A DNA stretch of 63,998 nucleotides, filler included, from Basidioascus undulatus (Eukaryota): NCBI GenBank assembly GCA_000826855.1. It is 6 parts of 6 records of this genome, joined end to end, with 100 filler letters (N's around TTAATTAATTAA, not from the genome) between each part and the next. Parts side by side here need not be neighbours in the genome. Positions count along the whole stretch, not along the records: positions 50,151 to 57,483 come from JTLS01001575.1; 5 more parts are not named here. One strand, written 5' to 3'. The position numbers and the translations under genes were made by a program. The notes beneath the pieces are model-generated. The model searched no databases, was not told where the DNA came from, and saw only the letters and a list, made by a program, of their open reading frames with translations. Numbering within the stretch: position 1 is the first letter of the stretch; each line of letters opens with the position of its first letter. This document shows positions 1 to 63,998 of this stretch, in pieces.

Positions 1-647
1 TGTACGCATCAAAGTCCCCCCAGATCGCCGTACTATCCATCGACGACCCCGGCAGCGGGACGGTTCTCCCTGGCACCGGCACCGCGGAGTTCGTCGTCTC
101 GTACACGGCAATCGTATACAAGCCTTTCAAAGGCGAGGTTGTCGACGGCCAGGTCAACACCGTCAACAAGATGGGGTTCTTCGCGGATGTCGGACCCTTG
201 ACCGTGTTCGTCAGTAGCCATGTGTGTCGCCTTTCCTCCACTTCTCTTTTGTCGGCTTGGGATAGGAAGAGTGGGAGAGTGGGGTCTGACAAGGGTGTGG
301 TTGGGGGCACGGCAGCTCATTCCACAAGATATGCGCTTCGACCCCAATTCCAACCCCCCGTCATTCACGTCCGAAGACCAAGTGCGTACCTTCCTCTTTC
401 CCTTTCCTCTCTTCCCTCCCTTTCTCACATCCCATCACAATCCCAACAGATAATCGAGAAAGGCTCGAAAGTCCGACTGAAGATCGTCGGTACACGCGTG
501 GACGCTACGGAGATTGTGCGTGCCCTCCTTCCCCTTCGTTGCTTCCTCCCGGCGACGTCGAGGAGGGATGGAGCTCATGTGCCCTGGGGTGGGGAACAGT
601 TCGCAATAGGAACGATTAAGGAGGACTACTTGGGCGTACTGGATTGA
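1..647 (+). CDS. RPB7: RNA polymerase II subunit Rpb7, 5'-partial, multi-exon
   Basis: Spliced peptides KPFKGEVVDGQVNTVNKMGFFADVGPLTVFVSSH / LIPQDMRFDPNSNPPSFTSEDQ / IIEKGSKVRLKIVGTRVDATEI / FAIGTIKEDYLGVLD*, joined by GT-AG introns. Confidence 0.95.
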   Translation, partial: YASKSPQIAVLSIDDPGSGTVLPGTGTAEFVVSYTAIVYKPFKGEVVDGQVNTVNKMGFFADVGPLTVFVSSHVCRLSSTSLLSAWDRKSGRVGSDKGVVGGTAAHSTRYALRPQFQPPVIHVRRPSAYLPLSLSSLPSLSHIPSQSQQIIEKGSKVRLKIVGTRVDATEIVRALLPLRCFLPATSRRDGAHVPWGGEQFAIGTIKEDYLGVLD

Positions 648-2235
648 GCGCGGGATGGTGGGGTCATGCGAGGGAGAAGGGCTTGGGTTGAACGTTGAAT
701 GGTCGGTGCGGGGGCTGTGGGGGCGGGGCGGCGGGGGCGCTGCGGTCGGCGCGAATTGCTTTACTTTATATCCAAGGGGCATGCAGACTATACAATAAGA
801 CGGTCTAGCTCTCAGTATCGGACGGTGGCGAGAATCAGGCGCGCGTGTGGCCGGCTGCAGGTGAATCCCAAAGACGTTCTGCTCCGCTATTACACGTTCG
901 GATGCAAAGCCATGCTTGCGGCTCCATGCCGTCCGGCCATCGATTCCCTGCCATAGGCGACGGGCTGTGAGCACCTATGGACGACAGACGACACGTCGAC
1001 GGTCGAGAGCGTCGCCAAAGCTCAAGTGCTGCGACCACTTGCTTGGGGAAAACCATCTGTTGGACCGTTACGCGAACTGCTCAAGCTGTACCCCTCCCAA
1101 TTGGTGCACTTGGAGCGTCGACAGCTATACTGCCACAATGGAAGACAACGACAGTCGGCAGCGCGGGCGCTGGCCGGCTCTTCAGAAACATTAGTCGTAC
1201 ATCAAACTATGTGGTAGAAATATACAGGGCCGTTCAATTATTGTTACCACGAGGTCCGCTGGGCCAGTGCTCAAACGCAGCTCTTGAACGAGGATCTTTC
1301 AGAAGCGGCCCACACCGAACTTCTCCGGAGACGCTTTACATAGTATGAGCCCTTCATAAAAACATGTGTAGGTAAATGCCTCAAAAGACGCTTCACTCTC
1401 AACTCTACAGCCTGCCATCGCCGTGGTCGCGCGGGATACAATCAAAGCTCTGCGCAATGCGTCGTTCGCCTAGAAGTACAAATTTAAGGAGATCCTGCCA
1501 AAATTAGTCCTTTTCGTAAAGATTGGATCGGAGGAACAGTGGGTGAAGGAACAAAGGACAAGACAAACCGACGAGGAGCACGAGCCCACGAGCGACGAAA
1601 TCCCCAGCAACGCCTTGCGTTCGGCAAAAACTTTAGGGTTATTTTGGAAGCAGGGAATTTCAGCGCTCGAAACCCGGCGAACGAACTTGGACGCACGGCG
1701 GGCGCCGAGGAAGACAGAGCCGCACAGGAACCAGAGGAATCCGATGCCGATGTAGGATAGGACGGTGATGAGCGGCTGGTACCACTCGGGGGGGACGAAG
1801 CCAGAAGTCTATGGCTGCGGTCGAGGACGAGATTGAGAGCGTGGTGAGGGAAGGGGACGCAGACTCGAACAACCGCCTCAGAGGAATGCGCGGACGACGA
1901 CCGGACCAGGGGAACACGAGTGCTGATGTCTTGATTATTTCCAAGTACCGTGTCTGCTTCCGGGGCTGTAAGGGAGCATGTCTTGTTTCACGCTGCGTCA
2001 AGCACAAGTTTTGGCAGCAGACAATGTAACCACTGCAGCCCGGTTCTTTTTCGTAAAAGTGAAGAGTCTTCCGCATGTTTTCCTTAACGAGTTAGCAGCG
2101 CGAGGGACCAGGCACACTCCAGAACGGATCGTATGTAGGGGTATCCATGCACCTCCAACCCCGCAAACCCGGGGCGGAGCACCAAAGCAAAGAAACAAAA
2201 TACAACCGTCGAAGCGAAGGAGAAAGAAGGTCTAA

Positions 2236-3642
2236 TCAGAACCGCTGCTTCATCCGCGCCCCGATGGTGCGGAGCGAGGCGGTGACCTTGCCCGGCGGCG
2301 AGCCGAGGATGAGCGAGACGACGGCGTCGCGCGCGATCTTGATGTTCTGGAAGGAGCCGAGGATGTGGATCTTGCTGAGTGCCGTTGGAAGCGCAGTCAG
2401 CCATCGGTCATAGGTATCTTAGTGTTATGAGTGTCTGGTGTTGGAAACGGGAGAAGAGAGGGAGGAGGCGGGGCCGGAGCGGGTAGACGGGTGGAGGAAG
2501 GAAAGGGAGAGGGAGCTAGAGGGAGGGAGGGAGAGGGTGGGAGAGGGAGGGAGAGAGGGTATGGGGGATATGCGATGGGAGGGAGATCATGAAGGGCAGA
2601 GGCGGAAGGATGGGAGGCAGGGAATGGGAAGGGAAGATGGGAAAGAGAGGAATGGAAAGCAACGAACGTATCGGCCAAGACAATGCGCGTCCGACTCGCG
2701 TTCTCGATCGTGAACTTTGTCTTGCCGTCCTTGCCGGCGATACGACCTTTTTCACAATTTTCCAGGTCAGCGGGTAGGCCAGGAAAAGCAGGGGTGCATG
2801 TGAAGGAGAGGGTTGGAGAAAAGAGGGAAGGGCACGAGGGCACGCACCGATCGCGCGCGACAAGTGGTCGCCGTGCAGGGTCTTGACGTCCTTGATCTCG
2901 AACGTGTCGAGGTAGAGGTCGTCCATCCGGAGGAGGGCGATCGCGTCCTGGTCTCCGCCAGTCACATCCCAATCAGCCAATGCCCACTTCGGAAAGAGAG
3001 GACAGCAGCGGAGAGGGTGGAGACTCACGTCCACCTCGAACCCCAGTGCATACGCCTTCACAAAGTCCGCGCCCTTCTGGAGCGCGCCCGTGTCTTCCGT
3101 GTACTTCGACGTCTGTCCTCCAAGTTCCCACAAATCAGCGAACAGGAGAATGAGAGGGAGGAGAGGAGGGGGAAAAGGACGCACCCGAATCTCCACCGCT
3201 CGCTTCACGACGTTCATCCGCACCTGCAGGCCGGCCATCTCAACCAGCGGGCCATAGATGTTTACCCAGTCCCGCTTAAGGGGCGCCATCCGGTGCGGGG
3301 GGATGTTGACCTCTGCAGCACCAGCACCACCAACACACCAACCCAACAGTCACCCTCCCGTCAGTTGCCCACGCCCCGGTGTCCCAGAGGAGGACGAGGA
3401 AACGCACTCCGCGTCTGCCCCTTCAAATCAACCTTGGCATTGTTCGTCGCCGGCGCGAACGTCGGCGCCCCCTCCCCCTCCTCAGCCCCATCCTCCTCCA
3501 TCGCTGCGTCTGCCTCGGGTGCTACGCGCGTGAGGACCGCGGACGGGTCGAGCATCACGTCGTCGTCCTCATCCGCAGAGGTGGCGGGTCGCGGGGGCGG
3601 GTGGGACGTGGACGGGCCGGGGGTGGCGGAGGTCGTGGACAT
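2236..3642 (-). CDS. PNO1: KH-domain pre-rRNA processing protein Pno1/Dim2, multi-exon
   Basis: IPPHRMAPLKRDWVNIYGPLVE, ALQKGADFVKAYALGF, DAIALLRMDDLYLDTFEIKDVKTLHGDHLSRAIG, RIAGKDGKTKFTIENASRTRIVLAD, KIHILGSFQNIKIARDAVVSLILGSPPGKV...MKQRF*. Confidence 0.95.
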
Positions 3643-4428
3643 GCTGGGTTATGTGCGGGCGAGTGGGGCTGGCCGTGTGTGTGTGCGAGGAGACTAGGTG
3701 GAATAAAGAAACGAGCGGTGAATAGAAGACGATGAGCGCTGAAGCGCAAGGGCAAGGGGGAAATTTGGGAAAGTGCCGAGCGTGGGAATTCGGCCCGATC
3801 TCTTCCTCAGTTCTCTCAACCTCACTACAGTGCCAAACTGTGACTAGCCGACTCTGGCTTCAGTGAGAAAGGAGAGCCAGGAGGTGGTGGAATTATTCCT
3901 GTGTCCGAAACCGCGGTTATGGTTCACTCGCATATCGGTGTCCGGCGCGGGGTTCCCCTCGGTGGCATTCTCCGCTTGGACTTTTAGAACTGTTAAGGCC
4001 AAGAGGTGAATGTAACAGGTGGAGCAGGTGCTTCAAGGTCAGAAATTTCCACTCTCAGCCAGGAAACAACTGAGAGAGGTGAAGAGAGATGCAGCGCACT
4101 GCCAGTGGCCGCCAGCCCAACACAACATACTTTGTCGGCGCATTGCTGGCTAGCGCATTAAAAGCTTACCTGACTTTTACAAGAGTAACAGCGGCACAAT
4201 CCCGGCTGAGAGTTCGCTTTATGCGGGGAGACGTTCATCGAGACGAATAGTGGAAGTCTTCATATCGCCGCTGTGTAAACCTGACTTCATGCAATAAGCA
4301 GACATCCAAATTACTGGATCACGGACCGTCTCGGAGTGCGACCACCCGAGACTAGGCTAGGACTCAAGTTTTTACGTATGCTGCTCTCCTTCCTGCTTCA
4401 TACGGTGAGATCTCTGGGACACTGTCTC

Positions 4429-5273
4429 TCACGGGAGGGGAGGAAGGGGGAGCAAGCGAGGGACCAAAGGATCGAAGCGAGGCGAGAGACGGAGAAGCGA
4501 GGACGACCGACGAACTTGTACGAACCCAAGACGAATTACCGCTTTTTTCAGTATGACGTATGTACCCAGCTGTAATACTCCGGTTCTGTCCCGGTATGTT
4601 CTGTTAATGTCAACCTTCAATAGAAACGCCAAGCTGAGGCCGCCCAATACGATCAGCATGAAATCTCGGTACATGTCCACTGCAATACATGGCTTAGTAC
4701 ACTTGCTTTTAAATGTAGCACATATGATTCTCTTGAACAACGCGACAATGAATACAGGACCATTGACACGCCAGTCCCTACAGCATTCAAAGCTCGATCC
4801 GCGACACGGAGCCTCCGTGAAGCGCGCGCTTTCGAAGTACACGTCGTTGATCAAAAAGTCCATCAACTTGAAGAACGAGCCTGTCGATTTATCCGACGTT
4901 TCAGTTTCAGTCCCAAACATGTGATAATTTGAACGTAAGAGGGAGCTCGAGGACGGTAACAAGGCGGTACGGGAGAGGAACGCACCAACAAGCACCACGC
5001 CGCACAGAGGCAAGAGGATCCCCAAAGATACCCATCTTTTCGCAAACGCTTCGTTAGGGGCTGCAGGTTGCAAAGAGATGAGCTTCAGCGCGTTCGAAAT
5101 GGTCGAGGGAGAGACAAACGGAAGAGTGCGGCGAGACCAAGGAAGACGAGCGTTCCGGCAGGAAGGAGGAAGACCACGCCAAAGACAAGCCCGACTGATC
5201 CCATAGCAATATAGTCCAGGGAATCTACCAACGGCTGGTACCACGCAGCTGGGATGAAGCCTTGGTAGCCCAT
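4429..5273 (-). CDS. Hypothetical multi-pass membrane protein; exon structure uncertain
   Basis: ATG at 5273 then hydrophobic runs (SVGLVFGVVFLLPAGTLVFLGLAALF; WVSLGILLPLCGVVLVGAFL; FMLIVLGGLSLAFLL) in two frames with a plausible intron between; no family recognised. Confidence 0.35.
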
Positions 5274-5433
5274 CGCTACCCAGCTTGACTGACCACAAAC
5301 TCGGCAGACCGTGCGCCGAGCACGCTCAACAGATAAAAGTCCCGGCTGTGCCGGCTTCTCCTTGCCTTTATCCCCTTACCTCACCAACCAAATCACTACT
5401 GAATTCCTCTTCAAACACAGCACTCCAGCCAGT

Positions 5434-5951
5434 ATGGTCCGCCTCGCAGTCTCCGCGATCCTCCTCGCTGCGTTCTCCGGCGGTGAGCGGTTCCTTCTTT
5501 GCCCGCAACTCGTCCGAGCGTCCACTTTGAATTCTCATTTAATGATGCGGTATGGTATAGCAGCCCTCGCCACCCCTGAGCGCATGCATCGCGTCCAAGT
5601 CCGCCAGAGCAACGACCCGAACGATCCGTGTCTGATGGCGATCTATGACATCGCGACGCTGCTCGATTTCCGCGCAGCGCAGACTCAGACTCAGACGCCG
5701 GACGTGTACGAAAATCCCGATGCAATCCCACCTACAATGTTTGTCCTCCGCTCATGTTGTCGAGACGCGGATGAATGACCTGGTTGGGCGAGGGATGAAC
5801 AGACGAGTGGGTCCGCAAGCTCGATGGGTACTGCGAGGCCGGCGTGGAGAAGTGCGCCAAGGGCTTTGTCCGCCAGTGGCCCGAGTGCTTCAAGCCGGGC
5901 GCCGAGGAGGCCGCCGGAAAGGATGGCGAGACGGCGAAGTCTGAGGCCTAG
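5434..5951 (+). CDS. Small secreted Cys-containing protein, 3 exons
   Basis: Signal peptide MVRLAVSAILLAAFSG, gtgagc...tag intron, ...RQSNDPNDPCLMAIYDIATLLDF..., second intron, DEWVRKLDGYCEAGVEKCAKGFVRQWPECFKPG...SEA*. Confidence 0.65.
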
Positions 5952-7651
5952 TGGGTTGGGGGGAACGCCATACGCATCCGAGTATTGATGATTGAAAATT
6001 GCCATTGAAAGCTGCTCGAATACACGCTGTGCCGTTTGGGCCGCCGAGAGCCTCATGAATTACTTCAGATCCTCGCGCTTCACCTGGGAAAAGCAAACGG
6101 TCGGAGATCAGAGCTTGCATATGCGCTCAGGTATGCAGGTCGTCAGAGGTCAACGAGGCAACTAACAGCCGGCTGCCCAGACGTTAGGAGGAGTAAGTTT
6201 CTCGACTGCGGCGCCTGTTGTCCAAAAATCCTTCGGAATGGACAGATTGATATGCTCTGAAAAATGCTGCTTCGCCAGATGGCGGCTGAGACAGGTCCAA
6301 GAGCGTTTGCCACCTTAACACGAATGTGGTGTCGAACCGGAGACTACGTCTACGTTCGCATAACGAATGGGGCGGGTTGGGGTTGTTGGGGGATTTAGAA
6401 GACCCTGCGCCTATTTTGGTGTTAATTAGGACACTGAGGCAGAAGCTACGGTGTTAGGGCTGTAGGGGGGTTGAACAATGTGTGAGGGCCTTGCGAGGTC
6501 GCTTCGTTGGGACTTGGGAGGGAAATGACTAGTCGTTGGAAAGCGTTGGCAACGACGACTCCAAGGGATAGAAATTGGCAACTGTTCAACTTTACTTTCT
6601 AATTACATGCACGGCGACTGAGCGAGTTCACGACCAGTATATGCCAGTGCAAGAGGGCACTGTGGCAAGGGAACAGCGCATACGCACGCCCCAGGAGTGA
6701 GTCCTTTACGGAAGGACTTTATCAGCTTCCGGGGTGGCTGAGCCCTTCTTAATTTACCAATGAAAGAGGTATACAGGCCCAGTGCCAATTGGTGTGCGCT
6801 CAACGAAACATCCGAAACGATCGCCAGTCCGACAGCCTGAGCTTACAGCCCGCTTCAAGGATATCTCTCCTCTTTGTGCAAGCCCCGGAATAGTGGCCTC
6901 TGGGGAGGGATTAACAGGACATTGCATGAGTCCGTTTCACAAAAAATGAGGGAGACTGCAAACAAGTTTCAACTCTACAAAGCGCCGCCAACCTTGCCCA
7001 ACCGGAACCGGAGCCGACGCGCCCGACGCCCGCCCGCGCGACAGCCGGCTGCGCGTCGGACTCGCCAGCCAGCGCGGGCGTTCCAACCGTCGCTGGTCTC
7101 ATCGCGTGTCGCTTCGACCTCATCCTCCTGACCTCAACCATCATCTCGGCGGGTCCAGAGCTTATCGGGCATTCGCCACTCACTCTCAACAGCTTACTTT
7201 ATTTCGAGGCGGATTATCCTGCTCGACCAGTCTACCGCACGCGACTTACCTTATCGTTGAGCGAGCGATAGCGTTCCGCCGGCTTGACTGAAGGCTTAGA
7301 GGCTATATGTGAGTCGTGCGTTGGGGGTATAGATGTGGTCCAGGAGTGGTGTGACCTGGAAGACTGCGAACTGGCTGTTGTAGGCGCGAGGCTGGCGGTC
7401 GCTGAGCTGGAAGGTCCAGAGATGAGAGTGCGATGCGGATCTCGCTTCGCCTGCACGCAGCGGATGGGAATATCTCCTCATGGGCATGCTATTAGCGCCC
7501 TAGTGGTGCATTTGCCTGTGTAACACCGTGCGAGCGGATCTGGCCAGCCTCCGCACCGCAGCCGCATCTTACCCTTCGCCTTCGCCCGTACCTGCCTTCT
7601 CCGCTCCTACTGACCACCACCCATCCTCTCTCACCGCCCAGCCCGCCCACC

Positions 7652-10600
7652 ATGCACATATCCGACCGACCCCGACCTCCCTTCCTGCTTCTCCTCGCTC
7701 TCTCCCTCCACGCGCTCCTCGTCCGCGCGGACGGGCCGCAGGTGTCCACCAACCTCTTTGCGAACCGGCCGAGCAAGATCTCCTACTTCGAGGATACGAC
7801 TGTGGGTGTCCAATTGGAGGGGAAAATGGGGGAGGGATGGGAAGCTGATCGTGTTGTGGTGGGGTGTGTGGATGGGGGGGAGGACACAGGTCGTCTTCTT
7901 CCATGATGTGGACGCGCAGGACGTGTACTGGTCTAGCAACGAGGGAAAGAGCTGGGGCCTCGTCGACGGCGTTCCCCGGGGCGAGGCCAGGCTGCTGATT
8001 CTGCATCCTCATAACAACCGAATGGTGCGTTCCCTCCATCCTCCTCCCTCTCCTCGGAGCCCCTCCTTCTCCTTCCCCTCTGCCTCCCCTCGCCTCTGCG
8101 TCTCGTCAGGAGTAAGATACTAAGCCAAAGGGTGTGCACCGCAGGCCTTCATCCTAACCGACTCAACGAAGCATTACCGCACGGCGAACCGGGGCGAGAC
8201 GTGGCAGTCGTTCGAGACGCCGCACCCGCCCGCGCCGGGGTCCGACGCGCTCGCATTCAACAAGCGCGAGCCCGAGTGGATCATCTACCAGGGGCGCGTG
8301 TGCAAGAACGTCGGGTGGGGCGGGTGGCTGGGGAAGAGCTGTACGGGGGAGGTGGGTGCCCTCTTTCTTCCCCTTCCCCCTTCTCCATCTTTCCTTCTGC
8401 CTTCCTTTTTTGGAGGACAAGGGAGCTCATGGGTGGATGATGACAGTCCTACTACACCCGCGACGCCTTCGCCTCATCGCCCTCTCTCCTCCTGCGTCAC
8501 ACCCAAAAATGCCTCTTCTCCCCGACCTCCTCCTCCCCTTCCACGCGCCTGTGGTGTATTGCCTACTCCCCCACGCCGGATACTTCCGCGTCCTCCCGCA
8601 TTCGCTCCCTCGAGCCGCGGCAGCGCCTCGCCGACGCGCGCCTCTACGCGTCCGACGACTTCTTTGACAAGGAGAAGAAGTTTGTCGACCTCGGCATTGG
8701 GCGCGAGGCGCGCGGGGTGGTCAATATGGGGGCGGTCGGGCGATATGTCGTCTTGGCCCTGAAGGAGCCGGGATGGGGTGAGGAGGACGAGATGCAGATG
8801 TTTGTGACGGTCGATGGGGAGGTGTGGCATCGCGCGGTTGTGCCGCATGGGCATCAGGTGCGTTGGCTTTCGGTCCGAGATCAATGTCGGCGTCCTGTTG
8901 GTGTCGGTGTCGGTGTCGTCGTTGGGCTCGGGTCGGGGTCGGGCTGGGGGGATGGGAGGAGGAAGGGGAGGAAGGGAGAAAGAGGAGGAAGCTTATAGAG
9001 GGTGGGAGGGATAGTTGAAGGAGAACGCGTATACGATTTTGGAGGCTACCGGGCATAGCCTGCTCGTTGACGTGCTTAGCCACCCGGAGAGTGATATTGG
9101 GACGCTTTTCACTTCGAACGTGGGTCTTCCTTTTCACTTTTCGAAGACGGATTGGGTGAGAAGGGAAGGAAGGCAAGCGAGCTGATTCGCGGTGGGATGG
9201 GGGTAACAGAGCAACGGCACGTACTTCCGCGAGAGCCTGCGCGATACGGATCGGAACTCGAGGGGCATTGTGGCGTTTGAAGAACGTGCGTGGGGTTCCT
9301 TGTTCTTGCGCTCGTTCATCTCCCCATCTCTTCCGCTGCCCCTCTCCCTTACCACCACCTCACTACCCTTCGTCTTGCACTCTCCATTTCCTCCCCTTCG
9401 CACCACCGATCGTTCTCTCTCTCCCCCCCCCCGCTGACCCGCTCCCCCGCCCCCGGCCCACAGTCGAGGCAGTCCAAGGCGTCGCGATCGCGAACGTCGT
9501 GCGCAACGTCGACGACGTCAAGTCGGGCGACGCCAAGCGCGTGCGCTCGCTCGGCACGTGGGACGACGGCGCGACGTGGCGCCCGCTCAAGGCGCCCTCG
9601 CGCGACGCGGAGGGCAAGGACATCGGGTGCGATGTGTCGGACACGGTGCGTCCCTTCCTTCTCTCTTCCTCGCAGGAAACTTGCTAATTGATAGGTCGTT
9701 GGGAACAGGACAAGTGCTCGCTCCACCTCCACTCCGTCGCGCACCCGCACAACGTCGGCCGCGCGTTCTCCTCCCCCGCGCCCGGGCTCGTGATGGGCGT
9801 CGGCTCCGTCGGCGCGCACCTCCTCGACTACGAGGACTGCGACACGTTTCTCAGCACCGACGCTGGGCTGACGTGGTCCATGGTCCAGAAGGAGGCGCAC
9901 ATGCATGAGTTTGGGGATCAGGGGAGCGGTGAGTCGTGGAGAGGGTGAAATGGACAGGGGGATGGGAAGCTGATACGGGGAACAGTGCTTGTTATTGTGG
10001 AGAATGAGGATTATACGGACCACGTGCATTACTCGTATGACATGGGCAAAAGCTGGTGCGTTTCCCCCTTCCTCCCTTCTTGTTCCTTCTGACCTCCTCT
10101 ATCGGCAACCCGCAGGAACAAGCTCGACCTGCACGTCAAGATCCGCGCGGGCGCGCTGACGACGATCCCGGACTCGACCTCGCAAAAGTTCGTGCTCGTT
10201 GGCAGCCTGCCGAGGCGGGACCAGACGTCCGACAACCGCTTCGCCGTCGTCCACCTCGACTTTGCGCCCGACCGCACGGACAACAAGTGTGGGGACAACG
10301 ACTTTGAAAAGTGGTGGGTTAAGGCGCCGAGCGGGGATGCGTGCTTGATGGGGCATCAGGTGAGTTGGTCTTGCGAGGAGGGAGACGGAGTGGGGATGGG
10401 AAGTTGACGTGGGGCGGGGACGGACAGCAATGGTTCAAGCGCAGGAAGAGGGCCGTTACGTGTTTTGTTGGCGATAAGTTTAACGAGCCGGAGGGTGAGT
10501 ACTGCAGCGGTAGAGCCGGTTGCGAAGGGGAGGTGTTGATGCGGAGGTGGGGAGCAGGCAAAGCTGAGCAGTGCGCTTGTTCGGAGGCCGACTACGAGTG

Positions 10601-13600
10601 GTACGTTCCCTCTGTTCTCGGCGTCCCTTCACCCAGCCCTTCGCCCACGTTTTCATAACCTCCAACTCCCCTGCTTCCGAGTTCCAACTCATCCCGCCCC
10701 CCTTCCTCTCCACAGCGACTACAACTTCGTTCGCGAAGGCGACAAGTGTATCCCCGCGCGGCCCGAGCCGATTCCCGCGGGCGCGTGTCCAGGCAAGAGC
10801 AAGGACGAGACGTTCCTCGGCTCGTCCGGGTACCGCAAGATCCCCGGCAACACGTGCGACCCCGCGCGCGGCATCCGCCTCGACGAGCCGGTCAAGAAGC
10901 CGTGCGAGGCGGGCGCACCCCCCGCGGGGCAGGTGTCGCATCAGCGGGTGAGTCGTGCAACGGGCGAGGGGAGGAGGACGCGGGTGCTGATACGGGGTGG
11001 GGGATGGACAGTTCGACTTCCCTGCGCCGCTTGTGCAGAGCCAGTACTTCCAGACGGCGCATGTACGTTCCGGGCGGGAGCGAGCTGAGCTAGGACCGAT
11101 GGTGCTGGGAACTGATGCGCTGCTCACCGTGCAGACTGTTCTCGTCCTTCTAGACGATGGGACGGTGTGGCAGTCGAGCAACGAGGGTAAGCCCGAGGGT
11201 CTGATGAGGCTGCGCACGCGCATGGCTGACTGCATTGCGTACGGGCGCTCGTAGGGTACACGTGGAATCAACTCTTCAAGGGCGAGCAGCTCCTCGCGCT
11301 CCAGATGCATGACTATGCGCCGGATCGCGCGTACGTCGTCACCGCTGACAAGCGCGTGTTCTACACGGTGCGTCGGGTCTCGCTTTCCTTCCCCTTTGGG
11401 CTGCCCCTCCCTGTCTGGTGAAGCATCGACTGACAGAATGGGACGAGCAGGACGACGCGGGCCAGAACTGGCGCAAGTTCGAGGCGCCGCTCGAGGCGAA
11501 CGGACTCGGCATCGCCGCTCTCGACTTCCACCCTACTCGCCCCGAGTGGCTCATCTGGACTGGCAGCAAGGACTGCATCTCGCACATGGGCAGCGAGTGC
11601 CACGCGGTAGCGTACTACACGAAGGGTGCGGCGTTCCGTGTCTGGATTAAACGAAGGGTCAATGCTGATGCTAACGCGTGCGCTGACGGGAAAATAGACA
11701 ACGGCCGGAGCTGGCATGAAATCGACTCGTACGTGCGGAAGTGCACGTGGGCGCGCGACAAGGACTTGAAGGTCGCCGAGGACCTCATCTACTGCGAGTC
11801 GTACCGGGACAAGAAGGGCTTGCAGCGCGCCACGGACGGGAACCCGCGCCAGTTCATTGCCGGCAAGAAGTTCTACAGCGAGAAGATCAAGCTGTTTGAC
11901 AACATCGAAGATTTCACGTACGTTCGTTGCGGGGATGCGAGGCGGCTCTGGGAACTGACAGACAGAGGAGCGGATGGGCAGCACGTTCGAGAACTACGTC
12001 GTCGTGGCTGAGATTGTGGGGTCGTTGCTCGCCCTGCGTGTTTCCGTCGACGGCCTCAACTTTGCGACCGCCCAGTTCCCGCCGAACTTCCAGCTCGAGA
12101 ATATGGTGCGTTGCGAGATTTTTTCTTCTTCAGGCGGGCAAGGCTGAGACGTGTTTTATCGCCGGGCACGCAGGCCTACACCATCCTCGAATCCACCACC
12201 GGCTCCATCTTCCTTCACCTAACGACGCACTCGACGCGCGGTTCAGAGTGGGGCGCGCTCCTCAAGTCCAACTCGAACGGGACGTTCTACAGCCTCTCGC
12301 TCGAGCACGTCAACCGCAACGACAAGGGCTACGTCGACTTTGAGAAGATGCTCGGCCTCGATGGCGTCGCGCTCATGAACATCGTCTCTAACCCCGACTC
12401 GGCGAGCGTCACGGGCAAGAAGGAGCTCCAGACGAAGATCACGCACAACGACGGTGAGCGCGGTTCGGAGCCTGCCGATGAGGAAGAGGACAAGAAGTGG
12501 AGATGCTGAGCTGAGGATCGGATGAATCGCAGGTGGTACTTGGAAGTACATAGTTCCTCCGGCTAGGGACTCGCTGGGCGATCGGTACAGCTGCGACAGC
12601 ACGGTGCGTCGATACGGCTTCTGCTTCTCCGCTCGACCTGCATGACTGACTTCCCTCTCCCTTTTTCTGGCAGTCCTGCGCGCTTCATCTTCATGGCTGT
12701 AAGTGAATGCTGGACTGTGTGGTTCGCCGAGGCTCATGCTGTACTTGCCCGGCAGACACCGAGCGGCGCGACCCGCGCGCAACGTTCAGCAGCCCGTCGG
12801 CTGTCGGTTCGTCGTGCCCTTTCGCCTGGGCTACGCGGCGTGCTACTGACAGGATTGACGCTACACAGGTTTGATGCTCGCTGTCGGCAACGTCGGGGAG
12901 AACTTAGCGTCGTACACGGACTCCGACACGTTCTTCACTCGTGACGGCGGGTTTACCTGGCAAGAAGTGCACAAGGTCCGTAGAGACGTGTTCTCCGCCT
13001 CAACCCTTATGCGCATCGCTGAGACTTGGGATGTATAGGACGCCCATCTCTTCGAGTTCGGCGACCAGGGCTCGATCATCGTCCTCGCCAACGACGAGGA
13101 GCCGACCGACCACGTGCTCTACTCGCGCAACGAGGGCTTGTCTTGGGAGACCTACTCCTGGGGCGAGCGCATCCGCGTCACGAGCATCCAGACTGTCCCG
13201 CTCGACACGAGCCGCCGCTTCATCGTCTTCGGGACGAGGCCGACCGGTGCGGACGCTGTCGCAATCCATCTCGACTTCACCGGGCTGACGAACCGGAAGT
13301 GTGAGTGCCTTGTTGCGGGACGCGTTGAGTTTATGTGCACGGACGCTGACTTACAGTTCATCTCGCAGGTGTTCTCAAGCTCGACGACCAGTACGTTCAG
13401 CTCATGGCTGTTCCCGGGGCGTATGCTTATCTCGGCGGCCGACAGGAACAACGACGACTTCGAGCTGTGGAGCCCGAGTGAGGAGCGCGAGGAGCGTTGT
13501 CTGTTTGGCCACCAGGTACGTGGGCGTGCGACTATACAAGTCAGGCGGACGCTTACGGGGCATCTACTAGGCTCTCTACCACCGCCGCATCCGCGACGCC

Positions 13601-14419
13601 GACTGCTACATCGGTGAACGGTACCCCCAGCCGCGCAGCATCGAGCGCAACTGCCTCTGCACTGAGCACGACTTCGAGTGGTGCGTTCCTACCTTCGGGT
13701 CCTGCTCGATGTCTGCAATGAGCTCACCAGGCTATCCGGCCTTCACAGCGAGTTCAACCACTACCGAGATGCGTCCGGCAACTGTGTACTCGTCTCTGGC
13801 GCGACAACGCTCGCGAACAACGACACGTGCTCGTGGGATCAGAACGAGTGGTATGAGCGTACAGCGTATCGCAAGATCCCTCACTCGACCTGCGAGGGCG
13901 GCTACCGGCCCGATCTCGGCGCCAAGCATGCCTGCCCGGCTGGCCGCAAGCACGGCTTCTTCTTCTGGGGCTCCGTCATCGTCGCGCCCTTCCTCATCGC
14001 CGGCCTGGCTGGCGCGTGGTTCTTCCGGAAACAGCAGGGCACTTCAGGGTGAGTGCTTCTTGCGCTGTCAGTCGTCTCTACCCCTGTCTCGCTGACGCGT
14101 ATGCGCTACCAGTCGGATTCGCTTGCCCGACCCGTCTTCGTACGGCGAGTCGCCCGTTGAGCGAGTCCTTGCCACGCTCGCGTCCGTCCCGTACTTCCTC
14201 ATCGGCGCAGCGGGCGTCCTCTTCTCCAAGCTCTCCGAGATTCGGATACCGTTCATCTCCGATCGACTTTCCCGCCGAAGAGGCGGGTACCGGTCATTGC
14301 CGCTTGATGGTGAGTTGTTGGTATCTTTCACGGACGCGTGAACATTCGGGGACTGACGATGTGGCTGTCGGGACGGGACTGCAGATGATGCGGTGCTGGT
14401 GGGTGGGTATGAGGATTGA
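7652..14419 (+). CDS. VPS10: Vacuolar sorting receptor Vps10/Pep1 (two VPS10 domains, Cys-rich 10CC regions, TM helix), many introns
   Basis: Signal peptide; Asp-box repeats ([41 protein letters not shown]); HEFGDQGS twice; [11 protein letters not shown] and [36 protein letters not shown]; tail GYRSLPLD. Confidence 0.95.
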
Positions 14420-14780
14420 AGGGATTGTTGGGTTTTTGGGAGTAAAATACAGAAATGCCAACGGCGATCGCGTCTGCCAATGCGTTCTCGGTGTTCAGCG
14501 AGAGCGTGGATGTGCATGACAACGCCGCAGACAATGCTGACGTGGGGATGCAGACGTATTACGATCGCATTCGGGCAAACGCTTACGCTCCATGAATTCC
14601 TGCTTATGCGAAGTCTATTATCCGGCACGTCCACCACCTGAAACGAAAAAAAGGAAGATATCCCCGAATTTAGGTGAAAATGCTGAGCAAATGACCCTGC
14701 TTGTCCGCTTCGTAAGGACTGAATCAGCCGCCAGCAGGTAAGCTTAACGCAACGAGGAAAGGATGCAACGGGAAATCGAC

Positions 14781-15955
14781 CTACACAACGACGAAGTATT
14801 CCTTCTTATGCAGCTCCTTAATATCATCATGGACCTTTTTCAGGGCGCCGCCTGCCCTACTCCGGCTGACCGCTCCGTTCGATCCCACGAGGATGCCTTG
14901 CTGCTCGCTGTACGCGACCGCCTTCTCCAGTTTGTCTTCGTTGAGAGAGTTGAGGTCGAGGATGTTGATGACGGGCTTGATGTTCGCGATCTCCAGCAGA
15001 GGCTTGAGCAGGTCTGGAGTATAGTTCATGACCCCGATGCTCCTGTGTCACGACAGCCGGGAAACTGTCAGCACTGAAAGGAGAGTTGAATGGCAGAGAC
15101 TCGCCTGGCCAGGCCAAGTGTGTTGAGCCACTCGAACTTCCGCCATACTCGAGGCCAGATCTCGAGTTTCTCGGGGTGGTGAATGAGCCTGTATGCGAGC
15201 CATGAGCCAGAAGGACGAGAAACTGTACCCCCAGAAAAACCTACCACAGATCGATCCATTTCACGCCGAGCTGCGTTCATGTGAGGAAGCTCAGTAGAGT
15301 ACGGTAGAAAGGAGCAGGAGCGACTCACGTTGGAGGCATCCTTGAACCACTCCAACTGCACGGGGTTTGTCCTATTCCGGGGTTTGTCGAACAGGCGATC
15401 GAATTTGCAGGTAATGAAGACCTCTTCCCGAGAAATCTCTTCAAGCTCAAGGGCCCGCCGAATGCTGTCCAGATTCCCGTCCTCGCCGGTTGTGTCTAGC
15501 AGTGGCAAATGTCAGTACGGATAATTTCTGTGACATTTTGCGATAAAATGGAATAGATTAGGTTCACCGAGGTGCCGATAGCCATTTCTTAGGGCTTGTC
15601 GCACAAGCGCGACTGTTTCTCCTGAGCTGAGGGAAGGATCGATGTTGAATGAAGGCGAGGGTAACCACCGACCATCATTGAGCTTGATGAGGTGATGTTC
15701 AGGGAAATTCGGTTTCGCATGAACGAGAATCTCTGGCGTCGTCACGTTGTAGTCGGGAAGGAAGGGGCCGGTCAATGTTGGCTGACCGGGGACAACAGGG
15801 TCTGGCGCAGGAGCAGCACTGGCTGCAGGAGGCGGGAAGGCTACTGGACTCTCCTGGCCAGCGGAGAAGGTGTTGAAGTCGCTGACCGCCCGTCGCTGGT
15901 GTAGAGGAGTGCAGAGTGCGAATGGGACCAGCGCGATAAGACGGAAGGCGAGCAT
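14781..15955 (-). CDS. Aldo-keto reductase-fold protein with N-terminal signal peptide and Pro-rich linker; 3' end uncertain
   Basis: MLAFRLIALVPFALCTP...IKLNDGRWLPS...QALRNGYRHL/DTTGEDGN...REEVFITCK.../LGVKWIDLW/LIHHP...WRKFEWLNTLGLAR/SIGVMNYTPDLLKPLLEIANIKPVIN; frame intact across GT-AG introns. Confidence 0.8.
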
Positions 15956-17505
15956 TTCTGTCGTCCAGGACTTGGGGTGGCGCACGGGCTTCAGAGGTAA
16001 GGAGATGGTGGGAGTTCTTTCCCCTCCCTTGTCCTGTTCATATAGCTGTTCTCCCGAAAACTGCCGAGAGATGCCGCCGAGAGAAACAGGGCAAATGTGA
16101 CACAGGCGCAGCACACCTAAAGCCGACTCAAGGGCCGTTACTGGACAGACCAGTCGCTTGACGTATATATTTGTCACACGGAGGAAACTAACATCAATAA
16201 GACAGCTTAAAGCAGTTGGAATCTCCTTTCGCAGCAGGGACGAAACAGCGGGATCCGTCCTGGGCATGCTCAGACTGCCTCTTGCGGTGAGCTGCAACAA
16301 GTCATGTCGCTTGCCTCTCAAAATAAACGCCCTGTCGATGATCTATCAGGTTAATTGAAGGCAGACTTTGCGAGAGATGGGAAGCGTACTTCGTAGTCCG
16401 AAGTGAAATATGAAACACGCTTACGGATTAGGCATTTCCGTTGTCGACTGAGGATCCATCACACTGCAGCACTGCAGGGGCGCGTTTTTGTGCTGTCGTT
16501 CATGTAACGCCCCGTGACTGTGGGTAAGTAATAAGCCCCTGAAAAGAACTTGGATTTCTTGAAGATCGGTGTTGCTGAAAAGCATAGGTGGAGTTGCGTT
16601 GTGATGGTTCTGCGGACGCACACTGGACGGGGCCAACCCAGTTTCGTAATCATAAACGTCCGCACAAGAGGTCTCTCAAAAACTAATATGCCTTCACTAT
16701 GAGGGGCAGATCAAGGTAGGAACGAAGGGGCGGAAGGCCGGTTCTTCCCAGCACGTCCTGGCACGTTCGAGCTTGGCGGGCCCGGAGAGAAAGACGCAGT
16801 AACCGACGATGACGAAAAGTATGGGGGGAAGGTTGAACATTGGCGGTACTGAAGCGCGGTTATGTACTTTCGAGCACGTCAGACTGTCTTTGTTATGTAG
16901 CATGTGATGGCGGCTGAAAATGTGGCTGCGGGTTCTCTAACCCATTGTTGGGACAAAGTCCGCCTCTTCTGACACCGTGATTCAGACCGCAGCACGGCCC
17001 TCTCCTTGAACGTCTTGTAAATTGACATCGGTGAATTTTAAGATAATCATAAGTCTTCCAAAAACATGGCCTGAACGCCCTCATGGCACAGCGACACATT
17101 GCGAGCAGAAATGTACCGCCCGCGCGCGTTTCGCGACCACCTGCTGCAGGTTTGCTGCCATCGAACGGCTACACTATCAAAAATGTCCTTGGCTAATAGG
17201 AAATTGGTGAAGCTCTCACGTAACGAGTTCGCTCGTTGCGCGCCTGGCTGACTTCCGTGCAATTGCTGTCGGCGAACCACGCTCAACAGCTCACAGCTCA
17301 CGATCAGAGTGCAAACCGAGACGTCACCATTTTTAGAATTCATAATTTACATGCAGGTGTATTGTGCAGATTTCGTTGCCATTTCAATCCGTATCAAACG
17401 TTCAGTATCAATAATCTACCCTCAGATACCCAGCATGTCAGTCCTGCCCAGCGACGCAGCGAATGCAACTTCCAGCGCCCAGCTCGCTCTCGGCCCACGC
17501 ACCTT

Positions 17506-18506
17506 TTACTCAGTCGTCATAGCGTTCCCTTCCACAGCGCCCTGGCCCACATCCTGCGCGGTCCCATTCACCCATTCCTTGCCGCACTCCGACTGGGCAT
17601 ACGGCTCGACCTTCTCGGCGAGCTTAGGCTCAGCGTTCTCGAGCGCCTGGTACCACGCGAGGACGCAGTCGGAGCAGATCGCGGGCTGACCCTCCACGAC
17701 GAGCTCGGCACGGGCGGACGCGTTCGTGAAGAGGTTCTCGATGTACGAGGCGGAGATGTTGGTGTCCAGGATCGACTCGAGGCGTGTGAAAACGGTCTCG
17801 ACGCAGAAGGGCGAGGAGTCGGTGTCGTTCGCGGAGTCGGTACTGTTCGCCACAACGGTGGCGTTGTTACTGTGCACCATGGAATCTTGTCTTGGCGAGC
17901 TCCGCGAAATCGTACCGTATAAGACAGAAGACGCACCTCTCATCGGTCAAACACACCGCCTGCCGCGCAATGGGATAATCCTTCACAGCGTGCTCGAGCA
18001 CGGTCCTGAGATCGACGTGGTACCGCTTCGCGTCGCTGGAGCAGGCCTCGAGCACCTGGTCGCTCGCCTCGGAGAGTGTCTCGTTCGTACAGGGCGGAGA
18101 GCCGCAGAGGTCCTCCAGATAATGCGTCGTCGGAGGAACGAGCGAGTCTTCCGGAGACAGGAACCAGAAGGGGACCTGAAAGACCGATTGCGAGCAGTTA
18201 GGTTTTATGGGTTAGGCCTCCATAAAACCCTATGCGGTGAGACTATGCAGTACTCACCAGGGACGGAACTTGAAGACAGGTAGACAGATTCGACGAGAAG
18301 AGAAGGGATGAAACAGTTTCCACACAAAGCTAGAACGCGGACGACAGTCAGCTTCAGCGGCGCCTCACAAGAGGGACACATCGACTTGCCTGTGAGACGT
18401 TGTAACCGTAGAATGTCATCGTCTCATTGTCCTCCGATCCTTTGGCACTAACCACCGCAGCGATCGTGGCCGCGGCAAGCGCGCGAGAGGCAGTTTTGGT
18501 GAACAT
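17506..18506 (-). CDS. Secreted Cys-rich protein, paralogue of 20223-21348, no GPI-like tail
   Basis: Signal MFTKTASRALAAATIAAVVSA; GC-AG first intron (GCAAGT at 18389); LCVETVSSLLFSSNLSTCL / SLVPPTTHYLEDLCGSPPCTNETL...ACSSD...DYPIARQAVCL / PFCVETV...ICSDCV...ECGKEWVNG...MTTE*. Confidence 0.8.
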
Positions 18507-20222
18507 TGTGATAAGTTAGTGGTGGGCGTAAGGTCGGATGGTGGGTGTGGCGAAGATGTGTTGCTGGCCTGCAAAGTCCTTATATCAACCGCACTTCCTC
18601 GGGCCCCGCGTGCTCGGCATGACATACACTGGGGAGTATTCCTTTCTTATTTTCTTCTCGCTCACCGGTCAGCAGGTTGTGCGCGGCTCCGGGTTGTAGG
18701 TACGGGCGGCGGGCGATGATGAGAGGGAGGACGTCGGTCGACGTCCATGGCTGTCGACTTGACGTCACTCACACACTCGGCAGTGAAAGTTTGCGGCCGA
18801 GGAGCTTGGTAGGCCTCGACCTCGACGACCTCGAGAGCGAGATACAAGAACTCTTGAGAAGTTCCAAGAGATGTTGATTAAAGGCTGAGAGCGCTGTGGA
18901 TCTGGGTTTGGCGAGTGGCGAGGGTGGGGATCGGTAGGCCCGCGTGAGCGCGCTGCGTGTCTGCGAGAAAGTGCGGCTTGTGCTCGGTCAGAGTATCATT
19001 TGAGTATCATCTGGTGCTTTCTATCGTGGGATGTGTAGACATCTCAATAGTGCATATTGCACATCGGAGGCGTTTGCCAGGCCTTTTGGTCACGCACGCG
19101 TACAATGGTATCCAAAGTACAGATATTCAGACAACGCACTTCACATATCGAACCCGCCTCACCGCAAGGGTAACGGCCGCCGAAGGCACCATATTACTGG
19201 AAGACTGCGCCACCACTGCGGGTGCCCAGGAGGTTGTGGCCGCTGGCGCTGTGGCGGGCTTGTCGGGCCGTGTCGCCAACCGCTCTCGCCACTTGCTCAA
19301 CAGCGTGTGCGCCCTGCGCAGCGGCCTGGAAAGCACGGTGTTCACCGTCACATCTGCTTGCACAAGTATGGTGTCTCCGGCGTTCACTATGAGCAAGGCG
19401 GGCGGCCGTACGATCGCGCAGGCGCCTCTCCAGAGCAGATGCCTGCCGGTCCAGGCGGCCATCTCGACACTGAGTTGCCAGCCTACCCCGGCAAGGATCC
19501 GCGCGACTTGGAAACGGCTCGGAACGGCTCCAGTTCTGGACATGGAAGACCTGTGGAAATCTTTCAGAGCTCCTCAGAAAGAAGACACTTCCTATGGCGC
19601 TGTTCCCATAATGTTCCATTGTGAAGACAGAGTGAAGCGTGCTTCCAACCTCAGTACAAGCCTTCAAGACCGCCTGCTCATTTGGGTGCACACCTTCAAA
19701 GGATCGGAAAGTCCTCGCCAGCGTAATTCTCTCCTTGGTCTCTGTGCTTTCGGAGCACGCCAGGTGAAAATTTTGCGTCAACGTGGGTGAACATGTATGG
19801 CAGCTGAGCGATGTAGCGCCTCATCGCGCCGAGCAGTCGTGATGACATCATCTGAGTCGAATCTAATCGGGCGTTGTAGAATATCGCGGAACTGTTGACG
19901 GATGAGGCAGGCCTTCTTTTTTTCTTTCGCAGCGTCTCTTCATCGTAAACAAGGAATGTTTTCACCATCAATCTTCGGAGAGTAGCAAACAATCATTACT
20001 TTCAAACGGGGTGCTCGATCTGTCAAAGGACGGCCGAGGCTGTGCATGAGGCACTTGTCCGACTCGTCCGCAGCCCCCTGTGCTCGTTTCATCGTCACGC
20101 GCAGCCTCTCGGTCCCTTGGCTGATTGATCTTGTTCCCCTACCACCATCTTCTCACCCATCCTCATACTAGCATTTGCATCTCCGCGTATACTTGCATAC
20201 AGCTTTTATTGCAATCAGCACC

Positions 20223-21348
20223 ATGGTCTTCTTCAACCCCCGTCGGGCTGCCCTCGCCGCCGCGCTGGTCGCTGCGTCGTCCGTGAACGCCCAGGATATC
20301 GGATCCATCTTGTCCAAGTGTGTTCTCATTTGATGGGAATGCGAGGCGGCAGTGGTGCTGAATGGTCTTCTTCCAAAGCACGACGAGCTCCTGCCGAACG
20401 GGAGCCGCGTCCCTTCTGCTCTCGCTTGGCGACTGTCTAGCGATCGGCCAGCTTGTGCGTCCGCGTCTATCCTCTCATTTGAATCCCACGTCTATAGCTG
20501 AAGCGACAACCCCTCAGGCCTCCGCCTACACCTCGTCTCAGTCCGGTTCGGTCGTTCCGCAGGTGAACGACTACCTCTCGACCTTCTGCGGCAAGACCTG
20601 CTCCGAGCAGGACCTCCAAAACGGCCGCAACACGATCAACTCCAATTGCGCGGAGGACATTCAGAACGGCAACACTGTTGTGCTCGTCCTGCAAGGCCTG
20701 CTGGAGAACTACGACGGCATTAAGGAGGCCGGGTGCTTGAAGAACGGGTGAGTGGCGGGTTGCCGTCTTAAGGTGATTGCTCACGAAGACGGTGGCGGTG
20801 CAGTGACACCTTCTGCGTCTCCGAGACGCTCAACAACGTCCAGTCTTCGACGGGTCAGGACATCACCGTCTCGTGGATCACCTCGATCGCTTCTGGCAAC
20901 AAGACGGCGATTGACTCCCTGGCCGGCCTGCCGGACAACGTCCTGTGCTCCACTTGCAACAAGGTGCGTCTTCGTCCTCATTCGCTCGGTCAAGTTCGCT
21001 CGGTGCAAGTCCGCTGGGTGCGAACTGGCCGCTAACGCCGCCTGTGCCTTTCAGGGTATCTACAAGTGCGACTCTCCGCCTTCCCTTGCCCTTTCCTTTC
21101 CGTCGTACTGACGTACTTTCCCATCCAACAGCGCCGTGAAGGAGAACAACGCGACGGCGACGCAGCCTCTCGAGTCAATCGTCTCCAACAAGTGCGGCTC
21201 CGACTTCGTCCAGGGTGGCGTCCCCAGCAACCTCACCAACTCCGCCTCGAACAACACGGACAACGGCGCGTTCGCTGCGGCCCCCGTCGTGGCGCTCGCG
21301 CTGTCCGCAGGCGCGGCGGTCATGGGCACTCTGGTGCTGGCGCTCTGA
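20223..21348 (+). CDS. Secreted Cys-rich protein with GPI-anchor-like C-terminus
   Basis: Signal MVFFNPRRAALAAALVAASSVNA; SCRTGAASLLLSLGDCL / SVVPQVNDYLSTFCGKTCSEQDL...NCAED...NYDGIKEAGCL / TFCVSET...LCSTCNK / KCGSDFVQG...NGAFAAAPVVALALSAGAAVMGTLVLAL*. Confidence 0.85.
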
Positions 21349-21800
21349 GCTCGATGACGATGGGTTTTGTGACTGCTGGATGAGAGCGCATTGCATTGGA
21401 TGGCTTGGACGAGCAACGTATCGCTGCAGCTATTCGCATCACGGACTGTTCTTTTTGATCTTTTCCTTCTTTGTTTCCTATTCTGGCACGATGCATACAT
21501 GATTATTAACTTCGAGATCCAAGCTTGTTTCACGGACCTCGTTTGGAAGTGGTCGCAGGGGATCTTGCGGTCGGTCCTTGTGCTGCTTGCGGTCGGTCAT
21601 TGCGCTGATTGCTTCGCTCTATATCATCGCCTCGAGGAACAGTCTTATAGCATGCTTTAGTCGTTACTGTGAAAGTAAAGAAAGCGTGAGTGCAAGAGCG
21701 ACTAGTCGCTTTCGGCATTCAGAAATCCTTTCGGCCTCCGAGGCCTCCCTTGAACGCGCTCGCCTCGCGTCCTACCCCACTAATTTCCATCCCAAACACC

Positions 21801-22825
21801 ATGTCTGCCCCAAAACGCGTAAAGGTGCTTCGCATACGCTGAAGCTGCGTACTCAAATTGCCGTACTCACACTCGCTGGACCACGTCAGGGCCTCACCAT
21901 CTCGCGCCCGATCCTGGTCGGCAACACTGCGCGCCCGCTCACGCAGCTCGAGCGCGAGTCGGAATCGATCGACCCGAACCACACGCACCGCTGGACGTTC
22001 GCGCTCCGCTCGCCCGCGCCGCCTGCGTCGAAGGCGGAGGGTGCCGCGGCGGTCTCGACCAGCCGCAAGGTCGGGGGCAGGCGCGTGCCGGGCATCGACG
22101 AGGAGGGCGTGGAAGGCGGGGACGACCTGGCGCTGGGCACGTGGATCAAGAAGGTCACTGTGAAGCTCCACGAGACATATTCCAATCCGATGAGAAGTGA
22201 GTGCGCAGGGGTGATCTATGGGAGAAGGGCTTGGGCGAGTTCGAGGGAGATGGGCACTGATGCGTGGGCTGGGTGGCGCGGGCAGCACTTGAGCAACCAC
22301 CATTTGTGATTAGCGAGACAGGATGGGGAGAGTTCGAGCTCGTGATCAGGGTGCACTTTGTCCCTGAATCGGGCGAGCGCCCATTAACGATGCATCACAT
22401 GCTCAAGGTACGCCAGCACCCTCACGCTCCCTGCCCGACTGTCCGCTCAACTCCTCTCCCCGCAGCTTCATCCCTGGAAAGAAGACCTGCCCGCCCCGCT
22501 CCCTCCCCCCTCCGATCCCACCGCGCCTCCCCTCGCCCCACCGCCGCGGCCGCCCGTCGTCCACTCATGGCAGTACGACGAGATCGTCTTCACCGACCCA
22601 TACGAGTCGTTCTACCAGCTCCTTCTCGCGCACCCGCCCGCGCCGCTCGCGCCCCAGGGCGGCGCCAAGCCGCATGGGTACATCGTCAGCCAGGAGATGG
22701 AGGCGCAGGAGGGCGCGCGCTTGGTCGAGGCGAGGAAGAACGTCGTCAATGTGATTGGAAGGCTGCGGGAGAAGCTCATTAAGGCTGAGAAGGAGCTAGA
22801 GGCGCTGAAGACTGGCGGTGCTTGA
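21801..22825 (+). CDS. YAF9: YEATS-domain protein Yaf9 (NuA4/SWR1)
   Basis: [79 protein letters not shown]-terminal coiled coil. Confidence 0.93.
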
Positions 22826-22850
22826 TTTGTTGCATGAAGTGTTGTTGTAC

Positions 22851-22884
22851 GAGCCTGTGTGGAGCCTGTGTGGAGCCTGTGTGG
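22851..22884. repeat. 11-bp tandem repeat x3 (GAGCCTGTGTG) just 3' of the YAF9 stop
   Basis: gagcctgtgtg gagcctgtgtg gagcctgtgtg read directly. Confidence 0.9.
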
Positions 22885-23371
22885 TACGCTGTGAGGCGTG
22901 TCGCCCCTGCTACGTCCTCTAGCTTGCTTTCTTCGAGCAGTGCCATGCACTGATTCTCTGGCTCGGCATGTACGTCGATCGCACGCATTCCTCCTTTCAA
23001 CATTAAAAGAAGGTCTGAAAATAACAAGGGTCTTATGGAAGAACAAGTATGCCAGTGTCGCAGGAAGACGTAGTGCGTGCACGCCACTTACTTGCAGTAC
23101 TGCTGAGCAACTTCGGCGGGGGAGACGGCGGAGGCACGCTTGCCGTACGTGGAGAAAAGTATATCTTCAGATGCCACGGCGTCATGGCTCACTGACAATA
23201 TCAAAAGTAGTGCTCAGATCTGTAAGCGTGCAGGGAGCGCAGAAGTTGCTAAAACGAAGTGAGGCGCACGGTTTTCGCAGAGAGTACTAGCGGCTTCTCT
23301 GAGAAGCATTGCTTGTTCCTCTCGCAGACTTAGTACATCGCAGCCGTGTCGAAGTCGCATCCGTATGTGTT

Positions 23372-23870
23372 TCAGCGGTCGAACTTCAACGCGGACTTGA
23401 GGATGCCGCTGACGCTGGCGTCGAGCTCCGGGACCGCCAGCATGATGCCGGTCACTACCTGGAAAAAAAGGGATCAATCGAAATGTGAGTAGACTGGTGA
23501 GGTGACTTGCGGAACGTGAGTGATACGCTAAGGGAAGAATCTGCGCCGCCCAGCGGCCCAAGCGGCGAGGATTGTTAAAGCATAGTCGCCTGTCGTAGAT
23601 CGCCGCTAGGGAGGAGAGGCGCTGGCTGTACTGTGTTTTGAGCAGGGTTGTGAGGGCGTCCGCCTTGCCGTATATGTCGTTCCCGAAGGCCTTCGTCCGC
23701 TCGAGCGACGGCCGGTCCACGAGCTGATCCAATTCGAGATCGTGCGCGAGGTAGTCTGCGTGCACGCGCGAGACGTGCCGGACATCGATGAGGGCGCACT
23801 GCCGAAGAGCTCTTCGTATGTGCTGTGGCCTGGGTATTGTGATCGGACCCTGACGGTGAGAAGCGACCAA
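23372..23870 (-). CDS. Hypothetical protein; 5' end unresolved
   Basis: Gene-like frame ...DYLAHDLELDQLVDRPSLERTKAFGNDIYGKADALTTLLK..., intron ending ttttttccag, then VVTGIMLAVPELDASVSGILKSALKFDR*. Confidence 0.35.
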
Positions 23871-24576
23871 ACCGATAGCTACGAGGCGACAAAGTCGGTG
23901 GCAACAACGCCAACATGATCTGGGCTGTATTGCTGGTTCTTATGCTTTCATTGGTGCTTCGTGCACTTTCTCTGGTAGCATGTGAGTTCTGTTGAGACAG
24001 GCCATCCAATCCAACTGCCATGAAGGAGCCCTAAACCCACTTTTCAAGGTGGTGCCTGCAAGCTTCGAGAGGCTTCAGCCCTGAAAGAAAATCCCTAGCG
24101 GTTGGTCAAGCTGTACAAGAGGCATGAAAACTCTTATCTTCTACCCCCACCACAGTGGCATGATCCAAATCCCCAGAAGAGAAAGAAAAAGAACCAACGA
24201 GAAGGGTCGCGGCCTTCTGCTTTTGTTCAGTCCGCCTCGCAGGATGGTATGAACTTGCACCCTTATGGGATCCGTTGAGTTCGACCGCAGACTACCAGAA
24301 AAATTCATCCAACGGCGGGTTTGTCGCTTCTGGCTGGACTGATGGCGCAGCCGCAAGATGTGCCAGGCGAGGGGTTTCTACATTTGCACATCGGACGCTG
24401 GACGTTGTGTACTGTGCGTCCGACTCTTAACACCCTAGCCAACCCAGAATTAAAACAATACAACCTCACAACATGCCAAGATCCATGTTTGGCGCTTGTG
24501 TGACTGACAACGGATGCCGCCGTCGGGTTTGCCACAGGTCCCGGCTCCTTCAACGTTCAACTCTTCCTCCACCCAC

Positions 24577-24636
24577 CACCCGTGCACCTACACCCACTCA
24601 CCTACACCCACGCATCTACACCCGTGCACCTACACC
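24577..24636. repeat. 14-bp minisatellite x4 (CACCCRYKCAYCTA)
   Basis: CACCCGTGCACCTA CACCCACTCACCTA CACCCACGCATCTA CACCCGTGCACCTA. Confidence 0.9.
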
Positions 24637-24711
24637 TGCGATCACGCTGACAAGCGCACTCCATCACTTCAGCTCTCACCTATAGTTCTCGTACCAAAGT
24701 CGCTGCACCTC

Positions 24712-25804
24712 ATGGACCACAAGCTCTCCCCACTGTATGTGAGTCCACTACTCTGTCTAAACCATCTATCTCATCCGTTTCCTGACCTTTGGAGCGTGAA
24801 TATCAGCCTCGTGCTCAGCGTTGCCTTGTCCAGACCATCAGTCTTCGCCATCATGTTTCGATCAAACTTCTCGGCGAGAGCCTTCTGCATCTCGAGCACC
24901 GCGGTTCTGTTCTGTCGAGATACATACGTCGACATTCTCATCGACACGCAGGCTTGCTTCGTTCGGAGAGCCTGCTCGACTCGACGGCACTTGCCTTTGT
25001 TCTTCCGCGCCTTACCGGTTTGCAGTCGTTTACTTGCGCTGCGACGATGCCATGCGCTCAGCAGCGGTGGCTCCGACACTCTTGTCTGGCTCGAGGTCGA
25101 CATCGACGTAAAGCAGACCGACGCCCAATGCGAACTCTTCCTTCTCGCACTGAACCGCTTCGCGCACCTTCGTTGTCTTGTTCTGGCGTACGCAGAAAAG
25201 GAACCTATGCCTCACGGACACCGGTCAGCCATGATCTGCCCAATCTCAAAACACTCGACATTTGAAATCTAACATGCTTTTCCTGGTTGAAAGAAGCTGT
25301 CTTTTCTGAACTCCGCGCCATGATTTTCGTACAGGGTAGATGGGATGGAATCCTTCCTCAAAATGGTTGCATGGGAGCCACTTGCGGTACCTTCAAATCC
25401 GCGTGGATCACACAGAGGCAGGTCTTTGGATCATGCTTGAGTTGTGCCCCCAACTTCGACGGCTGAAGCTCTCAGTCCCAATGTCAAACTTCATACGATC
25501 ATTGCCGACTTCACTAGCTCATATTGAACTGGGGTTCTCACGCACTTCTGCCCGCTTCCGCACGACTATGGAACAGTTTCTCTCCGTTATCATTGAGAAA
25601 CCCCCAAAGCAGCTCGAACCGGTCAGATAAGTTTGCGACGGACGGACAGACCTTGCAGCGGAACGAGACTTTCTTGGGGCGACGGAGCCAGATGGGGACT
25701 TTCCGGAATGGGCGCACGAGATGAGTTCGAAGCTTGAACGTTGCGGGATACAGTTGCGAGACGAGGAAAACACCACTGTCAAATTGGTGCCCTCCGGTGG
25801 GTAG
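24712..25804 (+). pseudogene. LRR/RNI-like pseudogene (probably F-box family) with in-frame stops
   Basis: LNRFAHLRCLVL, EI*HAFPG*KKLSFL, HGSHLRYLQIRVDHTEAGLWIMLELCPQLRRLKL, LPTSLAHIEL, PVR*V, LERCGIQLRDE. Confidence 0.6.
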
Positions 25805-27724
25805 CAGCGATTGATTTGTGCTTATGTGATGAGTGTCATTTAGCTGCTGTCGCATGTGACACTCTTGCCTGCGATAGTTCCCCTCGAACTTGGGAGTGAC
25901 TTGAAGGATGCACTCAACCCACCTCAACGCTCCCCAGGCTTGTTCCCGCCCTTCACACGCAAATACAGTGGTACCTATATTACCCAAGGTCATGGTTAGA
26001 AGCATAGAAGGATAGAAACACGAGAGGGTTCTCCTTTTATTATTTTTTTGGTGTGGCACCGCAGCAATGTTCTTCGGCAGTGCATCCTCCGGGAGTTGAT
26101 ATGGTCGCGCTTCGCCCAGCCCTAGGCGTACACAGGCTTAGGAATGCGGTCAATTCTACTGAAACGGCCTTTGGACTTGCATGCTATTCCACAATCTTAG
26201 CGTGGATGTGTCCAGTGAGCAAGCCGGCCACATGTTGCCGAAGCTCTTACACAGTGTGAAGGACGCTGCGCGGACCACGGCGTCGATTTGGCATACCAGA
26301 AGCGGATATTGGGCTAATAAGATAGTTGTGGCCGGTGAGTGTAGATAATCGAGTTGGTGGAAAAGTCGAAGCGAAGCAGCAACAGGTCAGGACAGAGTTG
26401 ACGGAATCAAGTGCGCCCATGCTCGCGCTGCAAGGAGGGAGACTCGCCGACGTCCTGTTTATTGCACACTGTGCGGACCCTATAGGGTATGAAGCCCCGG
26501 CTCAGCAACACGTCGGCCTCTGTAAAGATATATGAAAACTCTTACAGATACCACGGTCAAGAGGATCCAGACAAATGACGACATTGTCGCCGTGCAGACT
26601 GCCCACCTTCGCGCCGAGGTGTACTCAGCGAGAATTACGAACATGTTCTGTTGCAAGCTGTGGCAGACTTGGCACGAGCTTCAACCTACAGAAGCAAAAG
26701 TGATAATTGAATTTAAAGCGCGAGGCAAGTATATGAGCAGGCAAAAAGACAACAGCATCGACCGCTTGTCTGGTGTAGTCGAAGTTGTCAGGACTTCACC
26801 CCCAAGTATCCAAGAAAAGTATGCGTCTAAACGGCCCGGCTGATGTATAAACAGTAGTTGATGCCGCAATTACTTTGTTTTCTTCCCCACTTCATCTCAT
26901 GCAGAGTTCGGTCTTGGAGGGATTGGACAGAACGCCATGTTACAGCAAGCTCGGATGGCAGAGGACTGCCAGGGAAGGCAGACAGCTTTCGCCTCGAGCA
27001 CGAGAGTCCTCATTCGAATCCTGCTTTTTCCGCCTTCTGAAATGGACACAGTCACTACATGTCTATGCCACCGCTTGCACGGCTAATGCAGGGAGATGGG
27101 CGATCCTAAGATGCGCCCCGTTTTGTAATTTCAGCTTAACCAATATTGCAGGTATCAAACCTCCATGGTACCTGAAAGAAAAGCGCTCTCTAGAAAGCAG
27201 GCCTCACGCCCTTGCCGTCGACCGCGACAGACGGCGAATCGGTGCTTCAAGCTCAGCTGTTGCCCCCTGACTGACAGCGCCAACTGAATGGCTCGCTGCA
27301 TAATAACGAGCCCTATTGGCAGCAGATTCCGGCAACGGCGCGCTTGCACACATTATTGAAGGTGTTGAAAGACTTGCATTGACGATGGCACGACCCTGCA
27401 AAGCTGCGGGAAGAAAGGGTTCAAAATGGTTGCCTTTCGCGACTTTCTAGCGAGATCGGCAAGGTTTGGTGCCGAAAGAGTGATGATCGAACTATCCACG
27501 TGCTTGCTATTGATGAACAGGGCGTCATGGCGGGACGAAACCGCTCGCGCCTCGCCATTTGGACATGGACCTCCAATATCTCCTTGTTGGGGGTGTCGCA
27601 TCCAATCTTGACACTTCACCATCACCATCAACAGGACCATCGGTTTTGAGTATCCTGGAGGTTGTACTTATTTGTTGTGTTTATAGGCAGGACACCTCTG
27701 GTCGGAGCGGTGAGTGTGCGCTTC

Positions 27725-27824
27725 NNNNNNNNNNNNNNNNNNNNNNNNNNNNNNNNNNNNNNNNNNNNTTAATTAATTAANNNNNNNNNNNNNNNNNNNN
27801 NNNNNNNNNNNNNNNNNNNNNNNN
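27725..27824. other. Artificial contig linker N44-TTAATTAATTAA-N44
   Basis: 100-bp N spacer with a six-frame stop core. Confidence 0.98.
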
Positions 27825-30800
27825 TCCCCCCCCTCCCAACCTCCGCGCTTTGTAGCACCTTCCACTCGCACCGCCCCCATCGTCTCACTCCGCGCTACGT
27901 ACTCTCATTAATAGCCCTTTCGTGTCGTTATCGCTTCGCGGCAGATGCATCAGACGATTCAAAAAAGAAGGAAGGGTCAGAGCTTCCTGTGCTGTCGGTG
28001 CTGTGAAGGGAACAAAGAGAGTGGATCCCATGAGCAGGACAAATGACTGTTTCCAACCATCGTGCTTGTTTCTGGCTTCGCATTTGGAAGAATTCTTAGC
28101 GTTAAGGCTTGATACTGTCGATTGGGAATTGCAGGAGCCACATTGGTTCGAATGAAAGGAACTCGCGAGAGTTGAAAGGCTTCATGGGAGGTTTCGGGCC
28201 TTGACACCATCGGGATTCTGCTAAATGCTCACATGCGCCTCACATGTGCTACAGTAGGAGCTAGAATGTAAGATCGATATGGACGCGCCCTGGAAGCTCC
28301 CGCCAGAAAGTGACTCATGATAGTCCACTGTGTGTGCAGCAGCGTCTTGACGCCCCCGTCCGCAGTGCATTCTCACTGTAGGGGCTGGACACTTGAGAAG
28401 CAGACTTCTATATTCAAGAAAAGGCAAGTGACAAAGGGAATCCGATGTACAGATTGACTTGCTCACGATTACATTCATACAGCCTCAGGCTACATGACAG
28501 TGTATGGCAGCAAGCATACGGCCAACAATCACAAGCCCTTAAACGATCAGTTTGAGTTTTGTTGGCAGTCCAGGCAATATTTTAGTCATGTCGTCACCTT
28601 CTCGTTCCTGATGTTCAGAACTACAGACAGCCAGTTGAAAGGCGCTGCGAGGCAGCGAGTAGTCGAGACTGCACGGCTGTGCCGCGCCATTTTGCTCGAC
28701 ATTGTCTCTCGCCGAGGGCTGCCAATGGGTCAATACACCCTTCAAAAGACGATAGAATTACACAAACCCGGGTGGGAACAAGGGGGTGCGAAACGTGCGA
28801 AGTTCTATCACGAAGCCCTCCAACGGCTGACGTGCGGAAACCGCGCCAGAGAACACTTTTATTTTCCTCTCTTCCTCTGCTCCTGCCCATATACAAGAAA
28901 ATTAATCAGTTCTTGTTATTTATTTGTCCTTTCTGGCAAAGACTGAGCCGCAGTCCATCGAGAAGAGGACACTCGCGCCTCGTAAGTATGACGTCTGACA
29001 AGTAGGGGGTTAGTCAGTCAGAAGTCATAGGGCTTCGGGCGGAAATTGCATGAATCGCAGCCCCTTGGTGGGAAGCTTGAGGTGAAAGAGAAGCAGGCAA
29101 CGGAATATCCGCTCGGACGCTCCGGCGGAACCCGAGCTGGGCTTGACCAAGTCGCCGCCAACTCTGGACCAGATCCTTCTTCTCCACCATCTACGTCCGT
29201 CCAAAATTCGATCCCAGCACACATACCTCCTTTCGACAAATTTATTCTACACTCAACATTGTCTGATGCAGGCCCAATCCAACACTCAGCCCCGACAAAT
29301 CACCCACAGCATTCGGCCCACCCTTCCAGCCTGCTTGACGCGCAGAGCACCTTCAGCCGGTTGGCTGTGCACTGCCCGCATATCGCTTACTGTAATGGCG
29401 GTTGCGGGTCTTCTGGGTCGCAGTTGGTACGGGCAGGGAGCTTGTCCCGGGTTGTGTGCGACGAGCTGTAGACGCCTGGGTCAGGAGGAGATGGATGGAT
29501 GGAGGTATCGTCAATCATGCATATCTTATTCGTATACGCCGGCGCCGCCGGCGAGTGCGTCTGGTGGTTCGAAAGGCGGTCCACGGCGCTTCCCTCGCTT
29601 CGCCTTCGTGTCTCGCTATCAATGTTCCACTCATCTAAATGTCTCCTCTCTCGTACTGGTGTTCTCGACTGAGGTCATATCTATATCAAGCTGGAGTCGT
29701 CCGACGAGCCACCCAGCAAGCCCCCTCAGCGCCCAGCGCTTTCGCCGGTCGCCTCGCCCTCTTTCCTCCCATTCACTCCCATCGAATATCGAATATCGCA
29801 CCCGCACCGCACAATCCCCCCTAACAGGCTATACACTCCGCGATATCGATGTTCTGCACCATCATCGTCCTCCCCCTCCACGCTACCCTCGCGACCGCCC
29901 ATGCCTCAGCGCCGGCCGTGAAGGCCGCGCTTGTCTGCCTTGTCCCCCTCCCTCTTCCTCACTTGCTCACGCTCGTGCCGCATCAAAACAGCTACCTTCG
30001 CCACCACGCCGTTCCTCCATGTCCGCGGGCTTTGTGCGCCACGGCTGCCGCAGCGGACAAGATTGTTGCAGCGGCGCGCTGCCAGTTGAGGAGGTACGCC
30101 CCTACTCCCCTCTCCCCCCTCCCTTCCACTTCCCCTTCAGCTCCACTCCACCTTCCGCGTTCTCCGCCGCTTTCCCCCCCTCGCAGCCGCCGCTGACGCT
30201 TCTCATTTTCTAGAACCCCCACTTACACACCGACACCGCCACCGCACGCTCGCCTGCACGCCCCCTCCCGTTCTGGCCTCACAGGCGCTGGGAACCGCTC
30301 CCCCGGAACCCGCCGCCGAGGCGACTATTCCGTCCCCCGGTAGGCATTCGGGCGGGCGGGGCCCTGACCCTCGTCGGTCCGTGTACCTCAAAATAGAGTC
30401 CCCGTCATGAAGTCGGTGAGCGAGGGAGTTGGGGCCACTGTTGAAAGTGGAAGACCCGAAGGAGAACTGCATAGGAACATGGAAGAAACAAATGCAATGG
30501 TTGTGAAGCCGGTTCTGGATGCATTGTGCCAACCTCAAAGAATTATCCTGCTAGTGAAATCAGTTTTTCACATGGAATCAGGCTAACCAACATGCGAAAA
30601 CAAAACACACAGTGCACTCCAAGTTCCTATCCCCGCCCGAGGCAGCATGTGCGGTTCCAAGAACCGCTCTATTCTTCCTCAAGCCACAGTGCTGAAATAG
30701 TCTGGAGTCCCTATCTGGGTTCACGAGCGCTTCAAACGGAGAAGGGTGGCAGTGAAGATGCTGGAGGAGGACGTTCTCACTGGACCTCTGCCTTAACCGG

Positions 30801-30960
30801 TTCGTAGTTGGTGTCGGAGGAGCGCTGCTGCATCGAACAAAGAAAATCACCAGACTTCCAAGGGCTTTGTAAAGCCATGTTATGTTGATTTATTGCTGTG
30901 TAAAAATTGGAGTCTGATGGGGTGTTTTTTTTACGAAGGGCAACGCGCAGGCCACGGAGA

Positions 30961-32022
30961 ATGGCGAACCATCCCGACGAGCCGCGGCGCCGCCCCGTGG
31001 GCCCGTCGACGCTTGACCACCTACCTCAACCTGCCCCGATCCCTTCTTTCTACCTCCGCATTCTCGGCACGGACCGAGGATGCTCGACCCGTCCGCATAT
31101 CGCTATGCCTCTGGCTGACTTCCAGAACTCCTGACCGCTTTTCACACTGTCGTCGACGTGCTGTGGGAGACCCTGCTAGTCCTGTACGTCTCCGTGTCCT
31201 TCGGTGATTCGGGCCCTCCGTACGGAAGGCGCTTTCTGGTCGCTGGCACATCGAGAACTCATCGTGACTGGGCTGCGGACATGCAGGAGCGCCGCTTGGA
31301 TACCGATCCTGTTCGCGGTCACTTCGTGTGTTCTCGGCGACCTCTACTTCGCAGCCGCTTGGCTCCTCCTAGCCTCCTGCTGCCTCAAGGTCGTTTTCAC
31401 AGCCAGAGCTCTCGCGCGCCGGATTCAACCGCTGCTTAGGCTCGCGCTTTCGAACGAGCTTTCGAGGGTCGTTCAGAACATAGAGAGGGACTTGATCCGA
31501 GCTGAACGTGCCAACATGTCGCGGATTGAGGACACGCTCGACCGCCTAAAGACCGTCCTTCTAGCCGTTCACGGGAGTCCCTCGTCAAGGGCGACCCATA
31601 GCGAAGCCTTCAGAATCCTGAACCCCCGTGGTCTGGACAGGATTCAAATTCTGGCTTGGATTCTAGACTTTCTGGTCCTGGTCAGGGTCCGCGTCACGGA
31701 CGAATCCGACCTCATCGCTCAACTTGAAGGCATGATTCCGCACCTGATCAGCGTTCTTAGCCGAGCTGAGCCGCTTGAAACGATTCGTGCTGAGATTTTT
31801 GCCCTCTGTAAAGCCATCCACGCCAACAGGGAAATCTTGGGTGGACGTCCCAGTCCCGCAATCCAAGCTGCTGTCCTCGACGACCTGCGTATCGCGGTTG
31901 GGAAACTCGAGCACCTTTCTGTCCGTCTCGATGCCCTGTTCCCCAAGCCGACGGATGGCGTCCCCCGTAGCGCTCAATTCGAGGTGGTGCATGAGGCAAT
32001 GGCGGCTTTGGCAGTGAAGTGA
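30961..32022 (+). CDS. Hypothetical protein, N-terminal TM segments plus helical C-terminal domain; paralogue of 33282-34176; start uncertain
   Basis: Exon ...VVDVLWETLLVL, gtacgt...tgcag intron, SAAWIPILFAVTSCVLGDLYFAAAWLLLASCCLKVVF...ILDFLVLVRVR...VLSRAE...LDDLRIAVGKLEHLSVRLD. Confidence 0.7.
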
Positions 32023-33281
32023 ATGGGGGAAAACGAGCATAGGAGGCGTCATTGGCGACACGTTTGTGGGGCTCATTTCTTGGTGGTGCAACGAAGGGGA
32101 CACGAAGTGAGAGGAGCTCATGAGGCATGCATCTTTCACGCCGAGTCGCCAACCTGCTTGTGCCCGGTGTTCAATTTGAAAAAACGCTTCGACGTAAGTT
32201 AAGCCAGATAATGGAGAGGTCGGCAACGCCGGACGAGATGTCCGCCCTGCCTCAAGATTCTCAAATGAATCGAGAGTGACTTCGATGGGCCCAGGGCGTG
32301 TTTGGGCACGAAGATGGGCTCTGACGGCTGCGAGACGGACGAGTTGGATGGCGGTCACGCACAGAGTCCCGAGGAGCCGGCAGGGCTGCACGAAGAGACC
32401 CGGCCAGAGTATATTTCCGAACCTCAGCACAAGCAGAAGGAGGTAGAGCCTTTTGATATCATGAATCGTGTGCCCCAACCAATCCAGCGTCAGCTTATTG
32501 CCAGGTGCTTAACATGCGGCAACAGACTCACCAGCGAACCGTCGGGCGTGGCAGGCCCATCAGTCAAGGGCAGTCAGGTTCAAATACGCCAGAAGGAAGT
32601 AAAAAATGGCCCTAAGCATTGCCTGAGAGGACTTGGTCTGGGATGCAGAGAGGCTCGGAAACCTTGGTGAAGAGCTTGGGAGACGAGACGGCGGAAGGGA
32701 GACAATTGTGTACGAGCTACGCCGACATTAATCCCCTGAAAACCGGTTCTCTAATCGTGCGAGTCAATAAAGACCCACGACTCCAAGCCACCGAGCTGAA
32801 CTGCAGGGGTTCCTCATCTACCCGACACCTGTGTATCTCCTCTGAGTGCTCCTATATCGCCCTGGAACTACGGAAAATATAAGATTTCCGTATGAATCAA
32901 ACTGCTTTCACTGGGGAGGGATTGGATGGCGCAGAAGCCCACACTCTGGCTGCCAACTGAATGTTTGCACTGTGTCAACCTTGCACCCGCACTTGCCTGT
33001 AGAACGCGGTGAACGCGGTTATGAGCACCCAGAGATGCTTACATTCACTCTCAATCTCGAGATATACTGGCAGGCGAAAGAAGAGCAGCCCGCAAGAATC
33101 CAGCTGCAATGACAAGCCGTTTGCAGTCCCGGGTTTGCTCAAGAGAGGTTCACGTGCCATGTGATACAGGAATAATAAGCTCGAGAACATTTTAAAAATC
33201 CTCATATTCGTGGAAAACAGTAGCTGCGGGCATCTTGCCAGCCCTTCAACCCTCTCCACCCGACAGCAGCGTACAACATGA

Positions 33282-34176
33282 TCAAGTAAGGGCAGGCCCC
33301 AGCAGCGCCTTCACGCTGGCGATCCTCGAGCGGTGAGAGACCGGGAGCTGGCGGGAAGCGTCCGCATCGATGTAATCAAGAGAAGTCGCGAGCTGCTCGA
33401 GCTTTTTGACTGCAATGCGCACGCCGTCGAGGTCTTCGGCACGCCAGCCTTGGATGTTGATTTTCTTGAGCAGGATCCGAACAGCCGTGAGTGCGTCGTC
33501 AATATCGAAAAAATGAGGTCGAACTTCTGGGCCAACAAGGATCTTGTCCGCGCGTGACAAGGTCGCGCCGATGTGGGAGATGGTGCTCAAGTCCATGGTG
33601 CGGACGCGTCTCAAGACAAGCGAGTCCACCATGATAAGAAGGAACAGGATCGCCCAGCGGAGCAAGCCACGAAGGGATTCGAAAGTGGCTACGGGGCTCG
33701 CGGCGCAGGTCTCGCCGGAAATTGAGAGGCATAAAACTTCAGCGAAGGGTCCCGCTGGACGCGAGAGGAGAGCTCGGCAAGGCGAGACAAGGTCTCCGCC
33801 ATCGAAAGTTGGAGCGTCCCATCGCGTGATCCGAAAAGAGGGTGAGAGCGCGTTCGGTAGGTCCGGTGAGGTTCCGGGCGCGGAGATGGGCTCTGAGGGC
33901 TCCGAGAGAGAGCCAAATCGGTTGATGGTCACGAACAGGAAAGCGAGGAGGCAGCAGGGGTGGAAAGCGAAGCCCAGCCAGATGAGGTTCCCGACGTTCA
34001 GCATTATAAGGAAGAGGTTAGACCTTTGGGCCTCGCCCAGTTCCCCGTCAGTCTGTTACCAGGTCTTTTCACGCGCCTTAAGGGACTCACGCAGAAAAGA
34101 TGGGCGTGACGCCCGTGAGCACAAAGGCGGCGATGTCCAGCCCAAGTAGCGCCCCGTAAATGGAATAGCGATCCAT
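33282..34176 (-). CDS. Hypothetical protein, N-terminal TM segments plus helical C-terminal domain, 2 exons
   Basis: MDRYSIYGALLGLDIAAFVLTGVTPIFSA, gtgagt...ctgac...aaag intron, SNLFLIMLNVGNLIWLGFAFHPCCLLAFLF...VDSLVLRRVR...TLSRAD...LDGVRIAVKKLEQLATSLD. Confidence 0.75.
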
Positions 34177-35173
34177 CGCGCAGGCAAAGGGGACTGGCTT
34201 TGAGGACGGAGTGGCTGGCAACGCTTGTGGAAGTGTACGAGGTGGGCGAGATGCAGGGGACCAGATGGCGGAAGGAAGGTCAGGGGCACAGGCACGGCGG
34301 ATTTACAAGGCCCTCCTGCGGTCGATCTTTGCCGGTGACCAAGCTGCTCGGAATTGCCAAGTTATCTGTAATACACCCCGTCAACAAGAAAGCAAGCCTG
34401 AAACGCCAACTGCTCCTTGGGACTTGCGGTGACACTTTATGACGAGGTTCTCCCTAACAGCCGTTCAACCCAAGCAAGGCAGCACCCATTTCTCTTTCGC
34501 AAGCACAATTTTCCATCCAGTCCCATTGAAGGATGTCGAACAGACAATTCTGTCTTTGGGAACTGGTGCTCTCGTCAAGCGGGGACTTGATGCAGTCGAG
34601 GGTTCACACACAGTGCCAAAGGATGGCATCTGCATGGGTGGTTGAAACTGTATCGACGATCATAATCCTCTGTAGCCCTTCGAAGCGGGTTATGGGGATT
34701 GTTGGCTTACTGTGATGTTCTTGGCGGACCGTCTGTGACCTGTTGCTTGGTATCGGGAAGTTGAGTCTTCCCACCAATCACAACATAGGTGGTGAGATCC
34801 GGTTCTCACTGGCCGTCAGCCTTCATATTCTGATAAGTTTTCGTAGCACTCTGCATGGTCGGTCATGCATTGTCGCACCTCGGGCGCCTCAAAGCCGTGG
34901 CAAGGCAAATGGATGTCAAAGCACCATCACATGCACCTGATGCGGGTCGACTGACAGTGAAGACTGGCTGAGTTCAACTTGATTCAGTATTTCCAGCACC
35001 ACCAAACCTCTGCAGGAATACAGGTGTTTCGGTGTGCACGGTTTTCTTCTAAGAAAACAAACAAGCGTTGCACTGTAGGATAAAAGGCATTCTCAGTACA
35101 CGTTATTGAAGATTATAGTGGGATATGTCGGTTCCTCGCTTCGCCGTCGATGCAAGCTGAGTGAACCGTGCAG

Positions 35174-35273
35174 NNNNNNNNNNNNNNNNNNNNNNNNNNN
35201 NNNNNNNNNNNNNNNNNTTAATTAATTAANNNNNNNNNNNNNNNNNNNNNNNNNNNNNNNNNNNNNNNNNNNN
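35174..35273. other. Artificial contig linker
   Basis: N44-TTAATTAATTAA-N44. Confidence 0.98.
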
Positions 35274-35358
35274 TCCCCCTTTGCCCCCTCCCCTCCCCCT
35301 TCCCTTTTCTCCTCCTTTTCCTTTAGTTTGTTGCTGACGACACCCCGCCCACCCACAG

Positions 35359-36454
35359 CGAGCACAACACGTACCAACTCCCCCCTGGGCGGTGCATCCG
35401 GTGCCGGCACAGCGCGTCCTCCAGCGGGGCGACCTGCTCCCTGCCCCAGCACTACCCGCCGACCTCCCTGAATTGGTCGCCCACCCCGTCCTTCCGCGCC
35501 GCGCACACGCTCGCGAGCTTCGCCCTGTCCGAGGGGACGCGCGACCTCCTCTCGGACTGCACGAACGCGTGTGACGACTTCCTCGGCGCATGCAAGAGCT
35601 GGACGGTCGCGATCGACGAGAGCGAGGAGGCGACATGCTATGTCCTGGATGAGCGTCCCGGCGCGGGGGATTTGAGGAGGGGTGGGAGCGCGGGGTGCGA
35701 GGAGGAGGAGGCGTTTGCCATTTATGCGAGCGAGACGAGCTGCAGGGATGGGGAGCAGATGATCGGTGCGTGCTCTCTCCTGCCTTCTCTCTTTGCTTCA
35801 CACTTCCTTTTCGCTCACACAATTCGCGGTTCGCTCTCTTCTAGACCCCTTCACCGGCGCCTGCGCCCCCTGCCCGTCCGGCTCGCGCGTCAGCCGGAAT
35901 CGCGTGCAGTGCATGGCCTACCTCCCCACGCACCGGACGCACTTCCCCTCGCCCGAGTTCCTCGAGTCGGCCGCGTTCGACGTCTCCTCCGCGGGCAGCG
36001 ACATTGCTTCGTGCGAGGACTTGTGTCACGCCTCGGTCGAGCAGGAGTGTCAGTTTGTTCTCCTTTCAACACTTTCACGTGCCAAGAACTAACGTAAGCT
36101 GGATGTTGGGGTTTTTGCTCCAGGCGTGGGGTGGGCGATCGTCGATGGGTGGGTCCTCTTCCCTGCCTTCCGTGCTCCCTTCCTCCTCCCACCGTTCTGT
36201 CTTTGTCTGGACGAGGACAAGGAACTGATCTGGTTGGGATTATGAACAGCGTCTGCAACCTCCTCGACCAGCGCCCCGACGACGCGCAGATGGTCTTCAA
36301 CCCGCAGTTCGTCCGCTTCGGCCGGCGCGGGAACGACGTGCGGGCATTCGGGTTCGCGACTGTTGCCAAGTGCGTTGTCTTCCTTCTCACTTCATCCTTC
36401 GATGGGCTGGTCCTGATCGCTGTGGGAACTTGTAGGGCGCTGCATGAGCTTTGA
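35359..36454 (+). CDS. 3' part of a Cys-rich protein with repeated modules (possibly PAN/apple-like); 5' end lost at contig end
   Basis: GRCIRCRHSASSSGATCSLP...LSDCTNACDD / GACAPCPSGSRVSRNRVQCMAY...IASCEDLCHAS / VCNLLD...FATVAK / ALHEL*; GT-AG introns. Confidence 0.55.
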
Positions 36455-37814
36455 GGCTTCGGGCGGGGAGACGGCGTGAGGGCTGTGGAGTTCTGGGGAC
36501 TGTTGACGACGGTGTTGTAGTTTGCGACTGTTGTTTAAATGGTGATATTTATCAACCCGATATACCCATCTCAGTGCTTTCGAGGCAGGTGGCAAATCGT
36601 TACGCGGCAAGCCGCAGGTTCCTGACCTTGGCCTTTCGAGAAAGCCTTGTGAGAAAATCCATGCAGAGCCAATTTAATCTACTGGTGACCTGTGCTCTTC
36701 TGATCAGATTGTCACAGTGCAAAGATAAGGTGCAGCCCCCTCAGCTTCGACGCTCCTCAGGTCCGGAAGGAAGTACTAGGCCTCAGCCGTTGCAGGTTTC
36801 CACAACACAACAGCGCAACCTCATAGGTTGCCTACAGTTGCCGCATAGCTTTATTCACTACATTAGAGATGTTGAACCTCACACTTGGTCTGTCAGATTA
36901 GATCCATAAGCTGGTTGCATGATGTCTATCGTATCTCCGCCTGCGCCGGCGGCACCGTCGCCCCAACCCTTCCCCAACTCCATTATCAATCTGGCGCTCC
37001 GTGACCTCAGCGACAAAGAGCTCAGGATAGGCGCTGGACCCCCTCGATGCGAGCCGCCGTCCCGCGCCTGCGCACCCTCCTTCGGACGCTCGCCTCGCGT
37101 CGTTCAAGGCCAGCCCGTCCCTCGCGCTTTACCAGTCCCTCATCACCCGCACGCCAGCTAGGTGTGAAATGACATCCCGCTGCACCGAGAAGTGTTTTGC
37201 TGACCCTGGATTTTGCTGGCTGAAGACTTTGCCGATTGATTAAAATGTCAGAATCATTCAAGCCGAACATGAATTCCACGCAATCCCCAGCAATACATGA
37301 CAATCCAATCCGAAATCAAAGCATGCCCCCACAAACATGCCCACAACCACTACAACTGCTCCAAAAATGTGGCTAGTGCCCATCACTTCCAAGAAATAAC
37401 TATGACTGACTGGTCAATTTTGTTAAGCTGATGCGACCTGACGTATCCAGGTCTGCATATTGGCCGCTTCAAAATTCTGTGATCTCCAGAACCTGTCGAT
37501 TGTTTCGCATGTAAAGATACACTCAAGCACTATAACTGATCAGTTGACTTGTATTCCAGGCTTGCACCTGAGGGTATGCCATATCCAAATTGGAGTTGAA
37601 GAATAGTTCCGGATCACTGGGATTGGCATAGGCTGTATCGAAATCATTGCTGTCCCTGGCATTGCCCTGGTTGGTGGGTCATGCGCTTTGTGATTTCACT
37701 GCAGGTCTGCCAGCCTGTCAGCAGTGAACTAATATGGTTATGCTATTGAGAATTCTGCTCAGAGGGCTTTCTACAGTAATGTGATGCATATTTTCAGGGC
37801 CAGATCATACATTT

Positions 37815-38100
37815 CCCCACCAGGTAAGACTTTCTCTCCCTGATGGATACTGGTGCAGATCTTCTCCACTCCTTGGAGATCTGCTGCACCAGGCAGAGGC
37901 TGTCTCAACGACAAAGAGATGCCCTACACCAGGTGGAATCTCTCTCCGCCACATGGAGACTGCTGGCGATCTCCTTCCCCGGGTGGAGAGTTTCTCCCCA
38001 AGGTGGAGGCTGTCTCCACCGCCTGGAGGTTTTGCCACCGGGTGGAGAGTAATGAAGATCTCCTCCACCACATGAAGGTTTTCTCCACCTGGGTGGAGAC
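37815..38100. repeat. Degenerate ~20-bp palindromic tandem array, consensus about CTTCTCCACCAGGTGGAGAT
   Basis: 37861 cttctccactccttggagat / ctgctgcaccaggcagaggc / tgtctcaacgacaaagagat / gccctacaccaggtggaatc / tctctccgccacatggagac and further copies. Confidence 0.75.
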
Positions 38101-39273
38101 TTTACAGGGAATACAGCCTCTTAATATTCTCGGAAACCAAGACATGCTCTCTTGCCTTCCACATTGAGCCTTGAAGCTGAACTTGCGTTTACCGGATCAG
38201 AGCCAGATTATGAGGAAGTAAATATTAGAGCACAGTGAAACTGTGGGTTGAGAAAAACGAAGTGCATGTGTGGGATATTGTCAAAACTGTGCCACTGAGA
38301 AGGACATGATCAGCGTCAAGCATGCCATTTCTAACCACCCTACCCTACCCGAACGCAAGGACCAACATATCAGATATTTTCCCCTTCCCATTCTCCTCAC
38401 TGCTTCCCCGCCCCCGCATGTCTGCCTTCCCAAAGATGGTGAAGCTGCTGCCGTCTTTGCACAGCTTGTAGTTGTCATCATTGTTGACAGCGGCAGTCTT
38501 GATAGCGGATGCATGCTGGCGCTGGCGGTCAAAGGCTGTGCGGGGGCTGCGGGACGACCAGCAAAGCCTTTGTGCTTGGAAGCAGACATGGAGTTTGAGC
38601 TGCAACAAGCTTAAGACCGCATCAGTGCCCTCCAGCCTCTTCCCGTGCCCAACTGTGAGACTGCCGGTAGCATTGTATGACATGTGCTGGGAAGTTGCAG
38701 CTTGGTAGCGCGGCCCTCCCATATTATGATTGGGAAACTGGCATTGCCGGAGCTGTCTGAGCTATTGGAGCTGTGGGAGAATCCGGTTAAAATGAAAACA
38801 AAGAGGATGAGGTCGCCTGCAGAGGCTTGTACCCATACTTATTCAGGTTCAGGCGACGCAATACACTCATTGACAGGCAATCACTTGCAATTACTGTGGT
38901 TGAGATGTGGGTTGGTCTTCAACCAGTCTATCCACCAAAAGATGTTGATACTGGTGTGTGGTGTTGCGACGAGATTCGAGAGAATATTGGAGAGATTGCA
39001 TATGGGGAAGTGCGGTTGAGCAGCGAGTGGTCGGGCGTGGCTTTCTCGAGCGCGCCGACGGGATGCAATGAGCGAGGGAGAACTCAGTAGTGCTGTTAGG
39101 AAGACTCGAGCGCGAAAGGTGTCCGAAGCACGATCGGACCTGGTCAGCAGTGGACGGGTTTGGCGGCGAGCGAATGCGTGACGGTTCTCCAACAAACTCG
39201 GCCGGCCACTGCCATCGCACCCTCTAGGCGCGTAGAAAAAGCAATGGATACCCCCCGTCCTTCCTCCGCATCC

Positions 39274-40373
39274 TCACCGCTCCCGCAGGTCCAGTCGGGC
39301 CTCGTCCCCGAGCACGAGCATCTCCTCCAGCGGCACGCGCGCACTGATCTCCTGGATCTGTCCGTACCCATGAAAGAGCTCGCACAAGTCAAAAAAATGA
39401 AGTACTCGAGCGAGTAAGGGGGCGGAGCAGGGGCCCGCGCATGGGAAGGGTCAAGCAACGCACCTTGCTCGCAAACTCTTGTACCGCTGTCCGCTTCGCG
39501 CGGTGCTCTGCTAGCTCGGCGCGCACAGCTTGCAGATCAGCGAGCAGAGTGGCGGTCGTTGCTTGGGCCTTGAGAAGGAATAAAAGAAGGAGGATGAGCA
39601 TGCGAGGAAAATATGGAGGAAAAAGTAGCGAGTGAAGACGCACTTCGAGCGTCTGTGCTTCCACAGCGGCCAGTTCCGCAAGTGTTATAGGTCGTCTCCG
39701 CGCCCGAGCAGCGAGCAGTGGATCCCGTGCAAGCCTACCCTCAATGTCCCGTCATCCCGTCATCAGTCGCGAGCCCATGTAGGTGCTTGACGGAGCTGAT
39801 GGGGAAGGAAGGAATGACGGCGCACGCTTCGGCCCTCTGGCGCTCCGTCCACTCATCCGCTGCGCGACCCCCCCGGTTCTTGTCTGCCTCCCGCGCTTCA
39901 TCCGCATGCGCCAGGAGCTGATCCAGCTCGTTGAGCGCTGGGATGACCCGCCGGCGGTTGTGAAGCTCCTCGATGCTCGTCTGCGCTCACGTCGCACCCA
40001 TCCTCCCCTTCAGCCATCACACCAGACAAAGTCAACCGGAGTATAGCAGGCCGCGAAGCACCTTGACCGACTCCTTGAAATACTCCATCGTCTGATCGCG
40101 CATCGCGCGGAGCGTCTCCGGCGCCGTCTGCGCCACGGAGGGGAACGAGCGCTCGAAGTTGTCGTACGACCACCCCTCAATGATCTCGCTGAGGGCCTTC
40201 TCGATCGCTTTTTGGGTATACTTCGCCAGTCGCCCAGGTTTGACCTCGGCGGGGGGGACGGGTGCGGGCGGAGGTGCGTCGGTCGAGGAGGAAGCGGTGG
40301 GTGGGGCTGAGGCGGCGGGGGCGGGGGCGGGGGAGGCGGACTCCGGGGCGGGTAGGGGAGGATTGTCGGGCAT
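39274..40373 (-). CDS. NNF1: Kinetochore MIND-complex Nnf1/PMF1-like protein, 5 exons
   Basis: Pro/Ala N-terminus, KALSEIIEGWSYDNFERSFPSVA, RRVIPALNELDQLLAHADEAR, DPLLAARARRRPITLAELAAVE, coiled coil, ...RLDLRER*. Confidence 0.7.
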
Positions 40374-42065
40374 CGAGGAGGGGAGTGATAGAACAAATAC
40401 GAAGATTGTGCGGTGGGGAACAGCGATTTTGAAGAGTAAGACGGGGAGGGCGCGAGAGCGAAGGTCAAGGAGACGCGTCGCGCCTGAGGGCGTGTTTGAC
40501 CTTTGATTGAATCACGTGCCTGCAATCTGGTGCACTGCCATTCCTTCTTCGACCTGGCCGAGAGACTGCACAAATGTTGTACAGGTTATCAAGGGAACTC
40601 TGGAGTCTGGAGAAACACTCAAGCGAAGGCTGGCTGGAAACCGCCTGGTGATCCGCTGCCCGCTCCGAGCCACGGAGTCTTGGAGAGCGCACACAGCTGC
40701 GACACTGTCGCAAGCTCGAGCTTTTCTCTTATTCACTATTTGGTAAAGCCTGCCATGTGAAAGTTCAAAGTTTGCATGCTGCCGTGGGTCGCGCGCTAGA
40801 GGAGGCAGAAGACACACTCGTTGCGCACAGCTCCAAGCAGTTAAATGCGAAAGCAGCGCGGTGAATTCAGAAGCCCGTAAGTATCAGTCCAGCTCACGCC
40901 TCCCAAGTCCCACATCGTGCCAACGATGACGCGGTGAATGATCCAACCGACTGCCGCAGACAAGTCCGTGCCTATTGCCCAGAAATTTAAATATGATACA
41001 TTTCCTGGCATTTTGACACGCACGGAGAAGCCTTCGGAGGGAGTGGTCAGGCTCGGCAGTGGCACGGCTTGTTGGCTTTGGGCTGAGGGGAACCCGTGCA
41101 GTACCAAAGCGCATGGTGGGGTGACTGGGGCTTTCATATCCGGGTACGAGCGGGTGTTTTGGTCAGAAATCCAGGAGAAAACGGGGAAACCCATGTGAGA
41201 GGAAGGGGGAGGACCTTTCCGTGAAGCTGTGGGCAGCGGGGGAGCGGAAAGCATTAGTCTCAGGCTGCTGGCTAGCGACTCCTGGGTGTGCAGTCCCTCC
41301 TCCCCAATGCAGACTGTCAGACCGCATTGATGGAGTGGAAACGAGGGAGAAGCGTACAACAAAGCCCTGAAAACCAACATGAAACGAGCACGGCGCCGCC
41401 TTGAAGGCCTGTCCTCCCGTCATTCATCATCCGCCTCGGGCCGTCGACGTTGCGCTGCAATGCACAATTAGCTCCACCATCGCGCACCGGCGCCTCGCGA
41501 TCGTAAACCCCAATCATCCCGTTAATTTTATAATCAATACGATGGTGGAGCAGTTTGGAGCGTCCGGAACGAACAGGAGTCGACTGATGATCGACACGCT
41601 CGCTCGTCCTCACGCTGCCTGCTGCGCTGAATTCATCCGCCCTTCCTTTCATCCGCCCTCTTGCTCTCTGTCCTTCTCCGCCAACCGATCGCTAGCCGGC
41701 GCAGGCGCTGCTGCTGCTCTTCTCTTCTATTGTCTCTCACAGTCCCTCCGGATCGCTCGTGGCGTCCCAAAGTGCGGGGCGGACCGATTTGCCGAGTCGA
41801 GGCGTTTGTGTCTCTGGTCAGTCTAACAGTAATCCGCGTCTGGCGTCGTACGAGCTTGGGTTTTAGGTAGTGGACCAGCTCGGATGGAGCTGAGGGCCGG
41901 CAAGGGAATGAAAGGAACCGGAGGAGTTGGGTCCGTGTTTCAGCGCTTAAAGGAAGCCAGGGGCCGAGGACGAGGGGCAGCCAAGGGCGGGGAGCGAAAG
42001 TGCGCTTTTTGGGATCCTCACGCTCATCCTCCTTTTTTTTTCCCTCCAGTCTGCTCTCAAGCACG

Positions 42066-42617
42066 ATGAAGTTCCTATTCAAGAAGTCCTCCTCCTCCGC
42101 GTCCTCGAACCCCAAGCGCGCCTCCACGTCCGCAGCAGCGAGTGAGCTGCCGCTGCCCCCTCCCCCGACACCCTTCAAGTCCACACCTTCCCCCGCGCCT
42201 CCTTCGACCGCGGAGGCGACTACGCCCCTATACGCGCGCTTTGCGCGCACGGCAAATGGCGGATTCGGGTGGGACGATGAGAAGGTTGGGGGGTGGCGCG
42301 CGAGTGGGGGGGAGGAGGTGAAGGAGAAGGGAGAGGAGAGGGAAAGGGGGAGGGAGAGGATGAGCGAAATCGCTGTTGCCGTTGCACAGGTGCCCGTGCT
42401 TGACCGCCGGGGCAAGGCGGAGACGGACGTCGTCGCCGTCGCCCCGCGCAAGCTCACCAAGCGGAGCAGCGCGCAGGGCCTGCCACCCCCGCCGCCCAAG
42501 GAACAGCCCCATCCACCTCCTGCCACCCGCACGCGCCCACCATCCCTCACCAGACCTTCTACGGCCCCCTGCCCCCAACCGCCCCCCCCCCCCCCCCCCC
42601 CTCATTCTTTCGCGCCA
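42066..42617 (+). CDS. 5' part of a Pro/Ser-rich hypothetical protein, truncated by contig end
   Basis: ATG 42066 MKFLFKKSSSS...TTPLYARFART..., open to the linker. Confidence 0.55.
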
Positions 42618-42717
42618 NNNNNNNNNNNNNNNNNNNNNNNNNNNNNNNNNNNNNNNNNNNNTTAATTAATTAANNNNNNNNNNNNNNNNNNNNNNNNNNN
42701 NNNNNNNNNNNNNNNNN
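42618..42717. other. Artificial contig linker
   Basis: N44-TTAATTAATTAA-N44. Confidence 0.98.
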
Positions 42718-42796
42718 CACAAACAACCTTATGTGCTTCCCCGCACCCACATAAAACTGCTCAACTTGTAACTGACACGACTCACCCCCCAACCAG

Positions 42797-43095
42797 CCTC
42801 CATCGCCGTCGCGCGGATGCACGTCCTCCCCTCCCTCCGGCGGCGCGGGATCGCGCGCAAGCTGCTCTCCCACTGCGCGCAAGACTTTGTATACGGCTCG
42901 CCCACCCCGCGGGGGAGGGTCGCGTTCAGCCAGCCCACGGATGAGGGGCGGAGGTGCGCGATTGGGTGGATGCGCAACGGACGGGGGGAGAGGGGGAAGG
43001 GGGACGTAGAGGAGCAGGGGGGGAAGGGGCATGGAGGAGGGGAGGAGGAAGAGGAGGAGGAGAGGGAGGGAGAGGGGTTTTTGGTTTATGAGTAG
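42797..43095 (+). CDS. ECO1: Last exon of cohesin acetyltransferase Eco1/ESCO (5'-partial)
   Basis: IAVARMHVLPSLRRRGIARKLL...FVYG...VAFSQPTDEGR, preceded by ctgac...ccag acceptor. Confidence 0.85.
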
Positions 43096-43221
43096 AGGCA
43101 GGGAGTGGGGGTCATGCTCATCTGCTTATGTCTCCGCGGGCTAGTTTGTTGATACCTGTTGATACCACCTGCCATGCCTTACGATCCACGGTTGCTAGTT
43201 GATGCTCAGTGTTCAGTTCCC

Positions 43222-43390
43222 ATTCCTCGTTTCTCGTTCCTCGTTTCTCGTTGCTCGTTTCTCGTTGCTGCCCAGTGCCAAGTTACCGTTCCTCATTTTC
43301 TGATGCTCCTCACGGTTGCACGTTGCTCGTTACTGCAATCTGGCCGTCCACTGCCCGCAGCTGCTCATTGCTCATGGCTCATTGCTCATG
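43222..43390. repeat. Degenerate 7-bp simple repeat (TTKCTCR-type)
   Basis: ttcctcgtttctcgttcctcgtttctcgttgctcgtttctcgttgctg ... gctcattgctcatggctcattgctcatg. Confidence 0.6.
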
Positions 43391-44358
43391 CGTACACACG
43401 AGCCATATCCTGCGCCTTATCCGTTGTAGCACTGCATGTTTCTGCCAATGGGAGTTGATCTTCCAAGTAGCCACTTCCGAGTGGTCAAGTCTCCTCACCT
43501 CGGTCCCACCGCCATGCATCATGAGCCACTCTGCAATACTCACCAGGCACCACTGTAGCTGATTTAAGTTTTCGAGGCTCATGGATCTTCCATCAACCTA
43601 TACCCAACTATCCGCTTTGCGAAACCTCTGTTGCCTCGCCGGGTTTTGTGTTAACATGCCGACTGCGTTAATCTTTGAAGGAGGGCGTGCAGCCTCGTTC
43701 AAGCCAATTCTGGCACTGGCCGATGTTCGGCCAGGTCCTGACTTGCTCAGGCCATTTAACTTACCCAAGTATTCTCAGTCTGCTAGTGCCAGCGGAGTGA
43801 GTGGCCACGATCGCAAGTGTGGTTCTCTCCAGAGCTCCGACCCTCGCGCAGGGTAGGATACCGCATTCGTTCAGCTCGACACGGAAAGCCTCGAATCTAA
43901 CGCGAGCTCTCATTCGCTTGGCGCACAGTTTCTGTGGCTAGATTCTAGTAATAGCCTAGGCTGCCGTAGTCCCCTTTGCGGGCTCTGCGTCCTACTAGGT
44001 ATATAAGTGTCACTAATTTATTTAAAACATAAATGGAGCGATGCCTATAAGCGCACCACGACTCGGGCCGGACAGCACCACGCATCACTCACCGTCTTCG
44101 CAACTCGGTTGCTCGCTCACTGCGGCTACCTTAACCTCGCACTGGGCACGCCGAGGGAGAGTGTACTTTATATGTTGATGGCACATAAGGGGTTACAAAA
44201 CAGAATAAATTGGGTATGGCATCAGATCACGTGGCAGGTCCAGGGCAGGACTCGCTCGCTCGCTCGCTCGCGTCTTCTTGAACCTCTGCCCGGCTCAGAT
44301 TAGAGTTCTGGGGTTATGCTGGAGCCCTGGCGTAAAACTAATTGATTAGAAAAAATAA

Positions 44359-44456
44359 TGCCCCCTGCCAGGCTCGAACTGGCGACCTTTGGATTGCCCG
44401 ATTATACCGGTCATATTGCTATGAGACCACTGCGATACCAACTTCGCCAAGGAGGC
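44359..44456 (-). tRNA. Elongator tRNA-Met(CAT) with ~25-nt intron at 37/38
   Basis: GCCTCCT/AGGGGGC acceptor stem, TGGCGAAGTTGG A-box, CT-CAT-A loop, U31:U39 pair, GTTCGAGCC B-box, downstream T-run terminator. Confidence 0.92.
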
Positions 44457-45029
44457 TTGTTGTTATCGAGCCGGGCGGAAGCCTCCTATCCCTCTGATTA
44501 TTGTGAGAGTTTGACAAGAACAACCCGCATTCCCAAGCTGCGCAAAGCGAGCCGACGAGGAGAAAGTTTGAACCGGCCAGCCGCTTGCGTCATTGCGATC
44601 GCTCGGTGCTCTGAGCACTTCTGCAACGATGGACATACCGTGTGCACAATGTTCGATGAACGTCATTGATATTATATCAACAGAAGAACGTGTTAATTAT
44701 GATCCCAACTCTACATGAACAGTCAGGTACACGGGAAGTCTGCTGGATTCTGAGTCTCCGCTGTGAGCCATGAAGAACGCAGGCCGTTCGCCGAGAGTCT
44801 TTCGGGTCTGAAGTGTATAAGTTTGGCCTTTCTCCGGACAAATTTCCAGGTTATCAGTGGTACGCATAGTATTCGCAAGAAGTTACAACAAACTTGCTCG
44901 TTGTTTCGCTGCGCCACTGCATCAAATGGGGATATACCTTCTGCAACACAAGGACGCTCTTGCTATCATTTTCCTTTCTTTCGACCTTGCAATAGCAACG
45001 TCAAAACCAAGTCAATGATTGATACAAAT

Positions 45030-45257
45030 TAATTTCGTAAAATACATACCCGCCCAGAAGCTCTGATGGCATGGCTGTTGAGTGTCAGCCCCGTTTAACG
45101 CCTTGGTGAGGTGCACATCGTAGTCAGCGCCGCTCTTGAGCGTCAAGATGTACGTACCGTTGACTAATTCGGCAGCGACACATGGTCGCTTGACGGCAGT
45201 CGCTTGTGTGAGGGCAAGGGCGGCCAAGAGGATGGGGAACAAGCTGAAGAGCTTCAT
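45030..45257 (-). CDS. Small secreted protein, possible peptidase-inhibitor I9 (subtilisin propeptide)-like start; 3' exons unresolved
   Basis: MKLFSLFPILLAALALTQA...LVNGTYILTLKSGADYDVHL, then a gtatgt donor. Confidence 0.45.
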
Positions 45258-45899
45258 GCCAGGAGGCAGGAGGCCAGGAGAGGGTGTCGAAGAGGGAAGG
45301 GAACGGATTGATAGTCGAGCACGGTCGGGGATGATCCCCCCTTTATCCTTTATTTTTGAAAGCTCCATCCCATGTGAGTGGCTAAAGCTGTGTGTATACC
45401 GACAGTATCTCGCAATGCAGCTTGGTATGCCGAATGGCACTGGCGCAACAGGACGGTGATTAGCGCTGCAGCATCATTTTCCAGTTCAATCGCCAGCACG
45501 TTGCACATGAAGTCTTGCCAAAGTTACAGCCAATCTTTAGGAGGCAACTACATTCGGAGCAGTGTTATGAAGAGGGGAGGTGAGGCCACTGCGGGTGTGA
45601 GCTCCAGATCGCGCACATGCCTTGGCCGCCCTCAACGCCGCTGCGAGCAGACGGGCAAACGAACGAAGATGGATTTTAGCCCTTGTTCTAGAAAGCAAAT
45701 TATGTACCTTGATGGCATCGTCCCGGATAATATAGGCCGAGCTGAGTATGGAAGTGCTGAAGTCTGACTAGACGCAACGTTGCAAGAAATGGGGATGTAT
45801 CCCGGTATACATTGACTACAGCCGGTGGCTGTTGCATCCTCTACCCTTATTCGTGGTGTCCAGCTTCCGGTCTTGTATGAGATCAACAGTCCCGGCTCA

Positions 45900-46520
45900 T
45901 TGCCTGCTAGTAGCCTGATTGTCTCTCTTTCGCAGCGTGTTGCATTTGAAAGTTTCTTGCGCGAGACCAGCATTTCCACACAGCTAAACCTCCTTCTAAA
46001 CCTCAACAGCTGCTTGAGAGCTTGAGGATCCGGATTGCGAAGACATTCGTGCGAGTCACAACACCACACAGACCTTCCCCTCTTCAAACCTCATGGCCAG
46101 GACTTGCGCGTTCTGGACGTTACCGTCTGCCACGACGAAGTCGCGCTTGGTCCTCTGCTTGCGCTGTGCTCGAACCTTCGTACGCTCCGGCTTGCCCTCA
46201 GCACAACCTCGAGATTATCTGATCTACCGGCTGCTTTTCTTCCGACGTTCTGACATATAATCTTAATACTCTGAAAACCGTCCCCTGAGCATCGCAGTCT
46301 TCTGGGAGATATGCTGGGACGATTAGCGATGGCTCGCCCCGAGAAGCTCGACACCGGCTAAGGCTTCCCACTTTCGGACCATTTACATGGGATATACTCG
46401 AAAATGCTATTCTTGCGTGGCTGTTCGGATGAGCCTCATTCTGGAGCGCTGTGGTATTCGCATGTACAACGAGAATAGGAAAAGCCTGTGTCTGTACTGG
46501 AGGTCACATAGCGGTCAAAT
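45900..46520 (+). pseudogene. LRR/RNI-like pseudogene, paralogue of 24712-25804
   Basis: HGQDLRVLDVTVCHDEVALGPLLALCSNLRTLRL, LPTF*HIILIL*, LERCGIRMYNE. Confidence 0.6.
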
Positions 46521-47242
46521 GGGTGTAAAGAAGCGTAACGGCGTACGCCAATGTCTTGGTTTTTTCTACATCCATTTCACCAAACGAACGCTCGACTCCG
46601 CACAGAGCGGTGCAGTTAGCCGGGTTTCAATCTCCCCCACCCTCATCAAACGCTTCCTCTGACCGTTGTCCACCTGCAGTCCAGTCCGAATCGACCCGTA
46701 GAAATCTATAAGTCCTTACTTTGGACGATAGAGGATAGATACCGGGCCGGTTCCCAAAGATCCGTGCAGCTGTAACGCCATTCACAACTGCGTCCACTCG
46801 CCAAGGGAGGCGGACAACCCTCTCGCAAAAGGACAAATACCCAACCGGCCTCCTAGAACAAGTTGCACATTGCTCGAAGAGCTCACGCAATCAACGCCCG
46901 CATCAAATATCACAGCGGAGCTTTGATCACATTAGGGTAAAGGGCATTTCGTATGGGATACAAGCACCGGACAATGTCTAATGAGTCCTCTCTCTCGCGC
47001 CCTCTCGGAAAGCCCAGACCAAACATCCCACTGCCACAGAGGCCTTCGCGAAAGGACTTAGCTCTTCCCACGCACCACTCAAGGCGCTGTTGCACAGGCA
47101 GCGCGCAATGGCCCCGACAACAACAGCCCGCATCGCCTCCCGCTGACGCGCCACCTGGGAAACACCAGAGATCGGACCAACGCACCTTTGATGAACATCA
47201 CCACTCCCCGACTGAAGTGCATAAAGCTACTGCACACAGAGG

Positions 47243-47440
47243 TCAGTGCTTCTCTGATAGCGCAGTCGAACGAGACAGCAGAGTCCAGGCGAGGGGAAAG
47301 AGGCAGTGGTCGAGCACGCCGCGCGTGAGGAGTACAGGGGAGGTGGCGAGTTCTGTTGGTGAGTGAAGCTCTTCCGCGGCCAGCGCCATGAGGAGGGAAA
47401 GCAGCATGAGGAGCATGAGGAGTAGGATGGTGAACTTCAT
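47243..47440 (-). CDS. Possible small secreted protein or its relic
   Basis: Signal-like MKFTILLLMLLMLLSLLMALAAEE; downstream frame short or ambiguous. Confidence 0.3.
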   Translation of the reverse strand: MKFTILLLMLLMLLSLLMALAAEELHSPTELATSPVLLTRGVLDHCLFPLAWTLLSRSTALSEKH

Positions 47441-47790
47441 CGTGGCAGCACTGATAAATGTCTGAGTTGACATTGTATTAAGGAGCACAATCAGGCTAAG
47501 AATTGTATAAGGCATCCCAAAGACCGCACCAGTAGCGGATGTTCATGAGACAGTCGAGAATGGCAGGACGACTGTGCGATCTTTGAGGAACACAAAGCCA
47601 GGCTTCGGTGACTCAAGGAACAGATCGAATATCCATGAGAGGTAACAACAGCTCTGAACGGTAAAATGACGCTCTCGCTATGCGAGCCAGGCTCGGCCAG
47701 AAAAAGGGGCGGAGCCGCGCAAGGATGCTCAATCGCTGCGCGACCTCGTCTGAATCTACCATCACCGCTCCCGTCTCGAGCCCCTCTCAA

Positions 47791-49287
47791 ATGCCGCACT
47801 CTGACATAAGCCTTCAAGCTCTTCGAACGCCCAAAATATCCGCTCTCGAAGCACACCCTGTGGAGCTCATTCGCAAGATCGCCTCGCGCCTGAGCTATCG
47901 TCGCCTTTGCGCTCTCTCCCTCTGCTCTTCGCGTCTTCGAGCTTGCCTGGTTTCCCAATATCTTTTCGAAAAGGACGACCACGCTTTCGAACACGGCATA
48001 CACTGTGAGGGAATCACCTCTCTTCACGGACGTGCTTGCCGCGAACCCACATCTCCACAATTTCATTGGGTGAGCCGGTTGTCTTGGGCTTTGCCTTGCA
48101 TGCTAACCCAATTTGGCTAACTGGAGATTGGCATGGTAGTCGCGTCCATTACGAAGGATCCTCCATCACTTGGCCAGAGCTGAGGGCTTTGGGAGAGAAT
48201 CTCGCTTTGCTGCACAATCTTCAAATGATCGACTTCACCATCTACTCTGCCGCCGTCGGCAATGCGATAACGCACCTTCCTGACTCGTGCATGCAAATTA
48301 CAGGACTGACCAATGTCTCGTTCAACTGGGGCGTGCAAAGCGAAGGCATCGAGTCTGCCGCGACGGGCATGCTGACCTGCCTCAGCAAGTCGGCGGGGAC
48401 GATTAGGCACCTCCTGCTCGGCGATCCGAGCTTCGCAACCTCTCCATCCTCTGATACGGCTGGGCTTGGAAAGGTTCTTTCCGAAATGCCGCACTTGTAT
48501 CATCTCAAGATTCTCTACCTGAATGGGCCGATATTCCCCCCGCCAGCAGTCTGGTTCACTCCTCGAGTTCCGATCATCGAAGAAACTGTCCTATCATGGA
48601 GTCCAAAAAGAGAATGAGGGCCTCTTTCAGCGCTCCCCTCACCTCCGCTCTTTCAATCTGGTCAACTTTTATTACTCGGTCGAGAAGGACTCTCTCCAAA
48701 GTGTTTTGGCGATCTCTGCAACATGCCTTTGCGCCGCCTCGAATTCTGTATGCTGCATGTGGATTCAGCCCTCCTCCATAGGCTAGCGGCCAAATGCACG
48801 CAGTTGCACGAGCTCCGTATGCACAGTCACGATACTTATCTGCTCGACCCCTTGCCTGTAAGTGCACTCATATCTTTGCAGGGTTCAGAAGCGGCTTTTC
48901 TGCACGATGACTGGTCGTTGCGCATTCAGTTAGACATCCTTTCGGCACTTGGGCGATTACCGCTTCGAGAACTCAGTTGGGGGTTAATCTTGGAGCACAA
49001 CGATGTCGCGGAGACCAGTCGAGGACTGCAAAACCGCTTGGTGCACCATGGTCTCTGGTATCGTTGAAGCTGTCCCCACTCTCCAACGCATTTTCCTCCA
49101 GCTCGACTTGCATTTCCGCCGTCGAGAGGAAAAGACCCTCGAATGTCATGTGCGGACATCCACCGCCGGGCGTGTCGAAGTTCGGGAGGTCGGACGGTGT
49201 GCTCATTTCCGTTCATCCCAGGAGCTGAAGCGAGATGCTCTCGACCGGAAAGTGTTCGCGAAGAATCATCGTTACATAGCTTCGTGA
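47791..49287 (+). pseudogene. F-box plus LRR (RNI-like) gene split over several frames
   Basis: F-box-like LEAHPVELIRKIASRLSYRRLCALSLCSSRLR; LRRs LHNLQMIDF, MPHLYHLKIL, SPHLRSFNL, CTQLHELRM, LPLRELSW, VPTLQRIFL; frame changes near 48610, 48710 and 49020 lack clear introns. Confidence 0.65.
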
Positions 49288-49809
49288 GGTCGTGAGGGAA
49301 GCGAAAATGCTCGAGGGGTCTCAGGGCGTGGCCGGTTTTGATTGAATGCATGTTTCGCGATCGCATCCGTCGCAAGTCCTGGGTTATTTGCGGGCATTCA
49401 CGGCTAAGGCCGGTGCTGCTTTTTGGAATGCCGTTCACAACAGTGAATCCAAAATGCCTAGTCACTTGCACGTCCCGGGAAGCATGAAGGGCGCTTGGAT
49501 TGACTGCTTCCCGCAGATTGGCCGTGGAGTCTGGACTGTTATGCGCCCCAAGCACCCGAAACCGTTTGCACTTGCTTGACCTCGGCGTCTCTCAACCACA
49601 TTGCGGAAACAACGCGTTGGTCAAGTTCAATGAAGAAGCTATCAATCGGCAAGGAGGGACAGGGTATCTCGACATAATCGCTGTAAGAAAACAGGAAACA
49701 AGTATAAGGAACGTATGATAGGGCAGATGACTGCCATGCGTGGACTTCCTCCGCGTATCTCAAGACAAACAAAAACTCCACAAACTACGAGCAAACAAAC
49801 ACCGCGACC

Positions 49810-50050
49810 TCAGGACGATCCAGCGAGCAGCCTCTCGAGCGCCTTGTCGAACGAGAACCCGTTCGCCTCGAGCGCCGCGACGGCCTTGGAGCGCCCAAAG
49901 CCCTGTTGGTCCACCCATATCCTCCGCGGTCAGCCGTCATCCACATTCGACCAGACCCGTCTGTACAAGAGACGCACCATCCCCACGAGCTGCTTGACCG
50001 CCTCAAGGTCGTCGAACTGCGCGGGCGTCGGCGCGCGCGCGCTCGGCTGG
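49810..50050 (-). CDS. C-terminal UBA domain, Ede1/Eps15-like endocytic protein end (5'-partial)
   Basis: FDDLEAVKQLVGM / GFGRSKAVAALEANGFSFDKALERLLAGSS* (MGF motif split by an intron). Confidence 0.7.
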
Positions 50051-50150
50051 NNNNNNNNNNNNNNNNNNNNNNNNNNNNNNNNNNNNNNNNNNNNTTAATT
50101 AATTAANNNNNNNNNNNNNNNNNNNNNNNNNNNNNNNNNNNNNNNNNNNN
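50051..50150. other. Artificial contig linker
   Basis: N44-TTAATTAATTAA-N44. Confidence 0.98.
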
Positions 50151-52703
50151 AGGAGGTGGGGAAGCCAAAACGACGTAATTCCGCGGACTTCGAGAAGGAA
50201 GAGCTCAGCTTGTTGCCACGGGATGTGGCCCAGGCCGGACGCGTAGACGGCGATGAAGACGATCAAACTGATGACGACCGAGTCGGCCGGCCCCTTCGCG
50301 TAGACGGTGCCGTCCACGAGTTGTTGTCGGTCGGCTTAGTGAGGTAGTGGAACGCGACGGCTGCTGCAGCGCTCTCGGCTTGGGTACTGGGAAGGGAACC
50401 TTGACGGGGGTTGGATTACCAGGCCCCTGCCCACCGTCGACCCTACGGCGGCAGTTCTGTTGGTATCCAGGGGACACGCTGTGCATATACGCACCCGGCG
50501 AGGCGGCTCGTCTGCCGACCTAGCTTGGTAAGTTACCACTCTCACAGGGGCCCCGCAGTATTCACATAGGTCTTGAGAGGGCATGGCATCCATGTCCGCA
50601 CAACCCCCCAGTTGTGCACCCCCTCCCCACGAGGTCGATGTTCATCCCGGGACCAGTGATGAGCATCTACCGGGAAGGGCAAATTTTGCTCGTCAGCTCA
50701 TTGCCTCGCCCATTGCAACACAGTGAATGGAACGCACCAGGCGACGGCGTCCCACCCTGTCAACGAGTACCATTCCCACGCAAGTAAAGACGAAGTTGGC
50801 CCCCGCAACGATCAGGCCTGCGGCAGCAGCGTTATCGAATCCCAGGCTCTTGAAGATTGTGGCTGTGGTCATCAAAATCAGTACCGAGAGTCGTAAATTT
50901 GCATTGTAGATCTCCGTGAACGACCTACCGGAGTAGTACATCAAGCTGTGGTCACGGAGCAGCCCGGTCAGTTTCCATCCCTATTCATTGATAGAGGGCA
51001 AAACTTACGAGTTAAATCTGTCCTGTTCATTAACCACTGTCCGCAATCATCACATCATTCACCAAGAACTCACCCCGAAAGCTGCTGGTACGCCTGAAGA
51101 CCGCAGGCAACAATGAGCGCACGCCGATTGACTGGGATCTTGAACATCTTAATGCGCTCCCAAGGAGTGGTTGTGCGGGTGATGGATCTTTGCCGCAGAG
51201 CCTCAGCTCATTGTGTTCCGCCGTATGATGGGAATAGCGGGAATCGGATACTCACAGCGACTCCTCCACGTTGTGCTCAAGCACACGAAGCTTCAGGTCG
51301 ATCTGGTCCTCCGGCGCGTTGCGGTAGATCTTCCTCAAGACGTTGCGAGCGCCTTCGGTAACGTTCCGAGTGAGAAGATAGCGCGGTGATTCCGGGAGGA
51401 GGTGCATGAGGACTAGCTGCAGGATCGAGGGTTGTATTCTGACACGTAAGCTCCCCTCATGACGCATGTCAGAAGCGAAGAAATGGACGCACCCAATTGC
51501 TACCATCCACCTCCAGCCGTGAGGGACGTTGTTGAACGCTGCGCCGATCGCGTATGCGACTGTTTCAACATTGTAGCGCTGAGCAGTCCTGAAGCATTTC
51601 CACCTTTTTCTACTCACGAAGCTGTCCCATTGTGATGCAAAGCGAGTTGATGGTGACCAGACGTCCACGGAGCTTCATTGGTGCGAGCTCGCCGATGTAG
51701 AGCGGAGCGAGAGCAGCAACCGAACCGACGCCCAAACCGAGGAGCAAACGCCCGACCGAGGCCTGCGCCATGCTGATTGTTCCTCCAATTTCCGCTTAAG
51801 CATTACATAATTTTCTCCCTCAAAAAAGAGAATGTACCTGAAGGACGCAGCGATGATCGCTGCTCCGATGATAAAGCTGGACCGCAACGCAGCCGTCTCA
51901 GTTTCAACCCCAGCCAGCTCACTGAGAACATCGCAACTTACAAAAGGTCGGCGATAGCCAGCGTCCACTTGCGACCTAGGCGGTCAGAGATGAGGCCAGA
52001 AACGAGACTGCCGAAAAGTGCGCCGACCGTCGTCATCGAGCTAGAGAACAGTACCCATCGTCAGCATCAGGTGGCAGCGACGCACTGTGAAAAAATTGGA
52101 CACTTACGTAATAACCTCTTTTTGGCTGTTGGAAAGCTCTTCCGGACCAAGATCGCTCCCGATAAGAACCAACGCCCCACTGATAACGCCCGTGTCGTAG
52201 CCTAGATGTTGAAGAACGTATACCACGAGCCAGGCAAGGCGCAAGAAAACTGCGACGCGTACCGAAGAGGGTACCGGACAGGCCAGCCACAAAACAAAGG
52301 AAGACGATGAATCCCTCCATCTGCGGAGAAAGGTCAGCCCCAGAAACATATGCAAAGGCGTAAGTTCCTAAGCTTACCTTCTCTTCTCCTTCCACAATGA
52401 TAATGTTCTCGTCAACGTCGACCGGTGCTGTTGGCCTCCGCACGAAATCGGGCGCAACGGGCGCCTTGATGCCGTTGAACTCGAGGTGCTCATCGGAGTC
52501 CATACGAGCAAGGAATCGTTCCTTGTCCTTATCGGTGACGGCCGCGGTGGCGGCGAACTTTGGTTGTTGCGGTGTTGCCGTCGTGGGCGCAGTCGGGTCG
52601 AAGGAGGGGTCAGGGATGTGAGTTGGGGTGGAATTAGTGTCGGCTGGCTCGTGTTCAAGTATGTGCCATGAATGTGGGTGACCTGGGGCCAAGGAAAGGC
52701 CAT
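50151..52703 (-). CDS. MFS myo-inositol transporter (ITR-like), 3'-partial, apparently disrupted by an insertion and a frameshift; start approximate
   Basis: [54 protein letters not shown] (9- and 17-nt microexons), [25 protein letters not shown]. Confidence 0.9.
50368..50627 (-). mobile_element. ~260-bp insertion within a transporter exon, carrying a TFIIS-type zinc ribbon ORF (ATG 50593)
   Basis: Host frame PGMNIDLV | insert | [10 protein letters not shown]; insert encodes [41 protein letters not shown]; 7-bp stem hairpin at 50598-50617. Confidence 0.7.
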
Positions 52704-54979
52704 GTTTGGCTGCTTATATCTGTCCGAGGAAACGGAGCTGGGGGCAGCACCAGGCTGTCAATCCAGGGCCCACAACCGTCCACGCGAACATGCCTGACAG
52801 CCATTAGCGCGATCATTTGCGTGCCTTTGTGGCCCCAGACGGAGCACCATTAATTCCCCCTCACGGAGAATATACTTCGGCAGTGTGGGAAAGCGGGGAA
52901 ATGATGAAGGTGCAGCACAGGATGTTCCGAGCGATTCGGAGGAAGGATCTGCGCGTCAAGAAGCTGAGCCTCGCTCGCCTGTCTGCGGCATGCATGATTC
53001 CTACAGATTAACGGTCTAGGCATCGGCTTTCCATCAAGGACAGCGTTTTTTCAAAAGTTCACAGAAGAGAAAGTGCGAAATACAGGAAGACGAAACCGGG
53101 GTTGAGGGAGGAGAGACAGAAATCACCAGAACTCCGCCCTTGTCGACTCCGCCGGCGGCAACGTTGAGGATCATAGCGGCGATGACGTCGCAAAGAGCCT
53201 CACACTTGAGCTTCACCACCTTGAGCACGCCGCATTTGCGCCGCCCCCCAGCAATAGCGGCGGAGACGGAACGAGCCTGAAAGGGCCTGAGCGGTCGCAC
53301 CGACTCGAAGATAAGCATCCCAGACCAAGTAACGACGGCGGTGACTGCAGCGGCAACGAAGCGTCAGCTGTGGGCTGTGGTGGCAGTGCAGCAACCTGCA
53401 ACGGAGAACCCCCATTCTCCCTGCCGTTCCCGAACTATCTGAGGGACAATGGAAACGACGAGAAACATGGAACTCATGGAAGACCGTCTTGTAACGAAGA
53501 GTTGCTCGGCTCATACTGTATGCATCTGCTTGCATCTGCCCCGACGCAGCACCCACCACGGAGGTTTCGTACACTGATGAAACTGTGCATTGTCGTGAAG
53601 TAATCCACTCAGGAAATATCGAGCACTTTCCCCGATATGCCCGGACAAAATTCAGATGTGAGCTTTCGAATGCTCACAGGCCGAACATGTACGCAAGCTG
53701 CGAAACCAGGACCGGAGGGCTTCAACGGGGAAGAAGGTGGACGGACCACCGTATTGTCGCCGTGCAGCTTAGTGACCCCATGTATCCGAGTATACTTACA
53801 TTTTATGCAGCGATTTAAACTACTGTAGTCCATTAAGACCAGCAGAGACGGCTTGCAGCTCTCATCACGTAGCTCTCGGTTGCGGATTGAGCATCCTGAT
53901 CCCCGCCAGACCAGATCAGCAGAACAATCCGCAGCCTACCAAATCGCTTCATAGCGGACCATGAATAATTTTGTAAAGCGTGTCTAAGTTAAAATGAATC
54001 AAAGACACTTACCACCTCCATACGACAAGGGTTTGGGTGCTGGGTCAACCCTACAGAAATCGCTTATGGGTTTTGCTTTTCACCTTCCGTGATGCTCTTA
54101 ACTATCCATGCCACTGACAGGGTTGGCCTTATATGTTCATCTTGTTGAAATATCCCAGACCAGATTAAGCAAAAGAGAAGAATCGGGTGACTGGACTGCC
54201 GTCAAGCGACAGTGGAGTTCCAATTTTCCAAGTATCTGGCTAACAAAGCATCAAAGCAAGAAAGCTTGGACACGGACAATGCCAGGCATACAACCTCCGA
54301 ATCAATATACCAATATACGTTACTTTTATGGTTCAAGGCCCAGCCAGCCAGCACAGCAAGTCGCCCTTTTCTCACCTCTACTCTCCATCGCTAACTCAAG
54401 CAAAATCAACGTCGGCCCTCTTCACTGCCTCCCAAGCCCACTCCAGTACACAGATGTAAGATTCGCGCACGTTGAGCCCGGGAAGCGGCCGCCGCAGGAT
54501 AGGGAACCTCCTGTACATCTGCGCCCCACGCAGGTCTGAACCGTGTCAAGTCGCCGCGGCCGAATCCCCGGAAACAGGCGGATGCACACTCACGTAGGCG
54601 CAGCAGGACTGCACCCGGGCATGGTGGTGGTGGGCGGCTGGCAACCCGTGCGCGGGCGGGACGCCTTTGAGCAAGTCAACAGGCTGGCGGGGAAAATCTG
54701 TCGTGACTCGTACACATATGTCTTCGCAATCCTGATCCTCAATCCCCAGGCAGCTTAAGCTGCAAAAAGTGGTTTCTCCGTCTGGAAACGCTGATCTCCT
54801 GCAAGAAACTTTCAAATGCAACATGTCGTGAAAGAGACAACTAATCAGACTGTACTAGGCGATGAGCTGGGGCGAGTGATCCCACACACGACCGGAAGCT
54901 TGGGCACTACCAAGAAGGATAGTCATAAACTTGCGTTCAGCATCCTTATCCGAGGCTTACGTATTGACGACCGTATCAG

Positions 54980-55338
54980 TACTTTTACGGCTGGGGCTTC
55001 GGCGACCGCAACATACTTCCCCTTGATGTCGGGGAACGCCAGCGCCGACTGCCAGAACGTCTGGGCATTCACCTTCGGCATCCCACACGCCGGCACGCAG
55101 CCGGCTCAGTGGTGCTTCGATTACGCGGCGGACGGCCAGTCGGCCAAGGCGAACGTGCACATGAACGGGCAGCAGCTCGCGTGCGTGTACGACAACAACA
55201 TCAACAGCAGCAACGCGCCCGTCCTCCTCACCGAGAGCTGCGTCAACTTGCTGCGTCAACTTCATCGACGCCAACGACGGGTAGGCTGGGGCGTACATCT
55301 CCTACGCCGACCTCGGCCATCACTTCGACTGGGATTGA
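54980..55338 (+). pseudogene. Relic of a small Cys-containing protein broken by a 13-bp tandem duplication and a stop
   Basis: DCQNVWAFTFG...WCFDY...LACVYD...TESCVN; GCTGCGTCAACTT repeated at 55237-55262; without the duplication it reads CVNFIDANDG*AGAYISYADLGHHFDWD*. Confidence 0.5.
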
Positions 55339-55953
55339 TGTTCGGACTTTCCACCGCCTCCCTCGTCTCCTTCCTTATCGTTTTTCTCGTGGCTTTTGTC
55401 TTCTCATTTGCTGACTATATCGGACATCAATTATTGCTGTGCAAGGCTGCTGTCCACGTTTGATATGCTCTTGGGCTGTGATGCTTGCGCAGTCGGCAGC
55501 TCGCCGGGTATGGACTGGCTTGGTCGCTTGAAAGGGGTGAGCAGCTTGCTTCTTTCTGCTGCGGTGCGTACCTGATGAGTCGTTGAAAGCTTAGATTGAA
55601 TGTGCAAAAGCTTGATGCCGGGTCCCGCCTCATATGAGCCCCCTCTCCCAGGTGCGTGGCGTAGCAGCGCAGTGTAAATATTTCAGCACCCACGCAGACC
55701 TGCACGCCGAGCAGTCCGCATTGTGCATCGTCAACGCCGCAGGAATGGCGAGCAGGCAAGGAGGCATCGTGGTCGACTAAGATGACGTCTAGGGTAAACA
55801 GTGAAGCAAGCATACAAACAACCCGCTCAGCGCACTGCGAGCGAACCCCCCACCCAAAAACAACAGGACTATCTGTAACACGAGCGCAAATCGCACCTCC
55901 ACCCCCCTCCCTCTTGTCCGTCAGTCCGCCGGCGCCCATCTCCTCTTCCTCCC

Positions 55954-56291
55954 TTACGTATATCGATCCCTCCCCGCTTCCCACCTCCTCCACACCTCCT
56001 CGAACCCCTTCTCCAGATTCCTCACCAAGCGCTTCGTGTCAAACAGCAGGCTCGTCTCTCGTGTTTCCCACAGCGCGCGAGCTCGGCGCGCCCCGCTCCG
56101 GGGGTGGCGAGGTGCACGGCGCGCGCGACGTACGCGTCCTCCGAGTCGACCACATCGAGGCGCCAAAACCCGTAGCTTGCGAAACGGACGCGCCAACTCG
56201 CGAGCACATGCGCAGCGGGTACTTCTCCGGGTGTGTCAGGAAGGGGTGTCGCACCCCGGAGAATGTCGCATGCGATTGTGTGCGTGTTGCA
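55954..56291 (-). pseudogene. Isolated C-terminal fragment of O-GlcNAc transferase (GT41) with three frameshifts
   Basis: CNTHTIACDILRGATP / FLTHPEKYPLRMCSRVGASVSQATGFGASM / VDSEDAYVARAVHLAT / LWETRETSLLFDTKRLVRNLEKGFEEVWRRWEAG in three frames, preceded by ctgac...gcag acceptor. Confidence 0.8.
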
Positions 56292-56863
56292 CTGCCACAT
56301 GAATCGCCGGTCTGCGTCAGCGCCCGATCGAGACTTTTGACATCTCTCTTTCCAACCGAGAGTCTATACAGGCCTGTAAATTGGGATCGTTGCTAATGGT
56401 AAAGCAACAGTCCGGAAATCAAAAAGTATATATCTGGAAGACAGCACATTTCGAGGAGGAGCGCTGTGCTGTATGACGCAGTGCTTTGTAGACCGAGGCC
56501 GCCGCTGCCGCTGAGTTTTGCAAACCTTTGCTCGACTTGCACCTGAACGCTCACGACGATCGCTCTGCCCTCGCTCACGCCCCAATCTACCGGCATTTTC
56601 ATATCGCACCGCTGCTCGGGCGCTGCCTCTCCTGTTGCAGACGGTGTATACGCGTCTCTGACCGAAATCCTGCTCGAATCGCCGCGCTCCTGCCGCACAC
56701 GGTCCTGGCAATCCGTCGCATCAGCGCGTCTCCGCACCTCCATTCGTGCTGGGCGCTCCCATAGCGCACCTCATCGACTGTACGCGCTCCCATCTAAAGT
56801 ACGATGCTAGAAGATGCTCACGTTTGTTCTCTCCATCAGCTCCGCCATCTCGGCTACTCCGCC

Positions 56864-57483
56864 ATGCCTTCAGCAACGCCGTCCACCTCGCTCGCCGTCG
56901 CTCGGCTCGGGGCCACAGACCCCCAGCCAGCTCGAAACATTGCGCGGCAGATTCCTGCGTTCTTGAACAAGCTCTACACGTGAGTCGTAGTCTCCTTGCG
57001 GCTTGGAGTGGGCGGATGGATGGAAGTCAGATTTCGGAGAGGCAAGGCAGCTCGGGAACCCACTTAATCACCCTTACATTGTCTGACACTGTGTTCTTTT
57101 GCAGGATGGTCAACGATCCAGCAACAGACGAGCTCATCTACTGGTCTGATGCTGGCGATTCCTTCTTTGGTGCGCCGTTCTTTCGAGCTTCGCGCATTGC
57201 AGCCACAGCTTACCCCGACTGGCCCCTGCCCAGTCCCCCATCACGAGCGCTTCGCCAAGGAGCTCCTCCCGCGCTTCTTCAAGCACAACAACTACTCCTC
57301 CTTCGTCCGCCAGCTTAACATGTACGGCTTCTCCAAGGTCCCGCACCTGCAGCAGGGCGTCCTCCACACCGACAACCCGAACGTCCACGAGCTCTGGGAG
57401 TTCACGAACTCGAACTTCCAGCGCGACCAGCCGGACCTGCTGTGCCTCGTGCACCGCAAGAAGCCCGCGGGCGAGGGCGGCGG
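56864..57483 (+). CDS. HSF1: Heat shock factor DNA-binding domain protein, 3'-partial
   Basis: [10 protein letters not shown] / [21 protein letters not shown] / [38 protein letters not shown]...[23 protein letters not shown]. Confidence 0.88.
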
Positions 57484-57583
57484 NNNNNNNNNNNNNNNNN
57501 NNNNNNNNNNNNNNNNNNNNNNNNNNNTTAATTAATTAANNNNNNNNNNNNNNNNNNNNNNNNNNNNNNNNNNNNNNNNNNNN
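57484..57583. other. Artificial contig linker
   Basis: N44-TTAATTAATTAA-N44. Confidence 0.98.
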
Positions 57584-58516
57584 TGCCTACTGAAGACTAT
57601 TCCCACCCGCAGCTCGTCGTGCAGCTCAACTCGGCGCTCGACAGCTTACTCCCACCGCCTAGCAAGCTGGCCGGCTATCTGTCTGGCGCGCGGCCACGCA
57701 CAGGGATCAGCCGCCCGCGCTCGAGAAAGAAAGCTTCATCGCTGGGTGCACAGTACTTTTGCCGTTTCTTGTACCCGTATCATTTCTGGCCATTTCTTTA
57801 TCTGTGACTCTCCATGAATATACACGTCAGCTAAGTGGGAAAGTGTTGGGGTCTTGAGACAGGCATGATCCATTCTCTTCCTTGAGAAACGACTTCGCAG
57901 CTATGGTGTGCAGTTGATGCAAGGCTGTATTGTTAGACTGGGGTAGACCAAGAGGTAATTAGACGGGGAATGGAAAACCACACACTTCCGAATCTATATT
58001 TTGAGTTGTGGGTAGTCATACCAGAACATCCTAGTTCTGGAGCCCTTGGAGCGTTCGTGCTCGCGGGATTGGTTGACACAGCGGACCGCTCTAACGTTTA
58101 TTGTTTATTGGCCGCGTGAAGTCACCGAACCCGGGATGTACGACAGCATCCCATCGCCGGCCAACATGCCGTCTGTTTGAGTTGTGGTCAACACGGCCAG
58201 TCAATGGGGGATCGCCGCAAGTTGCACAGCTTGCTCTGGCCGTGCTAGGCCGCGCTCGCTTTCGCTCGCTCCTTCGGTGCCCGTCGCCAGTTCCTGCTTT
58301 TGCCTTCTCTTCCAAAACTAGAATACCGGGGACTTCTCCCAATACTCTGCAATGTCGGACCAGATACTCGCCAGCGCAAACTACGATGTTCAGGCGCTGT
58401 ACAAGTACGCGTCCGTTGAACCGCAGGATCGGTAAAAGGCTGGGTGCTGAAGCGGTGGGGCCTTCAGAGCTCTCAGCCCCGAACTTTGGGACGCCTGGAC
58501 CGGGGATAAAGAAGGT

Positions 58517-58933
58517 ATGAGTCCTCTGCCTACCCGCCTGTCTCGGCTAATAGGCAAAGTCAGGTGGCGTCCAGGAGTGGCTTCTGCGCTTGTACGTCCA
58601 GGCTCTAGTAAACCAACAAAAGCGGCGTTGACTTTGGAGGACCTTAGTGAGGAAATTATCGACAACACCATAGAGCTCTTCCACGCGGTAAATGTACTTC
58701 TCTCCGCCTTTCGAGCGGCCCACAATGCTGAAGTAGCGGACACGCAGCACTTCTTGTGGGAAGAGACGAGAGAGTCGGCGCGGAGGGCAGCAAACGATTG
58801 CTTGCGATGTGAGTACCCCTCGGTATCGTTAGAATGCCCCAAGATTCAACTTCCAAGTCGGTGCAGTCAACATCCCCATAGACGACATCCAGCACGAGGT
58901 CTTGCGGCTCAAGGAGGGACTCGAGGTGCGTGA
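58517..58933 (+). pseudogene. Possible F-box-like gene start or relic
   Basis: LTLEDLSEEIIDNTIE resembles the F-box start L..LP.EI...I; no downstream LRRs seen. Confidence 0.3.
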
Positions 58934-59362
58934 TTCTTCGACAATTGTGTACTCCAACGAGCTTCCTGATCTACCCTGACCCAGTACTTGAAGCTGGACC
59001 TGAGCACGGAGTAGGTCTTTGGGAGCGCGATATGCGTGGTTGTTGGCGGTCAGTTGCTCGTCGTCGTCCTGCTACTTGCCTTTCGGGACGGCTTTCCGCC
59101 CACACCGGTAGGGGTTCAGAGAGATCGCATCTTCCGATCAGTTCTCGTATGATCGTTTGGCTTTGTATCGATTTGAAGTAACGGAAGCCTACTAAAAAGC
59201 TGCACACAGGACTGTCAAATGGTGGAATGTCAAGTTGTCAAGCCTACCAACCCTAACCTCGACGTTTGACCCTGTTGCCTGTCGCCCGCTGGCATGCTCG
59301 TCAGCTGGCGTCTTCTCTTTCCACTTTCCACCAAACCACCTCCGTGTTTTCCATATTTCACA

Positions 59363-61258
59363 ATGCCGGCACAGCTCTTCGCGATTGGTACGCTGCTAGT
59401 GCCGCTGGTGGATATTCTGAGCGGGATTGGAGACTGAGAGATGGGTTTGGGTGGGTGCGGTGCGGATCAGGCAACCCGCTCCTGGACAGTGCGTTTTCTT
59501 TGCTTTCGAATCTGTTGTAGTGTCCGCTGACGCCTAGATTGTGCAGTGTCCGTCCACGACGACGGCACGCTCCTGAAGAAGTACGACCTCAAGCCGAACG
59601 ACGCCATCCTCGCTGGGGACAAGCACCAGCCGATGTGCGGATCCTCCCCCGCCTTTCGCACCAATTGCTGGCTGAGGTATTGACGCATAATTTCGTCCGA
59701 TTCAGCTACCAGGAGCTCGTGGAGAAGTACAAGCCGCTATACATTGCCGGCGGTGCTGCCCAGAACGCTGCCCGCTCTGCCGCCGTTCGTCCCCCCACCC
59801 TCCGGCTCCCAGCCCCCTTCCCTCCGTCCCGCTCGAGCTGATGGAATACGCGGCCTGGGACGGGAGATAGTACGTTCTCCCTGAGAACTCGGTCGTCTAT
59901 GCCGGCGCGGTCGGCAACGACAACCTCGCCGAGACCCTGCGCGCTGCGAACGCGAAGGAGGGCGTCGAGAGCGCGTACCAGGTCGTGGAGGGCACCCCCA
60001 CCGGCGCGTGCGCGGTCATCATCACTGGCCACGACCGGTCAGTCTTGAGCACCTTTCTGTTTCTGAGATAAGGAGAGGGGCGTGGCTCGATAGGCTGGAA
60101 AGAAAGCGGCCGGGTTTATGGAGGTGGGAGAACCGGGCGAATCGGGTGGAACAGGGACCAATAGCGACGGCTAGGAGGTACAGGCATGCTGGAGCAGATG
60201 CTGTTCCCTCACCGCCCTGCGACGTTGCCCATGTCCACCGAACAATCATGTCCCCGCCTTTGTAGTCCGCTGACTCCCGTTCCTTGCGTCTCTGTCTCTC
60301 CCCATCATGCGCCTCCCACTCCCCTCCAGGTCCCTCGTCACCAACCTCGCAGCCGCAGAGAAGTTCGACATCTCGCACCTGCGCAAGCCCGAGATCAAGG
60401 CGCACATCGAGGGCGCCAAGTACTACTACCTCGGCGGCTTCTTCCTCACCCACGGCCTCGAGAGCGCGCTCGAGGTTGCGAAGCACGCGGCGGGGCAGAG
60501 CAAGGTGAGTTGGCGTTCGCTTGCCGGTGGGGTTTCCGGCGGGGGTCCGAGGACGGGCAAGGCGGAGGGGGTGCGCTGGTGTAGGAGGCGTCGGTGTCCA
60601 GGTGCACGAGGCGATACGATGGGGCCAGAATGGCTTCCTTTCAACTTCCTAGCGATATCGAAAATTACGTCGCGCGTCGGGATCGGCCGCTGACATCTTT
60701 ACACCCTCAGGTCTTCTCCATGAACCTCTCCGCGCCGTTCTTGCCCCAGTTCTTCAAGGTCCAGATTGACCAAATCCTGCCCTACGCCGACATCGTCATT
60801 GGCAACGAGTCCGAGGCTGAGGCTTACGCGGAGTCGCACGGTCTTGCTGTTCGTTCACCCCCATCATTGTGCACTGTTCCCTCTGCACCCGCTAAGATCA
60901 CCCCGTGCCTTCCACCACACAGGAGAAGGACGCCGCGTCCGTTGCGCTCGCGATCGCCTCCCTCCCGAAGGTGAACGCCTCGCGTGCGCGCACGGTCGTG
61001 ATCACTCAGGGCCCTGGCCCGACGGTCGTGGCCACCTCGGCCTCGCAAGAGACGAAGCAGTACCCGACCGAGCCGGTCAAGTCGGAGGAGATCGTCGACA
61101 CGAACGGCGCGGGCGACGCGTTTGCCGGCGGCTTCATCGGCGCGCTCATCGCGGGCAAGAGCACCGAGGACGCCGTCAAGGCCGGCCAGAAGCTTGGAGG
61201 CCTGTGCATTCGCCAGAACGGGCCGGCGCTGCCGTACCCGAAGCAGCAGGTTCTGTGA
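59363..61258 (+). CDS. ADO1: Adenosine kinase (PfkB family), multi-exon
   Basis: GNPLLD, KYDLKPNDAIL, AGGAAQNAAR, TPTGACAVIITG, SLVTNLAAAEKF, YLGGFFLTH, MNLSAPF, GNESEA, IVDTNGAGDAFAGGF. Confidence 0.95.
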
Positions 61259-62075
61259 GCGGGGATTGGGAAGGTTGGGATGAGAAGGGCAGGGCAGGGA
61301 CGGGCAGCATAGACGACTTTCAACAAGCATGAGGTTAGAGGCGGATAGGGGTTTTCCTTTTTTTCGACAAAGTTACGTGGGACGATTGACGTTCGCACTT
61401 CATCGCATATTTGCTCAACGCAACTGCAACATGACTGCGTGGGTGGCGGAACGCAGCAGTTAAAAATGTACAAATGCAAACAAATGTCTACAGAACGTGG
61501 ATCGCAATTGCCTGGACACGGCAGTTCAAGGGGTCCATGGGCATCAAATTCAGGAGCGCGGCGCGGGTGTTCAAACATTCTTTCAGGCCCAGCGAACAAC
61601 AACATATCGGTTGTGTCTGTTCCAATCAAGCGACGCTGCGGCGCTGCGAGAGGCAAGTGCCTGGCGCACAGCGGACTGTGAAAGCAGGGTGCAGCCTAGG
61701 TGGTGAACTTATTAGCTTCAAGGACGACAGCGCATGAGATGTGATACGAATAGAGGAAACACTTATACGAACAGGAAACATTTGACTGCCGTGCCAAATC
61801 TGAATAGACCAGAACGCACTGGCGGCATGTTGAAGAATGATCTTCCCTGGCGTCGCAGCAGTTGCTGCGCTACGGTCGTCGCCGTACACGGGGCTTTCGT
61901 CATAGCTACCGCGTAATAATCTGATAACTTTCAGCTGCTAATATGCTATCTTGTAACGTCAGCGTCCGCAAGCCGCAGCCCAGCATCCCGCCTTCGCGCG
62001 GTCTCGTCGTTCACAGCGAAGAACCTTCAAAAGCACCCCACCTCTGTCGCCTTTACCTATAAACCCCTTGCACGC

Positions 62076-62611
62076 ATGGAGTCGAACGAAGTCCTTCTTA
62101 GCACTCTCAGCTCTCCCCAACTAAGGCACGCGATCGTCGACGTCCTCGGGGTAGAGACGGCTACGTCCGGTTCAGTTCGACTTCCCAAACATTGATTGTT
62201 GGGATGTCAACGGCAGTCTCCGCGAATGCAAGGCGTGGACGACACAATCTGTAGGAACCATCGGCGGTTCATACGACTCCCTTGGCCTAAGTCACCGCCG
62301 GATCCGGACGGGAATCCGGAGGACGGCTTTGAGCGCGCCTGCTCGCAGCTGAGGGAGAAAGTACTCGCCCGGGAAGGGAACGCCGTGCTCGACCTCAAAT
62401 GGCATACCGCGCCGCTGTGCCATCAGGAGAGCAACTCCCTCGTTTCCTTACGCCACAGCCGGGCGATTGGTTTGTCTCCGGGACGGTGGTGCATTTGGCG
62501 GAGATACGGAAGGTGAGCCCTTGGGTTGAACGAAACATGGCAGCGCTGGTTCTGAGCAAGGTGATTCAGGAGGGCTGGGCACACTCGCGAGACTTGGGCT
62601 CCCGAGGATGA
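62076..62611 (+). CDS. YbjQ/UPF0145-like small protein; one intron resolved, one frame change unresolved
   Basis: EVLLSTL...IVDVLGVETA / FERACSQLREKVLAREGNAVLDLKW / WFVSGTVVHL; TATAAA at about 62058. Confidence 0.5.
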
Positions 62612-62836
62612 GGGAGATAAGGGAGTTACATGTGTGGGGTCTGCCCAGCTGCTACCAGGAGGCCGAGCGCAACGAAGCACTGCATGTCACCGTGTCATGT
62701 TGCCAGGGCAGCCAGGCAGCGCCTCTGTGCTACATAATAAAGCCCACTTGCCCCGCTTAAGATGCAAGTTGATCACAGAGTCAGTGTGTCTGCAGGCGAT
62801 AGGGTCTCTTGATTGCTTTGGGCGCAACTAAGCCAT

Positions 62837-63195
62837 GGGAGAAACTCTCCTACCCCAGAAGAAAATCTATCATTACATGAGAAAATCCTCCACAGCAGGG
62901 AAAACTCTTCTACCGCAGGAGAAACTCTCCTGACACACAAGCAAATCTCCTACTGCAGGAGAAACTCTCCTACAGAGACTCTCCCGGCGCAGAAGAAAAT
63001 CTCACACTGCAGGAGGAAATCTTGTACCACAGGAGAAACTCTCATCACAAAGAAGAAACTCTCCTACTCCAGGTGAGATCCTCCCGCAGACTCCTCCACT
63101 GCAGGATGAAGTCTCCTGCTGCAGAAGAGACTCTCCCACAGAGGATCTCCCACCACAGGAGGATGTCACCTGCTGCTGATGAAACATCTCCACCA
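62837..63195. repeat. Degenerate 20-bp palindromic tandem array, consensus about GAAACTCTCCTACYGCAGGA
   Basis: 62841 gaaactctcctaccccagaa, 62901 aaaactcttctaccgcagga, 62941 gcaaatctcctactgcagga, 62961 gaaactctcctaca; exact 20-bp phase. Confidence 0.85.
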
Positions 63196-63998
63196 ACAAT
63201 TTTCTGTGTTCATAGTCCAAGTTGGCCCGTGTGCTCAGTCTCCGGTCCCCTGAGACCGGTTCTGGCTGTAGTTAAACTTCAGTAGCGGGCCTTTGAATAT
63301 AGTTGGTCTTGATCTTTTCGAAGCTCAAGAAGGTAAAAGGGAGGATGTGGAAGAGATCAAGCCACACATTATGCATCTCGTCAGTTCGCTAGCAGATAGC
63401 ACCCATAGGATGATAAAAGCAGTTGCAACATGTCAACAGGCTCTGTGGACTAGCCTGGTGCTGATCCCCCAGGATCACCTGTTCCTTTCCCCATGCTGCC
63501 TGTCCTTGTTCGCTTTGATTGATGTTTATTCTAAGAGAGGAAAATGAGTCCTATATTATTTTCTCGAGTTCATCTCTTTGACGAACCACTTGGGGCTTGC
63601 AAAAACCCTGACCAGCTCTGTCTGCAGCTTCTCCACCCTTGAATCTCTACTCATCTTTTGCTGCCCTTACAGAAGGCACAGACTTCTGATGGTTCAAGAG
63701 ACCTCCTAACCTCCCCATAATTCCCCCAGTGAAACAATTCGAGCATCTCTGTGTGCAGACAGCAGCATTGTTGATTGCCCAACAGACCCATGTGGAAACC
63801 AGGCCCAAAGTGCTGTCCTGCCCCTCCTCCAACCTTTCCTCCAACCTCTTTGATAACCCACCTCCCAATCTGCAGCAGGATGCCCAAACCTGATCTTCAA
63901 TCCTCGCCTCCTTCTCTTCCCATTCTCAGCGTACCCCCACCCCATTGCCCCACCCGTAGATCCAAGCGAAAAAATTACCCGCCCTTGAATACCCTTAC

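Follow-up and report, generated by a model that had tools for sequence, protein, structure and literature searches.

Introduction

Scraps of viral and plasmid genes captured in nuclear genomes are the main evidence that fungi have been in contact with DNA viruses. In yeasts, such nuclear fragments of plasmid or virus DNA were reportedly named 'NUPAVs' by Frank and Wolfe in 2009. Among the proteins that DNA viruses and related elements encode is the vaccinia D1 protein, a triphosphatase, guanylyltransferase and N7-methyltransferase, whose kin include ASFV pNP868R and ORF3 (YKP3) of pGKL2.

In the part of the source consulted, pseudogenes derived from Nucleocytoviricota are described from several fungal phyla, VLE-like (killer-plasmid) sequences are described as integrated in Pezizomycotina and in a few Agaricomycotina, and no dsDNA virus is said to be known in Ascomycota or Basidiomycota (PMC13348850). 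Why Dikarya are not infected is a question raised in an excerpt of another source (PMC13533422). For the yeast killer plasmids, K2ORF3p is described as similar to D1 and as bound to the element's own RNA polymerase (PMC6211774). Giant-virus TFIIS is treated as a separate hallmark gene in the excerpt consulted of a further study (10.1101/2024.03.23.586382). In a limited search of the literature, with sources seen in part, we found no fusion of a TFIIS ribbon to a capping enzyme.

Here we describe a fragment that bears on these systems in the fungus Basidioascus undulatus (GCA_000826855.1). The analysis covered a stretch of 63,998 nt, hereafter the window, which consists of short contigs joined by N spacers. 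In one of these contigs (JTLS01001575.1), an exon of a transporter gene contains 260 nt that are unrelated to the transporter and that encode a TFIIS-type zinc ribbon.

Results

A 260-nt insert interrupts a transporter exon

The interrupted gene lies on the minus strand at 50151..52500 and encodes an MFS sugar/inositol transporter, as identified by Pfam Sugar_tr on the exon ORFs, by homologues, and by the exons of a spliced contig. The spliced contig gives the gene at least 13 short introns and two micro-exons (51009-51017 and 50930-50945), and its 3' end is lost at the contig end. The homologues P0001 and P0002 are 36-42% identical to it, and the nearest homologues retrieved are basidiomycete yeast proteins. 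The transporter frame reads through 13 residues to 50628 and is followed by the 260-nt insert (50627..50368, a length of 3n+2). On the 3' side the frame continues for 15 residues (50367..50323), after which two orphan bases (50322-50321) precede LVDGTVY, which is read from 50320. When we excised 50368-50627 and placed a single X at the frameshift, 119 aa spanned the site free of gaps against both P0001 and P0002, and the alignment to P0002 was gapless over its whole length. The gap-free alignments bear out the proposal of an earlier note on this DNA that the exon holds an exact 260-bp insert and a 1-nt frameshift before LVDGTVY. The junctions are ambiguous by at most 1 nt, and no host codons were lost.

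The frameshift is a 1-nt deletion at 50321..50322 (minus strand), between ...TKPTDN and LVDGTVY, and the two DNA runs X1 and X2 and the public run X3 show no differing, missing or added letters at the site. The insert itself moves the transporter frame by 2 and adds a stop codon. With both lesions the transporter gene is broken, and the deletion downstream of the insert shows that the gene is decaying.

The contig is 7.3 kb long and ends only about 220 nt from the site, so that an assembly chimera could be suspected, and the de Bruijn contigs of X1 and X2 do break inside the insert, at a 34-nt repeat. Against this, a single transporter continues from one half into the other without a change of orientation, neither junction falls at a contig edge (the X2 contigs that hold them measure 35,233 and 28,299 nt), and the spliced contig of X3 crosses the 34-nt repeat and the entire insert, all of which makes a chimera highly improbable. 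Both junctions were covered with 0 differences by contigs of the two DNA runs, which date from 2014 and 2025 and come from different studies, and by the spliced contig. Since the window itself may derive from X1 or X2, the two DNA runs count as one independent data set at most. Within single contigs, transporter codons abut the insert on both sides, as host sequence does around an endogenous fragment.

We found neither a target-site duplication at the flanks nor a terminal inverted repeat at the ends of the insert. A transposable element (DNA transposon or MITE) was considered and rejected, because these features are lacking and repetition in the genome is confined to the first ~42 nt. Three direct repeats shared with the upstream intron (D2, D3 and D5; 10-13 nt with one mismatch each) were likewise set aside as chance matches, given our own estimate of 0.2-0.8 expected in 850 nt. 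Rfam gave no match on 50151-50900 at E <= 1. The GC content of the insert is 0.62, compared with 0.56 for the contig.

The insert encodes a TFIIS-type zinc ribbon

The ribbon ORF starts at an ATG at 50593 on the minus strand, leaves the insert into out-of-frame transporter sequence, and ends there after 85 codons (50339..50593, stop at 50336-50338). It begins with MD, like P0003 and P0007, and the open frame around the ribbon has 101 codons. The ribbon (50474..50566, minus strand) reads CEYC-x8-YQARSADEP-x6-CTAC, so that two CxxC pairs enclose the acidic hairpin R-S-A-D-E, as in the Zn_ribbon_TFIIS family. Pfam Zn_ribbon_TFIIS (PF01096) matched the ORF with 25.2 bits, above the gathering cut-off of 21 (E 1.4e-5). 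The window contains 1425 stop-to-stop ORFs of at least 30 aa, which gives a corrected expectation of ~0.02 for this match. The pattern CxxC...R[SA]ADE...CxxC occurs once in the six frames of the window and in none of 200 block shuffles. R[SA]ADE turns up a second time in the window, at 39866 on the minus strand, in an unrelated sequence that lacks cysteines. Pfam found no family in eight long ORFs of the window that were examined for signs of the host's lineage. A word-based homologue search with the 101-aa ORF among proteins of 55-177 aa gave two candidates, neither of which scored. We conclude that the TFIIS-type ribbon in the insert is real; re-reading of the sequence and the Pfam match both agree with the earlier proposal that the insert has its own ATG and encodes the CEYC...CTAC ribbon.

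Relatives of the ribbon are predicted D1-type capping enzymes

We compared the ribbon ORF with 1,835,955,588 representative proteins using phmmer (E <= 1e-3) and obtained 11 matches, the best at 5.8e-7 (46 bits), with 48-52% identity over about 45 aa. In 10 of the 11, Pfam (E <= 0.01) placed the ribbon at the N-terminus (residues ~1-60), with four of these 10 scoring over the gathering threshold; we discarded the remaining match, P0009, which is repetitive and unrelated. All 11 aligned sequences share C26, Y38, Q39, R41, D44, E45, C53, C56 and L58, and C29 is nearly invariant. The start codon of the relatives lies 2-21 residues ahead of the first Cys. Significant similarity spans only ~45 residues (up to 69 with L003), and the rest of the insert corresponds to a linker that varies within the family.

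The same Pfam family also contains the ribbons of host transcription proteins, and a DNA fragment or retro-copy of the host TFIIS, Rpa12, Rpc11 or Rpb9 gene would therefore be another source for the insert. Such ribbons are C-terminal in cellular proteins of the TFIIS, Rpa12 and Rpc11 type, whereas the ribbon here, as in all the relatives, adjoins the start codon. The ORF matches no PDB chain of TFIIS, Rpa12, Rpc11 or Rpb9 at E <= 10, in a comparison set that includes fungal Pol I, II and III subunits, and near identity to a host TFIIS, Rpa12 or Rpc11 gene, which the earlier note had named as grounds for refuting its reading, is thus not seen. It does score 36-46 bits against the capping-enzyme family, with which it shares an extra CPL(D/N) motif. 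A host-gene origin is accordingly very hard to credit.

The full-length relatives have 707-746 aa and contain guanylyltransferase and methyltransferase motifs, as read in P0004, P0010 and P0011 and in P0014 and P0015, the latter two from a separate search. KxDGxR, DxE, DG and KxK are invariant in six of six and in nine of nine aligned sequences. KxK is followed by R.DK..(A/P)N (RxDK, read by eye) and then by the motif of the methyltransferase module, GxGDGQ, which is GSGNGQ in P0015. From general knowledge of nucleotidyl transferases, we take KxDGxR, DxE, DG, KxK and RxDK to be the guanylyltransferase motifs.

Pfam capping-enzyme models did not match the donor family at E <= 0.01, and a single-sequence PDB search with P0010 returned nothing relevant. 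A profile search of the PDB gave only weak TFIIS and methyltransferase rows, with the family profile reaching human TFIIS (1tfi) at E 0.026. The fold comparisons used an AF2 model of P0010 (pLDDT 74.6). Foldseek matched the full length of this model to the capping enzyme D1 of vaccinia (E 2.6e-19), and with VIA residues 88-746 of P0010 aligned to residues 30-843 of D1 with Z 15.7. By module, residues 227-497 of P0010 aligned to the PBCV-1 guanylyltransferase (1ckm; Z 12.6) and residues 500-746 to the cap N7-methyltransferase RNMT (Z 16.5, rmsd 3.2, 212 aa), while D1 residues 561-843 aligned to the methyltransferase module of the relative with Z 15.6. Taken together, the motifs and the modelled fold predict that the donor family consists of an N-terminal TFIIS-type ribbon followed by D1-type triphosphatase, guanylyltransferase and cap N7-methyltransferase modules. 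The ribbon of the insert is kin to the N-termini of these D1-like capping enzymes. As a separate observation, a lead from the ESM Atlas matched giant-virus capping enzymes with a score of 0.88.

Relatives adjoin polymerase genes, and the window holds a fragment only

In metagenome contigs, 4 of 50 pattern matches encode relatives; in IMG/VR, none of the loci of 10 pattern matches has a family relative. The remote relatives lie on dense, intron-free contigs of 24-31 kb, where PolB and RNA-polymerase subunit genes adjoin them. On L002 the capping gene adjoins both an Rpb1-like gene and PolB, and on L004 it adjoins an Rpb2-like gene, with PolB ~3.5 kb off. A fragmentary relative, L001, adjoins a gene with a fungal 2EXR domain. 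We recognised no capsid gene on L002 or L004, where 16 of 23 ORFs are without a Pfam family at E <= 0.001. The related loci have a GC content of 40-49%, compared with 62% for the insert and 56% for the host contig. The high GC of the insert relative to these loci suggests that the donor was GC-rich, that the insert is old, or that it was copied from another nuclear copy.

Searching the window with 12 family proteins (tblastn) returned only 50363-50596 (E 2e-12 to 1.3e-7), and the next best matches had E >= 0.03. We found no relatives of the rest of the capping gene, of PolB or of RNAP in the 64 kb window, and in this search the catalytic capping modules were absent, the ribbon end alone being present. 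The insert (50368..50627, minus strand) is accordingly made up of a leader of ~34 nt and 75 codons of a capping-enzyme-like gene, of which it appears to be the captured 5' end.

These results bear on the earlier proposals. That the divergent, N-terminal ribbon once began a gene carried by a DNA virus, a linear plasmid or some other element is supported by relatives with N-terminal ribbons, since the only significant relatives among 1.84 billion proteins carry the ribbon at residues ~1-60. That the donor had its own transcription machinery is supported by the D1-type capping motifs and fold and by the PolB and RNAP neighbours. As to the suggestion that the insert could mark an undescribed endogenous element, what is present is a 260-nt fragment and not an element.

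Host splicing removes most of the ribbon in one transcript

For the transcript we relied on a single assembled contig of the public run X3. In this contig 50511 is joined to 50566, which defines a cryptic intron of 54 nt (GTGAAT...GCAG, 50512..50565, minus strand). Its removal takes out 18 ribbon codons, that is, most of the ribbon, together with a frame-0 stop TGA (50562-50564), and 206 of the 260 nt of the insert are kept. In this spliced contig, then, the insert is retained and cryptically spliced. The transcript isoforms all hold one frame open. Splicing out of the insert, which the earlier note had raised, is thus seen for these 54 nt but does not extend to the whole insert.

An alternative is that the insert is itself an intron of the transporter, either an old spliceosomal intron or a newly gained one, and that the ribbon is incidental. 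The insert is placed in phase 0, splitting no codon, ~258 nt could be excised in frame through a weak GTGGGG ... GAG pair, and the gene has at least 13 other introns. In the spliced contig, however, the insert is kept except for 54 nt, and the lengths of the other 12 transporter introns run from 56 to 141 nt, with 11 in the range 56-71 nt. In addition, the ribbon frame matches a protein family at a library-wide E of 5.8e-7, and the separate 1-nt frameshift breaks the transporter regardless. We therefore regard an intron as very unlikely.

The ribbon ORF lies ~1 kb inside the host mRNA, which suggests that it is without function here. In the one transcript observed, where host splicing deletes the greater part of the ribbon, the ORF is not a gene of its own.

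The 5' end of the insert recurs elsewhere in the genome

Just upstream of the ATG, a 7-bp stem (GCACAAC/GTTGTGC) lies at 50598-50617. The earlier note had drawn attention to this perfect stem; its sequence is correct, but the fold is not significant, as a 91-nt fold gives z = -1.23, with equally good folding in 23 of 200 shuffles. The stem and the ATG belong to a short block (50586..50626, minus strand) that recurs in the genome with other flanks. A 34-nt unitig (50586-50619) has a depth 2.4-3.5x that of its flanks in X1 and about 2x in X2, and it is present in further contigs of both runs. A third copy matches 50589-50626 with 3 differences, and the two other copies resemble one another for at least 20 nt on either side. 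The end of the block falls directly after the ATG-GAT start that P0003 and P0007 also use. We did not find a second copy of the block within the 64 kb window, nor an exact match of the 31-nt hairpin block in IMG/VR. The recurrence of the first ~42 nt suggests that the insert may be a two-piece patchwork, or that it came from a resident nuclear locus and not from an episome.

The recurrent block would also fit a larger resident element to which the insert still belongs as a live part, with the ~42-nt block as a promoter or 5' leader common to several element genes integrated at no fewer than three sites in this genome. Expression of the ribbon ORF, or of a parent copy at another site, could then persist. 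The recurrence of 50586-50619 with other flanks, the third copy, the likeness of the two other copies on both sides, the end of the block after ATG-GAT, and the open frame of 101 codons all favor this. Conversely, the sequence downstream of the other copies encodes no ribbon, the 64 kb window has no other match to the family or to PolB and RNAP, and the ORF sits deep in the transporter mRNA, loses 18 ribbon codons to splicing, and ends out of frame at 85 codons. We consider a live element improbable.

Also unlikely is that a host retroelement reverse transcriptase copied the 5' portion of the capping mRNA of the element, and that the resulting cDNA served as filler, a route that would account for where the insert begins. 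The insert starts ~34 nt upstream of the donor ATG and lies in the sense orientation, and short leaders are typical of cytoplasmic elements of the donor's kind. Poly(A) and a transcript 3' end are both missing from the insert, and its 5' part is a genomic repeat; the insert itself does not tell the capture of DNA from that of cDNA.

Discussion

We conclude that the insert is probably a dead endogenous relic, consisting of the leader and first ~75 codons of the capping gene of a virus-like or plasmid-like element. The insertion is exact: all host codons are kept, a target-site duplication and terminal repeats are both lacking, and the junctions are ambiguous by 1 nt at most. These features suggest capture by end-joining repair. 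In the process we propose, the transporter exon suffered a double-strand break, and the end joining that closed it would have taken up the 260 nt as filler DNA. The insert shifts the frame and brings in a stop, and the 1-nt deletion further along shows a gene in decay. The locus is still transcribed, and the host spliceosome treats 54 nt of the insert as an intron and so deletes most of the ribbon. The donor would have been episomal or viral, its lineage may be undescribed, and the captured piece is presumably non-functional.

A broader possibility, which we put forward tentatively, is that cytoplasmic DNA elements or viruses of an undescribed lineage, with a capping enzyme that carries its own TFIIS-type transcript-cleavage ribbon, were once present in this fungus or in a recent forebear. 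The nearest transporter homologues suggest that the fungus may be a basidiomycete, which would place it in the Dikarya, from which the sources consulted know of no dsDNA virus. The insert, and perhaps the two other block loci, would be the nuclear footprints of this lineage, and the public contigs of 5-31 kb its free genomes. If so, the ribbon would couple capping to the secondary channel of the element's much-reduced RNA polymerase. The insert points to a family of TFIIS ribbon-D1 capping proteins that is in public data as unnamed sequences only. Members of this unnamed family have compact PolB and RNAP genes as neighbours, and the insert offers a starting point from which to trace the element, both through the full assembly and through related fungi. 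The locus also exemplifies the inactivation of a gene by filler-DNA capture, and the making of a new 54-nt intron by the host spliceosome from foreign coding sequence.

Compared with known systems, the insert is like the endogenous viral and plasmid fragments of other fungi in being truncated, flanked by host sequence and free of a transposition signature. It differs from them in being very small (260 nt) and in that the gene whose coding exon it interrupts is transcribed. It is also GC-rich (62%), whereas VLEs of Saccharomycotina are given as more than 75% A/T in the part consulted of their description (PMC4431711). The ribbon resembles those of TFIIS, Rpa12, Rpc11, Rpb9 and archaeal TFS, in which two CxxC pairs enclose the Q-x-R-S-A-D-E hairpin, but it is N-terminal and fused to a capping enzyme, and its spacer is one residue shorter than that of 1tfi. 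By modelled fold and guanylyltransferase motifs, the donor family shares the three-module order of vaccinia D1, from which it differs by an extra N-terminal TFIIS-type ribbon with a conserved acidic RSADE hairpin.

Exact interruption of a transporter exon

The six contigs in the window are separated by spacers of the form N44-TTAATTAATTAA-N44 (27725-27824, 35174-35273, 42618-42717, 50051-50150 and 57484-57583), and no features can be read across these joints. The insert lies on the contig at 50151-57483, about 220 nt from the contig end. The minus-strand host gene was identified as an MFS sugar/inositol transporter by Pfam Sugar_tr matches on its exon ORFs. The transporter frame (...VDRVGRRRL) reaches base 50628, is interrupted for 260 nt (50627..50368) and then resumes. 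Further downstream on the same strand, a frameshift at 50321-50322 is a single-base loss, and the transporter reading continues to ...IPWQQAELF. We retrieved homologues from Leucosporidium (P0001) and Moesziomyces (P0002) with 36-42% identity. With the insert removed and one X placed at the frameshift, 119 residues aligned ungapped at the site to both homologues, and without any gap throughout to P0002. Because removing 260 nt gives a gap-free alignment, we conclude that the insertion is exact at the level of codons. The sequence and the homologue alignment thus bear out the 260-bp interruption and 1-nt frameshift described in the earlier note. The length of the insert is 3n+2, and its flanks and ends have neither a target-site duplication nor terminal repeats.

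Three public runs contain this stretch. Contigs from two DNA runs, X1 (2014) and X2 (2025, a different study), showed zero differences over 50151-52500, frameshift included, and represent at most one independent DNA data set, as either may be the window's own source. Within the insert, both assemblies break at one 34-nt unitig (50586-50619), which is common to other contigs and has 2.4-3.5x the depth of its flanks in X1 and about 2x in X2; the two sides of the insert in X2 are on contigs of 35,233 and 28,299 nt. A single 2015-nt contig from X3, the third run, made from the same sample as X2, spans the unitig block and the entire insert. Unsupported junctions had been named as grounds for dismissing the insert, and contigs from all three runs cover the locus without differences. 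An assembly chimera is very unlikely, since the two halves encode consecutive residues of one protein.

The insert matches the start of a ribbon-capping gene

The ATG at 50593, the CEYC ... CTAC motif and the 7-bp stem at 50598-50617 noticed earlier are all present in the insert, and the hairpin is unremarkable as a fold (z = -1.23). The ORF passes the Pfam Zn_ribbon_TFIIS threshold (25.2 bits, cut-off 21, E 1.4e-5). Considering this score, the 1425 stop-to-stop ORFs of at least 30 aa in the window, and the occurrence of the ribbon pattern in 0 of 200 shuffles, we conclude that the ribbon is not due to chance. The ORF matched zero TFIIS, Rpa12, Rpc11 or Rpb9 chains in the PDB at E <= 10, which argues that the insert is not a piece of such a host gene; near identity to the host's own TFIIS, Rpa12 or Rpc11, the ordinary explanation anticipated by the earlier note, therefore fails.

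A word-based homologue search in the 55-177 aa range returned nothing, and an exhaustive phmmer search of 1,835,955,588 representatives retrieved 11 proteins with E <= 1e-3, the best at 5.8e-7 (46 bits). One, P0009, was rejected as a repetitive false hit. In all ten remaining hits the ribbon is within the first ~100 residues, in most directly after the start codon. Nine positions were invariant in an 11-sequence alignment (C26, Y38, Q39, R41, D44, E45, C53, C56 and L58), and these residues, D44/E45 among them, indicate that the acidic hairpin is conserved in the family. Full-length hits were P0004 (727 aa), P0010 (746 aa) and P0011 (707 aa), with P0013 partial; P0014 (745 aa) and P0015 (734 aa), on contigs of 5.3-9.5 kb, came from a profile search. 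The short relatives P0003, P0005-P0008 and P0012 are 77-237 aa long, and the hairpin of P0012 is degenerate (RSVDEPPC). Such proteins may come from additional genomic copies that are truncated or decayed.

The ribbon was the sole Pfam family recognised in the full-length relatives. Four motifs are also invariant in their alignment: K-x-D-G-x-R, D-x-E, D-G and K-x-K. After them come R.DK..(A/P)N (by eye) and GxGDGQ (GSGNGQ in P0015). We take these for motifs I, III, IV, V and VI of nucleotidyl transferases and motif I of SAM methyltransferases. For P0010, an AF2 model built from a 9-sequence alignment (pLDDT 74.6) had its best Foldseek matches to the entire vaccinia virus mRNA capping enzyme D1 (E 2.6e-19). 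Model residues 88-746 aligned to D1 30-843 (VIA, Z 15.7), residues 227-497 to the PBCV-1 guanylyltransferase (VIA, Z 12.6), and residues 500-746 to cap N7-methyltransferases (VIA, Z 16.5, rmsd 3.2, 212 aa). An ESM Atlas lead agreed with the capping-enzyme reading.

All 12 family proteins match the window at 50363-50596 only (E 2e-12 to 1.3e-7), and ORFs from four metagenome loci (L001-L004) match at 50360-50566 only. Significant similarity runs ~10 residues past the ribbon and stops at CPLD..., the point from which the family turns variable. Given the confined matches and this end point, we conclude that the insert is the leader and first ~75 codons of a ribbon-capping gene. No PolB or RNAP relatives were found in the 64-kb window. 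GC content is 62% in the insert, 56% in its contig and 40-49% in the four loci. A block of ~42 nt at the start of the insert, comprising the hairpin and the ATG-GAT start, recurs in at least two other places in the genome with different flanks; these other two copies are alike and neither encodes a ribbon. The insert could possibly combine two pieces of filler, a host repeat and a gene fragment, or the block might be a leader common to several element genes.

Genomic company of the relatives

IMG/VR contained no relatives of the family, and a metagenome scan yielded the four loci out of 50 pattern matches. L004 is a 31.4 kb contig (40% GC) with dense ORFs on both strands, where the ribbon-capping gene adjoins an 806-aa Rpb2-like gene, with a PolB gene ~3.5 kb away. 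In L002 (23.9 kb) it adjoins genes for a 615-aa Rpb1-like protein, a 741-aa PolB and a NADAR-RNase H protein. The best PDB matches of the RNAP and PolB proteins of these loci were archaeal and eukaryotic enzymes. We also observed that L004:1-17129 and L002:1-11526 are dense and intron-free, that PolB is compact with archaeal best PDB matches, and that NADAR-RNase H is a fusion. Of 23 scanned ORFs, 16 lacked any Pfam family, and none of the 23 was recognised as a capsid gene. The two loci may represent an uncharacterised virus-like or plasmid-like group. In L001 (1.6 kb, 1-1594), the ribbon ORF (MASSDETATC...YQARSADE...) and a gene with a fungal 2EXR domain (E 8.5e-8) are divergently oriented and ~480 nt apart. 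Through this neighbour the family is linked to fungal DNA for a second time, and L001 may be another integration in a fungal genome.

The interrupted gene is transcribed and spliced

The X3 contig has 11 joints over the transporter gene. One, between 50863 and 51074, holds 25 extra letters that equal two minus-strand micro-exons, of 9 nt (F-N-S, 51009-51017) and 16 nt (L-M-Y-Y-S, 50930-50945). X3 defines 13 transporter introns with GT..AG ends, within the tool's 1-2 nt ambiguity, and thus we conclude that it is a spliced transcript. The insert, for which removal by splicing had been raised, is kept in X3 except for a 54-nt minus-strand intron (GTGAAT...GCAG, 50565..50512). This splice deletes letters of 19 ribbon codons and the TGA (50564-50562) that would otherwise stop the transporter frame. 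In the spliced RNA, frame 0 carries the N-terminal part of the transporter, frame 2 carries AAAVAFHYL and frame 1 carries LVDGTVY; with three different frames, the transporter is broken at the RNA level too. Frame 0 is open across all 1399 nt, and isoform filtering by nonsense-mediated decay is possible, judging from this one assembled contig.

X3 also contains a 141-nt in-frame skip (51492-51352, minus) that deletes a conserved segment. It uses a downstream acceptor, and a shorter canonical intron ending ...GTGAG would retain the segment. At 50210 (50205-50210, minus), three bases before the next frame-0 stop, X3 departs from the window sequence at a point with no GT donor, possibly GC-AG; the 30 loose letters that follow, in another frame, resemble the next conserved transporter segment.

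Origin and comparison with known elements

The relatives, the D1 fold and the PolB and RNAP neighbours support the earlier suggestion of a gene 5' end from a DNA element that has transcription machinery of its own. Taken together, we consider it likely that the insert is a non-functional endogenous capping-gene fragment from such an element, in a transcribed transporter pseudogene. The fragment probably entered the exon by capture in the course of break repair. The donor lineage to which it points is linked to fungi and may be undescribed.

According to the part of PMC13348850 covered, killer-plasmid-like elements are reported in Mucoromycota and Zoopagomycota, and no dsDNA viruses are known in Ascomycota or Basidiomycota; the words TFIIS and zinc are absent from that part. 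PMC13533422, likewise covered in part, asks why giant viruses do not infect Dikarya. The killer-plasmid capping enzyme is D1-like, as is the donor family, and is bound to the plasmid's RNA polymerase, which has no TFIIS-binding rim helices (PMC6211774, in part). In giant viruses TFIIS is treated as a separate gene, whereas in the donor family a TFIIS-type ribbon is joined to a capping enzyme. Viral TFIIS appears as a separate gene only (10.1101/2024.03.23.586382, portion covered), and a narrow search of articles turned up no account of a ribbon fused to a capping enzyme. Fungal nuclear genomes contain giant-virus pseudogenes and integrated plasmid sequences (PMC13348850, same part), and the insert is probably a further example of such endogenous element fragments.
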